From: an archaeon
Lineage (GTDB): Archaea > Nanobdellota > Nanobdellia > Pacearchaeales > JAPDKA01
NCBI GenBank assembly: GCA_029258825.1
Contig: JAPDKA010000001.1
Span: forward strand, 101,797-165,796
Direction: 5' to 3'
DNA: 64,000 bases
This document shows positions 1 to 64,000 of the stretch, one piece after another (position 1 is the first letter of the stretch; each line of letters begins with the position of its first letter). The position numbers were made by a program, and so were the translations under genes. A model generated the notes under the pieces. That model was not told where the DNA came from. It saw only the letters and a program-made list of their open reading frames with translations, and did not search any database.

Positions 1-632
1 TTCATTGCATGCACTCTTATTCGCAATTGTAAATTCAAGTTGTGCCTTAAACCTTTATACTCTTTTATGATCTCTCTAATTGCCTGGCCTGTTTCTGCAC
101 TTTCAAGTTTTTCTTTAAGTTCGTTAAGTTTTGCAATTAATTCATCTATTTTTTCGATTATCTCTTGTTTCTGCTCGTCAGTTAGGTTTGCGTTATTTGT
201 TATTCTTTCTTTGACATTTTCTAATTGCATTATCGTATGGTTTAGTGCTCTCTCTAGCACACCTTTTGCAATATATCTACCTATCTCTCTAAGTTGTTTA
301 CACTCCTCGCTTTGATTTTCTTTACATGCCTTGACTCTCTGCTTTATTTCTTCCCTTGTTTCAGGGCTTGTTAGGAAATCGTGCAATGCCATACCTAAGT
401 TGCTATGCCAATGTTTTACTTTTTCGCTTATTTTTTCGCTTATCTTTTCTGTCATATCACTAACTTTATCAGTAATGCCTGGCGTATGACTTTCATTATC
501 GCCCTTTGGTGTATGTTGCTGTCCTTGGTTCATAAAATCGCCAAAATCTGGCTGGGCAACACTAGCAATACCTGAAAAACCTAACACAAGCAGTGCTAAA
601 ACCAAACCTGCAAATATTTTTTTCATTTTCAT
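1..632 (-). CDS. Secreted coiled-coil protein, 3' end runs off the window
   Basis: Not in the ORF track. Read manually from ATG 632/626: MKMKKIFAGLVLALLVLGFSGIASVAQPD (signal peptide), then a K/E-rich helical sequence with no stop to base 1. Confidence 0.8.
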   Translation of the reverse strand, partial: MKMKKIFAGLVLALLVLGFSGIASVAQPDFGDFMNQGQQHTPKGDNESHTPGITDKVSDMTEKISEKISEKVKHWHSNLGMALHDFLTSPETREEIKQRVKACKENQSEECKQLREIGRYIAKGVLERALNHTIMQLENVKERITNNANLTDEQKQEIIEKIDELIAKLNELKEKLESAETGQAIREIIKEYKGLRHNLNLQLRIRVHAM

Positions 633-673
633 TTTTATTTTTTTATTTTAATTTAATTTGGATTTGAGCATTA

Positions 674-1180
674 TTAAATGTTTTGATTTGAATATGATTT
701 TGAATCATCCGAATTTGAATAAAATGTATCCATAAACCAGTCGATAACACCATAACTAAGCGACACATTTATGCTTTTCATATATTTTTTATGTTCTTCT
801 GGTATGTCTAATCGTGGATAAACCCAAACAGCATTAGCCTTTCTCACGATGCCTGCAAGTAATTCGCTACTTTGACCATCCTTTAATTTTTCCTCTTTCA
901 ATTGCAATATATGTTCAAAGCTTGAAGGGGAAAATTCATCACAATTAATACAGTATTGACCACCCACATAACAGATTATTTCCATATTCATATCTAAACT
1001 GTTCTGCCTATCAACTTTCAAAACAAAATAATACCATTTTTCGCCTGTCTCATTTGATTTTTTTACAGGCATGACTAAGTAAAATCCTTCTGTGTATTTT
1101 GCACTTCTAAGTCCATCTATAAATGTCAGTAATTCTTCCAAATTTTTTGGTTTATCTGTTTTGTCTGTTGTTATGCACAT
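674..1180 (-). CDS. Hypothetical protein
   Basis: 168-aa ORF with no recognisable motif. Confidence 0.55.
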   Translation of the reverse strand: MCITTDKTDKPKNLEELLTFIDGLRSAKYTEGFYLVMPVKKSNETGEKWYYFVLKVDRQNSLDMNMEIICYVGGQYCINCDEFSPSSFEHILQLKEEKLKDGQSSELLAGIVRKANAVWVYPRLDIPEEHKKYMKSINVSLSYGVIDWFMDTFYSNSDDSKSYSNQNI

Positions 1181-1395
1181 TTTGTATTTTTATTTTGTTT
1201 ATTTTGGTTTAATTTGTTTGTTTTTAGTTTGTTTTGTTTATCATATCTACAAACCTATGCACCAATATTATTTATAAACATACTTTATTTTGCATGCTTT
1301 ATTTTGCTTTATTATGCTTTATTTCCATAAAATTTCGTAAAGCTTTTTTGTAAAGCCAGGGCAATGTTTATATAGTCTAAAACTATTAATTAAAC

Positions 1396-2100
1396 ATGAA
1401 AAAACAAAAAATGCAAGTAATGTTTAGCTTGATTTTACTGCTACTTATTTTTTCACTCATTTTGCCAGGCGCATTTGCTGCAAAGGTTTATGGCAATATT
1501 TATGGGCCGGGCTTGGAGCTACTCAATAATGCTATAGTCAAAGTCAACTCGACACCAGAACAGATTTATGTAGCTAAAAATGGCAAATATGTGTTTGAGT
1601 TGCCGCTTGGAATTTATAAAATCGAAGCATATTACCGAGATGATTATAGCGTTTATGCAGAAGAAATAGTTAACATACAAAAAGAAGGTAACTATATAAT
1701 TGACTTAATTTTGCTCGAACCTCTCGAAGAAGATTTATTCATAAATGATTCGATTATGGATGAGATAGAATCATTATTTATTGAAGAACCGAAAAGACAA
1801 CCAAGCGTATGGTTGTGGATAATAATAATTGTTATTGTTGTAGGCTTAATTATTTCTGGTATTTATGTATTGAAAAAAAGAAAAAAGCAACAAGCTGAAT
1901 TAATAAGCAGCGATGATGTAAAGCAAAAGATATTTGAAATAATAAAAAAAGAAAAACGAATATTGCAGAAAGAAATACGAAAACGGATTGGTATGAGTGA
2001 AGCAAAAGTTAGTTTGGTGCTTGCTGAGCTAGAAGCAGAAGGAAAAATAAAGAAGATAAAAAAAGGTAGAGGCAACATTATTATTTACAAGCATGATTGA
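1396..2100 (+). CDS. Membrane protein with extracellular beta domain and cytoplasmic winged-HTH (COG2512-like)
   Basis: Signal peptide, carboxypeptidase-regulatory-like beta domain, TM helix, C-terminal QKEIRKRIGMSEAKVSLVLAELEAEGKIKKIKKGRGN. Confidence 0.8.
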   Translation: MKKQKMQVMFSLILLLLIFSLILPGAFAAKVYGNIYGPGLELLNNAIVKVNSTPEQIYVAKNGKYVFELPLGIYKIEAYYRDDYSVYAEEIVNIQKEGNYIIDLILLEPLEEDLFINDSIMDEIESLFIEEPKRQPSVWLWIIIIVIVVGLIISGIYVLKKRKKQQAELISSDDVKQKIFEIIKKEKRILQKEIRKRIGMSEAKVSLVLAELEAEGKIKKIKKGRGNIIIYKHD

Positions 2101-2163
2101 TAAAGAAATAAAAGAGCTGATAAAATAAACTTTTTAAATCGTTAGTCATTTCCTATAATGTTT

Positions 2164-2236
2164 GGCCCCGTGGTCTAGTGGTTAAGACGCTGCCCTCACA
2201 TGGCAGAGATCCCAGGTTCGAATCCTGGCGGGGCCA
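2164..2236 (+). tRNA. tRNA-Val(CAC)
   Basis: Cloverleaf GGCCCCG...CGGGGCC-A, anticodon arm CTGCC-CTCACAT-GGCAG, T-loop TTCGAAT. Confidence 0.95.
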
Positions 2237-2255
2237 CTTATTCATAATTTCCTTT

Positions 2256-3299
2256 TTATTCATTTTTTTCAAATACACCTATCAACTCTTTTTTATTTGA
2301 ATATAGGTTTAATATATTTCTCAATTTGAAATTTTTACTCATTCTCGAAACGATATTCTTCAAGGTTTCATCAATTTTGTAAGGTAAAAAAATTTTGAAC
2401 GTAGTAATAACTAAAGCATTATTAACCAATAATTTAGAAACTTTATTAAGTAAATCTACTGTATGAAGAGGTGGTAAATTCATATCATTAACAAGTAAAT
2501 CAAATTTTTTAGGAAGGATACCTAATACTTCTTCTATTTTTTTCTTTATATGGTTAACTTTACCAACAATTCTAGGGTCAAGTTCTGCGGGATCAATAGA
2601 GGTGACATTTAAATGGTGATCTAACAAAACTTTAGACCATCCACCCGGAGAAGCACCAATATCTAAAGCATTTTTAAAAAGATTTAAATTTATTTTAAGA
2701 CGAGATATAACTTCCAACAATTTAAATTGAGATCTACAAATTATTTCAGATTTACTTTTCCTGTACCAAAAACGAAACGGGTCCAAATACATATATAATA
2801 GATTTTCAATATTTGTGATAGATAAATAACAAGTATTCTTATAAAGAATTATTGCAACAATCTGCTTTGGATTAACGAAATCTGCCTGATAGTCCGTAAT
2901 AGTTTCGATCGCTTTTCCTAATCTAACTTCGATTTCCCTAGCTTTCAACTTAGTATTATAAGTTAAACACTGAATAAAAAAAGATGTATTAATTTTTGAA
3001 ACAATATAATCTTGGAGAATGGATAGATTATCATTAAGATTATAAAATATCTTATCTACAAATAAAATATTCCTTATAAAACAAATTTTCTCGGATTTTA
3101 ATTTTTGTACAATTTTTTGTTTAATATTTTCTAAATTCTCTCCACACTCGTGTAATATAAAGTTAAAAAAATAGATAGAATCAAACAAACGCTTGAAAAA
3201 GTAATTCTTAATATTAAAATCCGCAGACATAGATCTAAGTTGAGTTATAGCTTGCTTTTTGAAATAGTTAGATATGAATAAAATGCCCTGAACCTCCAT
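2256..3299 (-). CDS. THUMP + FtsJ-type RNA 2'-O-methyltransferase (RlmM-like)
   Basis: THUMP-like N-half (EIEVRLGK..ADFVNPK), then CRSQFKLLE, LDIGASPGGWS, IDPAELD, LVNDMN, TFK, NKKE, matching the K-D-K-E tetrad pattern. Confidence 0.75.
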   Translation of the reverse strand: MEVQGILFISNYFKKQAITQLRSMSADFNIKNYFFKRLFDSIYFFNFILHECGENLENIKQKIVQKLKSEKICFIRNILFVDKIFYNLNDNLSILQDYIVSKINTSFFIQCLTYNTKLKAREIEVRLGKAIETITDYQADFVNPKQIVAIILYKNTCYLSITNIENLLYMYLDPFRFWYRKSKSEIICRSQFKLLEVISRLKINLNLFKNALDIGASPGGWSKVLLDHHLNVTSIDPAELDPRIVGKVNHIKKKIEEVLGILPKKFDLLVNDMNLPPLHTVDLLNKVSKLLVNNALVITTFKIFLPYKIDETLKNIVSRMSKNFKLRNILNLYSNKKELIGVFEKNE

Positions 3300-3417
3300 A
3301 AAAAATAATAAATCGAAGTAATAAAAATTTTATTTTTATTTTGATTTTATAATTTGTTATCCCTACCAAATAGTTACAAACCAAAAGATTTATAAATAAG
3401 AGTTGCTTATTAACATT

Positions 3418-4572
3418 ATGACAACCCTAAGTATAACAAAAAGAGGGAAAGCCAACTATCTTGAAGAAAAGGTAAGCAAAGTCGGATGGTTTACTGACAA
3501 AATCAACAAAATAAAAGCGACAGCCGATATTGTGCTAGACCAATTATTATTATGGGGTGCTACAGCTAGCAGCATGGTTTACGGAATTTACAAAATAGCA
3601 GAAAAACTGCCAGATGGCTTTAATGATATAGCATGTGCGTTATATGGTGCAGCTATGCCTTTTGTAATATCTAAGATAGTTTATCCATTATCAAAAAAAC
3701 TAGCAAGATTTGACAAAGAAAAGTTAAAACAAGTAAAACAAAATTACTGTAGTAAGCTAAAAATTGCCTCATGGCTAAAAACAGCCATGCTTACACTTGC
3801 TTTTTACTTTCCAGCCATGCAAGCAGCAGAAAAAACTGAAAACTTTTACTATGCTTATGTCATAGGCCCAAAAATAAGTCAAGTAGTGCTTGATGAAAAA
3901 GATTCTAGCAACTTGCAACTTGCAGCTATTGGCAGAATACAAAGAACAGAAAGGTGGTTACCGTTAATTAGACAATATGAAGAAAAGTTTGGCATGCCAG
4001 AATTCACACTTTACGCAATGGTCATGGAAGAAAGTTACGGAGACCCTTTACAAATAAATAAATATGATGGTGGTGCTGGACTGGTTCATTGTCAACCAGC
4101 ATCTTGGTTAGAGAGAAAAAAAGTAGGACCAAACAATGAAGAAGCCAAAGTATTCTATGATGCAAATGTACTAGCAAGTAACGAATATGGCAAAAAACTA
4201 GAAAACATGATAGAATCTGCAGGATATGATTTAGAAGCTATTTCAAAAATAGACAACAGATTTGATGTAAAAGTAAATTTATATGAAATTGCTGAGATAT
4301 GGGGAGAACACTATGAATACTTTAAGTCGTTAGGCTACAGCAATGAAATTGCAAAAAAAGCAGCCATAGCAGCAATACATACTGGCAGACATGGTGTTTT
4401 TGTTAAACCAGGAGTGTTTAGCAAAAGAGCAAAACGTTATCTACGCAGGATACAACAATGGAGAAATGCGCGAATGAATCCAGCAATAATGAAGTTGGCA
4501 AAAAAAAGATTCAATGAGAAAAATAAGATACCATTTTCCAGATATGTAAAATACTTTTGGATGAGATATTAA
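3418..4572 (+). CDS. Membrane-anchored lytic transglycosylase (SLT / lysozyme-like fold)
   Basis: N-terminal hydrophobic segments; WLPLIRQYEEKFGMPEFTLYAMVMEESYGDPLQINKYDGGAGLVHCQP matches SLT motifs I (ES) and II. Confidence 0.75.
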   Translation: MTTLSITKRGKANYLEEKVSKVGWFTDKINKIKATADIVLDQLLLWGATASSMVYGIYKIAEKLPDGFNDIACALYGAAMPFVISKIVYPLSKKLARFDKEKLKQVKQNYCSKLKIASWLKTAMLTLAFYFPAMQAAEKTENFYYAYVIGPKISQVVLDEKDSSNLQLAAIGRIQRTERWLPLIRQYEEKFGMPEFTLYAMVMEESYGDPLQINKYDGGAGLVHCQPASWLERKKVGPNNEEAKVFYDANVLASNEYGKKLENMIESAGYDLEAISKIDNRFDVKVNLYEIAEIWGEHYEYFKSLGYSNEIAKKAAIAAIHTGRHGVFVKPGVFSKRAKRYLRRIQQWRNARMNPAIMKLAKKRFNEKNKIPFSRYVKYFWMRY

Positions 4573-4611
4573 TACAGTTAATTTTTTAAACAATTCTGTG
4601 CTTAAAGCTGC

Positions 4612-6078
4612 ATGGAAAAACAACAAAACATAAAGCAAAAGTTGCCAGACAAGTTTAGTAACTTTAGCGAGTGGTACCAGCAATTAATTTTACGTAGCGG
4701 GCTTGCAGATTACAGTAGTGTTTCTGGATGTATTGTTTACAGGCCATTAGCTTATGCTATATGGGAAAAGATTATGCAAGAGGTTGATAAAAGGTTCAAG
4801 CAACTTGGTATTAAAAATTGTTATTTTCCGTTGTTCATTCCTGAAAAGCTGTTTGAAAAAGAAGCTGAACACATAGCAGGCTTTAAACCAGAAGTTGCAT
4901 GGGTGACTCACGCTGGTGACACAAAACTTGCTGAACGATTAGCAGTAAGGCCAACCAGCGAAGCAATTATGTATGCCTCATACAGCAAATGGATAAGAAG
5001 CTGGCGAGATCTGCCGCTAAAACTCAACCAATGGAACAATGTTGTTAGATGGGAATTTAAACATCCTGTCCCATTCTTGCGCGGCAGGGAATTTTTATGG
5101 AATGAAGGTCATAATGCTTACGCTACTGAAAAAGAAGCAATGGAAGATTTATGGAAAATACTAAACATCTACAAAGATGTTTGCGAAAATATTCTTGCTT
5201 TATATGGCATAGTTGGCAAAAAAACAGAACTAGAAAAGTTTGCTGGAGCAGTATCAAGCTATGCCATTGAATTTTTATTGCCAAACGGTAAAGCAGCTCA
5301 AGGCCCAGACGCACATTTTGATGGAGAGAATTTTGCTAAAGCATATGACATATGCTTTCTTGATCAACAACAACAAAAAAGATATGTGCAACAGATCACC
5401 TATGCTATTTCAACAAGAATGATAGGGGTAATGGTTGCTATACATAGCGACAATCATGGTTTAGTATTGCCACCCAAAGTGGCACCAACAAAGATAGTTA
5501 TCATACCTATATTTGATAAACAAACAAAGCAAAACGTGCTTGACTATGCTAAACAAGTAAAATCAGAATTAGTAAAGCTGTTAAGCAATTCAGATAGCGA
5601 TGCAATTATTATTGATGACAGAGAGCAATACACACCAGGATATAAATTTAATGAATACGAACTTAAAGGAGTGCCGGTTAGAATCGAGATAGGTATGAGA
5701 GATATTGAGCAAGAAAGCGTAACTGTATTTAGGCGAGATACATTAGAAAGATTTACCATAAAATTAAGCCAACTTAGCAAAATAAAAGAATTGCTTGATG
5801 AAATACAAAAAAATCTTTTCGAGAAAGCAAAACAATTTTTATTGAGCAACGTTGTTACAGTAAACAACATTGATGAATTAAAGCAAGCAATAGCAAACAA
5901 GAAGATGGCAAAAGCAAACTTCTGCTGCACAAAAGAATGTGAACAAAATATAGCTGAACAACTTGAAGCAATAACACCACGTGTAATAGCGTTAGATGAG
6001 AAGCCTAACGAAAACGATAAATGCATTTTCTGCGGCAAGAAAGCACAAGCCGTTGTGTATTTTGCTAGATCTTATTAA
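4612..6078 (+). CDS. proS: Prolyl-tRNA synthetase, archaeal/eukaryotic type
   Basis: VRPTSE, QWNNVVRWE, FLRGREFLWNEGH, C-terminal FARSY. Confidence 0.97.
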   Translation: MEKQQNIKQKLPDKFSNFSEWYQQLILRSGLADYSSVSGCIVYRPLAYAIWEKIMQEVDKRFKQLGIKNCYFPLFIPEKLFEKEAEHIAGFKPEVAWVTHAGDTKLAERLAVRPTSEAIMYASYSKWIRSWRDLPLKLNQWNNVVRWEFKHPVPFLRGREFLWNEGHNAYATEKEAMEDLWKILNIYKDVCENILALYGIVGKKTELEKFAGAVSSYAIEFLLPNGKAAQGPDAHFDGENFAKAYDICFLDQQQQKRYVQQITYAISTRMIGVMVAIHSDNHGLVLPPKVAPTKIVIIPIFDKQTKQNVLDYAKQVKSELVKLLSNSDSDAIIIDDREQYTPGYKFNEYELKGVPVRIEIGMRDIEQESVTVFRRDTLERFTIKLSQLSKIKELLDEIQKNLFEKAKQFLLSNVVTVNNIDELKQAIANKKMAKANFCCTKECEQNIAEQLEAITPRVIALDEKPNENDKCIFCGKKAQAVVYFARSY

Positions 6079-6532
6079 GTTTAAACGCATTAACAACAAC
6101 AAAATCAACACAACTAGCATAGTTGGATATTATTGATTTGTCTTTTAATAAGTTTGGATTATATATTAATACATGTAAACCTGCATACTTGCCAAACTTT
6201 TTCTTTATTTTTTCATTTAGAATGCTTCTATCTTGACAAGAAAAAGTTGGTGCGTATTCTAACACATAACCATCAACTTCAAAACCAGCTACGTGAGTAG
6301 GAAATTTTATATCATCAAGCACTAAATCACATATTTCTCCAACAAATACCAACTTTGCTTCATTATACAAACTATTTATTAACCTTTGCTTCAAATAAGT
6401 TTTTCCGTGAGTGCTGAAGGGCGCATAAATAACTAAAATTATTTTGTTTCTGTTTGATTTAGATGACTTAGCCAGCTCTTTAACACGTTGCACAATTTCA
6501 TTAATGGCTTTCTCTATTTTTAGCTCTAACAT
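6065..6532 (-). CDS. Hypothetical protein with possible degenerate P-loop
   Basis: ILVIYAPFSTHGKTYL resembles a Walker A; stop overlaps the proS 3' end. Confidence 0.5.
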   Translation of the reverse strand: MLELKIEKAINEIVQRVKELAKSSKSNRNKIILVIYAPFSTHGKTYLKQRLINSLYNEAKLVFVGEICDLVLDDIKFPTHVAGFEVDGYVLEYAPTFSCQDRSILNEKIKKKFGKYAGLHVLIYNPNLLKDKSIISNYASCVDFVVVNAFKLNKI

Positions 6533-6568
6533 AAAAAACTAGCGTAACGTGTATTTTTATATTTTTTA

Positions 6569-7063
6569 TTACAGCTTTAAAAGGAAATTTTCTATTTTTT
6601 GTCTAAAATTGGCAAGGTCATTCTCGTTCAAGTTTACTACAATATCCTCAAAAGAAATAATAAAAATCTTCGCTTCATTCAACATTTTTCTTATCTCATT
6701 CGCTCTCCCAATTTTGAGGTAGTATTGAGCATCAATTCTTTTTTCTTTGTGTTTCTCTATCATTTTTACTTTTTCTTCACCTAAAAGAAGTTTGGTAAGT
6801 AAAATAGAACATAAATGGTTTTCACATTTTAAACCTATTCTTGTAAGAAAAGAATACAAAGCATAATATTCAGCGTAGTAAATCATAACAGTTGTCCACA
6901 AAAAATCTCTTTGAGTTAACATAATTTCAGCACTTTTTAAACTAGATTTTGCTAATTGTAAATAAGAGCTTGCTATATTTTCGCTTGGTCTTGTTATTTT
7001 TATTTCCTTTTTTTTAAAACACCATTTAAGTTTATCTAAGTTAGCCCTGTTAGCTCTTTTCAT
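6569..7063 (-). CDS. HEPN domain protein
   Basis: YYAEYYAL, CENH, KRIDAQYY; overlaps the upstream MNT gene. Confidence 0.85.
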   Translation of the reverse strand: MKRANRANLDKLKWCFKKKEIKITRPSENIASSYLQLAKSSLKSAEIMLTQRDFLWTTVMIYYAEYYALYSFLTRIGLKCENHLCSILLTKLLLGEEKVKMIEKHKEKRIDAQYYLKIGRANEIRKMLNEAKIFIISFEDIVVNLNENDLANFRQKIENFLLKL

Positions 7064-7613
7064 AGTATTCCCAAAGTTTATTTACAAAGTATGAATGGTT
7101 GGTTAATATAACATGATTTTCTAATATTTCTTTTATTAGGGCCTGTCCCTCGCTAAGAAATTTTTCAAATTGTTTTTTTGTAATCTTAATTTGATGTATT
7201 TTATAGGGTAAGAGATAATAAGGAAGATCGCCATTGCCGATTATTAATAAATCCAGATCGCTATTAATGTCTGCTTTATATGTAGAAAAAGAACCAAAAA
7301 CAACTAAACAAGCATCTATCTTTTCTTTAAGAAATGACTTAAAGTGCTTGTATTTCTCAATAAAATTTATAGTTTTGTTTATTTCAGCTATGATTAAATA
7401 AAGTTTTGTTTTTATATTTTGAAGATTTAAAAAATAGTATTTGTTCTTGCCTTCCATCTTGGACTTAATTATTTTTTCTTTTTCAAGTTCATTAAGCAAT
7501 CGTTGTGTAGTGCGCAGTGGCAATCGTGATAAAGCAGAAATTTGTCTAAGATAATATTTTTCCTTAAAGTTACTTAGATATAATTCTAAAATTTTGTATC
7601 TTTTTTGATACAT
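7050..7613 (-). CDS. wHTH-minimal nucleotidyltransferase (MNT)
   Basis: N-terminal HTH, VFGSFS..ADINSDLDLLII; likely start ATG 7613, just downstream of a TATA box. Confidence 0.85.
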   Translation of the reverse strand: MYQKRYKILELYLSNFKEKYYLRQISALSRLPLRTTQRLLNELEKEKIIKSKMEGKNKYYFLNLQNIKTKLYLIIAEINKTINFIEKYKHFKSFLKEKIDACLVVFGSFSTYKADINSDLDLLIIGNGDLPYYLLPYKIHQIKITKKQFEKFLSEGQALIKEILENHVILTNHSYFVNKLWEYYEKS

Positions 7614-7623
7614 ATGTATCAAA
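7604..7623. promoter_or_regulatory. 20-bp perfect palindrome over the MNT start codon (putative operator)
   Basis: tttgatacat|atgtatcaaa, with a further half-site (tgatacat) immediately adjacent. Confidence 0.6.
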
Positions 7624-7710
7624 TATGATACATATTTAAAAACCTTTCGATATCTTTGGACCTTTCGATAAAACTTTAGAAAAACAATAAAACCAATTAA
7701 ACTTTTAAAA

Positions 7711-8451
7711 TTACAACTCAACTGCAAACCTTAATACAGGCACACTGGCATTAAGTGGCTTAACAAAAAACCATGCAGTATTGATTGTTGCATTTACTTC
7801 TTGGGTGATTGGTAGTATGCTAACATTAACTGCATAAGTTGTTGCAATTTCATCAAGACATTCAATGCATATATAGCCAGGATTTTCAGCATAGTTGTTA
7901 ATTATAGCATGACTTGCATTAATAAGATTATATAAGCTAAGATCGCTATAAACTTGAATTAGTTTTCTCGCTCTATACAATTGTTTGCTTAGGTGTAATC
8001 TGCACTGCATCATTGTTACTTGTTGCATTGTTTCAACCTTGTAACATTTAAGAGAAACCTTAAATCCAGAAATGCTATTGCTGCAGTTCTGGTTGCTATT
8101 AAAATACTGCAAAATAGCATTATCAACTGCTTGCAATTCTGGAATTACTGCAGTTGAATTGACATAGTATAATGCAACTGTGTGATTTGCATAACTAACA
8201 GAAACATTTTGAGGCACAACAAAATAGCCAGAACGCTTGGCTATTTCAATTATAGCTTTATCAAGAACTACAGCAGCACATTGCTTTTGCGAATCAACAA
8301 TATTGCGGACAGTTTCAGCATAATGCAGCGTTAAACGACGATAATAAAAAGAAAAGCTTATTCCTGCAACAATAACAATCAGAGCAATAATAACAAACAA
8401 TGCAAGCTGTGCTTGTTTTTGCATTTTTACTTTTCTACCTCTTTTTTTCAT
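7711..8451 (-). CDS. Surface protein with class III (pilin-like) signal peptide
   Basis: KQAQ-LALFVIIALIVIVAG N-terminus, Cys-containing ectodomain, many N-x-S/T sequons. Confidence 0.65.
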   Translation of the reverse strand: MKKRGRKVKMQKQAQLALFVIIALIVIVAGISFSFYYRRLTLHYAETVRNIVDSQKQCAAVVLDKAIIEIAKRSGYFVVPQNVSVSYANHTVALYYVNSTAVIPELQAVDNAILQYFNSNQNCSNSISGFKVSLKCYKVETMQQVTMMQCRLHLSKQLYRARKLIQVYSDLSLYNLINASHAIINNYAENPGYICIECLDEIATTYAVNVSILPITQEVNATINTAWFFVKPLNASVPVLRFAVEL

Positions 8452-8482
8452 CTTTAAATATCAAGCTTAGTTTAAAATACTT

Positions 8483-8818
8483 TTACTCAACTTTCGCGCC
8501 AACATCAATAGATGTGTCTGTAGTTAACAACACTATCTTGCTCTTATCAGCATTAACTGCTGCAAGAAGCATACCATCGCTTTTCACACCTCTAATTACT
8601 GCTGGCTCTAAATTTGTAAGCATAATGATGGTTTTGCCTAACAACTGTTCTTTAGCGTAATGCTGTTTTATTCCTGCAACAATCTGGCGTTGTTCATTGC
8701 CTAAATCGACTTTCAACACATAAAGTTTATCTGCGTTTGGATGATCAGCCACATCAATTATTTTTGCTACCCTTATGTCAAGTTTTTTCCATTCATCAAA
8801 GCTAATGCGTTTTTGCAT
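8483..8818 (-). CDS. tRNA-binding OB-fold protein (Trbp111 / stand-alone MetRS C-terminal domain)
   Basis: LDIRVAKI..HPNADKLYVLKVDLG..RQIVAGI..NLEPAVIRGVKSDGMLLAA. Confidence 0.9.
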   Translation of the reverse strand: MQKRISFDEWKKLDIRVAKIIDVADHPNADKLYVLKVDLGNEQRQIVAGIKQHYAKEQLLGKTIIMLTNLEPAVIRGVKSDGMLLAAVNADKSKIVLLTTDTSIDVGAKVE

Positions 8819-8904
8819 GATTTGACAAAGCTGTAGGCATTTTAAAATTTAACTATAGCTCAGTAAACGAAATGTTAATAAAGTAGAAATAGAAAATTTT
8901 ATTC

Positions 8905-11874
8905 ATGGTTTTTGAAAGATTGTTGCAAAAACTTAAAGAGGAAGTAAGTGATGAAGAAAAAGAGGAAATAGAAAGATTTGAGAGATATTTCTTAAATAGG
9001 CTTAGTGATAAGGAAAAGCAAGAATACGGGCATATATTTGAAGAGCTGTTTAAGGTTATGAGTGGGGAAGCACAAGCTGAGTTGGTTAGTAGGGCTGGAT
9101 ATATTGCTGAAGATAAATCTGTTGATAGAGCTATTGAGTATGTGAAGGCTATGAATGAGAATAGGGAAGTATTAGGGGAGTTGTTTAAGGTTATGAGTGG
9201 GGAAGCACAGGCTGGGTTGGTTGGTTGGGCTGGAGAGATTGCTAAAGATAAATCTGTTGATATGGCTATCAAGTATGTGAAGGCTATGAATGAGAATAGG
9301 GAAGTATTAGGGGAGTTGTTTAAGGTTATGAGCGGGGAAGCACAAGCTGAGTTGGTTTGTTGGGCTGGAAGTATTGCTGAAGATGAATCTGTTGATAGAG
9401 CTATTGAGTATGTGAAGGCTATGAATGAGAATAGGGAAGTGTTTAAGGTTATGAGTGGGGAAGCACAGGCTAAGTTGGTTGGTTGGGCTGGAAGTACTGC
9501 TAAATATGAATCTGTTGATAGGGTTATTGAGTATGTAAAGGCTATGAATGAGAATAGGGAAGTATTAGGGGAGTTGTTTAAGGTTATGAGTGGGGAAGCG
9601 CAAGCTGAGTTGGTTAGTAGGGCTGGAAGTATTGCTGAAGATAAATCTGTTGATAGAGCTATTGAGTATGTGAAGGCTATGAATGAGAATAGGGAAGTAT
9701 TAGGGGAGTTGTTTAAGGTTATGAGTGGGGAAGCACAGGCTGGGTTGGTTGGTGGGGCTGGATATATTGCTAAATATGAATCTGTTGATAGGGTTATTGG
9801 GTATGTAAAGGCTATGAATGAGAATAGGGAAGTATTAGGGGAGTTGTTTAAGGTTATGAGTGGGGAAGCGCAAGCTGAGTTGGTTGGTAGGGCTGGATAT
9901 ATTGCTAGATGGGAATCTGTTGATAGGGCTATTGAGTATGTGAAGGCTATGAATGAGAATAGAGAAGCATTAGGGGAGTTGTTTAAGGTTATGAGTGGGG
10001 AAGCACAGGTTGAGTTGGTTAGTAGGGCTGGAGAGATTGCTAAAGATAAATCTGTTGATATGGCTATCAAGTATGTGAAGGCTATGAATGAGAATAGGGA
10101 AGTGTTTAAGGTTATGAGTGGGAAAGCACAGGCTAAGTTGGTTGGTGGGGCTGGAAGTATTGCTGAAGATAAATCTGTTGATAGAGCTATTGAGTATGTG
10201 AAGGCTATGAATGAGAATAGGGAAGTGTTTAAGGTTATGGGTGGGGAAGCACAGGCTAAGTTGGTTGGTTGGGCTGGAAGTATTGCTGAATATGAATCTG
10301 TTGATAGAGCTATTGAGTATGTGAAGGCTATGAATGAGAATAGGGAAGTATTAGGGGAGTTGTTTAAGGTTATGAGTGGGGAAGCACAGGCTAAGTTGGT
10401 TAGTGGGGCTGGATATATTGCTAGAGATAAATCTGTTGATAAAGCCATTGGTTATATTAAACTATTCAAGAATATTACAAACAAAAAGATAAAGGAAAAG
10501 GATTTAAAAAGAATAGAAGGATTAACCAAAGAGGTTGATTTTTCTGCTAATGATTTGGAAAAGCTTGAAAAAGAAAAAGGGGATGTCTATGAAAAAGCAA
10601 GAAGGCTTGTTACTTATGCAAAACTAAAGCAAAATGGTATAGAAATAAGCAAGCCTTCTTTAAGCAAGGAATGGCAGCAGGAAGCTTATGAGAAAGGTTT
10701 AAGCTATGTAAGCCAAAAGTTTGGCATTGATAATCCTGAAGTTGTTGTTAAGGAAATTGATGATGTTTTGCAATTCACTTTAATTCCTGGTAAATATACT
10801 GAAGAGGTTGGAGAATTGTTTAATAATATAGAGAAAATTGAAAAAGAAAAGAGTAAGGAGTATAAACTTGGAAAGGTTTATCATAATAAAAAAATAGCTG
10901 CTGTAAAAACAGAAGCAAAACCAGAAGAGCTTGTTGATTATTTTGTTAAGGCAATGATTGGAAGGTGGGCAAAGATAAAGCCTACTGCTAAAGGGAAGTT
11001 AGGTGTTTACTTTGCTGGGGAAGGGGAAAAGAAAAGGGAAAGCATTAAGCTTGCTAGAGAATTGCTAAGCAGTTTTGAAGGGAGCAAAAAGTTGAAACAA
11101 GCTATGATTTATGTTAGGAGTTGTGAAAAGCCTGAAAAGATATTTAAGGATATTAAGCAGGATTATCAGAAATTAAAGCAAGGTGATAAGGAAGCTGGTT
11201 TAAAGATTTTAGAATATTTTCAGAAAAAGTTTGTTGAGCCTGGATTGCCTGAAAAAGTAGAGCCACTAAGTGATATTATTGATAGCATTAAGGGTTTGTA
11301 TGGGTTAAAAACAGAGGGTTATGTTGCTGAAACTATAGAGATGGAAAAGCCAGGAATTGATTTTTTATTTGATTCAAGCAAAACATCTTGCTGTGCTTTT
11401 ATGCCAAATGGTGCTAATAAAGAGGCAAGCCTTATTTATCTTGCTGATAGGGATGTTGGACTGCTTAAGTATAAGCTTGTTGGTTTTGATAATAGCAAGG
11501 AAGATGCTGGTGTTGCAATAATGGTCAAGTGTAAGGATAAAGATGGCAATAAAGTCTTGCTTGTTGATTCTGTTGAGTTTAACAGTGCTTTGAGGGATAG
11601 CATTAAAGGTTGGAGGGAAAAGTTTTATGATGCTATCCTTAGAGCTGCTAAGGATAGCAATGTTGATTATGTTGTGTTTAATGTTGATGTTGCCAATGCC
11701 AGTCCTCAAGCATTTAACAGAATGCTTGAAAGTAAAGGGGTAAAAAAGAAAGAAATTTATCTTGAAAAGCTTCATGAGTTGCCTCAAGATGTTGATGAAA
11801 CATACCTTGAGGCTTTTGGCGGGTGGGAAAAGCCAAAAGGGAAGGTGGAGGGATATATTGTTGAAGTAAAGTAA
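8905..11874 (+). CDS. Large helical tandem-repeat protein with C-terminal Cys-Cys alpha/beta domain
   Basis: 989 aa; 11 repeats at about aa 48-517; no signal peptide or TM; C-terminal TSCCAF...VLLVDSVEF...YLEAFGGW. Confidence 0.9.
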   Translation: MVFERLLQKLKEEVSDEEKEEIERFERYFLNRLSDKEKQEYGHIFEELFKVMSGEAQAELVSRAGYIAEDKSVDRAIEYVKAMNENREVLGELFKVMSGEAQAGLVGWAGEIAKDKSVDMAIKYVKAMNENREVLGELFKVMSGEAQAELVCWAGSIAEDESVDRAIEYVKAMNENREVFKVMSGEAQAKLVGWAGSTAKYESVDRVIEYVKAMNENREVLGELFKVMSGEAQAELVSRAGSIAEDKSVDRAIEYVKAMNENREVLGELFKVMSGEAQAGLVGGAGYIAKYESVDRVIGYVKAMNENREVLGELFKVMSGEAQAELVGRAGYIARWESVDRAIEYVKAMNENREALGELFKVMSGEAQVELVSRAGEIAKDKSVDMAIKYVKAMNENREVFKVMSGKAQAKLVGGAGSIAEDKSVDRAIEYVKAMNENREVFKVMGGEAQAKLVGWAGSIAEYESVDRAIEYVKAMNENREVLGELFKVMSGEAQAKLVSGAGYIARDKSVDKAIGYIKLFKNITNKKIKEKDLKRIEGLTKEVDFSANDLEKLEKEKGDVYEKARRLVTYAKLKQNGIEISKPSLSKEWQQEAYEKGLSYVSQKFGIDNPEVVVKEIDDVLQFTLIPGKYTEEVGELFNNIEKIEKEKSKEYKLGKVYHNKKIAAVKTEAKPEELVDYFVKAMIGRWAKIKPTAKGKLGVYFAGEGEKKRESIKLARELLSSFEGSKKLKQAMIYVRSCEKPEKIFKDIKQDYQKLKQGDKEAGLKILEYFQKKFVEPGLPEKVEPLSDIIDSIKGLYGLKTEGYVAETIEMEKPGIDFLFDSSKTSCCAFMPNGANKEASLIYLADRDVGLLKYKLVGFDNSKEDAGVAIMVKCKDKDGNKVLLVDSVEFNSALRDSIKGWREKFYDAILRAAKDSNVDYVVFNVDVANASPQAFNRMLESKGVKKKEIYLEKLHELPQDVDETYLEAFGGWEKPKGKVEGYIVEVK
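9043..10455 (+). repeat. Intragenic tandem repeat, 135-bp and 123-bp units, 11 copies
   Basis: Units begin at 9067, 9202, 9337, 9460, 9595, 9730, 9865, 10000, 10123, 10246 and 10381; units 3, 8 and 9 lack 12 bp (LGEL). Confidence 0.97.
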
Positions 11875-11912
11875 AAAGAAAAATTTTTAAATTATTAAAG
11901 AGTAAATAGACT

Positions 11913-12221
11913 ATGGAAGAAGAATATAAAAAGTATATAGATAAACTGAAAAAATCATTTAAAGGATTTGGAGAAGAGAATGTCAAAAGACTTATCTATA
12001 GTGTAAGTGCCATTGGGGATAAAGAAAAAGCTAAAGAATATATAAATCAACTCGTAAAGGCTGCAAAAGCTATAAGGCAATATCCGGTAGACGAAGAAGT
12101 AAAAAAATATATCAAATTAGAAAATTGGGTAAAAGCAGGGGGAAACAAGTTATCCAAAAAAGAAGCTGAAGAATATATAAAATCTGTTCTGAAAGCTCTA
12201 AAGGATTTAACAAAAAAATAA
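11913..12221 (+). CDS. Small helical protein resembling degenerate units of the upstream repeat
   Basis: EYINQLVKAAKAIRQYPVDEEVKKYIKL aligns without gaps to EAQAKLVSGAGYIARDKSVDKAIGYIKL. Confidence 0.7.
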   Translation: MEEEYKKYIDKLKKSFKGFGEENVKRLIYSVSAIGDKEKAKEYINQLVKAAKAIRQYPVDEEVKKYIKLENWVKAGGNKLSKKEAEEYIKSVLKALKDLTKK

Positions 12222-12352
12222 AGCACAAATAAGTTCTAAAAAATATTTATAAAGCTGAAAAAGTAAACACAAGCATGCAAGCAGGGCAACCAATAAGAAA
12301 AACATACAAATTATGGATTTCTAACATAGTTGCGTAACGAACAAGCTAAAAA

Positions 12353-12844
12353 ATGAAGATAGAAAAAATAGAAAAATACAATAGAAAGATCGGAAATGAA
12401 ATTGTTAAGGTTGAGAAAAAGCGCTTTGGAGATATGGCTTCTGACATTGAAGATTTAGAGAGGACATTTAAAGATAAGGATAGCATTTTGATTGTTGCTA
12501 AAGAAAATGGTAAGGTAATTGGTTATATAGCTGGATTGCCATTAAGCAAAGCCTATGATTGGCTCTCCATTTATGATAAAGCCCTAAAACCTGAAAAAAA
12601 GACTTTCTATGTTGAGAGCATTGCCATATTACCAGGTTATAGGAATGTATTTCAGAAGTTAATAAAAAAATTGTATGAAGAAGTTAAAAAGAGAGGTTAC
12701 AAAAAAATTGCTGTTCATGCAAGAAAACAAAATAAGTTAAGTGATGTAATGCAAAAAAGGTATGGCATGAAATACGTTAGGACTCTACACGATTGGTTCG
12801 ATTGGGGTGGGGATTTTGACTATTTAGAAAAGAAAATTGAATGA
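12353..12844 (+). CDS. GNAT family N-acetyltransferase
   Basis: IVAKENGKVIGYI, FYVESIAILPGYR, KKRGYKKIAVHAR. Confidence 0.85.
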   Translation: MKIEKIEKYNRKIGNEIVKVEKKRFGDMASDIEDLERTFKDKDSILIVAKENGKVIGYIAGLPLSKAYDWLSIYDKALKPEKKTFYVESIAILPGYRNVFQKLIKKLYEEVKKRGYKKIAVHARKQNKLSDVMQKRYGMKYVRTLHDWFDWGGDFDYLEKKIE

Positions 12845-12919
12845 AAAAGTTTAACATCGATAAAAATACAAAAAAGTTCCTTCCATTAACTTTTTAAAAC
12901 AAAACAATTATGGATAATT

Positions 12920-14683
12920 ATGCAAACCTACTTCTTGCAAACACTAAAACAAAAAATAGCTGAACAAATAGTAGCAGCACTAAGGCAAGTTGCAATAGAA
13001 AGGGGCACAGACATTAATATTAATGTAAAGGATATATTGAACTTAATCGAAAAACCAAAAGCTGATTATGGCGATCTTGCTTTGCCGTGTTTTCATTTTG
13101 TAAGGCAACTTAAAGCTAGCCCTGACTTTATTGCAGAAAAACTGAAAAAACGACTTGAACAAGTAAAGCCTAAATACATAGCCAAGATAGAACAAGAAAA
13201 AGCATATGTCAACTTTTTCTTTGATTATACAGCATTGCTTGATGCTATAGAAGAAATTTCAAGCAAGGGTTATGGAAGCAAACAAGCAACAAAACAATTA
13301 CGCGTTATGATCGAATACAGCAGCCCTAACACTAATAAACCATTGCATTTAGGGCATTTACGTAATGATTGTATTGGGATGGCGCTAGCCAATTTACTTG
13401 AGTTTTATGGCTATAAGGTTATTAAGGCAATGTTGCTGAACGACAAAGGGTTGCCAATATTCAAAGTGATTGCTGCACTTGAATTAAGCAAGTATAAAAC
13501 ACCGAGACAGGCAAACATGAAACCGGATCATTTTGTTGGTTGGTTGTATGTGTTGTTTGAACAACAAGCAAAACAGAATGAACAACTTATCGAGAAAGCA
13601 CGAAAATTGATGCAAAAATTTGAATCAGGCGATAAGCATGTTGTTGCTCTATGGCGTAAAGTTAATGCGTGGGCCTGGCAAGGAATGAAGCAAACATACA
13701 ATATTATCGGTAGTAAGTTTGATGTGATATTTAAAGAGAGTAAGTTTTACAAGAAGGCTAACAAATATATTGAAGCTGGGTTGAAGCTGGGTGTATTTAA
13801 GCAAACGGAAAAAGGTGTTGAGGCTAGTTTAAGCAATTATGGTTTGCCTGATAAAGTTGTATTAAGAAAAGATAACACAAGTGTATACATAACAACAGAC
13901 ATTGCATTGAGCATTTACAAATTTGAAAAATTCAAACTAGATAAGAGCATATGGGTTGTAGCCAATGAACAACAGCTGTATTTTAAACAACTTTTCAAAA
14001 TTCTTGAGTTGCTCGGTTATGATTGGGCAAAACAAGATTGCATACATCTTGCTTATGGTTTAGTATTGCTGCATGAAGGAAAAATGAAAAGTAGAGAAGG
14101 TAATGTTATCGATGCTGATCAACTTATTGAAGAAGTAAAAGAACTTGCAAAACAAGAACTAGCAAAAAGAAATGTTAACGTAAACGGTGTTGTCGGCAAA
14201 CAAAGAGCATTAAGCATTGCACTTGCTGCAATAAAATATTACTTTCTCAAAGTTGATTGTATGAAAGATGTGTTGTTTGATAAAAAAGCTGCAATTGACT
14301 TTGAAGGATTTACTGGGCCATATTTGCTTTATAGCTATGTTAGGGCAAAGAGTATAATTAAAAAAGGAAAAATAAATACAAAGCAAATTCTTAAGCAACG
14401 TTCAACTACAAACCAAATGGAAAAACAAGAAAAGGAACTGCTGAGATTGCTTCTAGAGTTTCCAGATGTAGTTAAGGATGCTGCAACAAAATTGAAGCCA
14501 GATATACTTGCAATTTATGCTTATAAACTAGCGCAGTGCTTTAATACATTTTATGCAGAACTGCCAGTGCTTCATGCAGACAAAAGCGAAAGAATAAAAA
14601 GACTAAAGTTAGTGATAGCATTTACCAACGTGATGCGTTTATGCTTGAAACTGCTTAATCTGCCAATAATTGATGAGATGTAA
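12920..14683 (+). CDS. argS: Arginyl-tRNA synthetase
   Basis: EYSSPNTNKPLHLGHLRN, KMKSREG, GPYLLYSYVRA. Confidence 0.97.
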   Translation: MQTYFLQTLKQKIAEQIVAALRQVAIERGTDININVKDILNLIEKPKADYGDLALPCFHFVRQLKASPDFIAEKLKKRLEQVKPKYIAKIEQEKAYVNFFFDYTALLDAIEEISSKGYGSKQATKQLRVMIEYSSPNTNKPLHLGHLRNDCIGMALANLLEFYGYKVIKAMLLNDKGLPIFKVIAALELSKYKTPRQANMKPDHFVGWLYVLFEQQAKQNEQLIEKARKLMQKFESGDKHVVALWRKVNAWAWQGMKQTYNIIGSKFDVIFKESKFYKKANKYIEAGLKLGVFKQTEKGVEASLSNYGLPDKVVLRKDNTSVYITTDIALSIYKFEKFKLDKSIWVVANEQQLYFKQLFKILELLGYDWAKQDCIHLAYGLVLLHEGKMKSREGNVIDADQLIEEVKELAKQELAKRNVNVNGVVGKQRALSIALAAIKYYFLKVDCMKDVLFDKKAAIDFEGFTGPYLLYSYVRAKSIIKKGKINTKQILKQRSTTNQMEKQEKELLRLLLEFPDVVKDAATKLKPDILAIYAYKLAQCFNTFYAELPVLHADKSERIKRLKLVIAFTNVMRLCLKLLNLPIIDEM

Positions 14684-14751
14684 TTGCAAAATAAATCGAA
14701 AAATATTTAAATAAGTTACTACTATAAAATTTAAACTAAAATCTGTTAAAA

Positions 14752-15135
14752 ATGAGAATAGAAGATTTACTAAAAGAAAAGAACAAAATAGTAGTAATCA
14801 TTGGACAACAAATAGATACAGAAAAATTTGGTTTAGAAGCCACAACTATTATGCATTATGAAAAATATACAGATTTTATGGAAGTGCTAGCACTTGAACA
14901 AAAAAGAGATCAAGTGTTTCAAGAAGATAAAAAAGGAATTATAATATTTAATCACGCGAAAGATGAGCACTTTAAAAAAGATATTATACTAACACTTAAA
15001 TTGATGTATGATAGTTGGAAGTTGGAAGGTTGGTATTACGGAACATACAAAAATGGGGAAATAGAAATCAAAAAATTAGAAACCATTTCTCAAGAAGAAT
15101 TCAAAAAGTTACAAGAAGAATCCTATAAAGATTAA
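14752..15135 (+). CDS. Hypothetical protein
   Basis: 127-aa ORF with its own TATA-like element upstream. Confidence 0.6.
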   Translation: MRIEDLLKEKNKIVVIIGQQIDTEKFGLEATTIMHYEKYTDFMEVLALEQKRDQVFQEDKKGIIIFNHAKDEHFKKDIILTLKLMYDSWKLEGWYYGTYKNGEIEIKKLETISQEEFKKLQEESYKD

Positions 15136-15143
15136 AGAATAAA

Positions 15144-16337
15144 TCAAAACACATAAATTTTTGCTTTTTTTATTGCATCGTCTTCGAGCTTTTTTAAGTT
15201 AAACTTATCGCATAAATAGTTGTAAAATTGCTCAACAATTTCTGGTTTGGCGTTTGTTGCAGGATGTTTTGCGATCATCAAACTACAACAATCTTCATAT
15301 GGCATTATGCTTAAATCATAGGTGCCAATCATTTTTGCAAGTTGTGTTATTTCTTGTTTATTGTATGCTATTAACGGTGTCAATACTGCTAAATCGCTTG
15401 CTTGATAAATACAATTTAAATTGCTTAATGTTTGACTTGCAACTTGGCCTATGCTGTCGCCGGTTACTATTGCTTTTGCTTTCTCACTTTGTGCTATTTT
15501 GTTTGCAATTTTCATCATTACAAACCTATAAACGAGCATCCTATATTTTGGTTTAACACCTGCAATAATGCTAAATTGCAATTCTTTGAACGGCACCATA
15601 TAAAGCTTTATGTTAGCCACATTACTTAACTGTTTTATTATGCGCACGACTTTATCTTTAACAATACCACTTGATTTAGTAAAATTGTGGAAATGTACTG
15701 CAACAATGCTGCAGCCCCTTTTCATTGCTAAAAATGCAGCAACAGGACTGTCTATGCCGCCTGAAATTAAAGCAACAATTTTACCAGCAGTTGAAACAGG
15801 CAAACCGCCAATTCCTTTGTGTTTATGGCTGTACAATATTGCATATTTTTTTGTAATTTCAACATAAAATTTTTTACCATTTTTTAGATCGACATTAACA
15901 TCAAAGCTGCAACGTTTCTTAATAAATTTCGCAAGTTCTGTCTTTATTTGTAAAGACGTCAAAGGAAATTGTTTGTAGCTGCGTTTCACCTCAATACAGA
16001 ACGCATCAAATTTTTCCTGTTTATATGCATTGACAAATAAATCGAAAAACCTTTGCTTTATTTCATCAAAATTAACATTGCACAATTCAACAAAAGCAAA
16101 ATCTGAAATTCCTGGTGTGATCGCCAATAATTTTGTTATTAGCTCTTTGTTTGCCTGCTTTGTTTTTGCTGATTTATTTTTGATATGCAACAGCAATCTC
16201 GTCTCAACTTTCTCAATTTCAACATTGATGTTGTGTTTATTCAATACTTGTTTTATATTGCTTACTAGTTTATTCTCAAAACTAGCCCGGTTTAGCCCTT
16301 TCAAAGCTATTTCTGCATAATGAACTAGCACATGCAT
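15144..16337 (-). CDS. thiI: tRNA 4-thiouridine synthase
   Basis: YAEIALKGLNR, THUMP domain, PP-loop SGGIDSPVA, GQVASQT, EDCC. Confidence 0.95.
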   Translation of the reverse strand: MHVLVHYAEIALKGLNRASFENKLVSNIKQVLNKHNINVEIEKVETRLLLHIKNKSAKTKQANKELITKLLAITPGISDFAFVELCNVNFDEIKQRFFDLFVNAYKQEKFDAFCIEVKRSYKQFPLTSLQIKTELAKFIKKRCSFDVNVDLKNGKKFYVEITKKYAILYSHKHKGIGGLPVSTAGKIVALISGGIDSPVAAFLAMKRGCSIVAVHFHNFTKSSGIVKDKVVRIIKQLSNVANIKLYMVPFKELQFSIIAGVKPKYRMLVYRFVMMKIANKIAQSEKAKAIVTGDSIGQVASQTLSNLNCIYQASDLAVLTPLIAYNKQEITQLAKMIGTYDLSIMPYEDCCSLMIAKHPATNAKPEIVEQFYNYLCDKFNLKKLEDDAIKKAKIYVF

Positions 16338-16420
16338 AAAAAAACAAGAAGGCTTAGCTTTAAAAGTATTTCCAGATTTGAATAATAATATTTAAATAAT
16401 TGATCAAAAAATAAAAACAT

Positions 16421-16656
16421 ATGAAACATAAGCACATCCCTTCGACAAAAGAAATTGTTAAAGTATTAATAAAATTAGGATTCTACTTAAGTAGAACAAA
16501 AAAAATATAATAATGGAACATGAAAATTTTAAAGGTAAAAAGAGGGTAGTAACTATCCCTCGAAGGAAAGAGATAGTGTTTAAAACATTTATGAGTATAC
16601 TAAGGCAAGCGGGCCTAAGTAAAGAAGAATTTTTAGAACAGTTAAAAAAATTATAA
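16421..16656 (+). pseudogene. hicA: HicA-like toxin, frameshifted in an A8 run
   Basis: MKHKHIPSTKEIVKVLIKLGFYLSRTKK / IIMEHENFKGKKRVVTIPRRKEIVFKTFMSILRQAGLSKEEF; one extra nt in 16498-16505 restores the frame. Confidence 0.75.
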
Positions 16657-16911
16657 AAAAATTCTTGTAATCATCGGAAATGCTGTTTGTTCCTTTCTTT
16701 TTTCTTCAATTAACATTTTTCTGAATTCAGGGTCTTTTTCCAAATGAATCTGTAAAGCCTCTTTTAAGTTCTCTATAGCCTCTTCATAGGTATCACCTTC
16801 ACTAACAATGCCTGTAGTTATCTCTTCTGCAACAAACACAAAGCCTGACTTAGTTTTCTCTTTTGTTACAACAATATCGAAACTCAATCCACGTAATTTT
16901 TTACTTACCAT
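16651..16911 (-). CDS. hicB: HicB-like antitoxin
   Basis: GIVSEGDTYEEAIENLKEALQIHLE. Confidence 0.85.
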   Translation of the reverse strand: MVSKKLRGLSFDIVVTKEKTKSGFVFVAEEITTGIVSEGDTYEEAIENLKEALQIHLEKDPEFRKMLIEEKRKEQTAFPMITRIFL

Positions 16912-17020
16912 ATTTACTTAATTGATCAAAACTTTTATAAAACTTTCCCTAACAAAAAGCAAAAATTTAAAAGTTAAAAAACATAAAGCAATTAAGATAG
17001 TAATTAAAAAAGAGGTGAAA

Positions 17021-18319
17021 ATGGGTTATGTTGAACTGAAGTATAAACCAAAACAGGATGATGTAGTTTGTTTGTTTTATGTTGAACCAGCAGGAATTAG
17101 CTTAAAAAAAGCTGCTGAACATGTTGCGGCAGAATCAAGCATAGGAACATGGACAGATGTAAAAACATTAAGCGAAAGCATTAAAAAAAGATTAAAGGCG
17201 AGAGTATTTAGCATTGATGTAAGAAAAAAAATAATAAAAATAGCATATCCTATCGAGTTGTTCGAGCTTGGCAATGTACCGCAGTTACTAAGCAGTATTG
17301 CAGGAAATATCTTTGGTATGAAAGCTGTAAAAAATCTAAGGCTTCTTGATGTTAGATTGCCCCAAGAATACATAAAACATTTTTCAGGCCCGCAATTTGG
17401 TGTACATGGAATAAGAAGATTGCTCAACATAAGTAAAAGGCCATTATTAGGTACTATAATCAAACCAAAACTTGGGCTTAATGAAAAACACCATGCAAAA
17501 ACTGCCTATCACGCATGGATCGGTGGTTGTGATATTGTTAAAGATGATGAAAACCTAACAAACATGCGCTTCAACAAATTTGCTGATAGAGTCATCGAAA
17601 CGCTTAGCATGCGTGATAAAGCTCAAGATGAAACAGGAGAGATAAAAGTATACATGCCAAATGTTACTGCAGAAACAATACAAATGCTTGAACGTGTAGA
17701 ATTTGTGAAGCAACAAGGTGGCAAGTATGTTATGGTTGATATCATTACTGTGGGCTTTAGTGCATTACAAACATTAAGAAAAGCGACAGGAAACTACAAG
17801 CTAGTACTGCATGCGCATAGAGCAATGCACGCGGCAATGACGCGCAATAAAAAGCATGGTGTAAGTATGCTAACAATAGCAAAATTATGTAGACTTATCG
17901 GTGTTGATCAACTTCACATAGGAACAATCATAGGAAAAATGGAAGGCTCAAATGAAGTGCTTGCAATACACAATGAACTGCAAGAAGCAATAATAAAACA
18001 AGTTGTAGTAAAAGAAAAAAACTATACTTACTCTTTACTTGAACAGAAATGGCTGCTTAAGCCTGTATTTAGTGTATGTTCGGGAGGATTATGTCCTTTG
18101 CATGTTCCAAAACTTATGCAATTATTTGGCAATAACATAATTATACAAATGGGCGGCGGCATTCATGGACATCCTAAAGGCACTATTGCAGGAGCAAAAG
18201 CAGCAAGACAAGCAATAGACGCTGTTATGCAAGGAACAAAGATTAAACAATACGCAAGAACGCATAAAGAACTTGGCCTAGCATTAAAGAAGTGGCAAAC
18301 AAAAGTAAGATTGAAATAG
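17021..18319 (+). CDS. rbcL: RuBisCO large subunit, form III-type
   Basis: AAESSIGTW, GTIIKPKLGL, DIVKDDENL, HAHRAMH, GKMEG, SGG, GGGIHGHP; SD gaggtga precedes ATG 17021. Confidence 0.95.
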   Translation: MGYVELKYKPKQDDVVCLFYVEPAGISLKKAAEHVAAESSIGTWTDVKTLSESIKKRLKARVFSIDVRKKIIKIAYPIELFELGNVPQLLSSIAGNIFGMKAVKNLRLLDVRLPQEYIKHFSGPQFGVHGIRRLLNISKRPLLGTIIKPKLGLNEKHHAKTAYHAWIGGCDIVKDDENLTNMRFNKFADRVIETLSMRDKAQDETGEIKVYMPNVTAETIQMLERVEFVKQQGGKYVMVDIITVGFSALQTLRKATGNYKLVLHAHRAMHAAMTRNKKHGVSMLTIAKLCRLIGVDQLHIGTIIGKMEGSNEVLAIHNELQEAIIKQVVVKEKNYTYSLLEQKWLLKPVFSVCSGGLCPLHVPKLMQLFGNNIIIQMGGGIHGHPKGTIAGAKAARQAIDAVMQGTKIKQYARTHKELGLALKKWQTKVRLK

Positions 18320-18326
18320 AACAATT

Positions 18327-18770
18327 TTATGCAGCAGCTCTGCGCAATTCTGCATCAATTTTTTCTATTTCATTGACCAATGCTTCAGCTTGCTTTGCTA
18401 TTTCGTTGCGAACTGCAATAAGCTCTTCTATCTTTTTACCGATAAATTGTTGGGCTTCAGGAATGGTCTTTTTTACTACAACATTCTTGCCGACGTCGAC
18501 CCAAACTTGTTTATTATCTAGAAGTTTTGTATTAATAAAAATAGCTTCATCGAAACTAGCAAGCATGTTTGTTAGAGGTTTTGTTTTGGCTAGCTCTTCA
18601 AGATGTAAAATAATAAGTTGCATCTTGCTTATGCGTTCATCGACAAGTTGTAGCTGCTGTTCAAGTTGCCTTAACTGTTCGTCAAGTAATTGCAATTGAA
18701 TTGCTTTCTGTTGTATTTCAGCTTGAGTTAGCTTTTTCTGCTGTTCTTTTTTTTCTTTTTTTTCACTCAT
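18327..18770 (-). CDS. pfdA: Prefoldin subunit alpha
   Basis: Coiled coil, beta hairpins (VWVDVGKNVVVKKTIPEA), coiled coil. Confidence 0.85.
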   Translation of the reverse strand: MSEKKEKKEQQKKLTQAEIQQKAIQLQLLDEQLRQLEQQLQLVDERISKMQLIILHLEELAKTKPLTNMLASFDEAIFINTKLLDNKQVWVDVGKNVVVKKTIPEAQQFIGKKIEELIAVRNEIAKQAEALVNEIEKIDAELRRAAA

Positions 18771-19138
18771 TTGTCTTGCTTAGTTTTACTTTTTTGTTTT
18801 GCTTGTTTTTGCATTTGTTGTTTCTTTTCTTTTGCTTGCTCTTGCTTTTTTGCTTGCTTTTTCTTGCCAAATCTTTCAGTTAAGCTTTGTTGTTGCTTAA
18901 TAACAAAACCATGCTGCTGCAACAATTTCTTTATTTCTTCTTTACTTTTGCTTTTCAAATTTTTCACGCTTAAAACAACATCGCTAGGCTTTAAATGCTT
19001 AATATTGCATTTTCTTCGTTTCACTTCGCCATCAACAATAACAAACTTATCATCGACTACATCAACCACTACAGCAAGCATGCCTTTTTCCTTTCCCGCA
19101 GTTTTCACGCATACCCGTCCTATATCGAACACTTTCAT
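18767..19138 (-). CDS. rpl14e: Ribosomal protein L14e with K/Q-rich tail
   Basis: DIGRVCVKTAGKEKG..VVVDVVDDKFVIVDGEVKRRKCNIKHL. Confidence 0.92.
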   Translation of the reverse strand: MKVFDIGRVCVKTAGKEKGMLAVVVDVVDDKFVIVDGEVKRRKCNIKHLKPSDVVLSVKNLKSKSKEEIKKLLQQHGFVIKQQQSLTERFGKKKQAKKQEQAKEKKQQMQKQAKQKSKTKQDK

Positions 19139-19227
19139 AGTCTTTGCTATGTAGCATGCATTTTTAAATATTATCGTTTTGGTAAGAAATGAAAATTTTT
19201 TAAAATATTTTATAAATTTTAAAACCG

Positions 19228-19520
19228 ATGACTATAGATTATATAAAGCTGTACCAAGAAATATTCGGAATATTAGCCTTTATCCTTGGATGTATTTTTA
19301 TCATCTTTTCATTAAAGGGAAATAAAGAGGTCAGTTATAATTTTTTTTAGCTACTATGGCAGGGATCGCTGGGGGATTAACGGTAAAAATAGCAACAGAT
19401 TTCAATGATCAATTTTTAGTAGGGGTTTCTTTAATCATTTTTACGATAGGAGCAATAGCATGTTTAACTATATGGATATTAACAGCTATCAAAAGACAAA
19501 ATCGGTCTAATGCACTCTAA
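19228..19520 (+). pseudogene. Small three-TM membrane protein, frameshifted in a T8 run
   Basis: MTIDYIKLYQEIFGILAFILGCIFIIFSLKGNKEVSYNFF / LATMAGIAGGLTVKIA..LIIFTIGAIACLTIWILTAIKR; one extra nt at 19341-19348 joins the halves. Confidence 0.6.
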
Positions 19521-19983
19521 ACAATTTTCTTAAGATCATGCTAAAAATAATGCTGAATAAAATATAACAGAAAAGCCATCCACCACCAGTACCAACTATA
19601 GGTAAGTTTACATTCCAACTTATTATATTGCCTATGCCTGCCTGAGTATATGTGTGCTTTAACCAATAAAACACAATGATTAAAGGTAAAAAAGTCACAA
19701 TCATTGGTTTGAAATTTTCTTTCATACTTTCATGCATCAGTTCAAGCATTTCTTCCTGCAATTGTTTTAGCTGCTCTGTGTCTTTTGTGTGTTTTAATTC
19801 TTGTTGCAATTCCTTTTGTCTTTGCTTTATTTCTTTTAGCTTTGACTGATTTGTCATTTTTTTATAAATTAAAATCTGGAATAGTGTAACAAAAAAAGAG
19901 ATAACTAGTATGGCAGCCAAACCAGCAGGCCAACCAAACGGTCTTGCAGTAATAAAATCAGCTAAACTAAAACTGGTTAGCAT
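19507..19983 (-). CDS. EMC3/TMCO1 (DUF106) family membrane insertase
   Basis: TM, coiled coil, MKENFKPMIVTFLPLI, GWLFCYILFSIIFSMILRK. Confidence 0.88.
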   Translation of the reverse strand: MLTSFSLADFITARPFGWPAGLAAILVISFFVTLFQILIYKKMTNQSKLKEIKQRQKELQQELKHTKDTEQLKQLQEEMLELMHESMKENFKPMIVTFLPLIIVFYWLKHTYTQAGIGNIISWNVNLPIVGTGGGWLFCYILFSIIFSMILRKLFRVH

Positions 19984-20118
19984 AGCATTTTACATTGTTA
20001 AAAGGTTTTTAAATGTTTTTGAAATTCTTTGAACAACTTTGAAAAATTTTAGATTTGTGGTGCGGTTTCTAGTAGCGAATGGTCTATAGTTTCATTAACC
20101 ATATACAAGTAGTAACAA

Positions 20119-20134
20119 CCGAAAGATTTAAATA
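20119..20134 (+). promoter_or_regulatory. Archaeal BRE-TATA promoter
   Basis: ccgaaagatttaaata, ending 23 nt before ATG 20157. Confidence 0.7.
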
Positions 20135-20156
20135 CCCTTTATTACTTAATATAATT

Positions 20157-20900
20157 ATGAGTGATACAAACAAATTGTTAGTGTTAAACGAAAGAGAGAA
20201 ATTTCCAAGAGATAGATTCCTACTTAGAAGAATATATGGGGGAAAGGGCATACTACGATATATATTCGAATCAGAACCGATAATAGAAGAAGGTGATTTA
20301 AGACAGGTATATAAAAGTAAATATGGAAAAATACCTGAAATTTTAAATGAAGAAGCATTCACGGTAAGATCAGATGAAAAAAGTCAAGCTCTAAAAGATG
20401 ATATGGAACTAAGAAGGGGATTAAACATAATTTTGTCAAGACTTGAAAATATAAAAGGATTTTATATTATTGTAAATATCGATCCTACTTACCTCCCAGG
20501 AATAGCTGAAATGTTAGTTGGCCATGGAATTGATTGCAGCTTTGTTATTCCAGAACAGATTCATAATAGATTGATTCACGATAGATTCCACGAGACACTA
20601 AAGTATTGGTCAAAAGATTTTAATACTAAAAAGCAAAAGTTACAAAAACCGGTAGGATATGCAACTTTAATCGATTGTCATCGTAGATATAAATTAAGCA
20701 ATTCTTATTTCCCAACTCCCAAACAACTAAAAGAATTGGGAATAAATAAAATCATATATTTAATAGAAGCCCCTGTAGGTAAATTATTTAACACCTCTCC
20801 AAAAGAAGATTTAGAAGATTTAATAAAAAAATATCAAAAAGAGGGGTTTAAAATCGAAACATATGGGATTGATTGTAGGAAGGGTTTCAAGAAATTTTAA
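20157..20900 (+). CDS. Hypothetical alpha/beta protein
   Basis: Start reassigned to the ATG after the promoter; TLIDCHR..FPTPKQLKELGINKIIY; function unknown. Confidence 0.7.
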   Translation: MSDTNKLLVLNEREKFPRDRFLLRRIYGGKGILRYIFESEPIIEEGDLRQVYKSKYGKIPEILNEEAFTVRSDEKSQALKDDMELRRGLNIILSRLENIKGFYIIVNIDPTYLPGIAEMLVGHGIDCSFVIPEQIHNRLIHDRFHETLKYWSKDFNTKKQKLQKPVGYATLIDCHRRYKLSNSYFPTPKQLKELGINKIIYLIEAPVGKLFNTSPKEDLEDLIKKYQKEGFKIETYGIDCRKGFKKF

Positions 20901-20936
20901 TTTTTGTTGTTTGCTAATTAAAAACTTTGACTTTCT

Positions 20937-22103
20937 TTAACTAGTTACATGCAAACTTAAAACTAGCAACAATGAAGCAACAAATGCAACAACTGCTGCA
21001 TACACGAACGGAACAAGGACATTGATTTTCCATAGCAAACCTGCAATTATATTGCCCAACAAAGTACATAAACCTACAACTGCATGAAATATGCCCAAGC
21101 TAGTTCCTTTCAATGCTGCAAGATCAGCAATGAGTGCACGTTGATTAGCATTAACAATAGCATAAGATAAACCATAAGAACTAAACAATAAAATGAATGC
21201 TGGAATAGAAGTAAAAAAAGCAAATCCTAAAGCAGTAATTGCAAACAATAAATAACCAATAGCAAGTATTTTTATTTTTCCAACTTTATCAGAGAGCTTA
21301 CCGAAAGGAACAGCAAAAGAAGCATAAAAAATATTAAACAAAACATACAACATCATTGCAGCGATAGTTGCTTTTTCTTGTGTAAACAAACCTGAGTAAT
21401 TGACTTTAAGCAGAAAAAACATATAACTGAAGTTTGATAAAGCAAACAAAGCAGCAATGGCTATAAACAATTTTAGTTTTTTTGGCATTTGTTTTAAGCT
21501 AGCTGTAAACTTTACTGGTTTTCGTTTTGGTTTGGTTGGAATAACAAACAGTAACGGAAACAAAGATAAGCTTGCTATACATGCTGCAATAAGGATGATT
21601 GCTCTAATATTGAAATGCAACAACGAGAATAACAACAAAGCAAGAAGACTTCCTACAATAGCTCCTGCTGTGTCAAACGCTCTATGCAATCCAAAACTTT
21701 TTCCTGTTTTTGATGTAGACTCTGCAATTATAGCATCTCTAGGTGCAGTCCTCAATCCTTTGCCAACTCTGTCAAGTGTAACAAACATGGCAGCATGACT
21801 CCATGCTTTTGACAAAGAAAGTAAAAACTTTGATAATGTTGAAGTTGCATAGCCATTGAAAACAAAAAGTTTTCTATTTTTGAGTTTATCAGACCAATAA
21901 CCAGAAATAACTTGTACAAGACTTGTCATTGAGTCGCGTAAACCACCAATTAAGCCAACAGCAATGCTTCCACCTCCTAAAGCAAGTATAAATGTTGGCA
22001 ACACTGGCGCTATCATTTCGCTACCCACATCATTAAGAAAACTAACAATACCAAGAAGCAAAATGTTAACACCCAAACCTGACGCTAGCCTCTTTTTTAG
22101 CAT
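20937..22103 (-). CDS. MFS transporter
   Basis: About 12 TM segments, GYWSDKLKNRK, DRVGKGLRTAPRDA, GKLSDKVGK. Confidence 0.93.
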   Translation of the reverse strand: MLKKRLASGLGVNILLLGIVSFLNDVGSEMIAPVLPTFILALGGGSIAVGLIGGLRDSMTSLVQVISGYWSDKLKNRKLFVFNGYATSTLSKFLLSLSKAWSHAAMFVTLDRVGKGLRTAPRDAIIAESTSKTGKSFGLHRAFDTAGAIVGSLLALLLFSLLHFNIRAIILIAACIASLSLFPLLFVIPTKPKRKPVKFTASLKQMPKKLKLFIAIAALFALSNFSYMFFLLKVNYSGLFTQEKATIAAMMLYVLFNIFYASFAVPFGKLSDKVGKIKILAIGYLLFAITALGFAFFTSIPAFILLFSSYGLSYAIVNANQRALIADLAALKGTSLGIFHAVVGLCTLLGNIIAGLLWKINVLVPFVYAAVVAFVASLLLVLSLHVTS

Positions 22104-22198
22104 TAACTAAAAAACAAAAAGCATGCTTTTAATTTTTACCATTCAAGAAAAATGCTGATATCGTAACATTTTTAAAGCAGTTCAACGCAAGCAGTAGT

Positions 22199-22621
22199 AT
22201 GGGAATAAAAAATGCAATAAAGTTGATGAAACGAAGAAAAAAATTTAGATGGAATGATTTCAAGTTTAGACAGAGGGCTCTCAAATTGCGTGAAAAAGCT
22301 GACCCTCTTGAAGGTGCACATCAAGCTAGAGGTATAGTGCTAGAGAAAGTGCAAATAGAAGCAAAACAGCCAAACTCTGCAATGCGTAAATGTGTAAAAG
22401 TACAATTGCTAAAAAATGGCAAGCAAGTAACTGCATTCGTGCCAGGCAATAACGCAATTAAATTTATTGATGAACATGATGAAGTTATTATTGAACGTAT
22501 TGGCGGCAAGCAAGGCCGTGCTAAAGGAGATATACCAGGTGTTAGATTTAAAGTAATAAAAGTTAATGATCAATCTCTCGAAATGCTTGTCCGTGGCAGA
22601 ATAGAAAAAGGTAGAAGATAG
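22199..22621 (+). CDS. rps12: Ribosomal protein S12 (uS12)
   Basis: [23 protein letters not shown]. Confidence 0.97.
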
Positions 22622-22628
22622 TGCTAAA

Positions 22629-23234
22629 ATGGAAAAAGCAATAAACTTTAAGATTTTTGGCAAATGGGATGTAAGCAATATTGAAATTCATGACATCGGC
22701 CTAAAACGTTATATATGCTTAAAACCAATGCTGATGCCAAAAACCTATGGTAGAGCTAGACAAAGGTTTAGTAAAGCAAATGTTAACATTGTTGAAAGAT
22801 TGATAAACATGTTGCAAGTGCCTGGGCACAGGGGAAAAAAGCATAAGATAATGACTCATTGGGCAACAGGAAAGTTTAACAAAAAAGCAAAAGCTGTAAT
22901 CGAATGTTTCAAAATTATTGAGGAAAGAACTAAACAAAACCCTATACAAGTTCTTATCAATGCAATAGAGAATGCTGCTCCACATGACGAAATCACAACC
23001 ATAGAGTATGGTGGTGCAAGATATCCACAAGCTGTAGATACGTCACCACAAAGAAGGTTAAGCATAGCTTTACGCAACATAGTGCATGGCGCTTATGATA
23101 AATGCTTCGATAAAGCAAAAAGCTTACCAGAAGCACTTGCCGATGAAATAATAGCAGCAGCAAACAACTCTAACGAAAGTTTTGCAATAACAAAGAAGAT
23201 TGAAATTGAAAAACAAGCTGATTCGGCGAGGTAA
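22629..23234 (+). CDS. rps7: Ribosomal protein S7 (uS7)
   Basis: NPIQVLINAIENAAP, YGGARYPQAVDTSPQRR. Confidence 0.97.
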   Translation: MEKAINFKIFGKWDVSNIEIHDIGLKRYICLKPMLMPKTYGRARQRFSKANVNIVERLINMLQVPGHRGKKHKIMTHWATGKFNKKAKAVIECFKIIEERTKQNPIQVLINAIENAAPHDEITTIEYGGARYPQAVDTSPQRRLSIALRNIVHGAYDKCFDKAKSLPEALADEIIAAANNSNESFAITKKIEIEKQADSAR

Positions 23235-23243
23235 AACAAAATA

Positions 23244-23732
23244 TTAATTAATTTTTTCTTCTAAATCACTTCTATCTTTTATAAATTTAATTTTTAAAAT
23301 GTCTACTCTTTCCTCACATGAATCAAAATGAACAAATTCATTAATAGTTTCTAGATAAATACTGCCTAAGATATTGAATGCATAATACTTTATACTTTCC
23401 AATACTTTACCATCATTTTTGTATATTAAATATACAAATCGGTTTTCTTTAGATCTTTTTAGACTATCTATTTCAGAAAAAGGAATTGGAACTTTAACTC
23501 CATTTATACATGCTTTTATATGCTTATGAAGCTTTTTTCCTCTTATTACTAAGCTATCTATAATAGCTGTATGCTCTTTGTGATCTTTATAAGAATAATA
23601 AGTTACTTCTGCTACGTACTCTAACCCTACTTCTCTCTCTTTAGAACAACCAATAGGCCTAGAATATTTTGGTAGATAAGCCGAAAACAGGAAAAAAGGC
23701 ACAACACAAAGCAAATTAAGTAATTTTTTCAT
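23244..23732 (-). CDS. Hypothetical secreted protein
   Basis: Signal-like MKKLLNLLCVVPFFLFSA; codon usage differs from flanking genes. Confidence 0.6.
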   Translation of the reverse strand: MKKLLNLLCVVPFFLFSAYLPKYSRPIGCSKEREVGLEYVAEVTYYSYKDHKEHTAIIDSLVIRGKKLHKHIKACINGVKVPIPFSEIDSLKRSKENRFVYLIYKNDGKVLESIKYYAFNILGSIYLETINEFVHFDSCEERVDILKIKFIKDRSDLEEKIN

Positions 23733-23822
23733 TGTTTGATTCAATTTACAAATTTATTTAAAAGATACAAACTCTCCGAAGGAGAGAATATATTTAAAAA
23801 AAGATAAGAAATACGCATCAAC

Positions 23823-24707
23823 ATGAAAATGAAACAAATCTTATTATGGTTAATATCCCCACTAATTATTTATCCATATTGGACAACACCTAATTATGCA
23901 TTTTATGATTTTCTAAAAAGTTGCAAAGAAAAAGATATAAGAAGTTGGTATAAAGTACAAATACCAGTACATTATTACAATTTTCTGGATAACTTAGACA
24001 TATTTCTAACGGAGAACGATAAAAAATTCATACTAAAAACAATGGAAGAGACCGTCCAAAGTGAAGTAAAAGTACTAAACAGCGTTACAGATTTTTGTGG
24101 AATGGGACTATTAGAAGTAAAATTTGATAATGAAAAAACATACATATTATGTTATAAGGATGTAAATGGGTGGCATCTAAATTTTGAGGATGAAGGTGAG
24201 ACTGTAATTAATTTTTATGTTTGGATGAAAGCAAATAAAATATTATATGAAGCGTATAAATATTATGAAACAAAGGGATACTGGCCTAATAGTATAGACA
24301 AAATAATCTATATGGAATGTGAAAAAATAGATATGGTTAAAAGTTTTGAAAATAATAAAATAGAATACATTGAAACTGGTATAAATAACGAAAAATTTTG
24401 GGTAAAATGTTCAAAAATTAGAGATTTTCCTCACTACCAAGAAATAAAAATAGATGCTAAAGAACCTTATACAGTAATAGTAACTTTATTTTCTAAAAAC
24501 CCTAATCTTGAAGAAGATAAGAGATACCTAAAAGAGCAAGGATTTGAAGTAGAATATGTCACATTATATGATAGTGGAGGGGCTCCTTACAAGATTTTTA
24601 TAGCAAATAAAGAATTACCTCAAAGATCTGCACTTAAAGTATGGAAAGAACTTAAAAGAAATAACTTCGTTGTTATGTTTGCGCCTTCAGAAATGATTAT
24701 TAAGTAG
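23823..24707 (+). CDS. Secreted protein with C-terminal SPOR-like domain
   Basis: YTVIVTLFSKNPNLEEDKRYLKEQGFEVEYV..GGAPYKIFIA..QRSALKVWKELKRNNF follows the SPOR beta-alpha-beta-beta-alpha-beta pattern (by eye). Confidence 0.55.
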   Translation: MKMKQILLWLISPLIIYPYWTTPNYAFYDFLKSCKEKDIRSWYKVQIPVHYYNFLDNLDIFLTENDKKFILKTMEETVQSEVKVLNSVTDFCGMGLLEVKFDNEKTYILCYKDVNGWHLNFEDEGETVINFYVWMKANKILYEAYKYYETKGYWPNSIDKIIYMECEKIDMVKSFENNKIEYIETGINNEKFWVKCSKIRDFPHYQEIKIDAKEPYTVIVTLFSKNPNLEEDKRYLKEQGFEVEYVTLYDSGGAPYKIFIANKELPQRSALKVWKELKRNNFVVMFAPSEMIIK

Positions 24708-24740
24708 ATTTTACTAGTTAACAGAAAATTAAGATAAATG

Positions 24741-24756
24741 CCGAAAACTTTATAAA
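24741..24756 (+). promoter_or_regulatory. BRE-TATA promoter of tuf
   Basis: ccgaaaactttataaa. Confidence 0.7.
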
Positions 24757-24842
24757 GCAAAGTCGTTAAGGTTTACTGATTTTATTAAAGCATTTATTAT
24801 GCTTTCATGCTAATTTAAATTAAATTTTTTATTAAGTTAAAA

Positions 24843-26129
24843 ATGGCTGGTGAAAAACCAAACTTAAATGTAGTGTTTGTCGGTCATGTAGATCATGGAA
24901 AGTCAACAACAGTAGGCAGATTACTATTCGAAGCTGGTGCTTTCAGTGAACAAGAACTGAGGAAAATGCAGGAAATAGCAGAAAAGTTAGGTAAGAAGGG
25001 TTTTGAATTTGCATTCGTTATGGACAGATTAAAAGAAGAACGTGAACGTGGTCTAACAATCGACCTAGCTTACAAAAAGATCGTAACAAAGAAATACCAA
25101 ATAACAATTATTGACGCACCAGGTCACAGGGACTTCGTTAAGAACATGATTACTGGTGCAAGCCAGGCAGATGCCGCATTCCTTGTTGTGGCTGCACCAG
25201 AAGGAGTGATGGCACAAACACAAGAGCATGTGTTTTTGTGTAGAACTATGGGTGTAGGACAAATGGCAGTATTAATCAATAAAATGGACATGGTGAACTA
25301 TGATCAGAAAAAGTTTGAAGAAGTAAAAGAACAAGTGTCTAAACTTTTGCAGTCTGCTGGATACAAGCTTGACAAAATTAACTTTATACCTATCTCAGCT
25401 TATAACGGTGACAACGTAGTAAAGAAAAGCGATAAGATGCCATGGTACAATGGACCAACAGTACTAGAGCAGTTTGACTTGTTTGAAGAACCACCAAAAC
25501 CAGTTGACATGCCATTAAGAATGCCTATCCAAGATGTTTACGCAATTACTGGTGTCGGTACAGTACCAGTAGGTAAGATATTAACAGGAAGAATGAAACC
25601 TGGTGACAAAGTAATAATATTGCCAGCAAGAACAGGAAAAGGAATTACTGGTGAAGTTAAGAGCATAGAAATGCACCACGAACAATTGCAAGAAGCAGTG
25701 GCTGGTGATAATGTTGGAGTAAACATAAGAGGTGTCGGCAAGCAAGACATTGAGCGTGGAGATGTTATTGCACATGTTGACAATCCACCAACAGTAGCTG
25801 AAGAATTTACAGCCCAAATAGCAGTAATAAATCATCCAACTGTAATAGCTGCAGGATATACACCTGTGTTCCACGTACACACAGCGCAAGTGCCTTGTAA
25901 GTTCGTTGAACTAGTGAAAAAGATTGATCCAAAAACAGGCCAGGTAGTGCAAGAAAATCCTGACTATTTGAAGAACGGTGATGTAGCAATAGTAAAGATA
26001 AAGCCATTGAAGCCTCTTGTAATAGAAGCACAAAACGTCAACCCACACATGTCAAGATTTGCAGTAAGAGACGCTGGCAGAACAGTTGCAGCAGGTGTAT
26101 GCATTGAAGTAAAAGCAAAACAAATTTAA
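24843..26129 (+). CDS. tuf: Elongation factor EF-1alpha
   Basis: [37 protein letters not shown]. Confidence 0.98.
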
Positions 26130-26226
26130 TTTTTTATTTTATTTTGCTATTGTTTTTGTTTTGTTTTTTCTTTTTTATTTTTCAAATATCCAAAAATTTT
26201 TATAGGAAAAAAGTTATTAAATAAAG

Positions 26227-27021
26227 ATGTCAAACCTTCTTATATCGACACATGTAAAAATAATACAGAACATTGATAATAAACAGATTATAGTTTGTGG
26301 TGATCTTCATGGCGACTATGAAAGTTTTAATAAAGTTATAAAAAAATTCAAAACAAAAAATAATATCTTAGTATTTCTAGGAGATTACGCAGATAGAGGA
26401 AAAAACGGAATAGAAATAATAACAGAACTACTTGAACTTATGAATAAACACAAAAACATAATTCCTATACAAGGGAATCATGAAGGATTCTATTCTGATG
26501 GGCAACCATCTTTTTACCCTTGTGATCTAATTAATGAAGCAAATAGAAAGACCGGAAGCTGGAAACAATTTTTTGAATCAGTTATGAGACAATTTATAAA
26601 AAAGTTATACATTGCGGCAATGATACCAGGTCAAATATTGCTTGTTCACGGAGGGATACATGAAAAAATAAAAAGTATAAAAGATTTAAAGAATAAAAAA
26701 ATTGCAAGATATGTTTTATGGTCAGATCCAGACACAAAGGCATTTATAGGTAGACCATCATTTGACATCAATACAACAAAAGAAGTATGTAAAAACTTAG
26801 ATATAAAACTAGTTATAAGAGGACATCAACCCCGCCTAGCAAAAGTTAAACCATATTTCTGCCACGATAAACGTATTTTAACAATACATACATGCCAACT
26901 ATATGGTAGGCCTCATGTACTGATAATCAAACAAAACACAAATAAAAAAAGGAACAAACAATTAAAAATAAATGTATGTTATCTTGATAATTTCAAAAAA
27001 GAAAAATTGATAACTATATAG
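26227..27021 (+). CDS. PPP-family Ser/Thr protein phosphatase
   Basis: GDLHG, GDYADRG, GNHE, VHGG, WSDP, RGHQ. Confidence 0.9.
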   Translation: MSNLLISTHVKIIQNIDNKQIIVCGDLHGDYESFNKVIKKFKTKNNILVFLGDYADRGKNGIEIITELLELMNKHKNIIPIQGNHEGFYSDGQPSFYPCDLINEANRKTGSWKQFFESVMRQFIKKLYIAAMIPGQILLVHGGIHEKIKSIKDLKNKKIARYVLWSDPDTKAFIGRPSFDINTTKEVCKNLDIKLVIRGHQPRLAKVKPYFCHDKRILTIHTCQLYGRPHVLIIKQNTNKKRNKQLKINVCYLDNFKKEKLITI

Positions 27022-27023
27022 AA

Positions 27024-27332
27024 TCATTCAACCATCTCGATTTCAATGTTAACTTCTCTTGGAATAGGCAAGCGGATTATGGCATGTAGTAATTTTTCAT
27101 CCACTGGTAAATCAATTATACGTTTATGTATGCGCATCTCAAACCTGTCGTATGTTTCTGTTCCATCGCCACAAGGGCTCTTGCGCGTTACAATTCTAAG
27201 TTTTTGTGTCGGCAAAGGAATTGGGCCTCTAATCACTGCACCATGTTTTTTTGCTAGGTCTGTTATAAGACCTACTAACTCATTCAACTTATTTATGTTA
27301 ATGCTCTGCAACTTTATTCTTGCTTTTGGCAT
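27024..27332 (-). CDS. rps10: Ribosomal protein S10 (uS10)
   Basis: RGPIPLPT, RKSPCGDGTETYDRFEMRIHKR. Confidence 0.97.
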   Translation of the reverse strand: MPKARIKLQSININKLNELVGLITDLAKKHGAVIRGPIPLPTQKLRIVTRKSPCGDGTETYDRFEMRIHKRIIDLPVDEKLLHAIIRLPIPREVNIEIEMVE

Positions 27333-27485
27333 GGTATAACAAGTAAAATCATGCCTTAAAAACCTTGCGGTTACGCTAAATCAATGCTAAATCAATCAAA
27401 TAAAGAATCAATCAAAACAAAAACCAACAAAAATAGCAACAAAGAAGAAATAACTCAAAAAGAAATTAAGAAATAAATAATAAAA

Positions 27486-28022
27486 TTATTTTTTCAATTC
27501 AACATTAATTGTAGTACTGCAGGGCAATTTAGATTTTACGCTTTGTAATATTTTTCTTACAGTATCGACATATTGTTTGTTTGTTGCTATTAAGAAAATA
27601 CTTTTGCCTGCCTTAACACGGGCAGCGTTTCCTACTGGAGTACCAAAGCTTAACTGCATACCTGTCTGCAATCTGTCTGCTCCAGCACCAGTAAGCATTT
27701 TGTTTTCCCTTAACACGTGATGAGGGTAAACAACGATAGAAAAGTAATAATTAGCCTTTCCAACCTTTTTGTCAAGTTCTCTGTTAATCTGCCTTCTTGC
27801 AGCTTCAATAGCATTATCACGAATGTTAACATTTTCCTTGCTTACAAGAGTTATAGCAACATCGAATGCGTTAGATTGATATTTCCTAGCATCACCCATC
27901 ACAAACTTCTGTATTCGCAACGGTGGTATTGTCTTAATATAACTTTTGCTTTTCACTTTACTCTTTCTTGTGTAGGCTCTTTTTTCATGTTTGCTCCATG
28001 CTGATGCTTTTTTTATTGTCAT
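27486..28022 (-). CDS. rpl10e: Ribosomal protein L10e (uL16)
   Basis: YPHHVLRENKMLTGAGADRLQTGM. Confidence 0.95.
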   Translation of the reverse strand: MTIKKASAWSKHEKRAYTRKSKVKSKSYIKTIPPLRIQKFVMGDARKYQSNAFDVAITLVSKENVNIRDNAIEAARRQINRELDKKVGKANYYFSIVVYPHHVLRENKMLTGAGADRLQTGMQLSFGTPVGNAARVKAGKSIFLIATNKQYVDTVRKILQSVKSKLPCSTTINVELKK

Positions 28023-28048
28023 TTTAACCAAACGTTAATTTTAGTTAC

Positions 28049-28327
28049 TTATTCAACAATACTAACGCGTGTAGCAATAGCTTGTCCTGGCAAACCTTTC
28101 TCAAATAATGCTCTGACGCAACCTTTGTTTCCATGCAATGCTGTTATCTTTCCTTTTATTGTTTTCTGTTTTTTACCTTTTGTTTGCCATATTACTGTTT
28201 TCCCTATAAACTTCTCTGCATCTTTCTTTGACGCAACACCTTCTATGACTAAAATATACTGTCTAGGCGTGTATGTATGCTTGCCGCGACGAAAATTAGC
28301 AATGATTGCTTTAGCTATCTCTTTCAT
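28049..28327 (-). CDS. rpl35ae: Ribosomal protein L35Ae
   Basis: GKITALHGNKGCVRALFEKGLPGQAI. Confidence 0.93.
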   Translation of the reverse strand: MKEIAKAIIANFRRGKHTYTPRQYILVIEGVASKKDAEKFIGKTVIWQTKGKKQKTIKGKITALHGNKGCVRALFEKGLPGQAIATRVSIVE

Positions 28328-28395
28328 GCTAAAATTCAAAAGAAGCACATTTTTAAACGTTTCTGTTTCAAAAATAACCAGACGATAAGCAATAA

Positions 28396-30111
28396 TTACA
28401 GACTCGTAAGTTTCACCAACTCGCTAAGATTAAGTTCAAAAAGCGAAACAGGAACATTAAGTTTGAAATTGTTCAACACAGCAGGATGCACTTCACCAAT
28501 AAAACCGACTTTCTTTGCCGGGCTAGTGTTACTGCCTGCGCTAACAATTATGCTGCCCGTTCTACCTTCAATAAAGCTGTCATGATCGATACGTTCAAGT
28601 TTAAAATTAAGGTTTAACTCGCGCATTAAGTATTGCAACACCTGCTTAGCATTAGTAAAGGTTATATTGGCATGAGACAACACAACACACAATCTTAATT
28701 GTTCTTCTACTTTTTGTTTTGAATTTTTTTCAATTTGATTTTGGCGTTGCTGATTTTCTTTAGGATTAACAACATAGCCGATTTCGAAAATATTTTGAGG
28801 ATATTCAGCATTTTTACTTTTTTCAAGAACGCTTAATAAGCAAGGATAAAGATTATTGCGCAGGCAAGCGTAATTAAGAGAAACAGGGTTAGCAACAGCG
28901 ATCGGTTTTTCTTTTAGCCTTACAGCTTTAGTTAGTTTTTGCTTATCTGTTAAAATAAATGTTGCAACTTCCTGAAATTGCAAACCAACAAGTAGCTCTC
29001 TTATTTTTGCTTTTAACTTATCTAGTTTGGCTTCAGTTGATTCGTCAATGCTTAGATCAATCAATTCAAAATCTGGCATTGTTGGTATTATATTGTTGTA
29101 ACCATAAGCTATAAGCAAATCTTCAATGATATCTCGCGCATTCATAATGTCTTGCCTATAATTAGGATAACTAAACACAAAACAATTTTTTTGCGTTTTA
29201 ACATCAAAACCACATTTGTTTGCCAGTTGCTTGATTTGTTTAAAGTTAAATCTAAATGCTTCTAGCTTTTTCTTGCTTACTTTAATTGTTTGCTTTTCAA
29301 ACTTGAGCATAGTCGTTTTATTAGGATATTTAATTTTAACTGTATAAAGCTTTGCATTTCTGTCTGCCAAAGCTAAAGCAACAGACAACGCTACTGGCAG
29401 GACAAAACGTTCACTGAAGCCTGTCACTTCAACAAAAAGGTTTTTTGTTTGCTCTGTAACCTTACCCGTATAAGCTGAGTTAATGATTGGAGGCATACTT
29501 AATACATTATTAGCATTATCGATAAGAATAGGGTACTCTAAAAAACCTTCTAACAAATGTCCGTATTGCTTACCTTTCTCATGCCTTGACAATATTTGTT
29601 TAAGGCTTAATTCTTTATCAAAGTCAAGAGGCACAAACTTAAACTCGGGCGGCTTAGTTGTATATGTAATCGGCCAAACAATTTTATCAAAATCGTAAAT
29701 ACCTAAAGAAGCTTGTTCTCTTTTTCTGCCAAAATTCTCGCACAGTTTTTCCTGCAACTGTATAAGCTGTCTAAGTAAAGCATCGTTAATGTTAACATTT
29801 TTAGCAATAAAACAAGTAATGCATGGCCTTACGCTAAGAACTTTCTTATCAACTTTAAGCAAAAACTGTGATGGTTGTAGCTTATATTGCTTTAATTTGC
29901 CGAACACTTTACTATTTATTTCTCTAGCAAGACCTTCAACGCACCATAACTCTGGACGGTTAACATCTTTAATATCAACCTTTAACACATCACCATCTAC
30001 CGATTTTATTTCTGCTTTTGCATAACTAAGGTAATCGCTAAGCATAGCTAAATCTAACTTTTTTCCTAAAAGTTGCTCCATATCAGCTTTGCTTATTTCG
30101 ATTGTTGGCAT
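28396..30111 (-). CDS. pheT: Phenylalanyl-tRNA synthetase beta subunit
   Basis: NRPELWCVEGLAR, LSMPPIINS, YRQDIM..DIIED, GEVHP. Confidence 0.95.
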   Translation of the reverse strand: MPTIEISKADMEQLLGKKLDLAMLSDYLSYAKAEIKSVDGDVLKVDIKDVNRPELWCVEGLAREINSKVFGKLKQYKLQPSQFLLKVDKKVLSVRPCITCFIAKNVNINDALLRQLIQLQEKLCENFGRKREQASLGIYDFDKIVWPITYTTKPPEFKFVPLDFDKELSLKQILSRHEKGKQYGHLLEGFLEYPILIDNANNVLSMPPIINSAYTGKVTEQTKNLFVEVTGFSERFVLPVALSVALALADRNAKLYTVKIKYPNKTTMLKFEKQTIKVSKKKLEAFRFNFKQIKQLANKCGFDVKTQKNCFVFSYPNYRQDIMNARDIIEDLLIAYGYNNIIPTMPDFELIDLSIDESTEAKLDKLKAKIRELLVGLQFQEVATFILTDKQKLTKAVRLKEKPIAVANPVSLNYACLRNNLYPCLLSVLEKSKNAEYPQNIFEIGYVVNPKENQQRQNQIEKNSKQKVEEQLRLCVVLSHANITFTNAKQVLQYLMRELNLNFKLERIDHDSFIEGRTGSIIVSAGSNTSPAKKVGFIGEVHPAVLNNFKLNVPVSLFELNLSELVKLTSL

Positions 30112-30132
30112 TTTAGTTTTATTTAGCTATGA

Positions 30133-31716
30133 TTATTTTAATGTTTGTTTTCGTAAAAATTCAAGCTGATTGCTAAACAATAAGCGTATATCATTTAAGC
30201 CGTATTTTATCATTGCAAGTCTATCAATACCTAAACCCCAAGCAAGTACTGTAATGTTTTCATCATAACTAGAGCCAAGCAATGGTTTAACAACTTCTTC
30301 TCTAAAAATGCCTGCGCCACCTATTTCAAGCCAATTCTGCTGAAATTTTACATCAATTTCAACGCTAGGCTCAGTAAAAGGATAGTAATCTGGCAAAAAT
30401 CTTATATGTTTTGCTTTTGTAATACTCAATGTTAATTGTTTCAACACACCAAGCAAATGGTTAAAGTTAAGGTTAATACCAATAATGATCCCTTCAAGTT
30501 GGTTAAACTCGCTTAAATGCGTTGAATCAACAACATCTGGCCTAAAGCATCTTGCAAGTGCATAGTATTTAGCAATTACAACTGGATCAGAGCTTTTCAC
30601 TTTTATTGTTTTTAGCTTTTCACGCAACTTATACAAGGTGTATGCACTAACTACTGTTGTCTGGGGCCTCAATATAGCTTGTTTTGCTTTTTCTTCACTC
30701 CAAGTATACTTCCATGATTGCTCATGCGTTTGCTTTACTGCTTTAACCAGTTGTTTCGGCATTTCAAGTTTTGAAGCCACATTAACGCTGTATGTGTCTG
30801 ACCACTCTCTAGCAGAATGAAACTGCGGTTGAAATAAGGCATCAAAATTCCAGAACTCATTAACAATTAAAGGTCCATACATTTTTTTGAAACCTAATTG
30901 CTTTAGCATAGTTTCAACTTCAGCAAGAAAATGCAAGTAATAATGAGGTTTACCTCCTTGTATTGATGGTACACTACTTGTTATATCATAATAGCGGAAT
31001 TTTTGGCCACGCCACGATTTTGATTTGAGCATCTCAGGAGTGAGCCTTTCTATAAGTTTGACTTTTTCTTTTTCAAGCAATGGCAAGATAGCTTTGCCTT
31101 TTTCTGTTAATTCATAATTATATATGCTCTGTTTTTCTACCTCAATAATTCCTGGCCGCTTTACAAGTTGTTCATAGCAGTATTTTTGTTCATCAGTTAA
31201 CGCGTTAATATCAAGGGGCAATTGCTCAAGAAATTTTTCTTCTAGCAATTTTTTTGATGCTTGCTTAACAAGTTTTATAACATTTTTATCAATTTCGATT
31301 ATACCATATTTTTTTAGCACACCTATTGCTGCTGTTAGCTCTTGCTGTGTTAAAAATGATTTTGCTTCCTCAAATGTTATAGACTTATCACTAGATTTAT
31401 ACAAAGCGTTAAGCAATTGTCTTTCTGGTAATCCTTTTTCTCTATACACCAGTCCGTTTTTGCCTAGAACAACTTTCTTTGTTTCACTTACATGCAATTT
31501 TATAAGACCTTTGTTCGATAGAAACATTAACGCGCGCAGTACTGCTTCCTTATTAAGCTTGGTCTTTTCGATGAGTTGTTCTAAATTACAAGAACTGAGT
31601 AAAGGTAAAACAGCACGCTCTTCTTCTGTTAAACTTAACAAAATATCTTGCAACTCATTAAGCTTATTATGCTTAGATTTACCATTGTGCTTATGCTTAG
31701 CTGCTTGGTTTGACAT
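30133..31716 (-). CDS. pheS: Phenylalanyl-tRNA synthetase alpha subunit
   Basis: FWNFDALFQPQFHSARE, THLSEFNQLEG, YPFTEPS, AWGLGIDRL; start reassigned so it does not run through tRNA-Trp. Confidence 0.95.
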   Translation of the reverse strand: MSNQAAKHKHNGKSKHNKLNELQDILLSLTEEERAVLPLLSSCNLEQLIEKTKLNKEAVLRALMFLSNKGLIKLHVSETKKVVLGKNGLVYREKGLPERQLLNALYKSSDKSITFEEAKSFLTQQELTAAIGVLKKYGIIEIDKNVIKLVKQASKKLLEEKFLEQLPLDINALTDEQKYCYEQLVKRPGIIEVEKQSIYNYELTEKGKAILPLLEKEKVKLIERLTPEMLKSKSWRGQKFRYYDITSSVPSIQGGKPHYYLHFLAEVETMLKQLGFKKMYGPLIVNEFWNFDALFQPQFHSAREWSDTYSVNVASKLEMPKQLVKAVKQTHEQSWKYTWSEEKAKQAILRPQTTVVSAYTLYKLREKLKTIKVKSSDPVVIAKYYALARCFRPDVVDSTHLSEFNQLEGIIIGINLNFNHLLGVLKQLTLSITKAKHIRFLPDYYPFTEPSVEIDVKFQQNWLEIGGAGIFREEVVKPLLGSSYDENITVLAWGLGIDRLAMIKYGLNDIRLLFSNQLEFLRKQTLK

Positions 31717-31761
31717 GTTAAAATCAGCAAAACCAGATTTAAAAATATAGCGGCAAAAGCA

Positions 31762-31832
31762 TGGGGCCAGAGGGATTCGAACCCCCGTCTGCCGGTCTGG
31801 AGCCGGCCGTTCTGCCATTGAACTATGGCCCC
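31762..31832 (-). tRNA. tRNA-Trp(CCA), intronless
   Basis: GGGGCCA...TGGCCCC-A, anticodon arm GCCGG-CTCCAGA-CCGGC. Confidence 0.95.
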
Positions 31833-31944
31833 AACACCAAATCAAAATCTAGAATGATATTTAAACCTTGCTACTTGAATTCCAAACATTTAAATATGTG
31901 GAATCATAATCTAAACTAACAAAGTAAAAGCAACACAAATTAGA

Positions 31945-32325
31945 ATGGCAAAAAAAAGAGGTAGTAAAAAGAAAAAGCAAGATATAGAAAAGTTATTTTT
32001 AGAAAATTTGTTGTTGCTTGAAAAAACTCTTGCTGAGTTAGTAACTTCATTCAAAAAACTTGAAGCAAAACTTACAAAACTTTTGAATGTATTTGAAAAA
32101 GCTGCTGAAGCTATTTCTGAAGCTGGAGAAGAGAAAAAGGTAAAAGAAACAATTACTGAAAAAAAGAAAGAAGAAAAAGTAACAAAAACAACAAAACCGA
32201 CAAAAGCAGCAAGCGATGAACTTGCATCAAAGTTAGAATTGCTCATTGAGCAAAATAAAGCAATAGCAGAAGGATTAATGTTACTTGAAAAATTCATAAA
32301 AGAAAAGCTAGAAGAAAAAGAGTAA
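31945..32325 (+). CDS. Coiled-coil hypothetical protein
   Basis: Two amphipathic helices; ends KLELLIEQNKAIAEGLMLLE. Confidence 0.75.
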   Translation: MAKKRGSKKKKQDIEKLFLENLLLLEKTLAELVTSFKKLEAKLTKLLNVFEKAAEAISEAGEEKKVKETITEKKKEEKVTKTTKPTKAASDELASKLELLIEQNKAIAEGLMLLEKFIKEKLEEKE

Positions 32326-32331
32326 TTAAGT

Positions 32332-32928
32332 ATGGCAAATCGCAAATTAATGCATGAAAAATTTGAGAAATTTCTACTTGAAGCGATAAAGCAAACGCGA
32401 AACTTAAAGAGAAAAATCAAAAGAAAGCCAGAAAAAACTAGGAAAAAAGAAATAGAGAAAAAAAGCATCGAAAAACCAAAATTGATCATGAGACAATTCG
32501 CCATGCCTGAAACAAAATTGTTTAGACCTTTGCCAGAATTTGCTCAACAAGTAGGCAAGGCTGAAGTAAAGCTGTTAACAAGCTTAAAAGAGTTTAAGCC
32601 AAGTATAAAGCAAGAGCAATTTAAGGAAGGAGTGAAAGAAGAAAAAAAATTTGATTTTGGAAAATTGAATGAAATAGTGTACAAGCCAGAAGTAGCCGCA
32701 ATAGAATGTAATGGTCCTAACACAGAAATCATAGCAAAAACAAGAGATGAAAAAATAATAAAGACAAACATAAAACTAACCAAAGATGAAATAATGGAAT
32801 TGATAGCAAAAATATCGGCAAATACAAAAGTGCCAATTACAAGATTGTTTCAAGCCATATTTAATGAATTTAGCATTACAGCAATCATCGATGACGAACC
32901 AAAATTCGTGATAGCAAAGTTAAAATAA
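32332..32928 (+). CDS. Hypothetical protein resembling the N-terminal region of secretion/pilus ATPases
   Basis: FGKLNEIVYKPEVAAIECNGPNTEII..TNIKLTKDEI; no Walker motifs. Confidence 0.6.
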   Translation: MANRKLMHEKFEKFLLEAIKQTRNLKRKIKRKPEKTRKKEIEKKSIEKPKLIMRQFAMPETKLFRPLPEFAQQVGKAEVKLLTSLKEFKPSIKQEQFKEGVKEEKKFDFGKLNEIVYKPEVAAIECNGPNTEIIAKTRDEKIIKTNIKLTKDEIMELIAKISANTKVPITRLFQAIFNEFSITAIIDDEPKFVIAKLK

Positions 32929-32950
32929 AAATAATTAAAACAAAAATAAA

Positions 32951-33730
32951 ATGATAAATTACACGCCCATTCCGGTTTTAATGCAAATAGGAAGCATTAA
33001 GATATATAGTTGGGGGGTTATGTTAGCAATAGCGATTATTGTAGCAGTATTACTTATATTGAAAAAAGCACAACAAGAAAAATTAAGCAAACAACATTGC
33101 ATAAACATAGTACTTATATCTATAATTGTTGGACTTATATTCGCCCACCTTGGATGGCTTGTTGAAAATAAACCGCGCAGCTTTATAGATATTATTAACA
33201 TAACTAGCGGACTTGCTTTTTTTCCAGGTTTTATTGCAGGATTGCTTGCGGGCATTACTTATGTGAAATGCAACAAATTAAACTTAATGCACTATCTTGA
33301 CGTGTTTATGCTTTACTTTCCATTAGCACATGCTATAGCCAGAATTGGTTGTTTTCTTAATTGGGACGATTATGGCAAATACACAAACGTGGCATGGGCA
33401 ATAAAAGTACAAAATGATCTGCCAAGACATCCAACACAAATTTACCATGTCATAGCAAACCTGTGTATATTTGCTGTACTCATGATTATCGACAAAAAAA
33501 AGAAAAAAAACTACTATAAACAAAATCATGGCATAGTATTTGTGTGGTATTTATTTTTGTACAGCATTACAAGATTTATCATTGAGTTTTGGCGAGACAA
33601 TCCTTTGCATTACGGATTAACAGCAAGTCAATGGTTTTGCCTTGGTATGTTTTTATTTGCTATCTGCATGAGCATTAGTCAACAAAAGAAAAATCAAAAA
33701 AGCAAATCAAAAAAATTAAACCAAACATAA
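32951..33730 (+). CDS. lgt: Prolipoprotein diacylglyceryl transferase homolog
   Basis: About 7 TM; ARIGCFLNWDDYG, RHPTQIY, YSITRFIIEFWR, LTASQW. Confidence 0.88.
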   Translation: MINYTPIPVLMQIGSIKIYSWGVMLAIAIIVAVLLILKKAQQEKLSKQHCINIVLISIIVGLIFAHLGWLVENKPRSFIDIINITSGLAFFPGFIAGLLAGITYVKCNKLNLMHYLDVFMLYFPLAHAIARIGCFLNWDDYGKYTNVAWAIKVQNDLPRHPTQIYHVIANLCIFAVLMIIDKKKKKNYYKQNHGIVFVWYLFLYSITRFIIEFWRDNPLHYGLTASQWFCLGMFLFAICMSISQQKKNQKSKSKKLNQT

Positions 33731-33735
33731 AAATA

Positions 33736-34389
33736 TTATAACTTCCTAATGCCAAGTTCATCAAGAATATCAGCTGGCTTTTGTGTTTGTTTTTCTTGTT
33801 TTTTTTGCAGTTCTTCGTAACTTCTTCTTAGAGATTTCCAATGAGCAATATCGTGTGTCTTGCCAAGACGCATGTAAATCTCGATAATCTTATCAATGAT
33901 TTGTAAAGTTTTTTCTGGTTGCAATACATTCAAATCGACTATAACGCTTAAAGCTTTTACAGTTTCATTATATTTTTTATTAGCAAAGCACTCATTAGCT
34001 TTACTAATCAATGCATTAACTAAACGTATATCTAAGTTATGCTTAATAGCTTGTGGCTGCTCTGCTTTTGCTTTGTTAAAAGCATGTAACGCAATATTAT
34101 ATTGACCTGCTGCAATAAGCAATTCTCCTTGTCTTGCATAAAGTTCAGTTTTTTCTTTCTCTTTTCTTGCCAATTCAGCAGCACTTCCTAAGTGATTGCT
34201 AGCAAGCATTAACCAATTTCTCGCTTTATAAAGTTCAGCAAGTTTAATGTGTGCATAAACACGTACTTCATCATCTATGTTTTGTTTCAATAAATTTTCA
34301 AGAAATTCTAGCTTAAGGTTTTCTGAAGTAAGCGCATTAAGCTTGGCTTCAATTTGCTTAAGTTTGTCATCATGCTTGTAATCATGCAT
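33736..34389 (-). CDS. TPR-like helical protein
   Basis: Repeated LAELY..A / GELLIAAGQYNIA helical pattern. Confidence 0.65.
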   Translation of the reverse strand: MHDYKHDDKLKQIEAKLNALTSENLKLEFLENLLKQNIDDEVRVYAHIKLAELYKARNWLMLASNHLGSAAELARKEKEKTELYARQGELLIAAGQYNIALHAFNKAKAEQPQAIKHNLDIRLVNALISKANECFANKKYNETVKALSVIVDLNVLQPEKTLQIIDKIIEIYMRLGKTHDIAHWKSLRRSYEELQKKQEKQTQKPADILDELGIRKL

Positions 34390-34413
34390 ACTGAATACGC
34401 ACTGTTTAATTTT

Positions 34414-37400
34414 TTAAAACTTTTGGTGATAGCTTGATACAATGGTTGATCTACCATAATTGAGATTTCTGTTAGCTATTATTTTGGTAATGATGGCATA
34501 AATAATAGTCATCAGAATTATCAAGCTTATCAAGATAACAATTATCTGTTGTAGTTTGTTCACAACCGCAGTTTCTGTCGTAATACCATAACCAACCAGC
34601 TCTACTTTAATTTTACCTGGAGCGTAACTTAATACATAAGCAATACCATTTTCATCTGTTTTTGTCCTGACAACTTCGCCAGAAGGTAATTGAATGATCA
34701 ATTCTTGATTTCTTATAGGATTGCCTGAACTATCTCTTACTTTGATAGTAATTAATTGTCCAACATTAACAGTTTCTGGAACTTCTACATTTGGTTTTGG
34801 CTTGGCATTGACATTAACTTGCTCTACATCCAAACCGGCAACATATGCTTTTATAACATGTTTTCCTGCAGCCAACATAATATTAATTCTGCCGTCAGCA
34901 GTAGAATAATTCACACCATCGACATTAATAATACCATCAACATAACTGTTGTTATACATCAGACTAATTGTAATGTTCTTTCCTTCTACAATAACATCAG
35001 GCAGCATAATTCGTAAACCTTCTCCGGCAATGCATTTGTGATTGTAACAATGCATGCCCTGTTCGCAGTCAGCATTGCTACAGCATTCATAAGCTATACA
35101 TTTATGCTGCTTGATTACACCACATTTACATTCAACATTAATACAGTAATGGTATTGATTGCAGTACTCGTTTTGTTTGCAATCGTTATCTGTTATACAT
35201 TCTGCGCAGAACTTCTTTGTTGTTCCTTGTAAACATAAACCTGAAACACATTGCATGTCGTATTCACATTTTAAACCCAGAGGAATGTTACAATGAACAA
35301 TATCAATTTGTTTTTGTATACTGCAATATCCTTGTTTAGATGCTTTAACTGTCCATTTACCATAACTCAACGCAATACTTGCTGTGCCGCTAGCATCTGT
35401 ATATATTGTTTTTCTTGTCAAACCATTCACAAATGTTATTGCTACATTTGCTATGCCAGATTCCCTACTTGCCGTAACTTCAAAAGTTTGTTGCTCGCAT
35501 GCGACAGACGGCAAGGATAAGTCAAAGTTAATACATTCTGTCTCGCCACCACCAGCTGAAACTTGGGTAATTGAAACAGTAAAACTTATAGTTTTATTTG
35601 AACTATGGCCAACATTATCTGAAGCATAAACAGTTAAAGTGTAACTACCATCATTCAAGCTGAGTGTGTCGTTGATAAAGTAATTGTTGATCTTTATTAG
35701 TGTATATGTAACATTGTTTATTACAGCGTATACGCTTGATTCGTTCAAACTTAAATCATCTACGCTAACGTTAATTAAGTTTACACTTGTCGAATAAGTT
35801 GTTGATTGAGGATAGTTTATAGTTATGTTAGGTGGTGAAATATCAACAGTCAAGTTTGAACTAACACTGGCTTTGTTTGCATCATCATCGCTACATTGAA
35901 CTGTATAATTATATTTACTTTCATTAAGAGTAATTGTTTTTGTGCAATAGCTAGCATTAACGCAATACAAGCTGTATACAGAAAGATTGCTGCTTAGAAG
36001 GTCTCTAATAATTATATCACAGCTTAAGTTTGTATCAACGTTATCTGTAACAGTAAAATTAAACAGCACTGTTGTATTGTTTGTAACAGTATAATCAGGT
36101 TTATATAAAGTTAAATTTGGCTCTTGTATATCAGCAAGTAAGATAGTTACTTCTTTATTTGTTGTTATGTTTTCTATTGTGTAGTTTAATCCATAACCAA
36201 CACTTAACTTGTGCGCTGTAATGTTATAAGGATTAAAACTGGTTGAGCCTGTTGAATTTTGCTTTAGTTCATACAATGGAGTTGTTATTTTGCCGCCATC
36301 TGTATTTCCTGTAAATGCTACAGCATCATAAACATTATATGCTGTAACATTTGCATTGCTGATGCTTTTTCCTTGCGTATTATTAACATAAACATCAACC
36401 CACCACCCCACCCAAATCGTTGCATTGCCCCCGACAGTAAAACTGTCCCTATCAAACGTCACATTTACAAGATAATTATTGACATGCTCAGTTGTATTCG
36501 AGTAAACAGCATAACTCCAACTCACGCTCGGATTAGCAATCACGCTGTCCTTCACATAGTTATCTATAGGCTGGTTATCGCCGTAATTAGTAAATGCTAA
36601 ACTATGGTAAACATTACCTTTCTGAACAAAAACACGCTCAAACTCGCTGTATTTCGCACCTTCAAACCACAACCTTGAATTCCAAAACGTATTGTTGTAG
36701 CCCGTCGTGTAATAACTGCCCGCCCTAACTTTAATGCCAACCGTTTTATTGCTGACTGCAATGCTGTTGTTAAATATGTTATGATTTATGCTTGTGTAAT
36801 TGCTTTTTTCAATCTGTATGCCTGCACCATAATCAACAAAATCGTAAAACTTGTTACGCTCGATTGTCCAATTGTTCGCACCATCAACCAAGTAAACCCC
36901 AATCTTCCCACCACTAATCGTGTTGCCCGTCACATTATTGTTGCTTGCATGATAGCTGTAAATACCATAACCATCACTAGCTGTTATTGTCAGCGTGTTG
37001 TTGAAGATTGTGTTGTTGTATTGCTGGTTGTAAATTGTATAATAATAAATAGCGGTGTCAGCAGAAATCGTGTTGTTAATTACCTCTACATACTTCGGCC
37101 AATATTTACTGCTGTAATATGTAAGATAGACGCCGTATTGCGATTGGGTTATGTTGTTGTTGTATATTCTTGATTTTTGACAATATCTTCCTGCAATTGC
37201 TTTTGTCGCATTAACGAATTTGTTGTTTTCAATTAATTGATTATCGCCGTAAAGATTATGGCCGACATTACTAATATTAGTGAAATTGTTAAACTTTATT
37301 TCATTATAAGCAGCTCCCGTACCCTCTGCAACACCATTATAAACATTTTCGAATTTGTTGTAATAAATATAATTCTTGTAGCCGTATCTAGGGAATGTTA

Positions 37401-39258
37401 TAGAGTTGGTTGAAATATCGCTGAAAGTGTTGTGCTGTATGTAATTGCGTCTAAAACCTCTATAGGTGTCGCTCTTTGCCCACAACCCGTAATCGTTATT
37501 GCTAAATGTGTTATACTCAAAATGGCTGTCTTGAATATAATTATCACCACCAGCACAGTAAAGATACATACCATAAGTATTATCATGCAAGTTGTTAAAG
37601 CTAAAATTAAGCTCGTCTAAAATAACATCTCCTTGAACATTCGTATGTATTCCCTCGGTAAAATTCGCAATCTCGCAGTTAAAAATTGTAACGTTATTGC
37701 TGTTGTTAACGTAAATGCCAGCCCCGCTTGTATTACCAACAATGCTATAGCCCGCACAATCGAACACAACATTGTCTGCAGTGATGGTGAAGCATGTGCC
37801 GTTATTCTGCAATATACCTTTTCCCCTATAATAATGTTGTTTAATTTCATCTGCAGTTAAAGCACGATTGTATATTTTTACTTCGTCGATTGTGCCGTTA
37901 AACCAGTATGAAGATAAAGATTTGTGAGCTCCCACTAACCAATTTCCATCAGCACTCTCCACAGTCATAGTTCCATCATTTGTTTTCACACCATTAACAT
38001 ACCACGTCCAAGTTCCCTTCTCTTTATTCCATACAAACGCAAGATGTTGCCATTCATTTTTCTTTACAGCAATTCCTGAATCTTTACGAGAACCTCCAGC
38101 CATGCTGTGCCAGGTACCAGTATCATCCTCTGCATAAATCCAAGCTCTCCCTGTGCCTGTGCCATCCATTTGTTGAACTACAACCATAGTCCCAGCTTCG
38201 CTTGGAAGAACAGTCGGATAAACCCACACTTCAACAGTAATGCTGGTGGTAGAAGGGTCGATAGTTAAGCCTGTTTTAACATAATCATCAACACCGTCAA
38301 AACTGAATGCGCCTCCGACAAAACCACTCACATAAGTTGCACCATAAACAGTAGCGTTGTTTGTTCCTTCTCTACTATAATCTTGTTGACTAGTTGAATT
38401 TTCATCGAACTTCAAGTAAAGCACAGAACCATTATCTTGACTGTCAACTGCTCTCGTGTAGTTTAGCGCGATTGATGCATTAATTGCAGCACAACCATTA
38501 ACATAATCAGCATAAATTTCTTCACTGCTTAAAGCACGATTGTATATTTTTACTTCATCGATTGTGCCGTTGAAAAAATATGCAATATTATCGCTATTAT
38601 CCCTGTTCGCTCCAATTAAGACAGAATTCGCACCATTTGCAGTAGTGCCAGTATATGTTGTATTAGTAACTTTTTCTCCGTTAATGTAAAGTTCCACTAT
38701 GTTGCCATCCCATCTAACAACAAGATGTGTCCATTTATTAATAGAAATATTCACTTGTGGATACCATATTAATCCCCACGCTCCAGAAGAATCACCAATT
38801 AAGATCTGAATATGATTCGGATCAACAACACCATTATTATCAAAGAGTCTAATTCTGTATTCGCGATTTCCATTAGTTCCCCCTTTATCCACTACAGACA
38901 TCAAAGCATTATTGCTAAGAGGGTATACCCAAGCTTCAATAGTGAAAGAGCTAACTAAAGTTAAACTATCACTATCACCAGCATCCACATAATCATCAAC
39001 ACCATCAAAAGAGAGAGCATTGCCATACTTGCCTGCTACGAGACTCGCATTATAAACAGTAGCGTTATTGTTTAATGCATAATCATAAGTAATGTTGTTT
39101 ACTACTTCATCAAATGAAAGATGCAGCACAGCTGAACGCATGCGTAAAGTGTTAGCTGCTACAGTTTGAGTAAAAACAATAGGTAAAATAATTGAGAGAA
39201 TAAAAAGATAGGTAAAAATAAATTGTAATGTAATTCTATCGCGATGCTTTACCATCAT
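34414..39258 (-). CDS. Large surface adhesin: two LamG domains, beta-helix (NosD/pectin-lyase-like), Ig-like, Cys-rich, C-terminal TM
   Basis: Signal peptide; two FDGVDDYV...FNGTIDEVKIYNRAL units; parallel beta-helix N-rich repeats; ECCSNADC motifs; C-terminal hydrophobic anchor. Confidence 0.9.
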   Translation of the reverse strand: MMVKHRDRITLQFIFTYLFILSIILPIVFTQTVAANTLRMRSAVLHLSFDEVVNNITYDYALNNNATVYNASLVAGKYGNALSFDGVDDYVDAGDSDSLTLVSSFTIEAWVYPLSNNALMSVVDKGGTNGNREYRIRLFDNNGVVDPNHIQILIGDSSGAWGLIWYPQVNISINKWTHLVVRWDGNIVELYINGEKVTNTTYTGTTANGANSVLIGANRDNSDNIAYFFNGTIDEVKIYNRALSSEEIYADYVNGCAAINASIALNYTRAVDSQDNGSVLYLKFDENSTSQQDYSREGTNNATVYGATYVSGFVGGAFSFDGVDDYVKTGLTIDPSTTSITVEVWVYPTVLPSEAGTMVVVQQMDGTGTGRAWIYAEDDTGTWHSMAGGSRKDSGIAVKKNEWQHLAFVWNKEKGTWTWYVNGVKTNDGTMTVESADGNWLVGAHKSLSSYWFNGTIDEVKIYNRALTADEIKQHYYRGKGILQNNGTCFTITADNVVFDCAGYSIVGNTSGAGIYVNNSNNVTIFNCEIANFTEGIHTNVQGDVILDELNFSFNNLHDNTYGMYLYCAGGDNYIQDSHFEYNTFSNNDYGLWAKSDTYRGFRRNYIQHNTFSDISTNSITFPRYGYKNYIYYNKFENVYNGVAEGTGAAYNEIKFNNFTNISNVGHNLYGDNQLIENNKFVNATKAIAGRYCQKSRIYNNNITQSQYGVYLTYYSSKYWPKYVEVINNTISADTAIYYYTIYNQQYNNTIFNNTLTITASDGYGIYSYHASNNNVTGNTISGGKIGVYLVDGANNWTIERNKFYDFVDYGAGIQIEKSNYTSINHNIFNNSIAVSNKTVGIKVRAGSYYTTGYNNTFWNSRLWFEGAKYSEFERVFVQKGNVYHSLAFTNYGDNQPIDNYVKDSVIANPSVSWSYAVYSNTTEHVNNYLVNVTFDRDSFTVGGNATIWVGWWVDVYVNNTQGKSISNANVTAYNVYDAVAFTGNTDGGKITTPLYELKQNSTGSTSFNPYNITAHKLSVGYGLNYTIENITTNKEVTILLADIQEPNLTLYKPDYTVTNNTTVLFNFTVTDNVDTNLSCDIIIRDLLSSNLSVYSLYCVNASYCTKTITLNESKYNYTVQCSDDDANKASVSSNLTVDISPPNITINYPQSTTYSTSVNLINVSVDDLSLNESSVYAVINNVTYTLIKINNYFINDTLSLNDGSYTLTVYASDNVGHSSNKTISFTVSITQVSAGGGETECINFDLSLPSVACEQQTFEVTASRESGIANVAITFVNGLTRKTIYTDASGTASIALSYGKWTVKASKQGYCSIQKQIDIVHCNIPLGLKCEYDMQCVSGLCLQGTTKKFCAECITDNDCKQNEYCNQYHYCINVECKCGVIKQHKCIAYECCSNADCEQGMHCYNHKCIAGEGLRIMLPDVIVEGKNITISLMYNNSYVDGIINVDGVNYSTADGRINIMLAAGKHVIKAYVAGLDVEQVNVNAKPKPNVEVPETVNVGQLITIKVRDSSGNPIRNQELIIQLPSGEVVRTKTDENGIAYVLSYAPGKIKVELVGYGITTETAVVNKLQQIIVILISLIILMTIIYAIITKIIANRNLNYGRSTIVSSYHQKF
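37857..38571. repeat. 43-bp direct repeat (42/43 identical) at the ends of the two LamG domains
   Basis: 37857-37899 vs 38529-38571; a second pair at 38279-38302 vs 38987-39010 is 23/24 identical. Confidence 0.85.
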
Positions 39259-39494
39259 TTTGTTTATTTAACACCTCTTTTCTTTACAAATCAAAAAAAT
39301 TGAAATTTAAAAAACTTACTCAGTTCTCAACTTTCAGGAGTGCTAGACAACATGCAAAAACAAACATGCAAGAACACAGCGCTAAACAACAAAGCACAAC
39401 AATGCAAACATTTAAAAAGCACCATACCTTAACTAAAAAATGATGACATTTTACAGTGACTAAAATTTATACTAACTAATAAGTGACGATAAAA

Positions 39495-39510
39495 CCGAAA
39501 GATTTATAAA
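39495..39510 (+). promoter_or_regulatory. BRE-TATA promoter of the surface-layer-like gene
   Basis: ccgaaagatttataaa. Confidence 0.7.
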
Positions 39511-39569
39511 GTGTTATAACTTAATGATAATAACAAAAATAAACTAAATTAAATCAACCAAAAAACAAA

Positions 39570-40808
39570 ATGAAAAAGCTAACTTTTGTTTTTATGGCAG
39601 CTTTGTTTTTGCTTGCTGTAGTTGCAGGGACTGCAAAAGCAGTAGATGACATTGAAGAGATGTATGTATACTTGAACGGCCATTATGTAAGTGAAGACAT
39701 GAAGTTCAGTGTTGAAAGGGGTGATGTACTTGGAATAAGAGTATTATTTACAACAGGATCGTTCTGGGGTGAAAAGAATGATATAAGAGTGAAAGCTTGG
39801 ATTGATGGTTACAGAGATGAAATAAGTGCTGAAACAGAAAGGTTTGATATATATGGCAGCACAACATACAGCAAATACCTAAGCTTAAGAATACCTGACG
39901 ACATTGATAAAGGAACATACACACTTTATGTATTAATTACAGGTAAAAAAGAGCTAAGCGGTGATAAAGAGAAGAGATTAACACTAAAAATACAAAGAAC
40001 AAGTTATGAGTTGGATGTACTTTCAGTTGACCTAGCATTGCCAGCAACAGTAAATGCTGGTGAAGCAATAACAGCTGACGTCGTAGTGAAAAATACTGGC
40101 AGCCAAAAGATAGATGATATCTTTGTTGAAGCTGCAATACCTGAACTTGGATTAAGCAAAAGAATTTACATTGGTGACTTATATCCTAACGACTATATTG
40201 AAGAGGGTGAAAGAGACACAAAGAAAGTGACAGTAACATTCACAATACCAGAAAGTGCTGAAACAGGAACATACACATTTTACGTCAAAGCATATGATGA
40301 AGATGCAAGTGCAGAAGCTGAAGAATACTTCAATGTAGTTGGCAAGCAAGTAAAAGAAGAAGTGCAATTCGTTGCAGAAGACTACAGCAAAGATGTAAAG
40401 GCTGGCGAAACAGTAACATACAAATTAATTGTAGCAAATACAGGAGAAGAAACAAAACCATACACAATTGAGGTTGAAGGTACAAGAGGATGGGCAACAG
40501 TGAATGTCGAGCCAAAAACATTCATATTGGCTAAAGACGGAATACAAACAATAACATTAACATTGAATATTGATGCAGATGCAGTAAATGCAGAACATGT
40601 ATTTGCAGTTAAGCTAACAAGTGACGGAGAAGTGCTAAAAACAATAAACCTTGCTGCAAACATTGAAAGTGAAAAACCAAAAACAACAGAGCTCGGCTTG
40701 TGGTTAGCTGTAATCATACTTGCAATCGCAGTAATCGTACTTGCAGTAGTACTAGCAACAACTCAAAAAGGCAAAGCTGAAGAGAAACCTGAAGAGGTTT
40801 ACTACTAA
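39570..40808 (+). CDS. Acidic multi-Ig (CARDB-like) surface / S-layer-like protein
   Basis: Signal peptide, three beta-sandwich units (VKNTG, VANTG), C-terminal TM followed by EEVYY. Confidence 0.8.
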   Translation: MKKLTFVFMAALFLLAVVAGTAKAVDDIEEMYVYLNGHYVSEDMKFSVERGDVLGIRVLFTTGSFWGEKNDIRVKAWIDGYRDEISAETERFDIYGSTTYSKYLSLRIPDDIDKGTYTLYVLITGKKELSGDKEKRLTLKIQRTSYELDVLSVDLALPATVNAGEAITADVVVKNTGSQKIDDIFVEAAIPELGLSKRIYIGDLYPNDYIEEGERDTKKVTVTFTIPESAETGTYTFYVKAYDEDASAEAEEYFNVVGKQVKEEVQFVAEDYSKDVKAGETVTYKLIVANTGEETKPYTIEVEGTRGWATVNVEPKTFILAKDGIQTITLTLNIDADAVNAEHVFAVKLTSDGEVLKTINLAANIESEKPKTTELGLWLAVIILAIAVIVLAVVLATTQKGKAEEKPEEVYY

Positions 40809-41041
40809 GCTTAGTTTTTGTTGTTTTTTGCTTTTTTATTTTTTATTTTTTTCTTGCTTTTGTTTTTTGTTTTGTTGTTGCATTTTTTACTGCTTTTGCC
40901 ATTTTAAAATTAGAAAAATATGAATAAATTTATTATCGTAAAGTTTATATATCAAGTTAAGCTTTTTAAGTGATAACAACCTCTAATAAACTTTGCAAGA
41001 GTTATGATAAAAACAAAAAAACTAAACAAAATAAAATAAAA

Positions 41042-43153
41042 ATGGTATCAAAAAATATAGCAATAGTTTTGAGCTTATTTGTTTTTCTGTTAACGCTGAA
41101 TACAGTGAGTGCTTTTGATGTAGAAACAAACATAGTAACAAATGCTGTATGCCCATCTGAGACAATAATTATCGAGGATGTTGTGAAGGCAACAACAAGT
41201 AGCAGTTTTGAAGTAATGCTAAGCGGTAATACAGATTTCGTTACAGTAATGCCACTAAGCTTTACACTTGATGCAGGCGAACAAAAAAGCATATACAGTT
41301 ATATAACACCACCAAGCAATGCATTGCCTGGCTTATACAGCTTTAGTTTGATAATAAAGAATGGGCAAGAACAAAAAACAATAACACATGAATTTATTGT
41401 AGAAAACTGTAATGAATTAAGCTTAACATTACAAAATGCAGAAACATGTGCATGCGACACTGTACAGCTTGAAGCAGAAATAACAAACAATGGTGTATAT
41501 GAACAAACTTATGCAATAAAAGCATACCCGAGCATAGCAACGCCAAATGTTGATAAAATAACATTAAAGCCAGGCCAAACAGAAACATTCTATGTCAGCG
41601 TTAAAGTGCCATGCACTGCAAAAAACAACATAAAAGTAACAGTACAAGCAGAATCGCTACAAACATACGCAACAGCCAAAGCAGTAGCCACAATAAATGT
41701 GAAGCAATGTTATGGTTACAATGTTGAGCTGCAACAAGACAGCTTTAGCATTTGTGATGGTGAAACACTAACAATACCTGTAACAATAACCAACCTTGCG
41801 GAACAGCCAAACTACTATGAATTGTTGCTTACTGGTTATAAGCATGCAAGCTTGAGCATTAGCGAGTTAAGTATCGATGCTGGACAAACGAGGCAGTTCA
41901 ACATAAATGTAATGCCACCATATCTTGAAGAAGGCAACTACACACTAAAGTTGCAGGTGTTAAGCGATAAAGGCAACATAATGACAACAAAGAATATAGC
42001 ATTAACCATAAGAAAATGCCATAGCATAGCAATAGATATGCCAACAACGAGCGATGTGTTATGCAATGCTTTAACTAACACTTACGCAATTTATGTAACC
42101 AACACAGGAGAAAAGCCGGCAACTATAAGTTTAAGCACAGACGGCGTCAATTTTGCAACACTTAGCAATTATTCATTACAACTAGATGCCGGAATGCAGC
42201 AAGCAGTAACACTAACAGTAAGTCCCCCTTATGAAACAAAACCAGGCACATACAACATAAAGATAAAAGCAAGAGATACAGTAAGTAATGCACAAGCCAC
42301 AGCAACATTACAGCTCGAAACAAAAAGCATAGAGCAATGTTACATGCCACGCATTTACACAAATACAGACACCATAGATATAGAACAAGATAAAACAGCA
42401 ACAATAATGTTTACTGTAGAAAACACAGGCAGCAATACAGCAAGCTATGATATTAGCATAGAAGGGACTGCAACAAGATTTGCTAGTTTAGTGCCGACAT
42501 TAATAACACTTAAACCAAGACAAGCAGAGGTTGTTTATGTTTATGTAGCACCAAGTATATTCACACCAGTTGGCAGTTACACATTAACGTTGAATGTACG
42601 TTATAACAAAACAGCAATGATCGCAAGTAAAACAGTAAATATCAATGTAAAGCCAAAAAGTAAAAAGCAACAAGAGCAAGAAATTCAAACAATCGAAGAA
42701 GTAACAGAGACCAATCAAACAGTATCAATATGGCAAAAGATAAAGAACGCATTTGCAAGATTTTTTTCAAGATTTAAAATAAAAAAGCATGAAGAAAACG
42801 AAATAGAAGAGCTACTAAGTGAGATGGAATCTGAACTAAATCAACCAACTGTAACGAGCGATGTGGTAAGTATTGAAGAAAATGAAGAAAGTAACAGCAA
42901 TGCTGATGTTGAAGCTGCTGAACAGCTCTTGCCAGAAGCCGGGCAGCAAGAAGCACAAGTTGCACAGCAAGAAGCAAGCGATATAGACGAATTGCTCAGC
43001 GAGCTTGAAACAACACAAGAAAGCAGTACAAATTGGGAAAACATAATGAAGCAATATAAGTGGTACTTTGTTGGCATTCTAGCAGCAATCATCATTGCAG
43101 TAATACTAACAGCCACAAATAGCTGGAAGAAAATAGCAAAATTTTTTGAATAA
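41042..43153 (+). CDS. Multi-Ig membrane-anchored surface protein (COG1470-like)
   Basis: Signal peptide, five Cys-linked beta-sandwich repeats, acidic linker, C-terminal TM. Confidence 0.8.
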   Translation: MVSKNIAIVLSLFVFLLTLNTVSAFDVETNIVTNAVCPSETIIIEDVVKATTSSSFEVMLSGNTDFVTVMPLSFTLDAGEQKSIYSYITPPSNALPGLYSFSLIIKNGQEQKTITHEFIVENCNELSLTLQNAETCACDTVQLEAEITNNGVYEQTYAIKAYPSIATPNVDKITLKPGQTETFYVSVKVPCTAKNNIKVTVQAESLQTYATAKAVATINVKQCYGYNVELQQDSFSICDGETLTIPVTITNLAEQPNYYELLLTGYKHASLSISELSIDAGQTRQFNINVMPPYLEEGNYTLKLQVLSDKGNIMTTKNIALTIRKCHSIAIDMPTTSDVLCNALTNTYAIYVTNTGEKPATISLSTDGVNFATLSNYSLQLDAGMQQAVTLTVSPPYETKPGTYNIKIKARDTVSNAQATATLQLETKSIEQCYMPRIYTNTDTIDIEQDKTATIMFTVENTGSNTASYDISIEGTATRFASLVPTLITLKPRQAEVVYVYVAPSIFTPVGSYTLTLNVRYNKTAMIASKTVNINVKPKSKKQQEQEIQTIEEVTETNQTVSIWQKIKNAFARFFSRFKIKKHEENEIEELLSEMESELNQPTVTSDVVSIEENEESNSNADVEAAEQLLPEAGQQEAQVAQQEASDIDELLSELETTQESSTNWENIMKQYKWYFVGILAAIIIAVILTATNSWKKIAKFFE

Positions 43154-43257
43154 TTTTTTCTTTTTATTTTTATTTGAAAATCTTGCTACAAACCCTGCTA
43201 TGCTTAACAAAACAACATCTTAACAAGTTTTATAAATGTTGTTAGCTTATTTGTGTT

Positions 43258-44175
43258 ATGTACAAAAAAGAGGTGTATTGGCCAAGAGTAATAAAGATAC
43301 CAAAACAAGAAGGCAAGTTGAATGAAGAAGAAAAATTACAGCACGAAATAGAACAATATATACATAAAGTTAAGCCGTTCGAAAAGCAAGAAATGCTTTA
43401 TAGTGTTTATCTTAACAACATCAATTATGCAAAAACAATAAGGCAAAAACAATTGTTGTTTAGCATCATCAAAGCAATGAACCTGATTGATCGCAAGCAT
43501 TTTGTTTTGCCTCAGATGAAAGACGTATGCTACAATGACATAGCATTACCTTTATGTGCAGGACAGACAATAAGCCAACCGACAACAGTTGCAAGAATGA
43601 TTCTGCTTTTTGAACACGAATTTAGCAAACAATCACTAAACAAAGCAAAATGCGAAATAAATAGTGTGCTTGAGGTAGGCACTGGCAGTGGGTGGAATAT
43701 CGCTTTGATAGCTTGCATTTTTGATCACTTGCAAAAGCAAAAGGCAAAACAAAATGATAGGCAAAAAAGCAAAGCAGGAAGTAAAAGCTTCACAAGTGTG
43801 GAAATTATAAAAGAAATAGCAGAACTTGCAAAATCGAACATAGCAAGAATACAGAAAAAATTAAGCAAAAGTAAAAAACAAAAACAGATTGCTGGTGCAT
43901 TACGCAAGATCAAAATCATAAATGCTGATGCTTTTGATAAAAACACTTCTGTCTGGGCAAGCAACTATGATAGAATTATGTTTACTGCAGGGATACACAA
44001 CAAGCAAATTGAAGCAAAAGCAAAAGAAATGGCAAAAAGATTGCTTAATGATGGTGGTATTGCCATATGCCCGCACACTTATGGGCCGCTTAAAATATGG
44101 ATAAAACATAACAACAAATTGTTTGAAGAAACTACAGCTGATGAATATATGTTTGTTCCACTTGTTAAAGTGTAA
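43258..44175 (+). CDS. pcm: Protein-L-isoaspartate O-methyltransferase
   Basis: IDRKHFV, GQTISQPTTVARM, VLEVGTGSGW, YDRIMFTAG, FVPLV; K/Q-rich insertions. Confidence 0.85.
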   Translation: MYKKEVYWPRVIKIPKQEGKLNEEEKLQHEIEQYIHKVKPFEKQEMLYSVYLNNINYAKTIRQKQLLFSIIKAMNLIDRKHFVLPQMKDVCYNDIALPLCAGQTISQPTTVARMILLFEHEFSKQSLNKAKCEINSVLEVGTGSGWNIALIACIFDHLQKQKAKQNDRQKSKAGSKSFTSVEIIKEIAELAKSNIARIQKKLSKSKKQKQIAGALRKIKIINADAFDKNTSVWASNYDRIMFTAGIHNKQIEAKAKEMAKRLLNDGGIAICPHTYGPLKIWIKHNNKLFEETTADEYMFVPLVKV

Positions 44176-44215
44176 AAGATTATTTAAAAATGAAAGTAAG
44201 TTGATTATTATAATT

Positions 44216-45187
44216 TCATAAAATAGGGATAAATCTGCTGATTGGTTCTTCATGAATTATGAAGTAATCATAAGTTCTAATCGTGTTTCTAAAATTTTTC
44301 CTTAATTGTTCAATAATTGAAAAAAATTCTTCTCTTGTTTTTGTTAGAATTTCAAATTCTAGATCTGGCTTGCCTATGGGTTTGGTTATATAAATACAAT
44401 TTGGGATGGACTTTAAGGCTGTAATGAGGTTATCAAAGTTATCTTTTGTTAGGTTTTGAAGATAAAGTAAAACCTTAATATTTGAATAACCAAATTTTTT
44501 ATAATCAATCAATGTCCTAAACCCTACTATTATTTTTTTCTTAACCAAATTTTTTATCCTGTAACTTACCGCCCTGCCTGAAAGACCGAGCTCTTTACTC
44601 AGATTTTCATAACTCATTCTTGCATTTTTGGTTAAAAGCACAAGCAGTTTTTTGTCAACATCATCTAATTCATAAGTTTCAATTTTTCCACCTGTTTTAA
44701 ATTCTTGAAAGTTTCGTTTTAATAAAAATCTGTAAGGAAATTGCCATAAGTGTAAACCTATCGAAACTTCTTTTTCTAAGATGTATTTCCCATATTTGAA
44801 TACAAAATCGTCAATAAATTCCTCAAATTCTATCATGTTTCTTGCCCAATATCCCACTACTAGATCCCAAGAACCATAAAGAATGCCTAAATATGCTATT
44901 TTAGGATTCTCTTTAAGATATTTTAACATTTTTTCCTCGATTTCCTTTGTTATATTTTGAAATTTCAAGAGTAATCTGCAATAATAATAGCCGAGTTTTG
45001 CTGAATTTATAATGGCATAATACTGCTTTATTATCCCTTCCTTCTCGAGTTTTCTAATTCTGTAAAGAGCTACTTCTTTAGAAATTCTAACTTTTTTAGC
45101 TATTTTTGAAATAGGTTGTCTCGCATTGAAATCTAGTTCTGTGAGTATTTTTCTATCTTTTAAATCTAGTTTTCTTTTTTCATGCAT
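44216..45187 (-). CDS. Tandem Lrp/AsnC transcriptional regulator
   Basis: Two HTH-RAM units (LDLKDRKILTELDFNAR; LDDVDKKLLVLLTKNAR); divergent from the operon below. Confidence 0.92.
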   Translation of the reverse strand: MHEKRKLDLKDRKILTELDFNARQPISKIAKKVRISKEVALYRIRKLEKEGIIKQYYAIINSAKLGYYYCRLLLKFQNITKEIEEKMLKYLKENPKIAYLGILYGSWDLVVGYWARNMIEFEEFIDDFVFKYGKYILEKEVSIGLHLWQFPYRFLLKRNFQEFKTGGKIETYELDDVDKKLLVLLTKNARMSYENLSKELGLSGRAVSYRIKNLVKKKIIVGFRTLIDYKKFGYSNIKVLLYLQNLTKDNFDNLITALKSIPNCIYITKPIGKPDLEFEILTKTREEFFSIIEQLRKNFRNTIRTYDYFIIHEEPISRFIPIL

Positions 45188-45311
45188 GTTTAATCTTCAG
45201 AAAAAATGATATTTAAATTTTTCTATTCGTGAAAATTTTTTAAAATAAATTTTATAAATTTTCGCTGCTAATTATTACCATAGCTAAGTAGTAAAAATTC
45301 AAAATATAAAA

Positions 45312-46331
45312 ATGAATGCCAATGAATATTTCAAAATAATGGAAGAAACTGGAAAAGCTACATATAGAAGAATAGAAGATTATCTAGATAGAGATATAAA
45401 AGAAGAAGGGTTAAGAAAATTTATTGAAAATTTTATTGATGGTAGATTGCAAAACAAAAGAAGGTTAAGGTCTTTGCTTGTAAGAGGAGTTTATAATGCA
45501 GTAACAAGGGATGATGAAGAAAGAAATAAATGGAAGGAAAAGATATTAGATGTTTGTGCAGCATTTGAACTTTGGTGTATAGCAGATTACTTAACTAATG
45601 ATGTTTTTGATGACAAACTTGATAAATGTAAAAACAACATAGATAGAGATCCTAACTTGTTTTATATTGCTTCTACTGTAGTTAGAGAGATAGCAGAAAA
45701 TGCTTTAAGAGATGCTGCAAGAAAATTAAGGCCAGAAAAGGAAAAAGAGGTAATTGGGTTGTTCAGTAAACTCGTAGATTTTGCTTATCATCATCAATGG
45801 GCTGATTATACAATGAAATACAAAGGAGAAACACCAAAAGAGCTGGAAACAAAGTTAGATGAAATATTCAAAAAAAGATATGTAGATTATGAAGCAGGAA
45901 ATTGCTTTGGAAAAATGTGTGAGATTGCAGCAATATTGTTTGGAGCTAATGAAAATGAAAGAAAAGCACTTGCAGAATATGGAGATTCCTTTTCAATCTC
46001 TCTACAAATAGTGAATGATATTGCAGATATCGCTACTGGAGGCTATGATTTAAAAAACAAACTCCTAACATATCCTTTGGTTTTAACAATGGTAAGAACA
46101 GGAAAGAATGTTTATGGAATGAATGAAGAAGAGGTGAGGAAACTTTTTGTTTTATCTGGAGTGTTCGAGGAGTGCAGGAAAATAGCAGTTGAAATAGTAA
46201 GAAAAGCAAGGAAAAAGCTGCATATTTTTGAGAAGGAGAAAAGAGAACTACTTTCAACAATGTGGGTCTTTGCTTGGACAAATAAGTATTACCAAATCCT
46301 AAATAAAATAAAAAACCAAGAAAATGGCTGA
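45312..46331 (+). CDS. Divergent class I isoprenoid synthase / polyprenyl synthetase fold
   Basis: KRRLRS, CAAFEL..NDVFDD, LQIVNDIAD, DLKNKLLTYP. Confidence 0.8.
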   Translation: MNANEYFKIMEETGKATYRRIEDYLDRDIKEEGLRKFIENFIDGRLQNKRRLRSLLVRGVYNAVTRDDEERNKWKEKILDVCAAFELWCIADYLTNDVFDDKLDKCKNNIDRDPNLFYIASTVVREIAENALRDAARKLRPEKEKEVIGLFSKLVDFAYHHQWADYTMKYKGETPKELETKLDEIFKKRYVDYEAGNCFGKMCEIAAILFGANENERKALAEYGDSFSISLQIVNDIADIATGGYDLKNKLLTYPLVLTMVRTGKNVYGMNEEEVRKLFVLSGVFEECRKIAVEIVRKARKKLHIFEKEKRELLSTMWVFAWTNKYYQILNKIKNQENG

Positions 46332-47125
46332 ATGGTTTAAAGAATATTTTGGTTTGCAGTATATTATAGGGGATAACACAAAAGCTTTTGGATTTAATAG
46401 TTTGGAAGATAGGGTAGAGTATGAAGTAAACCAGATTATAGAGCTTGGAGAAGTACGATGGTATGAAAATTTTAGATGTTCCTTGTAGTTATGGAAAACA
46501 TGTAATAATGCTTGCCTCCAAGCATAATTGCGATATTTTTGGTATTGACATAAACCACATAGAGATTGATGTAGCAAGATATAGGGCTGAACATGAACTT
46601 GACGTTAATGAAAAACCACTAAAACTAAAGAAAAAGCCAAAATTTATGGCTGCTGACATGAGAAATTTTTCTGACATACTTAATAATTTTGATTTAATCT
46701 ATAATTGGTTCTGGAGTTTTGGTTATTTTGGTGATGAAGAAGATAAAAAAGTTTTAAAAGAGTTTTATAATGCTCTGAAGCCAAATGGCATTTTACTAAT
46801 CCATACAATCACAAAAGAAAATATTATGCCAGATTATATTACAGATTGGAAAAGAGAGATTTTGCCATTAAAAATTAAGGGAAAAGGGTATCCTGGAGGA
46901 ATCTTACATTTTACAAAGGTTTTCAATCCAGAAAAGAGCACATTGCATACAACATGGATAGTAATGCTAAATAATGGAATAATATTACCAGAACATCCTG
47001 TAGTTTCATCTGTCAGGATGTATAGCATAGATGAATACATCAGTATGCTAAAACAAACAGGATTCAGAAAAATCGAAGTTCATGATAGTTATTATCCAAT
47101 AACAATTTTTAAAGCAAGAAAATAA
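46324..47125 (+). pseudogene. Class I SAM methyltransferase split by a frameshift
   Basis: ATG 46324 overlaps the upstream stop and reads MAEWFKEYFG..EYEVNQIIE; the second frame reads KILDVPCSYGKH, GIDIN, ADMR, SFGYF, LKPNG. The shift lies at about 46442-46460. Confidence 0.8.
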
Positions 47126-47135
47126 CACAAACAAA

Positions 47136-47750
47136 ATGAAACAAAACAATTTCCAAATAAAAGGGTTATACGGAATAACATATCCTTATCCAGGAATCTC
47201 TATTTTAAAATCGATTGAAATAATGATCAAAAAAGGAGCAAGATTTATTCAGTTAAGAGAAAAACAATTAAGTGATAGAAAGTATTTGGAGCTGGCTAAA
47301 AAAGCTTTGAAGATTTGCAAAAAACATGGAGTTCAGTTAATAATAAATGATAGAGTTGGCGTGGCATTAACTTTGAATTTACCCATTCATGTAGGAAAAG
47401 ACGACTTAGGAGTTAAAGAAATAAAAAAAATTAAAAATATAAAAGTAGGATACAGCATAGCAAAGTTTGACGATATAAAAACAGAAGATGCAAAACATGC
47501 AGATTATTATGGGGTTGGCTCAATATTTTATTCTGCTCTTAAACCATCAAAAAATTATTTTGGAATAGATGGATTAAAAAAATTAAAAAAAGTAACTAAG
47601 AAGCCTATAGTAGCAATCGGCGGCTTTAACGAAAAAAATATAGACTCTGTTTTAAAACTAAAGCCAGATGCTGTTGGTATTATGTTTTACAAGTTTATCG
47701 AATTTCCGATATTAATAAAGAAAATAAAAGATTTTTATGAAGCAAAATGA
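47136..47750 (+). CDS. thiE: Thiamine-phosphate synthase homolog
   Basis: LYGIT, IQLREK, LIINDR, IHVGKDD, VGYS, ADYYGVG, PIVAIGG. Confidence 0.88.
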   Translation: MKQNNFQIKGLYGITYPYPGISILKSIEIMIKKGARFIQLREKQLSDRKYLELAKKALKICKKHGVQLIINDRVGVALTLNLPIHVGKDDLGVKEIKKIKNIKVGYSIAKFDDIKTEDAKHADYYGVGSIFYSALKPSKNYFGIDGLKKLKKVTKKPIVAIGGFNEKNIDSVLKLKPDAVGIMFYKFIEFPILIKKIKDFYEAK

Positions 47751-49141
47751 CAACACAACTTGAAAAGGCTAAAAAAGGAATAATAACTAAAGAAATTAAA
47801 AAAGCTGCAAGTAATGAAGAGATCGAATTTTATGAAACATCGTGGACAAAGGATAAAAATGAGTATGTGGCTTATCTTATTAAAAATGGTTGGAGTGTAA
47901 TTCCAGCAAACAAAGAGCATATAAAAAAAGGATTAGAACCTATTGTTATAGGGGATAAGCATTCTGTCTATATTGTAGGTTACAGTGAGGAGCAAATCGT
48001 TAAAAACATTTTGGATGGCTATGATATGGTTAGAGAAGGAGCTATAACAACAAAGATAAATGCAAATATTGGAATAAGTCCTGAGGCAAGCTGCCTTGAA
48101 GAAGAAATAAAGAAAATGGAAACTGCAATTAAAGCAGGAGCAGACACAATTATGGATTTAAGTGTTCATAATGATCCACACTTAATAGATCACATAAGAA
48201 AAGAACTAATACAAAGATGTAAAAAACCTTTTGGAACTGTACCAATATATCAGGCATATATAGAAGCACAAAATAAGGGAGAAGATTTGAATATAAAGAA
48301 TTACCTAAAAGTTTTCGAGAAGCATGCAAAAGATGGTGTTGATTTTACAACAGTTCATGCAGGAATAACAAGAAAAAGTTTGGGCTTGCTTAGAAGAAGG
48401 CTTATGCCTACTGTAAGCAGAGGAGGTGGCTTTATTTTAGAGTTTATGAAAAAAACGGGAAAGGAAAATTTTCTTTATGCGTATTTCGATGAAATTTTAG
48501 AAATAGCAAAGGAATATGATGTTACTTTAAGTTTGGGGGATGCTTTAAGACCTGGCTGTCTACAAGATGAAACAGATGAAGCTCAACTTTATGAATTAGA
48601 AATTCTTGGAGAGCTTGTAGAGAGAGCAAGAGAAAAAGGTGTCCAAGTAATGATAGAAGGGCCGGGCCATATTCCATTAAATAAAATACCCAAAAATATC
48701 TTACTTGAAAAATCGCTTTGTAAAGCTCCTTTTTACGTTTTAGGGCCTTTAGGAATAGATAATGCTGCTCCATTTGACCATATAGCTTCCGCAATAGGGG
48801 GTGCTTTAGCAGCTTACTGGGGAGCAGACTTTTTATGCTATGTTACTCCAGCAGAACATATAGGTTTGCCAAAATTAGAAGAAGTGAAACAAGGTGTTAT
48901 AGCAGCAAAGATTGCTGCAAGTATAGCAGATTACGCTTTAGGCAATAAAAAAGTTGTAAAACAAAGTAATGAAATGTCTATAGCAAGAGCACAATTTAAT
49001 TGGTCAAAAATGGCAGAGCTTTCTTTATTTCCGGAAGAATTCAAGAAAAGATTAAAAAAAGAAAAAACAAAAACCCCTCACCCTTGCAGTATGTGTAAAC
49101 ATTATTGTCCTTTAAAAAGAAAAGATCTTTTGGAAGAATAG
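47747..49141 (+). CDS. thiC: Phosphomethylpyrimidine synthase (radical SAM)
   Basis: TKINANIG, GADTIMDLS, GTVPIYQ, VSRGG, LSLGDALRPG, EGPGH, LCYVTPAEH, CSMCKHYC. Confidence 0.95.
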   Translation: MTTQLEKAKKGIITKEIKKAASNEEIEFYETSWTKDKNEYVAYLIKNGWSVIPANKEHIKKGLEPIVIGDKHSVYIVGYSEEQIVKNILDGYDMVREGAITTKINANIGISPEASCLEEEIKKMETAIKAGADTIMDLSVHNDPHLIDHIRKELIQRCKKPFGTVPIYQAYIEAQNKGEDLNIKNYLKVFEKHAKDGVDFTTVHAGITRKSLGLLRRRLMPTVSRGGGFILEFMKKTGKENFLYAYFDEILEIAKEYDVTLSLGDALRPGCLQDETDEAQLYELEILGELVERAREKGVQVMIEGPGHIPLNKIPKNILLEKSLCKAPFYVLGPLGIDNAAPFDHIASAIGGALAAYWGADFLCYVTPAEHIGLPKLEEVKQGVIAAKIAASIADYALGNKKVVKQSNEMSIARAQFNWSKMAELSLFPEEFKKRLKKEKTKTPHPCSMCKHYCPLKRKDLLEE

Positions 49142-49245
49142 GCAAATCTCATGTTTTCAGAGTTTACAGAAAGGAAAAATAAAATCTTATAGGTTGTGAA
49201 AAAACCTTGACTTTCTTACAAAGAAAAATGTTTAATTTGATTAGA

Positions 49246-49932
49246 TTAATTCTGCTTAACATTAAGCAGCTCCCTCGCAACTTTTCTTGCATATTTGTTT
49301 GCCATCACTAAAGGCATTGGTAGTTTATATGGGCTAACAGTAAGTTTCTTAACAAGTTTAACTGCTGTAGCAAGGCTTATCTTGTGGCCTACGCTTACGA
49401 TTACAGCCTTGCTTTGTGGTTTTGTTTGCACCAATTTTGCAATTAGTTTTTCCTTGCCGCTTGCATCAAACATATAAACATTATCATCTTGCACTTTACA
49501 GTTATCAAGCAATGAAGTTGCCACGCCAACAACAGCGTTATCTATTGCCAAACCAAGATGACTTGCAAGACCTAATTTTCTAGGATGCAATTGTCCATGC
49601 GCTTTAATAAATACAACATCAGGCTTCGTTTGAAGTTTGTTATAACAATCCAAGATTAGTTTTAGTTCTCTATAAGCTCTAAAACCTGGAATGTAAGGCA
49701 ATGCGGGCTTTCCAACAGAAAATTTCTGTTCAACGAGTTGAAAAGAATCATCAATAACAACAATGCCAACAACAATCTGCCTAGCTAAATTTTCTATACC
49801 AACCCCAGCAAATAACTCAGCAGCATCAAAGTTAACACTATCTTTAGCAACAACAAGTTTAGCTAGCCTTCTCTGTTCTGCTTTAAATTCTTCAATGGGC
49901 AGACCTCTTTTTATTGCTTCTTGCTCTAGCAT
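49246..49932 (-). CDS. nfi: Endonuclease V homolog lacking catalytic aspartates
   Basis: PYIPGFRAYRE, HGQLHPRKLGLASH, VSVGHKISL, YKLPMPL. Confidence 0.85.
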   Translation of the reverse strand: MLEQEAIKRGLPIEEFKAEQRRLAKLVVAKDSVNFDAAELFAGVGIENLARQIVVGIVVIDDSFQLVEQKFSVGKPALPYIPGFRAYRELKLILDCYNKLQTKPDVVFIKAHGQLHPRKLGLASHLGLAIDNAVVGVATSLLDNCKVQDDNVYMFDASGKEKLIAKLVQTKPQSKAVIVSVGHKISLATAVKLVKKLTVSPYKLPMPLVMANKYARKVARELLNVKQN

Positions 49933-50028
49933 AACAATATAAAACAAAAATCCTTTTTAAAACTTTCGTTTTTGTTGTTACTTTTAGATAGATAAAGATT
50001 GAACCTAATTAAACTGTCTATTATAAAA

Positions 50029-50472
50029 TTATTTTTTCTTTTTATTTAAGTGTTTATTTAAGTACTTTTTTACAACCTTCAAAAAATTTTCAGCATCTTT
50101 AATTGCTTCTTCTGCATCCAATCTTGAACAAAAAGCCCCTTTATATTGAACAGCATGCCTAGAAATTCTGTAAGAATCTAAAATATTTAAAAATTGAAAA
50201 ATTTTTTCACTATCTTTAAATTTTTCTTTCAAAAATTCGATCATTGCAAAATGACTTCTTTCCTTTACACCAAAAGAAAATAATAAAGCTCTTGCTGAAT
50301 GAAACATGCTGTTGTAAGCCAAAGTAAAAGCCACATCAAAGTATTCAATTTTCACGTTTCCTTTAGCTCTGTCCAGAAATCTGGCTGCAAGTTCTAAACT
50401 TCCATCAATCTGATTTCTATCAATTTTCTCTTTTCTAAGTAAACCTGCCTTAAAGTAATCCTCAATTTTCAT
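50029..50472 (-). CDS. HEPN domain protein
   Basis: AYNSMFHSARALL, ERSH, SRHAVQY. Confidence 0.88.
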   Translation of the reverse strand: MKIEDYFKAGLLRKEKIDRNQIDGSLELAARFLDRAKGNVKIEYFDVAFTLAYNSMFHSARALLFSFGVKERSHFAMIEFLKEKFKDSEKIFQFLNILDSYRISRHAVQYKGAFCSRLDAEEAIKDAENFLKVVKKYLNKHLNKKKK

Positions 50473-51023
50473 ATTTCAGCTCCATACAGCAAAATATATT
50501 TTGATAATAAAGACTGAACAAATTTATCATTTTTTCTTTTTAAATTTCTCCATTCACCCAAGGTAAAAATCTGAATTTTCACTTCTTTTCCAGTTTTTCT
50601 TTCTATTTTCTTTAATTCAGTTAACCCAAGCTTTTTTTGTTGACAGATTATTAAGAGATCGATATCAGAGCTTTCATCGTAAGTTCCTAAAGCATGACTA
50701 CCATAAAGAATAATACTTGTTACGTTATTTTCTTTAGCAAATTTTAAGATGAATGGGTAAATGGTATCTAGGATATAAAAAACTTTTAATTGTCTTGTTA
50801 AAGCATTATCCAATAATGAATAAAGCAATAAATTTGCTTTTTTTCTTTCTCTTAAAATACCTGCTTTACTGTAAAATTTCAAATAATAATTTGCTGTTTG
50901 CGGGCTAATTTTCAATTTTCTTGCAATTTCTTTCAGATGGATTTCATTTCCTGTTTTGAGAAAGAATTCTAATAGTTTCCATCCTCTAAACTTTCTCCAT
51001 TCTTCAATTATCATGTAAATCAT
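50469..51023 (-). CDS. wHTH-MNT nucleotidyltransferase
   Basis: HLKEIARKLKIS HTH; LYGSHALGTYDESSDIDLLII. Confidence 0.9.
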   Translation of the reverse strand: MIYMIIEEWRKFRGWKLLEFFLKTGNEIHLKEIARKLKISPQTANYYLKFYSKAGILRERKKANLLLYSLLDNALTRQLKVFYILDTIYPFILKFAKENNVTSIILYGSHALGTYDESSDIDLLIICQQKKLGLTELKKIERKTGKEVKIQIFTLGEWRNLKRKNDKFVQSLLSKYILLYGAEI

Positions 51024-51074
51024 ACGATAGTTTGATATATAAAACTTTCGTTTGATAAATTATAATAACCAAAA

Positions 51075-51560
51075 CTAACCGAAATACTGTTTGAACTTTG
51101 CTTGTGTTTGTTCATCAAAACTAGATTGAATTTTTGATATAATTTCAGCTATATTCACTCGGATCTTTTTCCACTCACGATAAGCTTTAGCGATAAACTC
51201 AACTTCAGTTTTTTCGTTATAGTCTTTCATTTCTATTGCCAAAGAATCAAAAATAAGCTTGGCGAGTCGCTTTACAATAGTATCAATTGTATGTTTATCA
51301 TTTTCTGCAAGTTGTTTTGTCGCATACAAAAACAAAATCGAATCATGAGGCACAAGAAAGCGCTCAAGCAATCTTGCAAAACTTTCAACGCGTTCGTGAA
51401 TTCTATGGCGTATTAATCTCGCGAGCAATTCTGTTTCATGCTCTGCAAGAAACTCTATGCCGAATTCTTGATTAAGCTGATCAAAACTTGGCAGCTTTGA
51501 TCGTTTATATTTCTTCACCAATTTATTATAATCTTGTTTCAGTTTTTTTATTTTATTCAT
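51075..51560 (-). CDS. Hypothetical helical protein
   Basis: 161 aa; LPSFDQLNQEFGIE; ends YFG. Confidence 0.7.
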   Translation of the reverse strand: MNKIKKLKQDYNKLVKKYKRSKLPSFDQLNQEFGIEFLAEHETELLARLIRHRIHERVESFARLLERFLVPHDSILFLYATKQLAENDKHTIDTIVKRLAKLIFDSLAIEMKDYNEKTEVEFIAKAYREWKKIRVNIAEIISKIQSSFDEQTQAKFKQYFG

Positions 51561-51623
51561 GTTTGACTAATGCTGCTAAGGTTTTTAAATGTTACATTGA
51601 CAAAAAGCAAGTAAAAAAGAGAA

Positions 51624-51697
51624 AGCCTCGGGCGGGACTTGAACCCGCGACCCCAGCCTTACCAAGGCTGTGCTCTGCCAGGCTGAGCTACCGAGGC
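51624..51697 (-). tRNA. tRNA-Thr(GGT)
   Basis: GCCTCGG...CCGAGGC-T, anticodon arm CAGCC-TTGGTAA-GGCTG. Confidence 0.95.
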
Positions 51698-51763
51698 ATC
51701 AAACAAAAACAACAAAAACTAAAAATTTTTAAATCTATCTGAAGTTGCTTTTCTGTGTTTTAT

Positions 51764-51836
51764 GCCCCGGTGGTGTAGAGGCCAAGCATCCAGGCCTTTC
51801 GAGCCTGGGACCCGGGTTCGAATCCCGGCCGGGGCA
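51764..51836 (+). tRNA. tRNA-Glu(TTC)
   Basis: GCCCCGG...CCGGGGC-A, anticodon arm CAGGC-CTTTCGA-GCCTG. Confidence 0.95.
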
Positions 51837-51845
51837 TTATGCAAA

Positions 51846-52445
51846 ATGACAAAAACAAAGGCCAAAGCAAAAAACAATAAACAAAAACAGCAAACAAAAA
51901 AAGTTATAGTTGTTATTGGCACAATTGGTTCTGGAAAAAGTCTGGCAAGCAAATACATAGCAAGACGCTTTGGCTTTAAGCACATAACAATGAGCAACAT
52001 TCTTCGTGGTATAGCAAAAACGAGAGGTATTAAACCAACAAGGCAAAATCTTGAAAAATTACAAGCAAAACTGCATAAAAAAGACAAATACTTCCTTATA
52101 GATAGGGTAATAGAAAAAATAATGAAAAGTTCAAAACAAAAATTCGTAGTTGATGGTGCACGTCATCCAGAGCAAGTTGAAAAACCAAAAAAGTTGCTTA
52201 ATGCTTTTGTCTTGCTTATCGACGCTGATCCGAAAATAAGATTTGAACGCATTAAAGCAAGAAAAAGACGGGGCGATCCAAAAACGTTTGATGAGTTTTT
52301 ACAGCTTGAGCAAAAAGAAAATAAAATATTTCGATTTAACAAAACAAAAAAATATGCTGATGCTATCTTGCTTAACAATTCAACAAAACAAAGCTTGTTT
52401 AAACAAATAGACAAAATAATGAAAAAATTGATAAAAGAAAAATAA
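51846..52445 (+). CDS. P-loop nucleotide kinase (dephospho-CoA/CMP kinase-like)
   Basis: GTIGSGKS, VVDGARHPEQV, RFERIKARKRRGDP; start reassigned to after tRNA-Glu. Confidence 0.85.
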   Translation: MTKTKAKAKNNKQKQQTKKVIVVIGTIGSGKSLASKYIARRFGFKHITMSNILRGIAKTRGIKPTRQNLEKLQAKLHKKDKYFLIDRVIEKIMKSSKQKFVVDGARHPEQVEKPKKLLNAFVLLIDADPKIRFERIKARKRRGDPKTFDEFLQLEQKENKIFRFNKTKKYADAILLNNSTKQSLFKQIDKIMKKLIKEK

Positions 52446-52446
52446 A

Positions 52447-52827
52447 ATGACCTTAGAAGAAACAGTTTATGAATGGAACAAAACAAAAGGAGAAAAAATA
52501 GAAAAAGAAATCGAAGAAATAAGAAAAATTCTTTGGGACATCTATATGAAATTAAAGAATGCTGTAGGATTGGAAAGATTGGAAGTATACCTTCGTGAGT
52601 TGGGTAAAAAGAAAGCATTCATATACACTCCAGACGGATTTGTAATCAAAAAAGATGAAGAAGAAATACTTTATGAACCAAAAATTGACAGGCGGGCTTT
52701 CTATAGAGAACCTAAGACAGAAGAAGGCGAGCTAGTTACAGAAAATTACATAACATTGAAAAGAAACAAGGATGAACTAGAAAAGATGTTTGAAGAAGCA
52801 CTAAAAAAGATGATCAACCCAGAATAA
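52447..52827 (+). CDS. Hypothetical protein
   Basis: 126-aa E/K-rich ORF starting 1 nt after the kinase stop. Confidence 0.65.
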   Translation: MTLEETVYEWNKTKGEKIEKEIEEIRKILWDIYMKLKNAVGLERLEVYLRELGKKKAFIYTPDGFVIKKDEEEILYEPKIDRRAFYREPKTEEGELVTENYITLKRNKDELEKMFEEALKKMINPE

Positions 52828-52872
52828 GAACAATTTCTAGTAATTCCAAAACAAACAAAAAAGAAAGAAGAA

Positions 52873-52920
52873 GGCGGCCAGCTAATCGCCAGCCGCTGAT
52901 GTTGCCTGGGAAGGGCCAGC
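52873..52920 (-). other. GC-rich structured element (hairpin plus U-rich tail) downstream of ftsZ
   Basis: Minus strand GCGGCUGGC-GAUUA-GCUGGCCGC followed by CUUCUUCUUUCUUUUUU. Confidence 0.55.
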
Positions 52921-52928
52921 ATGATTTG

Positions 52929-52967
52929 TTATTTATGTTGTTGAATGAATGATGTTGATGTAAGCAT
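52929..52967 (-). CDS. Possible 12-aa peptide MLTSTSFIQQHK
   Basis: Strong SD GAGGTGA (52971-52977) a few nt before the ATG. Confidence 0.3.
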   Translation of the reverse strand: MLTSTSFIQQHK

Positions 52968-53061
52968 GATTCACCTCTTTTTTGTTGTTTTTGTTTTACT
53001 TTTTGCTTTGCTGTTTTTTGTTTTTTGGTTTAGCTTTAAAAAATAAAAAAGGAAAAAGGCA

Positions 53062-54135
53062 TTACTTGAATACAGTTATGCCAAGTTCTGACGTTTCTGG
53101 TTTGATCTCAGCTATGTTACTTTTTGGTTTTCCAAGGATGTATGGACTCTTCACACCTGTTATTATTGTAATTACTCTTACCTTTCCTTTGAAGCTTTTA
53201 TCAATCCTTGCACCAAGGATTACTTGTGCATCAGGCGCAAGATTCGATGTGATTAATTCACCTATACTATTTAGCTCTTCTAGTTTACAGTCCTCACCAC
53301 ATGTAACGTGTATAAGTGCACCTGTTGCGCCTCTGTAATCTATGTCAAGCAAAGGATGCATTAATGCTTGTCTTACTGCTTCTTCAACCCTGTTTTGTGT
53401 ATCGCTTTGACCAACACCGATTATTGCAACATCACCGTTGCGCATTATTGCAGAAACATCAGCGAAGTCAAGATTAATTAGTGAAGGTATCTGTATAGTT
53501 TCTACAATCCCTTTAATCATTGTACTTATCAATTCGTTAGCTACAGCAAATGCTTGTTCAATTGGCAAATTGCCAGCAATATCAACAAGCCTATTGTTGT
53601 CTATAACAATGACAGTATCGCACACCTCACGCAATTGTTGTAAACCGAATTCTGCTTTTTCTATTCTTGCTTTTTCTGTTTCAAAAGGCATTGTCACTAC
53701 ACCAATAACCAATGCTCCTTGTTCTTTTGCAAGCTGCGCTACTATGGGTGCTGCCCCTGTTCCAGTACCACCTCCTTCTCCAGCAACAACAAAAACCATA
53801 TCAGAATTACTTACAACCCTTTTTATTTCTGCAAGACTTTCCTTTGCCGCTTCTCTACCTTTTGCAGGAAAACCACCGCAGCCAAGACCTCTTGTAAGCT
53901 CTTTACCGAGCAATAATTTTTCATCAGCTTTTGTTATACTTAAGTGTAAAGCATCTGTGTTCATTGCAATTACTGTTGCACCTTCTATACCTTTATTGTG
54001 TAACCATGTAACAGCGTTACAGCCAGCACCACCAACACCAACAACTTTAATATTAGCTTTTCCTGCTTTAAGTTCGTCAAAATTTATACCATATTGCTTT
54101 GCATTTTCTATTGCTTCTTTTGCGAACTCCAACAT
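53062..54135 (-). CDS. ftsZ: Cell division protein FtsZ
   Basis: VGVGGAGCNAV, GEGGGTGTG, PSLINLDFADV; SD ggaggt. Confidence 0.97.
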   Translation of the reverse strand: MLEFAKEAIENAKQYGINFDELKAGKANIKVVGVGGAGCNAVTWLHNKGIEGATVIAMNTDALHLSITKADEKLLLGKELTRGLGCGGFPAKGREAAKESLAEIKRVVSNSDMVFVVAGEGGGTGTGAAPIVAQLAKEQGALVIGVVTMPFETEKARIEKAEFGLQQLREVCDTVIVIDNNRLVDIAGNLPIEQAFAVANELISTMIKGIVETIQIPSLINLDFADVSAIMRNGDVAIIGVGQSDTQNRVEEAVRQALMHPLLDIDYRGATGALIHVTCGEDCKLEELNSIGELITSNLAPDAQVILGARIDKSFKGKVRVITIITGVKSPYILGKPKSNIAEIKPETSELGITVFK

Positions 54136-54187
54136 TTTGACCTCCTTTTTGTTTTATTTATTTTATTTGATTTTTTGATTTTGTATC

Positions 54188-54322
54188 ATGTTGAGCAGGC
54201 AACCGAAAGGTTTAAATACCTGCTCAACATCAATTTTATTAAGTTTGAGCGAAGAAAAATATAACACATATTAAGTTCGGGTCGAGAATTATTAATGGTG
54301 CGACGACGCAACACCCGAACTT
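54188..54322. other. Two long inverted repeats upstream of ftsZ (structured leader or ncRNA)
   Basis: 12-bp arms at 54188-54199 / 54219-54230; 10-bp arms at 54273-54282 / 54313-54322; each encloses a small hairpin. Confidence 0.65.
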
Positions 54323-54471
54323 TACCCCGAAACAAAGCCCCTCTTTTTTATTAAATAATAATCATTAATAATTTAAGATTTCTACATTGTTGGAGTTTAT
54401 AAATATTTTTGTGATATAAAACATAGATTAAAAGAAACAAAAGTGTTTTTGTTGGTTTATGTTGTTTTGCA

Positions 54472-55119
54472 TTAATCTCTCTTAAATTTTTTTATCAACG
54501 ATAAAATAAATGCTTCGTATGCTTTAACTACATCTTCGCATTTCGCATTTATCATTACACAAGTATCGGTAACGTTTATTGAAGTTTCATTACTTAAAGC
54601 AAAACCAATCACAGTAAGGTTTGTGTTAGAACAATTTTTTATTGGCACATCCCTAGTTAAATTCGAAACATTGTAAAGCAACGCTCCTTTAACCTTTACG
54701 CCAAGCACAGCCAATAGCTTGCTAACTTCTATGGCTGCAAGTGTGAAATTACTGCAATTTACGTCGGGCTGAAAACTTAAGTAAGTAAGTATTGATAGTT
54801 TTAAACTGGACAAATTTACTAACATACCCTCAAGTGAACGAGGATCATTACGCAAATATAGGTTGTAAACAATTGATTTCTCTTTAGTTTTTACAGTGAA
54901 GTTTGTATGATAAAGTTTAAGCTTTCCATATCGTTCGATAGTATAATTAAGACCATCATAACTAAAGTGGGTCAGCTTGTAATTGATTTTTGGCATAAAT
55001 ACAATTGCAAGCACAACAACAACTATAGCAATAAAAACAGCGAGCACAAATAAATCTAACTTATCAGGTTTGTTTTTAGTTTTTCTATTTTGTTTCTCAC
55101 GTTTAGTATGCGCTTGCAT
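54472..55119 (-). CDS. Membrane-anchored hypothetical protein
   Basis: N-terminal TM; LYLRNDPR; Cys-containing ectodomain. Confidence 0.7.
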   Translation of the reverse strand: MQAHTKREKQNRKTKNKPDKLDLFVLAVFIAIVVVVLAIVFMPKINYKLTHFSYDGLNYTIERYGKLKLYHTNFTVKTKEKSIVYNLYLRNDPRSLEGMLVNLSSLKLSILTYLSFQPDVNCSNFTLAAIEVSKLLAVLGVKVKGALLYNVSNLTRDVPIKNCSNTNLTVIGFALSNETSINVTDTCVMINAKCEDVVKAYEAFILSLIKKFKRD

Positions 55120-55162
55120 TGTAAATAAAAATTAAGATTTTTTTATAATTTTAAATCTCTAA

Positions 55163-55801
55163 TTAAGCCATCTGTTGTTTTGGTGGCTGGTGCTTATCTC
55201 TACCAGGAGGAGTCACTTCTGGAACCGAGAGCAACTTTGGTTTTTCGACACATTCTGTTAATGTTACACTATTGCTGTACGCACAAGTGATCTTATTTGT
55301 CTCACCTACTACAGCGGCAACAGCAACAGACGAAACGTTAGTAACACTTAACCTTGTGCAATCTATAGCATATGTTATTGATTGACCTGGTTCAGGCAAA
55401 ACGACACTTGTACCATTGCCAAAAGGGATCCAAACGTCATAAGGTGAAACGCTTGGGTCAATTACAATAGCTTTACTCTGCATCGGTGCATTTAATTTTA
55501 CAGCAATACCACTCAAGCCTTTAGCAGATGTTGGAACATTAACAGAAACTAGCACAACTTCATGAGTAACATTCTTTTCATCCATCACATAAGCTTTACA
55601 CGTATACTGTTCATTAATGCTTAAAGAAGCGAAATTTTTGCATTGTTGTTCAAGATTGTTAAGCTTACTTGTGTAACGCACAACTATACCATAAATCATA
55701 CCAGCAACACCAAGTACTATAACAATCATTAATACTGTAGCAATAAGTGCTGTAATTCCTCGTTTATCGCTTAGTCTTTTACAACCTCTTTTGAAACACA
55801 T
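55163..55801 (-). CDS. Archaeal type IV pilin-like protein
   Basis: Class III signal DKRG-ITALIATVLMIVIVL. Confidence 0.85.
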   Translation of the reverse strand: MCFKRGCKRLSDKRGITALIATVLMIVIVLGVAGMIYGIVVRYTSKLNNLEQQCKNFASLSINEQYTCKAYVMDEKNVTHEVVLVSVNVPTSAKGLSGIAVKLNAPMQSKAIVIDPSVSPYDVWIPFGNGTSVVLPEPGQSITYAIDCTRLSVTNVSSVAVAAVVGETNKITCAYSNSVTLTECVEKPKLLSVPEVTPPGRDKHQPPKQQMA

Positions 55802-55823
55802 AGTATTTTTTATTCTTATTAGT

Positions 55824-56435
55824 TTAAATATTTTTTGTCAAACCCAATAAAGCAAAAACAAGACTGTCAACAACAACATTGGTTGAATTAACATCAGCGT
55901 TAACAAGCAGACAATCATCAAAGTTAACTTGTGTAATGTTTGAACTATTAAAAACAACAACAATACTCTGACTTGTTTTACTGCAAGTTTTTCTTGGTAG
56001 CTGTTTACAGTAGCTGTATTGCCATGTTTCAAGACAACATGGTTGAATACGCAATGCTTTAGCACTTATTAAACTAAGCAGGAAAGCTAAATTGTATGCA
56101 TCAAAATTAGGCGATATTGCAGTATAAACAACTTTATCACTAAAATCATCTAATGTAATATTAGGCAATGGTACAGTTTGATTTGGTAGTATTGTAGTTG
56201 TTAAAGACACTTGTTTGTTATTTACCATTACATTAGTATGCCATAATCCGTCTGTAAAGTAAAATTTATGGCCGTAAAGCTTTACAGTTTTTCTACTGCT
56301 GTGCTGCTGTAAAGCAAAGCCAGCAATGCTAAATACCATTACAGCTGCAATGAACAAACTAAAAAGCAACTGCATGCGTTTTTGTTTTTTCAATTCTTGT
56401 TGTTTCTTTGAAATCGGTTTTAGCATCGTCATCAT
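55824..56435 (-). CDS. Membrane-anchored hypothetical protein
   Basis: FIAAVMVFSIAGFAL TM; LPRKTC; architecture similar to 54472-55119. Confidence 0.7.
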   Translation of the reverse strand: MMTMLKPISKKQQELKKQKRMQLLFSLFIAAVMVFSIAGFALQQHSSRKTVKLYGHKFYFTDGLWHTNVMVNNKQVSLTTTILPNQTVPLPNITLDDFSDKVVYTAISPNFDAYNLAFLLSLISAKALRIQPCCLETWQYSYCKQLPRKTCSKTSQSIVVVFNSSNITQVNFDDCLLVNADVNSTNVVVDSLVFALLGLTKNI

Positions 56436-56579
56436 TGCTATTACTTAAGCAGTATTTTTATAATTTTCTTTTTTATTTTTTGTTTGGTTTTACTTGTAGC
56501 AATATGTATAAATTATACATGTAATAATACATATACATTAAAAAATTTGCATAATTTGCATTAAATTACATCAAGTTTG

Positions 56580-57350
56580 TCAAGTTCGCAACAATTTTTC
56601 TAGCGTTATTGCATTGCGTACTGCATAAGCATTAAAATCATTATTGAAATAACAGAATAATTGTTTCGGTTTTGGCTTAAGATTTTTTATTGCGATTACC
56701 CATTGTTGAAGTTCTTCTTTGCTATAATCATAGCGATACCACTTTTTTCCGTGAAAACGCACATAAACTACATCAGAAGTTTTAACGATCTGTTCTGGTA
56801 GTGAGGGAGCAGAAACAGCACAAAACACAATATTGTACTGCCTTAATAATTCATAAACCTGATCATTCCACCAACTAGAATGGCGAAACTCTATAACATT
56901 AACAACATCTTGTTGTAAGCATGACAAAAAAGTCTTAAGCCTTCTTAGCATTGCATCACTATATTTGAATGAAGGTGGAAGTTGAAACAATACACAGCCC
57001 AATGATTTATCAAGCAGTTTTGCCAAGCTATAAAATTTCTGCAACAATTTTTTTACATTCTTCAACTTTTTAATATGCGTAATTTCTTGATTTGCTTTTA
57101 ACGTAAACAAAAATTGTCCTGCCTTGCCTTGTTTAGCTTTACCCTTAAGTTTGCTTACCCTGCTTGCTTTTTCACGCCAACCCACAATTGTTGATTCACG
57201 TGGCCACCTATAAAATGTTGCATTTATTTCAACAGTATTAAAGTATTTTGCATAATACTCAAACCATTTATTACTAGTTAGCTCGACAGGATAGAACAAA
57301 CCACGCCAATGCCAATAGGCAAAACCTGATGTGCCTACATAACACTGCAT
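56580..57350 (-). CDS. DUF72 (YecE-like) protein
   Basis: VGTSGF, FNTVEINATFY, LFQLPPSF, EFRHSSW, YVRFHG, YFNND. Confidence 0.93.
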   Translation of the reverse strand: MQCYVGTSGFAYWHWRGLFYPVELTSNKWFEYYAKYFNTVEINATFYRWPRESTIVGWREKASRVSKLKGKAKQGKAGQFLFTLKANQEITHIKKLKNVKKLLQKFYSLAKLLDKSLGCVLFQLPPSFKYSDAMLRRLKTFLSCLQQDVVNVIEFRHSSWWNDQVYELLRQYNIVFCAVSAPSLPEQIVKTSDVVYVRFHGKKWYRYDYSKEELQQWVIAIKNLKPKPKQLFCYFNNDFNAYAVRNAITLEKLLRT

Positions 57351-57365
57351 TTTATTCGGTTAAAT

Positions 57366-58130
57366 TTATTCATAAAATTTGATTATCTTCTTTTTTATAT
57401 CTGCCCGCCCAACATAATCCTTGAATTTGTCTAATGTTAATAGCTCAAATTTAGCTGGCTGAAATTGTTGTGTTTGAGATTGCCGCATTTGTTCATCTTG
57501 TATAGCTTGTTGCATATTTAGTTCAGGTGCAAAAAATTGTCGCTTTTCAGTTTTTATCACCTTTCTTTCGATGTCAGACAAATTCGCTAAATCTTCTACC
57601 TTAACAAAATTTATTTGTTCTGTATGTTGTTCTTCAGCATAAAATTTTTGTCCAGCTTCATAAAATTGCTTTGCTTCATACATGGGTGTTGCTTTATATT
57701 TGATTTCTTTTTCTTGCTTTTCTTCTTCATTGCTCCACCCAACAATGTCAGAGGTTTTTTCTTCTAGTTTTTGTTTTTCTGTTGTTATTGTTCGGGTTGT
57801 TTGAGTTTGTGTTAATGGTTGCGATTGCTTTACTTGAAATTGTAAAGGCATATCAAACTCAACAGGCTGTAACAAATGTTCATGCCATGCTATTGCTGTT
57901 TGTTTCGTTTCTTGTGCTTCATCCTTTTCCTGCTTTGTTTGTTGCTTTTGCTGCTTTTCTTCTTGTTGTTTTTCCTTTTCTTGCTTTTCCTTTTGCTTTG
58001 TTTGTATTTTCTCTGTTTGTTCTGTTTGTCCATTCTTTGTCTGTTTTGCTTGTTCTGCTTGCTTTGTTTGTTGCTCTTGTTTCTCGTTTTCTCCTTTCTT
58101 GCTTTTTTCATTATTTCCATTATTTTGCAT
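57366..58130 (-). CDS. Low-complexity Q/K/E-rich hypothetical protein
   Basis: 254-aa ORF with native codon usage, divergent from rnj. Confidence 0.6.
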   Translation of the reverse strand: MQNNGNNEKSKKGENEKQEQQTKQAEQAKQTKNGQTEQTEKIQTKQKEKQEKEKQQEEKQQKQQTKQEKDEAQETKQTAIAWHEHLLQPVEFDMPLQFQVKQSQPLTQTQTTRTITTEKQKLEEKTSDIVGWSNEEEKQEKEIKYKATPMYEAKQFYEAGQKFYAEEQHTEQINFVKVEDLANLSDIERKVIKTEKRQFFAPELNMQQAIQDEQMRQSQTQQFQPAKFELLTLDKFKDYVGRADIKKKIIKFYE

Positions 58131-58180
58131 GTAAAATACAAATCAATAAAATATTTAAACTAATCGTTTTTCTGTTTAAT

Positions 58181-59530
58181 ATGAAAATCAATGTTTATAC
58201 TGTTGGCGGCTACAACGAAGTTGGCAAAAACATGACAGTAGTTGAACTTAGCGAAGATGCTTTCATTTTTGACTGCGGGCTTTATCTGCCGCCAGTAGTT
58301 GAACTTGAGAATAAAGAACATATGGATGAAAAATTACTGCGCGAAATAGACGCACTGCCCAACGATTTATTTCTTGATAAATTAGGCTTAAGAAGTAAAG
58401 TAAAAGCAATTGCAGTAAGTCATGCCCATCTTGATCATGTTGGTAGCTTACCATTTCTTGCTTATCGTTATGATGCACCAATATTAGCAACACCTTTCAC
58501 AGCTGAAGTGCTGAAAAGCTTAATTAGGGATATCACAGATGAGAAGGCAAAAATCAGAGCAAGAAAAAACAAGATAATAAGCATAATGCCAAATTCTAGT
58601 TACAGCATTAATGCAAAAAAGATTCATGAAGTGGAGTTTATTCATGTAACTCACTCAACTTTGCAAACAGCAATAATAGCACTACATACAGATGAAGGAA
58701 TCATAATGTATGCCAATGACTTTAAGCTGGACAACACACCAACACTTGGAAAAAAACCAAATTATGAAAGACTAAAGAAGCTAGCTAAGCAAGGCATAAA
58801 AGCATTAATCGTAGAATCGCTTTATGCTGCTGATGAAAGAAAAACACCAAGTGAAAGAATTGCTTACGATTTGCTGGAAGATGTTATGCTTGGAACTAGT
58901 AATGAAAATTCTGCAATAGTTGTTACTACATTCTCTAGTCATATAGCAAGACTGAATAGCATAGTGAAGATCGCAAACAAACTTGGCAGAACGCCAATAC
59001 TGTTCGGAAGAAGTTTAAAACGTTATACTACTGCAGCTAAAAAAATAAACATGCTTCCTTTCGATGCACCAACTTTGAGTTTTAAAACAGAAATCCAACG
59101 AGGATTCAAAAAAGTTGCAAAAAACAAAACAGACTATGTTGTAATATGTACAGGACACCAAGGTGAGCAAGGAAGCATATTAGACAGATTAAGCAAAGGT
59201 CAATTCAAGTTTAAACTTAGCAAAGATGATCACGTTATTTTTTCTAGCCGTACTATTCCATCACCAATAAACATCGCTAATAGACAACAACTGGAAAAAA
59301 GGTTAAAAGAAGCAGGTGTGAGAATTTTTACAGACGTCCATATTAGTGGCCATGCAGGCAGAGAAGACCTACGAGATTTTATAAGGATGCTAAATCCAGA
59401 ACATATTATTCCTGCACATGGAGAATTGCAAAAAAGAACTGCGCTCGCTGAACTTGCATCTGAGCTAGGCTACAGTTTAGGATATAATATACATCTTACA
59501 GAAAACGGTAAACTTGTGATGATAAATTAA
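58181..59530 (+). CDS. rnj: Ribonuclease J (beta-CASP)
   Basis: VGGYNEVGKNMT, SHAHLDHVG, DFKLD, TTFSSHIAR, HISGH, IPAHG; start reassigned to ATG 58181. Confidence 0.95.
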   Translation: MKINVYTVGGYNEVGKNMTVVELSEDAFIFDCGLYLPPVVELENKEHMDEKLLREIDALPNDLFLDKLGLRSKVKAIAVSHAHLDHVGSLPFLAYRYDAPILATPFTAEVLKSLIRDITDEKAKIRARKNKIISIMPNSSYSINAKKIHEVEFIHVTHSTLQTAIIALHTDEGIIMYANDFKLDNTPTLGKKPNYERLKKLAKQGIKALIVESLYAADERKTPSERIAYDLLEDVMLGTSNENSAIVVTTFSSHIARLNSIVKIANKLGRTPILFGRSLKRYTTAAKKINMLPFDAPTLSFKTEIQRGFKKVAKNKTDYVVICTGHQGEQGSILDRLSKGQFKFKLSKDDHVIFSSRTIPSPINIANRQQLEKRLKEAGVRIFTDVHISGHAGREDLRDFIRMLNPEHIIPAHGELQKRTALAELASELGYSLGYNIHLTENGKLVMIN

Positions 59531-59539
59531 ATCGTTAGA

Positions 59540-60409
59540 ATGGCAAAACGATTCAAAAAAGTTCTGCTTGAAAGATTAGCAGAAAAACTAAATAAAAAAC
59601 AATTAGAGCTAATAAGCAATAATCTTGCAAGCGGTTTTCAACGCATCGGTGATATTGCAATACTAACATTAAATCAACAGGCAATAAACGAGCAATTACA
59701 AAAGATTATTGCTGAAACGATGCTAAAATTGTTTCCACAAATAAAAACAGTATGCGTAAAGACAGGTAGTATAATCGGACAGTACAGAAAACCGCAAATC
59801 AAAGTTATAGCGAGTAAAGCAAGAAGTAGAAAAACAGAAACAATACACACAGAATATGGTTGCAAATATAAGTTCGACGTAGCAAAAATTATGTGGAGCA
59901 AAGGCAATATCAATGAGCGTGTTAGAATAGCCAAAGCTATTAGGCCTGGCAGCATTGTTGTTGATATGTTTGCTGGTATAGGTTATTTCAGCATTCCGAT
60001 AGCAAAATTAAGTAAGGCAAAACACATTTATGCTATTGAAATAAATAAAACTGCATTCAACTATTTACAGCAGAATATAAAGCTGAATAACATAAAAAAT
60101 ATTACAGCGATTAATGATGACTGTAGAAATGCAATAAATAAGTTGAAGCATAAAGTTAAAGCTGATCACATAGTGATGGGGTTGCTACCTTCTTGTAAGC
60201 AGTATTTAAGCTGTGCAATGCAAATAGCAAAAAAAGGTACAATAATACATTATGAAGGTTTAAGCAATAATCAGGCTAAAAATTTGTTTGAAGAAGTCAA
60301 ACAAGAAGCACAAAAACATAATTTCAAAGCAAAATTGCTGTATGCATCAAAAGTAAAAAGTTACAAGCCAAAATTATGGCATTACACTGTTGACGTTATG
60401 TTAACTTAG
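59540..60409 (+). CDS. Trm5/TYW2 (Met-10+) family SAM-dependent tRNA modification enzyme
   Basis: FQRIGDIAI, MWSKGNINER, VDMFAGIGYFSI, GTIIHYE. Confidence 0.88.
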   Translation: MAKRFKKVLLERLAEKLNKKQLELISNNLASGFQRIGDIAILTLNQQAINEQLQKIIAETMLKLFPQIKTVCVKTGSIIGQYRKPQIKVIASKARSRKTETIHTEYGCKYKFDVAKIMWSKGNINERVRIAKAIRPGSIVVDMFAGIGYFSIPIAKLSKAKHIYAIEINKTAFNYLQQNIKLNNIKNITAINDDCRNAINKLKHKVKADHIVMGLLPSCKQYLSCAMQIAKKGTIIHYEGLSNNQAKNLFEEVKQEAQKHNFKAKLLYASKVKSYKPKLWHYTVDVMLT

Positions 60410-60463
60410 TTTGCATTATTAACAAAAAGATTTATAAATGCTTTTTTTGTTAGTAGTAATAAC

Positions 60464-60802
60464 ATGGAAGAAAAAATTTTGATTAATAATATAAAGAGGT
60501 TTTTAACATCGGCAAATCTTGTTTATAAAACCAAAGATTTTACTTCATCTGCAATTCTTTACTTTAAAGCACTATTTTCAATTTTAGATTTATTGATATT
60601 AAGAAAATTTGGAATAATTCCTAAAGATCATTCAGAAAGGTTTAGAATCTTAGAAAAAGAATTTCCTAAATACTATTCATTACTTGACATGTTATTTCCT
60701 TATTATAGGTATACTTATACTTCAACGATAGAAAAAGAAATTTGCGATAAAATCAAAGAAAATGTTGAAAGAATTATTAAAGAACAAAAAGTTCTTGAAT
60801 AA
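60464..60802 (+). CDS. HEPN-like protein
   Basis: SSAILYFKALF, IPKDHSERFRIL. Confidence 0.75.
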   Translation: MEEKILINNIKRFLTSANLVYKTKDFTSSAILYFKALFSILDLLILRKFGIIPKDHSERFRILEKEFPKYYSLLDMLFPYYRYTYTSTIEKEICDKIKENVERIIKEQKVLE

Positions 60803-61367
60803 AATTAAAAAATTTTTAAATAAAAAAGAGATAATCGATATAATCTTATTTGGTTCTGCTGCAAGAGGTAAAGAAGAAGCAAAAGATATAGACATCCTTG
60901 TTGTTTATGAAGACAATTGTAATAAAGTAATAGAAATAACACAATCGATTAAGAATGAATTGAAAAAAGAATACCATAATGTAGAGGTCATAGGTAAAAA
61001 GTATAAAGAGGTTCTTAAACCAACCTTTCTAGCTAGAGAAAGCCTACTAAGCGAAGGTTTTAGTTTTAAGTATAAGAAGTTTATTTCAGAATGTTTTGGA
61101 TACGAGAATTATATGTTATTTAAGTATTCTTTAAAAGGAAAAAATAAATCTGAAAGAGTAAAATTTTACTATGGATTATACGGTAGAAAAAATGACGGGG
61201 GAATAATAAACAAATATAATTGCTATAAACTTTCAGAAGGAATTTTATTATGCAAAATAGAAAACGCTGAAATTATTAAGATATTCTTTTCTAATTTTAA
61301 CATTGAATACATTTGTTTTCCTATCTTAATTCCTAAAAGAATCATAAAATATAAAATTAAAAAATGA
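60762..61367 (+). CDS. MNT nucleotidyltransferase with C-terminal extension
   Basis: ILFGSAARGKEEAKDIDILV; extra C-terminal domain (FKYSLK..FYYGLYGR). Confidence 0.85.
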   Translation: MLKELLKNKKFLNKIKKFLNKKEIIDIILFGSAARGKEEAKDIDILVVYEDNCNKVIEITQSIKNELKKEYHNVEVIGKKYKEVLKPTFLARESLLSEGFSFKYKKFISECFGYENYMLFKYSLKGKNKSERVKFYYGLYGRKNDGGIINKYNCYKLSEGILLCKIENAEIIKIFFSNFNIEYICFPILIPKRIIKYKIKK

Positions 61368-61561
61368 TTAAGAAAAAAGAGATTAAAAGATTGGCAAAAG
61401 AAGAAGGTAAGAAGATTTCAAAAGAGGCAATTAAATATATTGAAATGTATTTGCTTGATTTGACTAAAAAAATAATAAAAAAAGCAGCGAGAAATGCCAC
61501 ATTTAATGGAAGAAAAATTATAAAAAAAGATGATATTAAAGTGGAAGAAACAATCAGATAA
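61364..61561 (+). CDS. Archaeal histone-fold protein
   Basis: IKRLAKEEGKKISKEAIKYI..IIKKAARNATFNGRKIIKKDDI (L2 R-K-x-I...D motif). Confidence 0.85.
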   Translation: MIKKKEIKRLAKEEGKKISKEAIKYIEMYLLDLTKKIIKKAARNATFNGRKIIKKDDIKVEETIR

Positions 61562-61620
61562 AAAGTCCTTTTTTCTTTGTATTTTGTCTTTCTTCATTAC
61601 AGTAAACGTTCTATTAAAGT

Positions 61621-62757
61621 TTATTCAACAATTATATGTGGTTTTTTATAGCTGAGTTGCCAAGCTAAGGCGTAACAATATGCACCCACATTTTTTATTG
61701 CAAGCAAGTCATTGATCTCAATATTTCCATTATAAATACCAAGCACATCATTAGAAAATAATAATGGACCAGTAATAATGTATCTTACTTGTCTTTGCTT
61801 GGTGTTTTGTTTTTTGTTAGTTTTTTTATTGCTTTTTTCTTTATGCTGCTTATTTAATTTTTCTATCTCTATCTGGGCTAAGCTAAGCTTTGGAACAGCA
61901 TTAATGCCAGCATCACATACAGCATAAAGCTTCCCTGAATTCTGCTTAATATAGTAAACTTTTGTGATTAACTGCATAGCATCGGCAACAAGATAGCGAC
62001 CAGGCTCAAAAATAATTTTAGCGTTAATATGGTAATGCTTAAGCAAATCACATAATGCAATAAAATAATCATCCAGTTTAATGTTTAGGGTTTTCATTCT
62101 TGCTTTATCTGCAAAACCCCCACCAACGTCGATTAACTTAAAATTTATGCTGAGATCTGAAACAACATCAAAGAAAGCAGTTAAAGCTGCTCTGTATTTA
62201 TTCATGTTTAATTGCGTTCCAGGATGAAACGAAAGAGCTTCAAGCCAACCAAGCTGCAAGGCTTTATCAACAGCATCAAAAAACGAGGTTTTATCAAACC
62301 CATGCTTACCCACACCATACCTTATGCCTAACCTAACGCTGATACCAGCTTCAGCATGGCTTGACAATTGTTTACTTAATCGCTTAATTAATTCAAGTTC
62401 TGTAAAATTATCAACATTAATCAACACACCGTGTTTTAGCGCAAGCTTTAGTTCAACTCTTTTCTTACACGGCCCATTAAATATAATTTTTTTCGTAAAC
62501 TTTAATGCTTTTTTTAACTCTCTCAAGCTTGCAACTTCTAAGCCCAGGCCACATTTGACAACGCTATCAAGCACTGCTGTTATGTCGTTTGTTTTAACAG
62601 AATAAAACACATCAAAATTAGTAAAATACTTTGAAGCTGTTTTAACAAATGCTTTTGCATTTTGCTTGATAATACTACAGTTCAACAAATAAAAAGGTGT
62701 TTGCACTGCAGGCAGTTTTTGCTTTTGCTTGGTTTGTTTTTTACTCAGAGTTAACAT
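61621..62757 (-). CDS. Fold-type III PLP enzyme (LysA/ODC-like)
   Basis: YSVKTN, EVAS, FNGPCK, HPGTQ, DVGGGF, EPGRYLV, VGAY. Confidence 0.85.
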   Translation of the reverse strand: MLTLSKKQTKQKQKLPAVQTPFYLLNCSIIKQNAKAFVKTASKYFTNFDVFYSVKTNDITAVLDSVVKCGLGLEVASLRELKKALKFTKKIIFNGPCKKRVELKLALKHGVLINVDNFTELELIKRLSKQLSSHAEAGISVRLGIRYGVGKHGFDKTSFFDAVDKALQLGWLEALSFHPGTQLNMNKYRAALTAFFDVVSDLSINFKLIDVGGGFADKARMKTLNIKLDDYFIALCDLLKHYHINAKIIFEPGRYLVADAMQLITKVYYIKQNSGKLYAVCDAGINAVPKLSLAQIEIEKLNKQHKEKSNKKTNKKQNTKQRQVRYIITGPLLFSNDVLGIYNGNIEINDLLAIKNVGAYCYALAWQLSYKKPHIIVE

Positions 62758-62761
62758 TTTT

Positions 62762-63211
62762 CTATTTTTTCTCAATTAATCGTATCAACTTCTGATAAAC
62801 CTTATTTAAAAAATTATAAACCATTACAGCATATTCTTTATCAAATAGCTTACCATAATAAAGAATACCGTTCCGATTACATCTTAATTTGTTCATAAAC
62901 CATACGTCTGTTTCAGGAAAACCTAATTTTAACATAAAAGAAACTTCTGCCTCATGAGCATTTAATCCTGATGCATAGTAGCCCTGCTTTAACATTATAG
63001 CTCTTAATAATTCTATAATTATATTATAACAATTTTCTATTACTGAATTGGCATTTATATCATTAATGCCATCAAATTTTTCAATTAATTGAAGCAAAAA
63101 GTCGTATCTTTTTTTTGCTTCATCGACAAGATAGTCTGCTCTATTTAAATCAGGAGTTATTCGCCTTACTACACCTTCCTCAACGAATTTGTCAAATGAT
63201 CTAGGCATCAT
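62762..63211 (-). CDS. HEPN-like protein
   Basis: CYNIIIELLRA, NAHEAEV, NRNGILYYG. Confidence 0.8.
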   Translation of the reverse strand: MMPRSFDKFVEEGVVRRITPDLNRADYLVDEAKKRYDFLLQLIEKFDGINDINANSVIENCYNIIIELLRAIMLKQGYYASGLNAHEAEVSFMLKLGFPETDVWFMNKLRCNRNGILYYGKLFDKEYAVMVYNFLNKVYQKLIRLIEKK

Positions 63212-63750
63212 TTTAACTGAATCACACCCTCTAGTACTATGCCTGAATAAATATTATGCTTTAATGCGTTATGGATTTGATTAAATGAATTAAAAAAATG
63301 AAGATAGATTTTTCGTTCTAAGAATTTTTCAAATTTTTTAAGTTCCACAAATTTTTCTTTTCTGCCTATTATAGCTATGTCTATATCAGAATCAATATTA
63401 TCTTCACCACGAGCATAAGAACCGAATAAGATTATTGTGGCACCTGCAAAATGGTTTTCTAGAAATTCTATTAATCCACTTTCTACTATTAATTTTATAT
63501 TTTCAGCCATTTTGAATTTTACTGCTTTTACATTTTCATAATTAAAAGAAACAAGTTTTGCTCTGAACTGTTCCTTCACCTTAATTAGTTTATCCTGTTT
63601 TAGACCTTTAATTGCTTTACTTACTGCAGTAGGCGAAACCTTAAGTAGTTTGGCAATTTCTCTTAACGAAAGATAAGCTCCTGCCTTGATGCATAATAGC
63701 CTAAATATTTCTTGTTGTAATTTTGTAAACTTAAGTTTATATTTGTCCAT
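63208..63750 (-). CDS. wHTH-MNT nucleotidyltransferase
   Basis: SLREIAKLLKVSPTAVSK; LFGSYARGEDNIDSDIDIAII. Confidence 0.9.
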   Translation of the reverse strand: MDKYKLKFTKLQQEIFRLLCIKAGAYLSLREIAKLLKVSPTAVSKAIKGLKQDKLIKVKEQFRAKLVSFNYENVKAVKFKMAENIKLIVESGLIEFLENHFAGATIILFGSYARGEDNIDSDIDIAIIGRKEKFVELKKFEKFLERKIYLHFFNSFNQIHNALKHNIYSGIVLEGVIQLK

Positions 63751-63781
63751 TTTAGTTTACATATGTAAACTTAAGTTTATA
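63724..63781. promoter_or_regulatory. Palindromic operator-like array around the MNT start
   Basis: agtttacat|atgtaaact (63754-63771) plus direct repeat tgtaaacttaagtttata at 63724-63741 and 63764-63781. Confidence 0.65.
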
Positions 63782-63826
63782 AATATTTTGTTTTTATTTT
63801 GTTTTTGATGCTATTATTAATTATCA

Positions 63827-64000
63827 TTAATGCTTCAATTTATGCAAAAATTCTTTGATTTTGAAAATAATGAAGAAATCGTGAATAGGCTTTACAGTTG
63901 CGCCACTTGCAACCTTATGCCCGCCACCGCCAAATAGTCTAGCAAGTTGTAAAACATCAAAATTAGTGTGCGTCCTAAACTCAAGCTTTATGGATTTGGG
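63827..64000 (-). CDS. DHH family phosphoesterase, C-terminal DHHA1 fragment (5' truncated by window edge)
   Basis: Manual read: KLEFRTHTNFDVLQLARLFGGGGHKVASGA. Confidence 0.85.
   Translation of the reverse strand, partial: PKSIKLEFRTHTNFDVLQLARLFGGGGHKVASGATVKPIHDFFIIFKIKEFLHKLKH

What the first reader, a model, noticed from the sequence alone, without database searches (positions are those of the whole stretch)
44216..49141. Lrp-controlled operon joining an isoprenoid-synthase fold, methyltransferase, ThiE and ThiC: candidate new pyrimidine-conjugate pathway
Seen: four tightly coupled genes (overlaps of 8 and 4 bp, gap of 10 bp) with non-native codon style, divergent from a tandem Lrp regulator. 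No thiD, thiazole synthase, thiM or thiL is in the cluster. Established: ThiC converts AIR to HMP-P; ThiE ionises HMP-PP and alkylates thiazole-P; thiamine synthesis needs neither a prenyltransferase nor a methyltransferase; methylated HMP analogues such as bacimethrin are antivitamins; DPANN usually lack cofactor and purine synthesis. Inference: the operon may make a modified (prenylated and/or methylated) aminopyrimidine product or thiamine analogue rather than thiamine.
Basis: partly seen in the sequence, partly recalled or inferred. Interest (0 to 1): 0.8.

Follow-up and report, generated by a model that had tools for sequence, protein, structure and literature searches.

The report
Rare archaeal ThiC and prenyl-synthase-like cassette
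A tiny symbiotic-type archaeon carries a rare, recurring gene cassette that couples the enzyme making the pyrimidine half of vitamin B1 to an odd prenyl-synthase-like protein, although the genome lacks the rest of the vitamin pathway, so an unknown step in handling that pyrimidine is probably hidden here.

Summary
Two corrections apply. The methyltransferase is broken by a 2-nt deletion near 46458, which an independent metagenome also shows. The codon usage is native.

The association is not a one-off. A tandem-Lrp gene lies beside the prenyl-synthase-like (IPPS-fold) gene in 7 of 7 assessable loci. ThiC follows in 4 of 6 assessable loci, across IPPS-like divergence down to 34-39% identity. 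ThiE and the methyltransferase are optional, and the methyltransferase is decaying.

ThiC scores as genuine ThiC, not BzaB. The IPPS-fold protein has a full prenyl-synthase fold (Z 31), but both DDxxD motifs read NDxxD.

The 93%-complete genome lacks ThiD, ThiN, Thi4, ThiG, ThiM, TPK, HMG-CoA reductase, UbiA and PurE. It does encode a TPP-dependent pyruvate:ferredoxin oxidoreductase.

Best reading (about 0.35): this is a pyrimidine-branch module in which the IPPS-fold enzyme processes ThiC's product. A prenylated or methylated antivitamin is unlikely. The function remains inferred from gene context alone.

The parts
44216..45187 (-). Tandem (two-repeat) Lrp/AsnC-type transcription regulator, 323 aa, divergent from the operon.
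   Evidence: Pfam HTH_AsnC-type 84.5 bits in 2 stretches and HTH_24 88 bits; AsnC_trans_reg is weak (23.2 bits, below the cut-off of 25). NCBIfam AsnC and LrpA models align to each half. A 56-68% identical gene sits in the same place in L001, L002, L009 and L012, with partial copies in L008 and L011.
45188..45311 (.). Shared divergent intergenic (promoter) region, AT-rich, with two TATA-like boxes conserved among loci and several imperfect palindromes.
   Evidence: Alignment of six loci (A7) shows invariant columns around the TTTAT(A) boxes. Palindromes are listed; in DNA this AT-rich they may be chance. Regulator binding was not tested.
45312..46331 (+). Non-canonical trans-isoprenyl-diphosphate-synthase-fold protein, 339 aa. 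Both Asp-rich motifs read NDxxD (N96-D97-V-F-D100 and N235-D236-I-A-D239), and D92 is invariant.
   Evidence: Pfam 29.2 bits. AF2 model pLDDT 93.3. Foldseek TM 0.66-0.78 and VIA-align Z 31 to poly- and geranylgeranyl-diphosphate synthases. Motif correspondence comes from the profile-PDB alignment; invariance in 12 sequences is.
46324..46488 (+). N-terminal fragment (54 codons) of the class I methyltransferase, in the frame that overlaps the IPPS-like stop by 8 nt. It is cut off by the frameshift.
   Evidence: Sequence reading. It is 56% identical to the N-terminus of the intact L012 enzyme. The 2-nt deletion lies at 46458/46459 and is reproduced in run X2.
46445..47125 (+). Main body of the methyltransferase in the +1 frame. 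The first ATG is at 46463, directly before SAM motif I.
   Evidence: Pfam Methyltransf_25 51.8 bits and CMAS 34 bits. It is 59% identical to the L012 266-aa enzyme.
47136..47750 (+). Divergent ThiE-type thiamine-phosphate-synthase-fold protein, 204 aa.
   Evidence: Pfam TMP-TENI 144 bits. TIGR00693 scores 134.9, below the cut-off of 145.1. AF2 model pLDDT 90.4 with 8 strands. Best structural match is P. furiosus ThiE 1xi3, TM 0.85. Only one close homologue (78%) was found among 5.8 billion proteins.
47747..49141 (+). ThiC (phosphomethylpyrimidine synthase), 464 aa, with two lineage-specific N-terminal insertions.
   Evidence: NF009895 scores 521 (cut-off 410) and TIGR00190 scores 500 (cut-off 460); BzaB scores 408 (cut-off 700). 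Match to A. thaliana ThiC 4s25, E 6e-90. All columns invariant in 30 ThiCs are kept, including C447/C450/C454. The insertions are shared with P0017.

Best explanation
This is a real but very rare accessory cassette of a few Woesearchaeales (DPANN archaea from hydrothermal-vent type metagenomes).

A tandem-Lrp regulator is transcribed divergently from an operon. The constant members of that operon are a non-canonical isoprenyl-diphosphate-synthase-fold enzyme and a genuine ThiC. A class I methyltransferase (decaying, and frameshifted here) and a divergent ThiE are optional extras.

Most likely it is a 'pyrimidine-branch' module. ThiC turns AIR into HMP-P (inferred from family membership). The IPPS-fold enzyme then handles that phosphorylated hydroxymethylpyrimidine, using the metal-assisted ionisation chemistry of its fold. 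That is an activation or alkyl-transfer step of the kind ThiD plus ThiE/ThiN perform elsewhere (pure inference from gene linkage, altered motifs and missing genes). Where ThiE is present, it couples the activated pyrimidine to a scavenged acceptor. The product would serve the cell's TPP-dependent pyruvate:ferredoxin oxidoreductase or be exchanged with a host. The Lrp protein probably controls the divergent promoter (inferred from position only).

Shown here: gene content, recurrence, co-divergence, folds, motif changes, and the missing pathway genes. Inferred: every substrate and product.
For: (1) Recurrence.
- The core IPPS-like family has only 10 relatives among 5.8 billion proteins. In 1.84 billion representatives there are 5 clusters scoring 327 bits or more, then a drop to 136 bits.
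- Nine distinct loci, including the window, were seen.
- The Lrp gene is adjacent in 7 of 7 loci where the upstream side can be seen.
- ThiC follows in 4 of 6 loci with enough downstream DNA: window, L010, L011 and L012.
- ThiC is otherwise rare in the order (6 of 401 genomes), and the flanking genes differ between loci.
- Two further proteins fit the same layout by inference from contig length. ThiC P0017 (70% identical) and IPPS-like P0007 each sit on one 4805-nt contig. ThiE P0013 (78%) and IPPS-like P0008 each sit on one 5330-nt contig.

(2) Co-divergence. Pairwise identities of IPPS-like and ThiC rise and fall together: window/4805-nt contig (P0007, P0017) 56/73, L011/L012 62/80, window/L011 39/58.

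(3) ThiC is canonical. 5 of 5 linked ThiCs pass both short-ThiC cut-offs and none passes BzaB.

(4) The IPPS-fold protein is unlikely to be an ordinary chain-elongating synthase.
- Both DDxxD motifs are NDxxD, and the region-IV Lys aligns to E/Q/R.
- An invariant Asp (D92) sits 4 residues before the first motif, where these enzymes have their chain-length residues. That role is recalled knowledge, not tested here.
- The genome has no HMG-CoA reductase, no UbiA and no second polyprenyl synthase.

(5) The gaps it could fill are real. ThiD, ThiN, Thi4, ThiG, ThiM and TPK were not found. The single AIRS-family gene is PurM-like rather than ThiL-like. TPP is needed, because PFOR alpha and beta subunits are present.

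(6) Tight operon spacing.
Against: (1) The IPPS-like and Lrp pair exists without ThiC. L002 has no ThiC downstream. The genomes holding L002 and L001 (G401, G402) gave no ThiC and no ThiE match, and no clear ThiD: G401 had no PF08543 match, and G402 had only weak kinase-like matches of 29.9 and 24.4 bits. Their completeness is unknown, and L001 ends inside the IPPS-like gene.

(2) ThiC exists without the IPPS-like gene. G020, G055 and G029 have lone ThiCs among housekeeping genes. In the tree, two of these lone ThiCs (those of G020 and G029) sit inside the same 100%-supported clade as the L010-L012 ThiCs.

(3) No IPPS-fold enzyme is known to me that uses a pyrimidine phosphate or acts as a kinase substitute. 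That is from recall plus literature searches that found nothing.

(4) No source of AIR is evident. There is no PurL-type second AIRS protein and no PurE. Only a short PurM-like gene lies about 27 kb away.

(5) ThiE, ThiC and the methyltransferase in this sub-lineage are all fast-evolving or damaged, which also fits decay.

(6) There are no expression data and no biochemical test.
Confidence: 0.35

Rival explanations
1. Co-located but biochemically unrelated genes. ThiC (and ThiE here) is a remnant or minimal piece of ordinary thiamine metabolism, making HMP-P/HMP for exchange with a host or community. The IPPS-fold protein acts on something else, such as host-derived isoprenoid diphosphates or another diphosphate. 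The genes travel together only because they share the Lrp-controlled promoter or move as one cassette.
For: The IPPS-like/Lrp pair stands alone in L002, and its genome G401 has no ThiC. G401 does have HMG-CoA reductase, a canonical polyprenyl synthase (234 bits) and three UbiA genes, so isoprenoid substrates exist there. Lone ThiCs occur in three other Woesearchaeales. The methyltransferase and ThiE are optional. A wider family of about 130 related clusters with similar altered motifs exists, and the two members whose loci I examined have no ThiC beside them.
Against: ThiC is found in only 6 of 401 genomes of the order. Yet it follows the equally rare IPPS-like gene in 4 of 6 assessable loci, with different flanks and with co-divergence down to 34-39% IPPS-like identity. 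The window's genome offers no isoprenoid precursor pathway and no prenyl acceptor enzyme.
Confidence: 0.3
2. One reading: the operon makes a new prenylated and/or methylated aminopyrimidine or thiamine analogue (an antivitamin-like natural product) rather than thiamine.
For: The combination recurs and the normal pathway partners are missing. The ThiE of this sub-lineage differs from solved ThiEs at the positions that, from recall, hold the thiazole phosphate: T158 to L, and the loop after strand 8 is shortened. The methyltransferase's nearest solved relatives by sequence include the toxoflavin N-methyltransferase ToxA, but only weakly (E 2e-8, 37 bits).
Against: The methyltransferase is frameshifted here, and this is confirmed in a second metagenome. 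It carries a different 1-nt deletion in L008, is in pieces in L006, and is absent in L002, L010 and L011. No IPP/DMAPP source was found in the genome. ThiE is absent from the other three ThiC-linked loci. A 777-kb symbiont-type genome with one TPP enzyme has a plainer need for the cofactor itself.
Confidence: 0.1
3. A decaying relic: a once-functional imported thiamine cassette that is being lost, with no present function for the cluster as a whole.
For: The methyltransferase is broken in 3 of the 5 loci that have it. A remnant of a second IPPS-like copy lies beside the Lrp gene in L002. The window's ThiC has unusual insertions and a long branch. ThiE scores below its curated cut-off. Partner enzymes are missing.
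Against: IPPS-like, ThiE and ThiC are full-length open frames. The window's ThiC keeps every column that is invariant in 30 ThiCs. The IPPS-like protein keeps about 42 invariant residues across 12 sequences that are only 38-62% identical to it. Both models fold with pLDDT of 90 or more. The same sequence occurs in metagenomes of two studies.
Confidence: 0.1

Closest known systems
Canonical thiamine pyrimidine branch (ThiC, then ThiD, then ThiE or ThiN)
   Same: ThiC passes the curated ThiC models. A ThiE-fold protein follows it with a 4-nt overlap, and it keeps the residues equivalent to B. subtilis Q57, R59, K61, N92, D93, D112, S130 and K159 (the roles of these residues are recalled).
   Different: No ThiD, ThiN, thiazole synthase, ThiM or TPK was found anywhere in the genome, and no ThiL; the only AIRS-family gene is PurM-like. 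ThiE is missing from the other linked loci. An IPPS-fold gene, which has no place in the known pathway, is the constant partner.
trans-Isoprenyl diphosphate synthases (GGPP, octaprenyl and related synthases; Pfam PF00348)
   Same: Whole-chain fold match: Z 29-31, rmsd 2.3-3.0 over 284-304 residues. The region-III Q..D and the post-SARM D..N..P motifs can be aligned.
   Different: Both DDxxD motifs are NDxxD. The region-IV Lys is not kept. Of region I, only one Arg is invariant. The Pfam score is barely over the cut-off (29.2 against 27). The genome has no isoprenoid precursor pathway.
bza operon for benzimidazole lower ligands (ThiC paralogues BzaF or BzaA/BzaB with the methyltransferase BzaC)
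   Same: A ThiC-family radical-SAM gene next to a SAM methyltransferase.
   Different: All linked ThiCs score 408-507 on the BzaB model against a cut-off of 700, and they pass the ThiC cut-offs. No CobT or B12-radical-SAM genes lie in the cluster. The methyltransferase is a Methyltransf_25 type and is decaying.
ThiN as a non-homologous replacement of ThiE in archaea
   Same: A precedent that a step of this pathway can be done by an unrelated fold. The reaction is a dissociative alkyl transfer from a diphosphate, mechanistically akin to prenyl transfer (recalled knowledge).
   Different: No ThiN domain is present. The candidate here has an IPPS fold, and its activity is untested.
Methyltransferase plus terpene/prenyl synthase pairs (for example GPP C-methyltransferase with 2-methylisoborneol synthase)
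   Same: A class I methyltransferase with weak CMAS-type similarity (34 bits) directly follows an isoprenoid-synthase-fold gene.
   Different: No isoprenoid substrate supply is evident. The methyltransferase is dispensable or broken. ThiC has no counterpart in those systems. The comparison is recalled, not tested.
Bacimethrin (antivitamin) cluster BcmABCD
   Same: A pathway to a modified hydroxymethylpyrimidine that includes a methyltransferase (recalled).
   Different: None of the four genes here is a thymidylate-synthase-like, glycosyl-transfer or thiaminase I protein. ThiC is not part of that pathway.

Membership tests
ThiC (phosphomethylpyrimidine synthase) | Score above the curated equivalog cut-offs. 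| tested here: met
   NF009895 scores 521.1 (cut-off 410) and TIGR00190 scores 500.1 (cut-off 460). The four other linked ThiCs score 542-632 and 522-607.
ThiC (phosphomethylpyrimidine synthase) | C-terminal three-Cys Fe-S motif and the conserved core residues. | tested here: met
   C447, C450 and C454 (CSMCxxxC), and all other columns invariant in a 30-sequence ThiC alignment, are present. The spacing is one residue shorter than in plant ThiC, but this is shared with the other short ThiCs.
ThiC (phosphomethylpyrimidine synthase) | Availability of the substrate AIR in the organism. | tested here: inconclusive
   There is only one AIRS-family gene, which is PurM-like at 129 bits against a cut-off of 236, and no PurE. 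PurM-like genes occur in 4 of the 6 ThiC-bearing genomes against 50 of the 395 others (Fisher p 0.004; the genomes are related and so not independent).
BzaA/BzaB/BzaF (5-hydroxybenzimidazole synthases) | Score above the curated BzaB model cut-off. | tested here: not met
   TIGR04386 scores 408 against a cut-off of 700 for the window protein. The other linked ThiCs score 424-507.
ThiE (thiamine-phosphate synthase) | Curated TIGR00693 cut-off. | tested here: not met
   134.9 against 145.1. The only close homologue, P0013, scores 133.8. Pfam TMP-TENI is met (144 against 27), and so is the fold (TM 0.85 to 1xi3).
ThiE (thiamine-phosphate synthase) | Residues that bind HMP-PP and Mg (B. subtilis Q57, R59, K61, N92, D93, D112, S130, K159; the roles are recalled). 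| tested here: met
   The equivalents Q39, R41, K43, N71, D72, D90, S107 and K136 are present.
ThiE (thiamine-phosphate synthase) | Thiazole-phosphate site (B. subtilis T156, T158, G188, I208/S209; the roles are recalled). | tested here: inconclusive
   The window protein has S133, L135 and G163, and the segment after strand 8 is 6 residues shorter (IMF-YKF). One ordinary-looking relative also lacks the second Thr.
trans-Isoprenyl diphosphate synthase (PF00348) | Overall fold. | tested here: met
   pLDDT 93.3. Z 31.3 with rmsd 2.5 over 299 residues to 4jyx. Z 30.8 to P. horikoshii GGPPS.
trans-Isoprenyl diphosphate synthase (PF00348) | Two DDxxD (DDxx(xx)D) Asp-rich motifs. | tested here: not met
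   They align to N96-D97-V-F-D100 and N235-D236-I-A-D239. Both Asn residues are invariant in 12 sequences.
trans-Isoprenyl diphosphate synthase (PF00348) | Supply of IPP/DMAPP and use of the product in the same organism. | tested here: not met
   No HMG-CoA reductase, no UbiA-type prenyltransferase and no other polyprenyl synthase were found in the 92.6%-complete genome. Other mevalonate-pathway genes were not searched.
Lrp/AsnC regulators | AsnC-type HTH plus a ligand-binding (RAM) domain, here in two copies. | tested here: met
   HTH_AsnC-type in 2 stretches, E 4e-24. AsnC and LrpA equivalog models align end to end with each half, though below their cut-offs. The RAM domain is weak in Pfam (23.2 against 25). 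DNA binding was not tested.
Class I SAM-dependent methyltransferase | Rossmann SAM-binding domain in an intact reading frame. | tested here: not met
   The domain is present (Methyltransf_25, 51.8 bits), but the frame is broken by a 2-nt deletion. It is intact in L012 (266 aa).
TPP riboswitch-controlled thiamine operon | TPP riboswitch upstream. | tested here: not met
   Rfam at gathering thresholds finds only four tRNAs in the 64-kb window.

The most novel reading that the evidence does not exclude
The NDxxD-type isoprenyl-synthase-fold protein is a new kind of enzyme for the thiamine pyrimidine. It would ionise HMP-P or HMP-PP as prenyl synthases ionise allylic diphosphates. It would then either transfer the pyrimidinyl-methyl group to an acceptor, making it a third, non-homologous thiamine-phosphate synthase, or exchange phosphate for diphosphate, an ATP-independent bypass of ThiD. 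Either way, a two-to-three-gene cassette would supply the pyrimidine branch in genome-reduced archaea.
Probability: 0.25. Interest if true: 0.85.

Novelty: new variant of a known kind. Interest (0 to 1): 0.6.

Why it matters
Thiamine synthesis is regarded as fully mapped, and DPANN archaea are regarded as cofactor scavengers. This cassette joins a bona fide ThiC to a prenyl-synthase-fold protein whose catalytic motifs are systematically altered. It sits in a genome that needs TPP but lacks ThiD, the thiazole enzymes and the isoprenoid precursor pathway.

If the two proteins work together, the cassette would reveal a new reaction for a very well studied fold. It would also reveal either a missing-step replacement in vitamin B1 synthesis or a new pyrimidine metabolite exchanged between symbiont and host.

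The family is tiny: five 50%-identity clusters among 1.84 billion representatives. The proteins are small and fold confidently, so the question can be tested directly by expression and LC-MS.

If the link is only positional, the finding reduces to lone ThiC genes in a few Woesearchaeales, which is of modest interest.

Tried and rejected
- **Complex prediction (ThiC with IPPS-like):** The queue was full every time. No job ran, so there is no result of any kind.
- **RNA evidence:** no RNA holder was listed for the stretch, so nothing can be said about expression. Run X2's contigs leave parts of the stretch uncovered, and no conclusion is drawn from that.
- **Literature:**
  - thiC + 'polyprenyl synthetase' + thiamine gave 0 papers.
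  - The searches on ThiC/DPANN/Woesearchaeota/HMP and on ThiC paralogues/BzaF were seen as listings only. No title or abstract start concerned such a cluster.
  - The preprint 10.1101/2021.03.08.430540 matched only the word 'thick' (passages).
  - PMC8407392 merely lists ThiC among DPANN cofactor genes (passages).
  - Supplements were not opened.
- **ESM Atlas:** gave only generic polyprenyl-synthase clusters.
- **Rfam:** found no riboswitch.
- **'Replacement of the housekeeping GGPP synthase':** rejected. Only 48 of 401 genomes of the order have any polyprenyl synthase, and G401 has a canonical one besides the IPPS-like gene.
- **'Lrp-like protein is a siroheme-decarboxylase-type enzyme (AhbA/B)':** considered and set aside. 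Those models score 48 and 37 bits over the HTH only, against 79-91 bits for Lrp/AsnC models.
- **Programmed frameshift in the methyltransferase:** considered unlikely. L008 is broken at a different site, and L009 and L012 are in frame.
- **The two ORFs between IPPS-like and ThiC in L010:** they have no Pfam family and no likeness to the methyltransferase.
- **Palindromes in the intergenic region:** not used as evidence, because the DNA is about 80% A+T there.
- **Two coordinate slips of mine:** searches gave translations with stop codons. I repeated them without that item.

Full report
**What is in the window**

ORF listing and Pfam/NCBIfam scans give five genes.
- A 323-aa tandem Lrp/AsnC protein at 44216-45187 (-).
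- Divergently, a 339-aa polyprenyl-synthase-family protein at 45312-46331. Its Pfam score is only 29.2 bits against a cut-off of 27.
- A class I SAM methyltransferase.
- A 204-aa ThiE-type protein at 47136-47750.
- A 464-aa ThiC at 47747-49141.

Two parts of the observation fail.
- The methyltransferase is not one reading frame. The frame opened by ATG 46324 ends at TAG 46486-46488, and the Rossmann domain lies in the next frame (46445/46463-47125).
  - Aligned with the in-frame genes of L009 and L012, the window lacks 2 nt between 46458 and 46459.
  - A 414-nt contig from an independent vent metagenome (run X2, another study) covers 46149-46562 without any difference. So the break belongs to the organism and not to one assembly.
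- The codon usage is native. On a synonymous-codon likelihood derived from 452 ORFs of the genome, the four genes lie at the 90th-96th percentile, and GC3 is within about 1 sd.

**The genome**

The window is part of a 777-kb, 10-contig genome estimated at 92.6% complete. The closest named relatives of its proteins are Woesearchaeota.

Whole-genome profile searches found none of the following:
- ThiD
- ThiN
- Thi4, apart from a 19-bit FAD-motif match
- ThiG
- ThiM
- TPK
- a second polyprenyl synthase
- HMG-CoA reductase
- UbiA prenyltransferase
- PurE
- transketolase-type pyrimidine-binding domain

There is one AIRS-superfamily gene, a short PurM-like protein (129 bits against a cut-off of 236; ThiL models score 28-36 bits). 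It lies about 27 kb from ThiC.

The genome does encode a two-subunit pyruvate/2-oxoacid:ferredoxin oxidoreductase (POR_N 155 bits; TPP_enzyme_C 93 bits), so it needs TPP. No TPP riboswitch or other Rfam family except tRNAs is in the window.

**Is the combination a one-off?**

No. The IPPS-like protein belongs to a very small family.
- It has 10 relatives (50-63% identity) among 5.8 billion proteins.
- A profile run over 1.84 billion representatives gives five clusters at 327 bits or more, followed by a drop to 136 bits.

Scans of GTDB species genomes and JGI metagenomes returned eight further distinct loci. L002 and L007 are the same sequence.

By tblastn and Pfam:
- **Tandem-Lrp gene.** It lies divergently upstream in all 7 loci where that side is visible: window, L001, L002, L008, L009, L012 and the edge of L011.
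- **Methyltransferase.** It follows in 5 of 8 assessable loci. It is intact only in L012, and in frame as far as the contig goes in L009. It is frameshifted here, carries a different 1-nt deletion in L008, and is in pieces in L006.
- **ThiC.** It follows in 4 of 6 loci with enough downstream DNA (window, L010, L011, L012). It does not follow in L002 or L006.
- **ThiE.** It gave no match in any other locus.

Two more instances are inferred only from equal contig lengths. IPPS-like P0007 and ThiC P0017 (70% identical to the window's, sharing its two N-terminal insertions) each occur on a single 4805-nt contig. IPPS-like P0008 (identical to the L008 protein) and ThiE P0013 (78%) each occur on a single 5330-nt contig.

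The genes flanking the cassette differ from locus to locus. Pairwise identities of the two proteins co-vary: 56/73, 62/80 and 39/58 for IPPS-like/ThiC.

ThiC was found in only 6 of 401 sampled genomes of the order. The core IPPS-like family was found in 1 of those 401, plus two 26%-identical relatives. Given that rarity, repeated adjacency is far from chance.

**Limits of the link**

- L002 has the Lrp/IPPS-like pair alone. Neither its genome (G401) nor that of L001 (G402) gave a ThiC or ThiE match. Their completeness is not known to me, and L001 ends within the IPPS-like gene.
- G401 has a mevalonate-pathway marker, a canonical polyprenyl synthase and UbiA genes.
- Conversely, three other Woesearchaeales (G020, G055, G029) have lone ThiCs among housekeeping genes. 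None of the three has ThiE, and none has a convincing ThiD.
- In a FastTree of 86 ThiCs, the L010-L012 proteins share a 100%-supported clade with two of these lone ThiCs. The window's ThiC pairs with P0017 on a longer branch (SH-like supports only, and the outgroup is a long branch).

**The proteins**

- **ThiC.** All five linked ThiCs pass both curated short-ThiC cut-offs and stay far below the BzaB cut-off. The window protein aligns to plant and Caulobacter ThiC structures at E of about 1e-89. It keeps all columns invariant in 30 ThiCs, including the three cluster cysteines.
- **ThiE.**
  - The fold is that of ThiE: AF2 pLDDT 90.4, TM 0.85 to P. furiosus ThiE.
  - It keeps the residues that I recall as binding HMP-PP and Mg in the B. 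subtilis enzyme.
  - It scores just under the TIGR00693 cut-off and has a single close relative in 5.8 billion proteins.
  - It differs at one Thr and in the loop after strand 8, which I recall as part of the thiazole-phosphate site. That point is inconclusive.
- **IPPS-like protein.**
  - It is modelled with pLDDT 93.3. It superposes on octaprenyl, decaprenyl and geranylgeranyl diphosphate synthases with Z 29-31 over about 300 residues.
  - In the profile-to-PDB alignment, the two DDxxD motifs correspond to N96-D97-V-F-D100 and N235-D236-I-A-D239. Both Asn residues, and D92 four residues before the first motif, are invariant in all 12 family members.
  - The Lys of the GK(S/T) motif aligns to E/Q/R.
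  - A wider family of about 130 clusters (E of 1e-10 or better) has N-x-x-F-D and NDxxD with an insert after the second motif. Two of its members sit beside an HTH_10 regulator, one of them with a NUDIX gene.
- **Methyltransferase.** It has no informative relatives. The best solved ones are a P. horikoshii methyltransferase of unknown role and the toxoflavin methyltransferase ToxA, at 37-41 bits.

**Interpretation**

Shown:
- A conserved Lrp/IPPS-like pair that is usually followed by ThiC.
- A genuine ThiC.
- An IPPS fold with systematically altered metal-binding motifs.
- A genome that needs TPP and lacks both the remaining thiamine enzymes and a source of isoprenoid units.

Inferred: ThiC's product, HMP-P, is the substrate of the IPPS-fold enzyme. 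The fold's chemistry, ionisation of an allylic or benzylic diphosphate, is the same kind of chemistry that ThiE uses on HMP-PP (recalled). I put this at about 0.35.

The main rival, at about 0.3, is that the genes share only a promoter or a mobile history. The ThiC-less loci and the lone ThiCs speak for that reading.

The methyltransferase is being lost, isoprenoid units are not available, and ThiE is optional.

Simple decay rates about 0.1. It is opposed by intact frames, retained invariant residues and confident folds.

**Regulation**

The intergenic regions of six loci share two TATA-like boxes. That fits a divergent promoter pair under the Lrp protein, but binding is untested.

**Prior work**

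In the searches listed under Tried and rejected, I found nothing in print on a ThiC/polyprenyl-synthase-like cluster. Those searches cover only the held open-access library and did not include supplements.

Noticed in passing
window 8905-11874 (+): A 989-aa ORF. Its first ~480 residues are about a dozen tandem copies of a ~40-residue unit (ELFKVMSGEAQA...VKAMNENREVLG). The DNA there has an extreme GC skew, up to +0.70. An overlapping 531-aa ORF on the other strand is probably a shadow of it.
   Followed up: partly
G000:C2:176467-177069 (outside the window; L005:1129-1923, - strand): This is the only AIRS-superfamily gene of the genome: a short (264 aa) PurM-like protein, in a genome with no PurL-type partner and no PurE. 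PurM-like genes occur in 4 of the 6 ThiC-bearing genomes of the order against 50 of the 395 others. It might supply AIR or act as a ThiL-like kinase.
   Followed up: partly
L002 (=L007) 6720-6915: Three short tblastn fragments of a second IPPS-like gene (residues 166-202 and 306-333) lie just beyond the 3' end of the Lrp gene. They suggest a degraded duplicate and past rearrangement in the one locus that lacks ThiC.
   Followed up: no
L024 (G020), L025 (G055), L026 (G029): Lone ThiC genes sit among housekeeping genes (ArgRS, a secretion ATPase, FtsZ, adenylosuccinate lyase) in three other Woesearchaeales. None of those genomes has ThiE, and none has a convincing ThiD. What a lone ThiC does in such genomes is unexplained.
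   Followed up: partly
L016 (G051) 7538-9763 and L014 (G120): Remote (26% identical) IPPS-like genes with an NDxxD second motif sit directly after an HTH_10 regulator, and in G051 directly before a NUDIX hydrolase. They belong to a wider family of about 130 clusters with altered Asp-rich motifs.
   Followed up: partly
window 47747-49141 (ThiC residues ~27-37 and ~72-100): There are two N-terminal insertions (10 aa and 28 aa) relative to other short ThiCs. The only close relative, P0017, has an insertion at both sites (the first at full length, the second about 14 aa).
   Followed up: partly
window 43258-44175 (+): A PCMT-family methyltransferase, unusually long at 305 aa, with the Pfam match spread over residues 69-304. 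A normal-length PCMT also lies about 1.1 kb beyond ThiC in L011.
   Followed up: no
window 45247: Contigs of both runs X1 and X2 include a form with 2 letters left out at 45247, inside the AT-rich divergent promoter region (table 4). It may be a strain variant or contigs of other organisms laid on low-complexity DNA.
   Followed up: no
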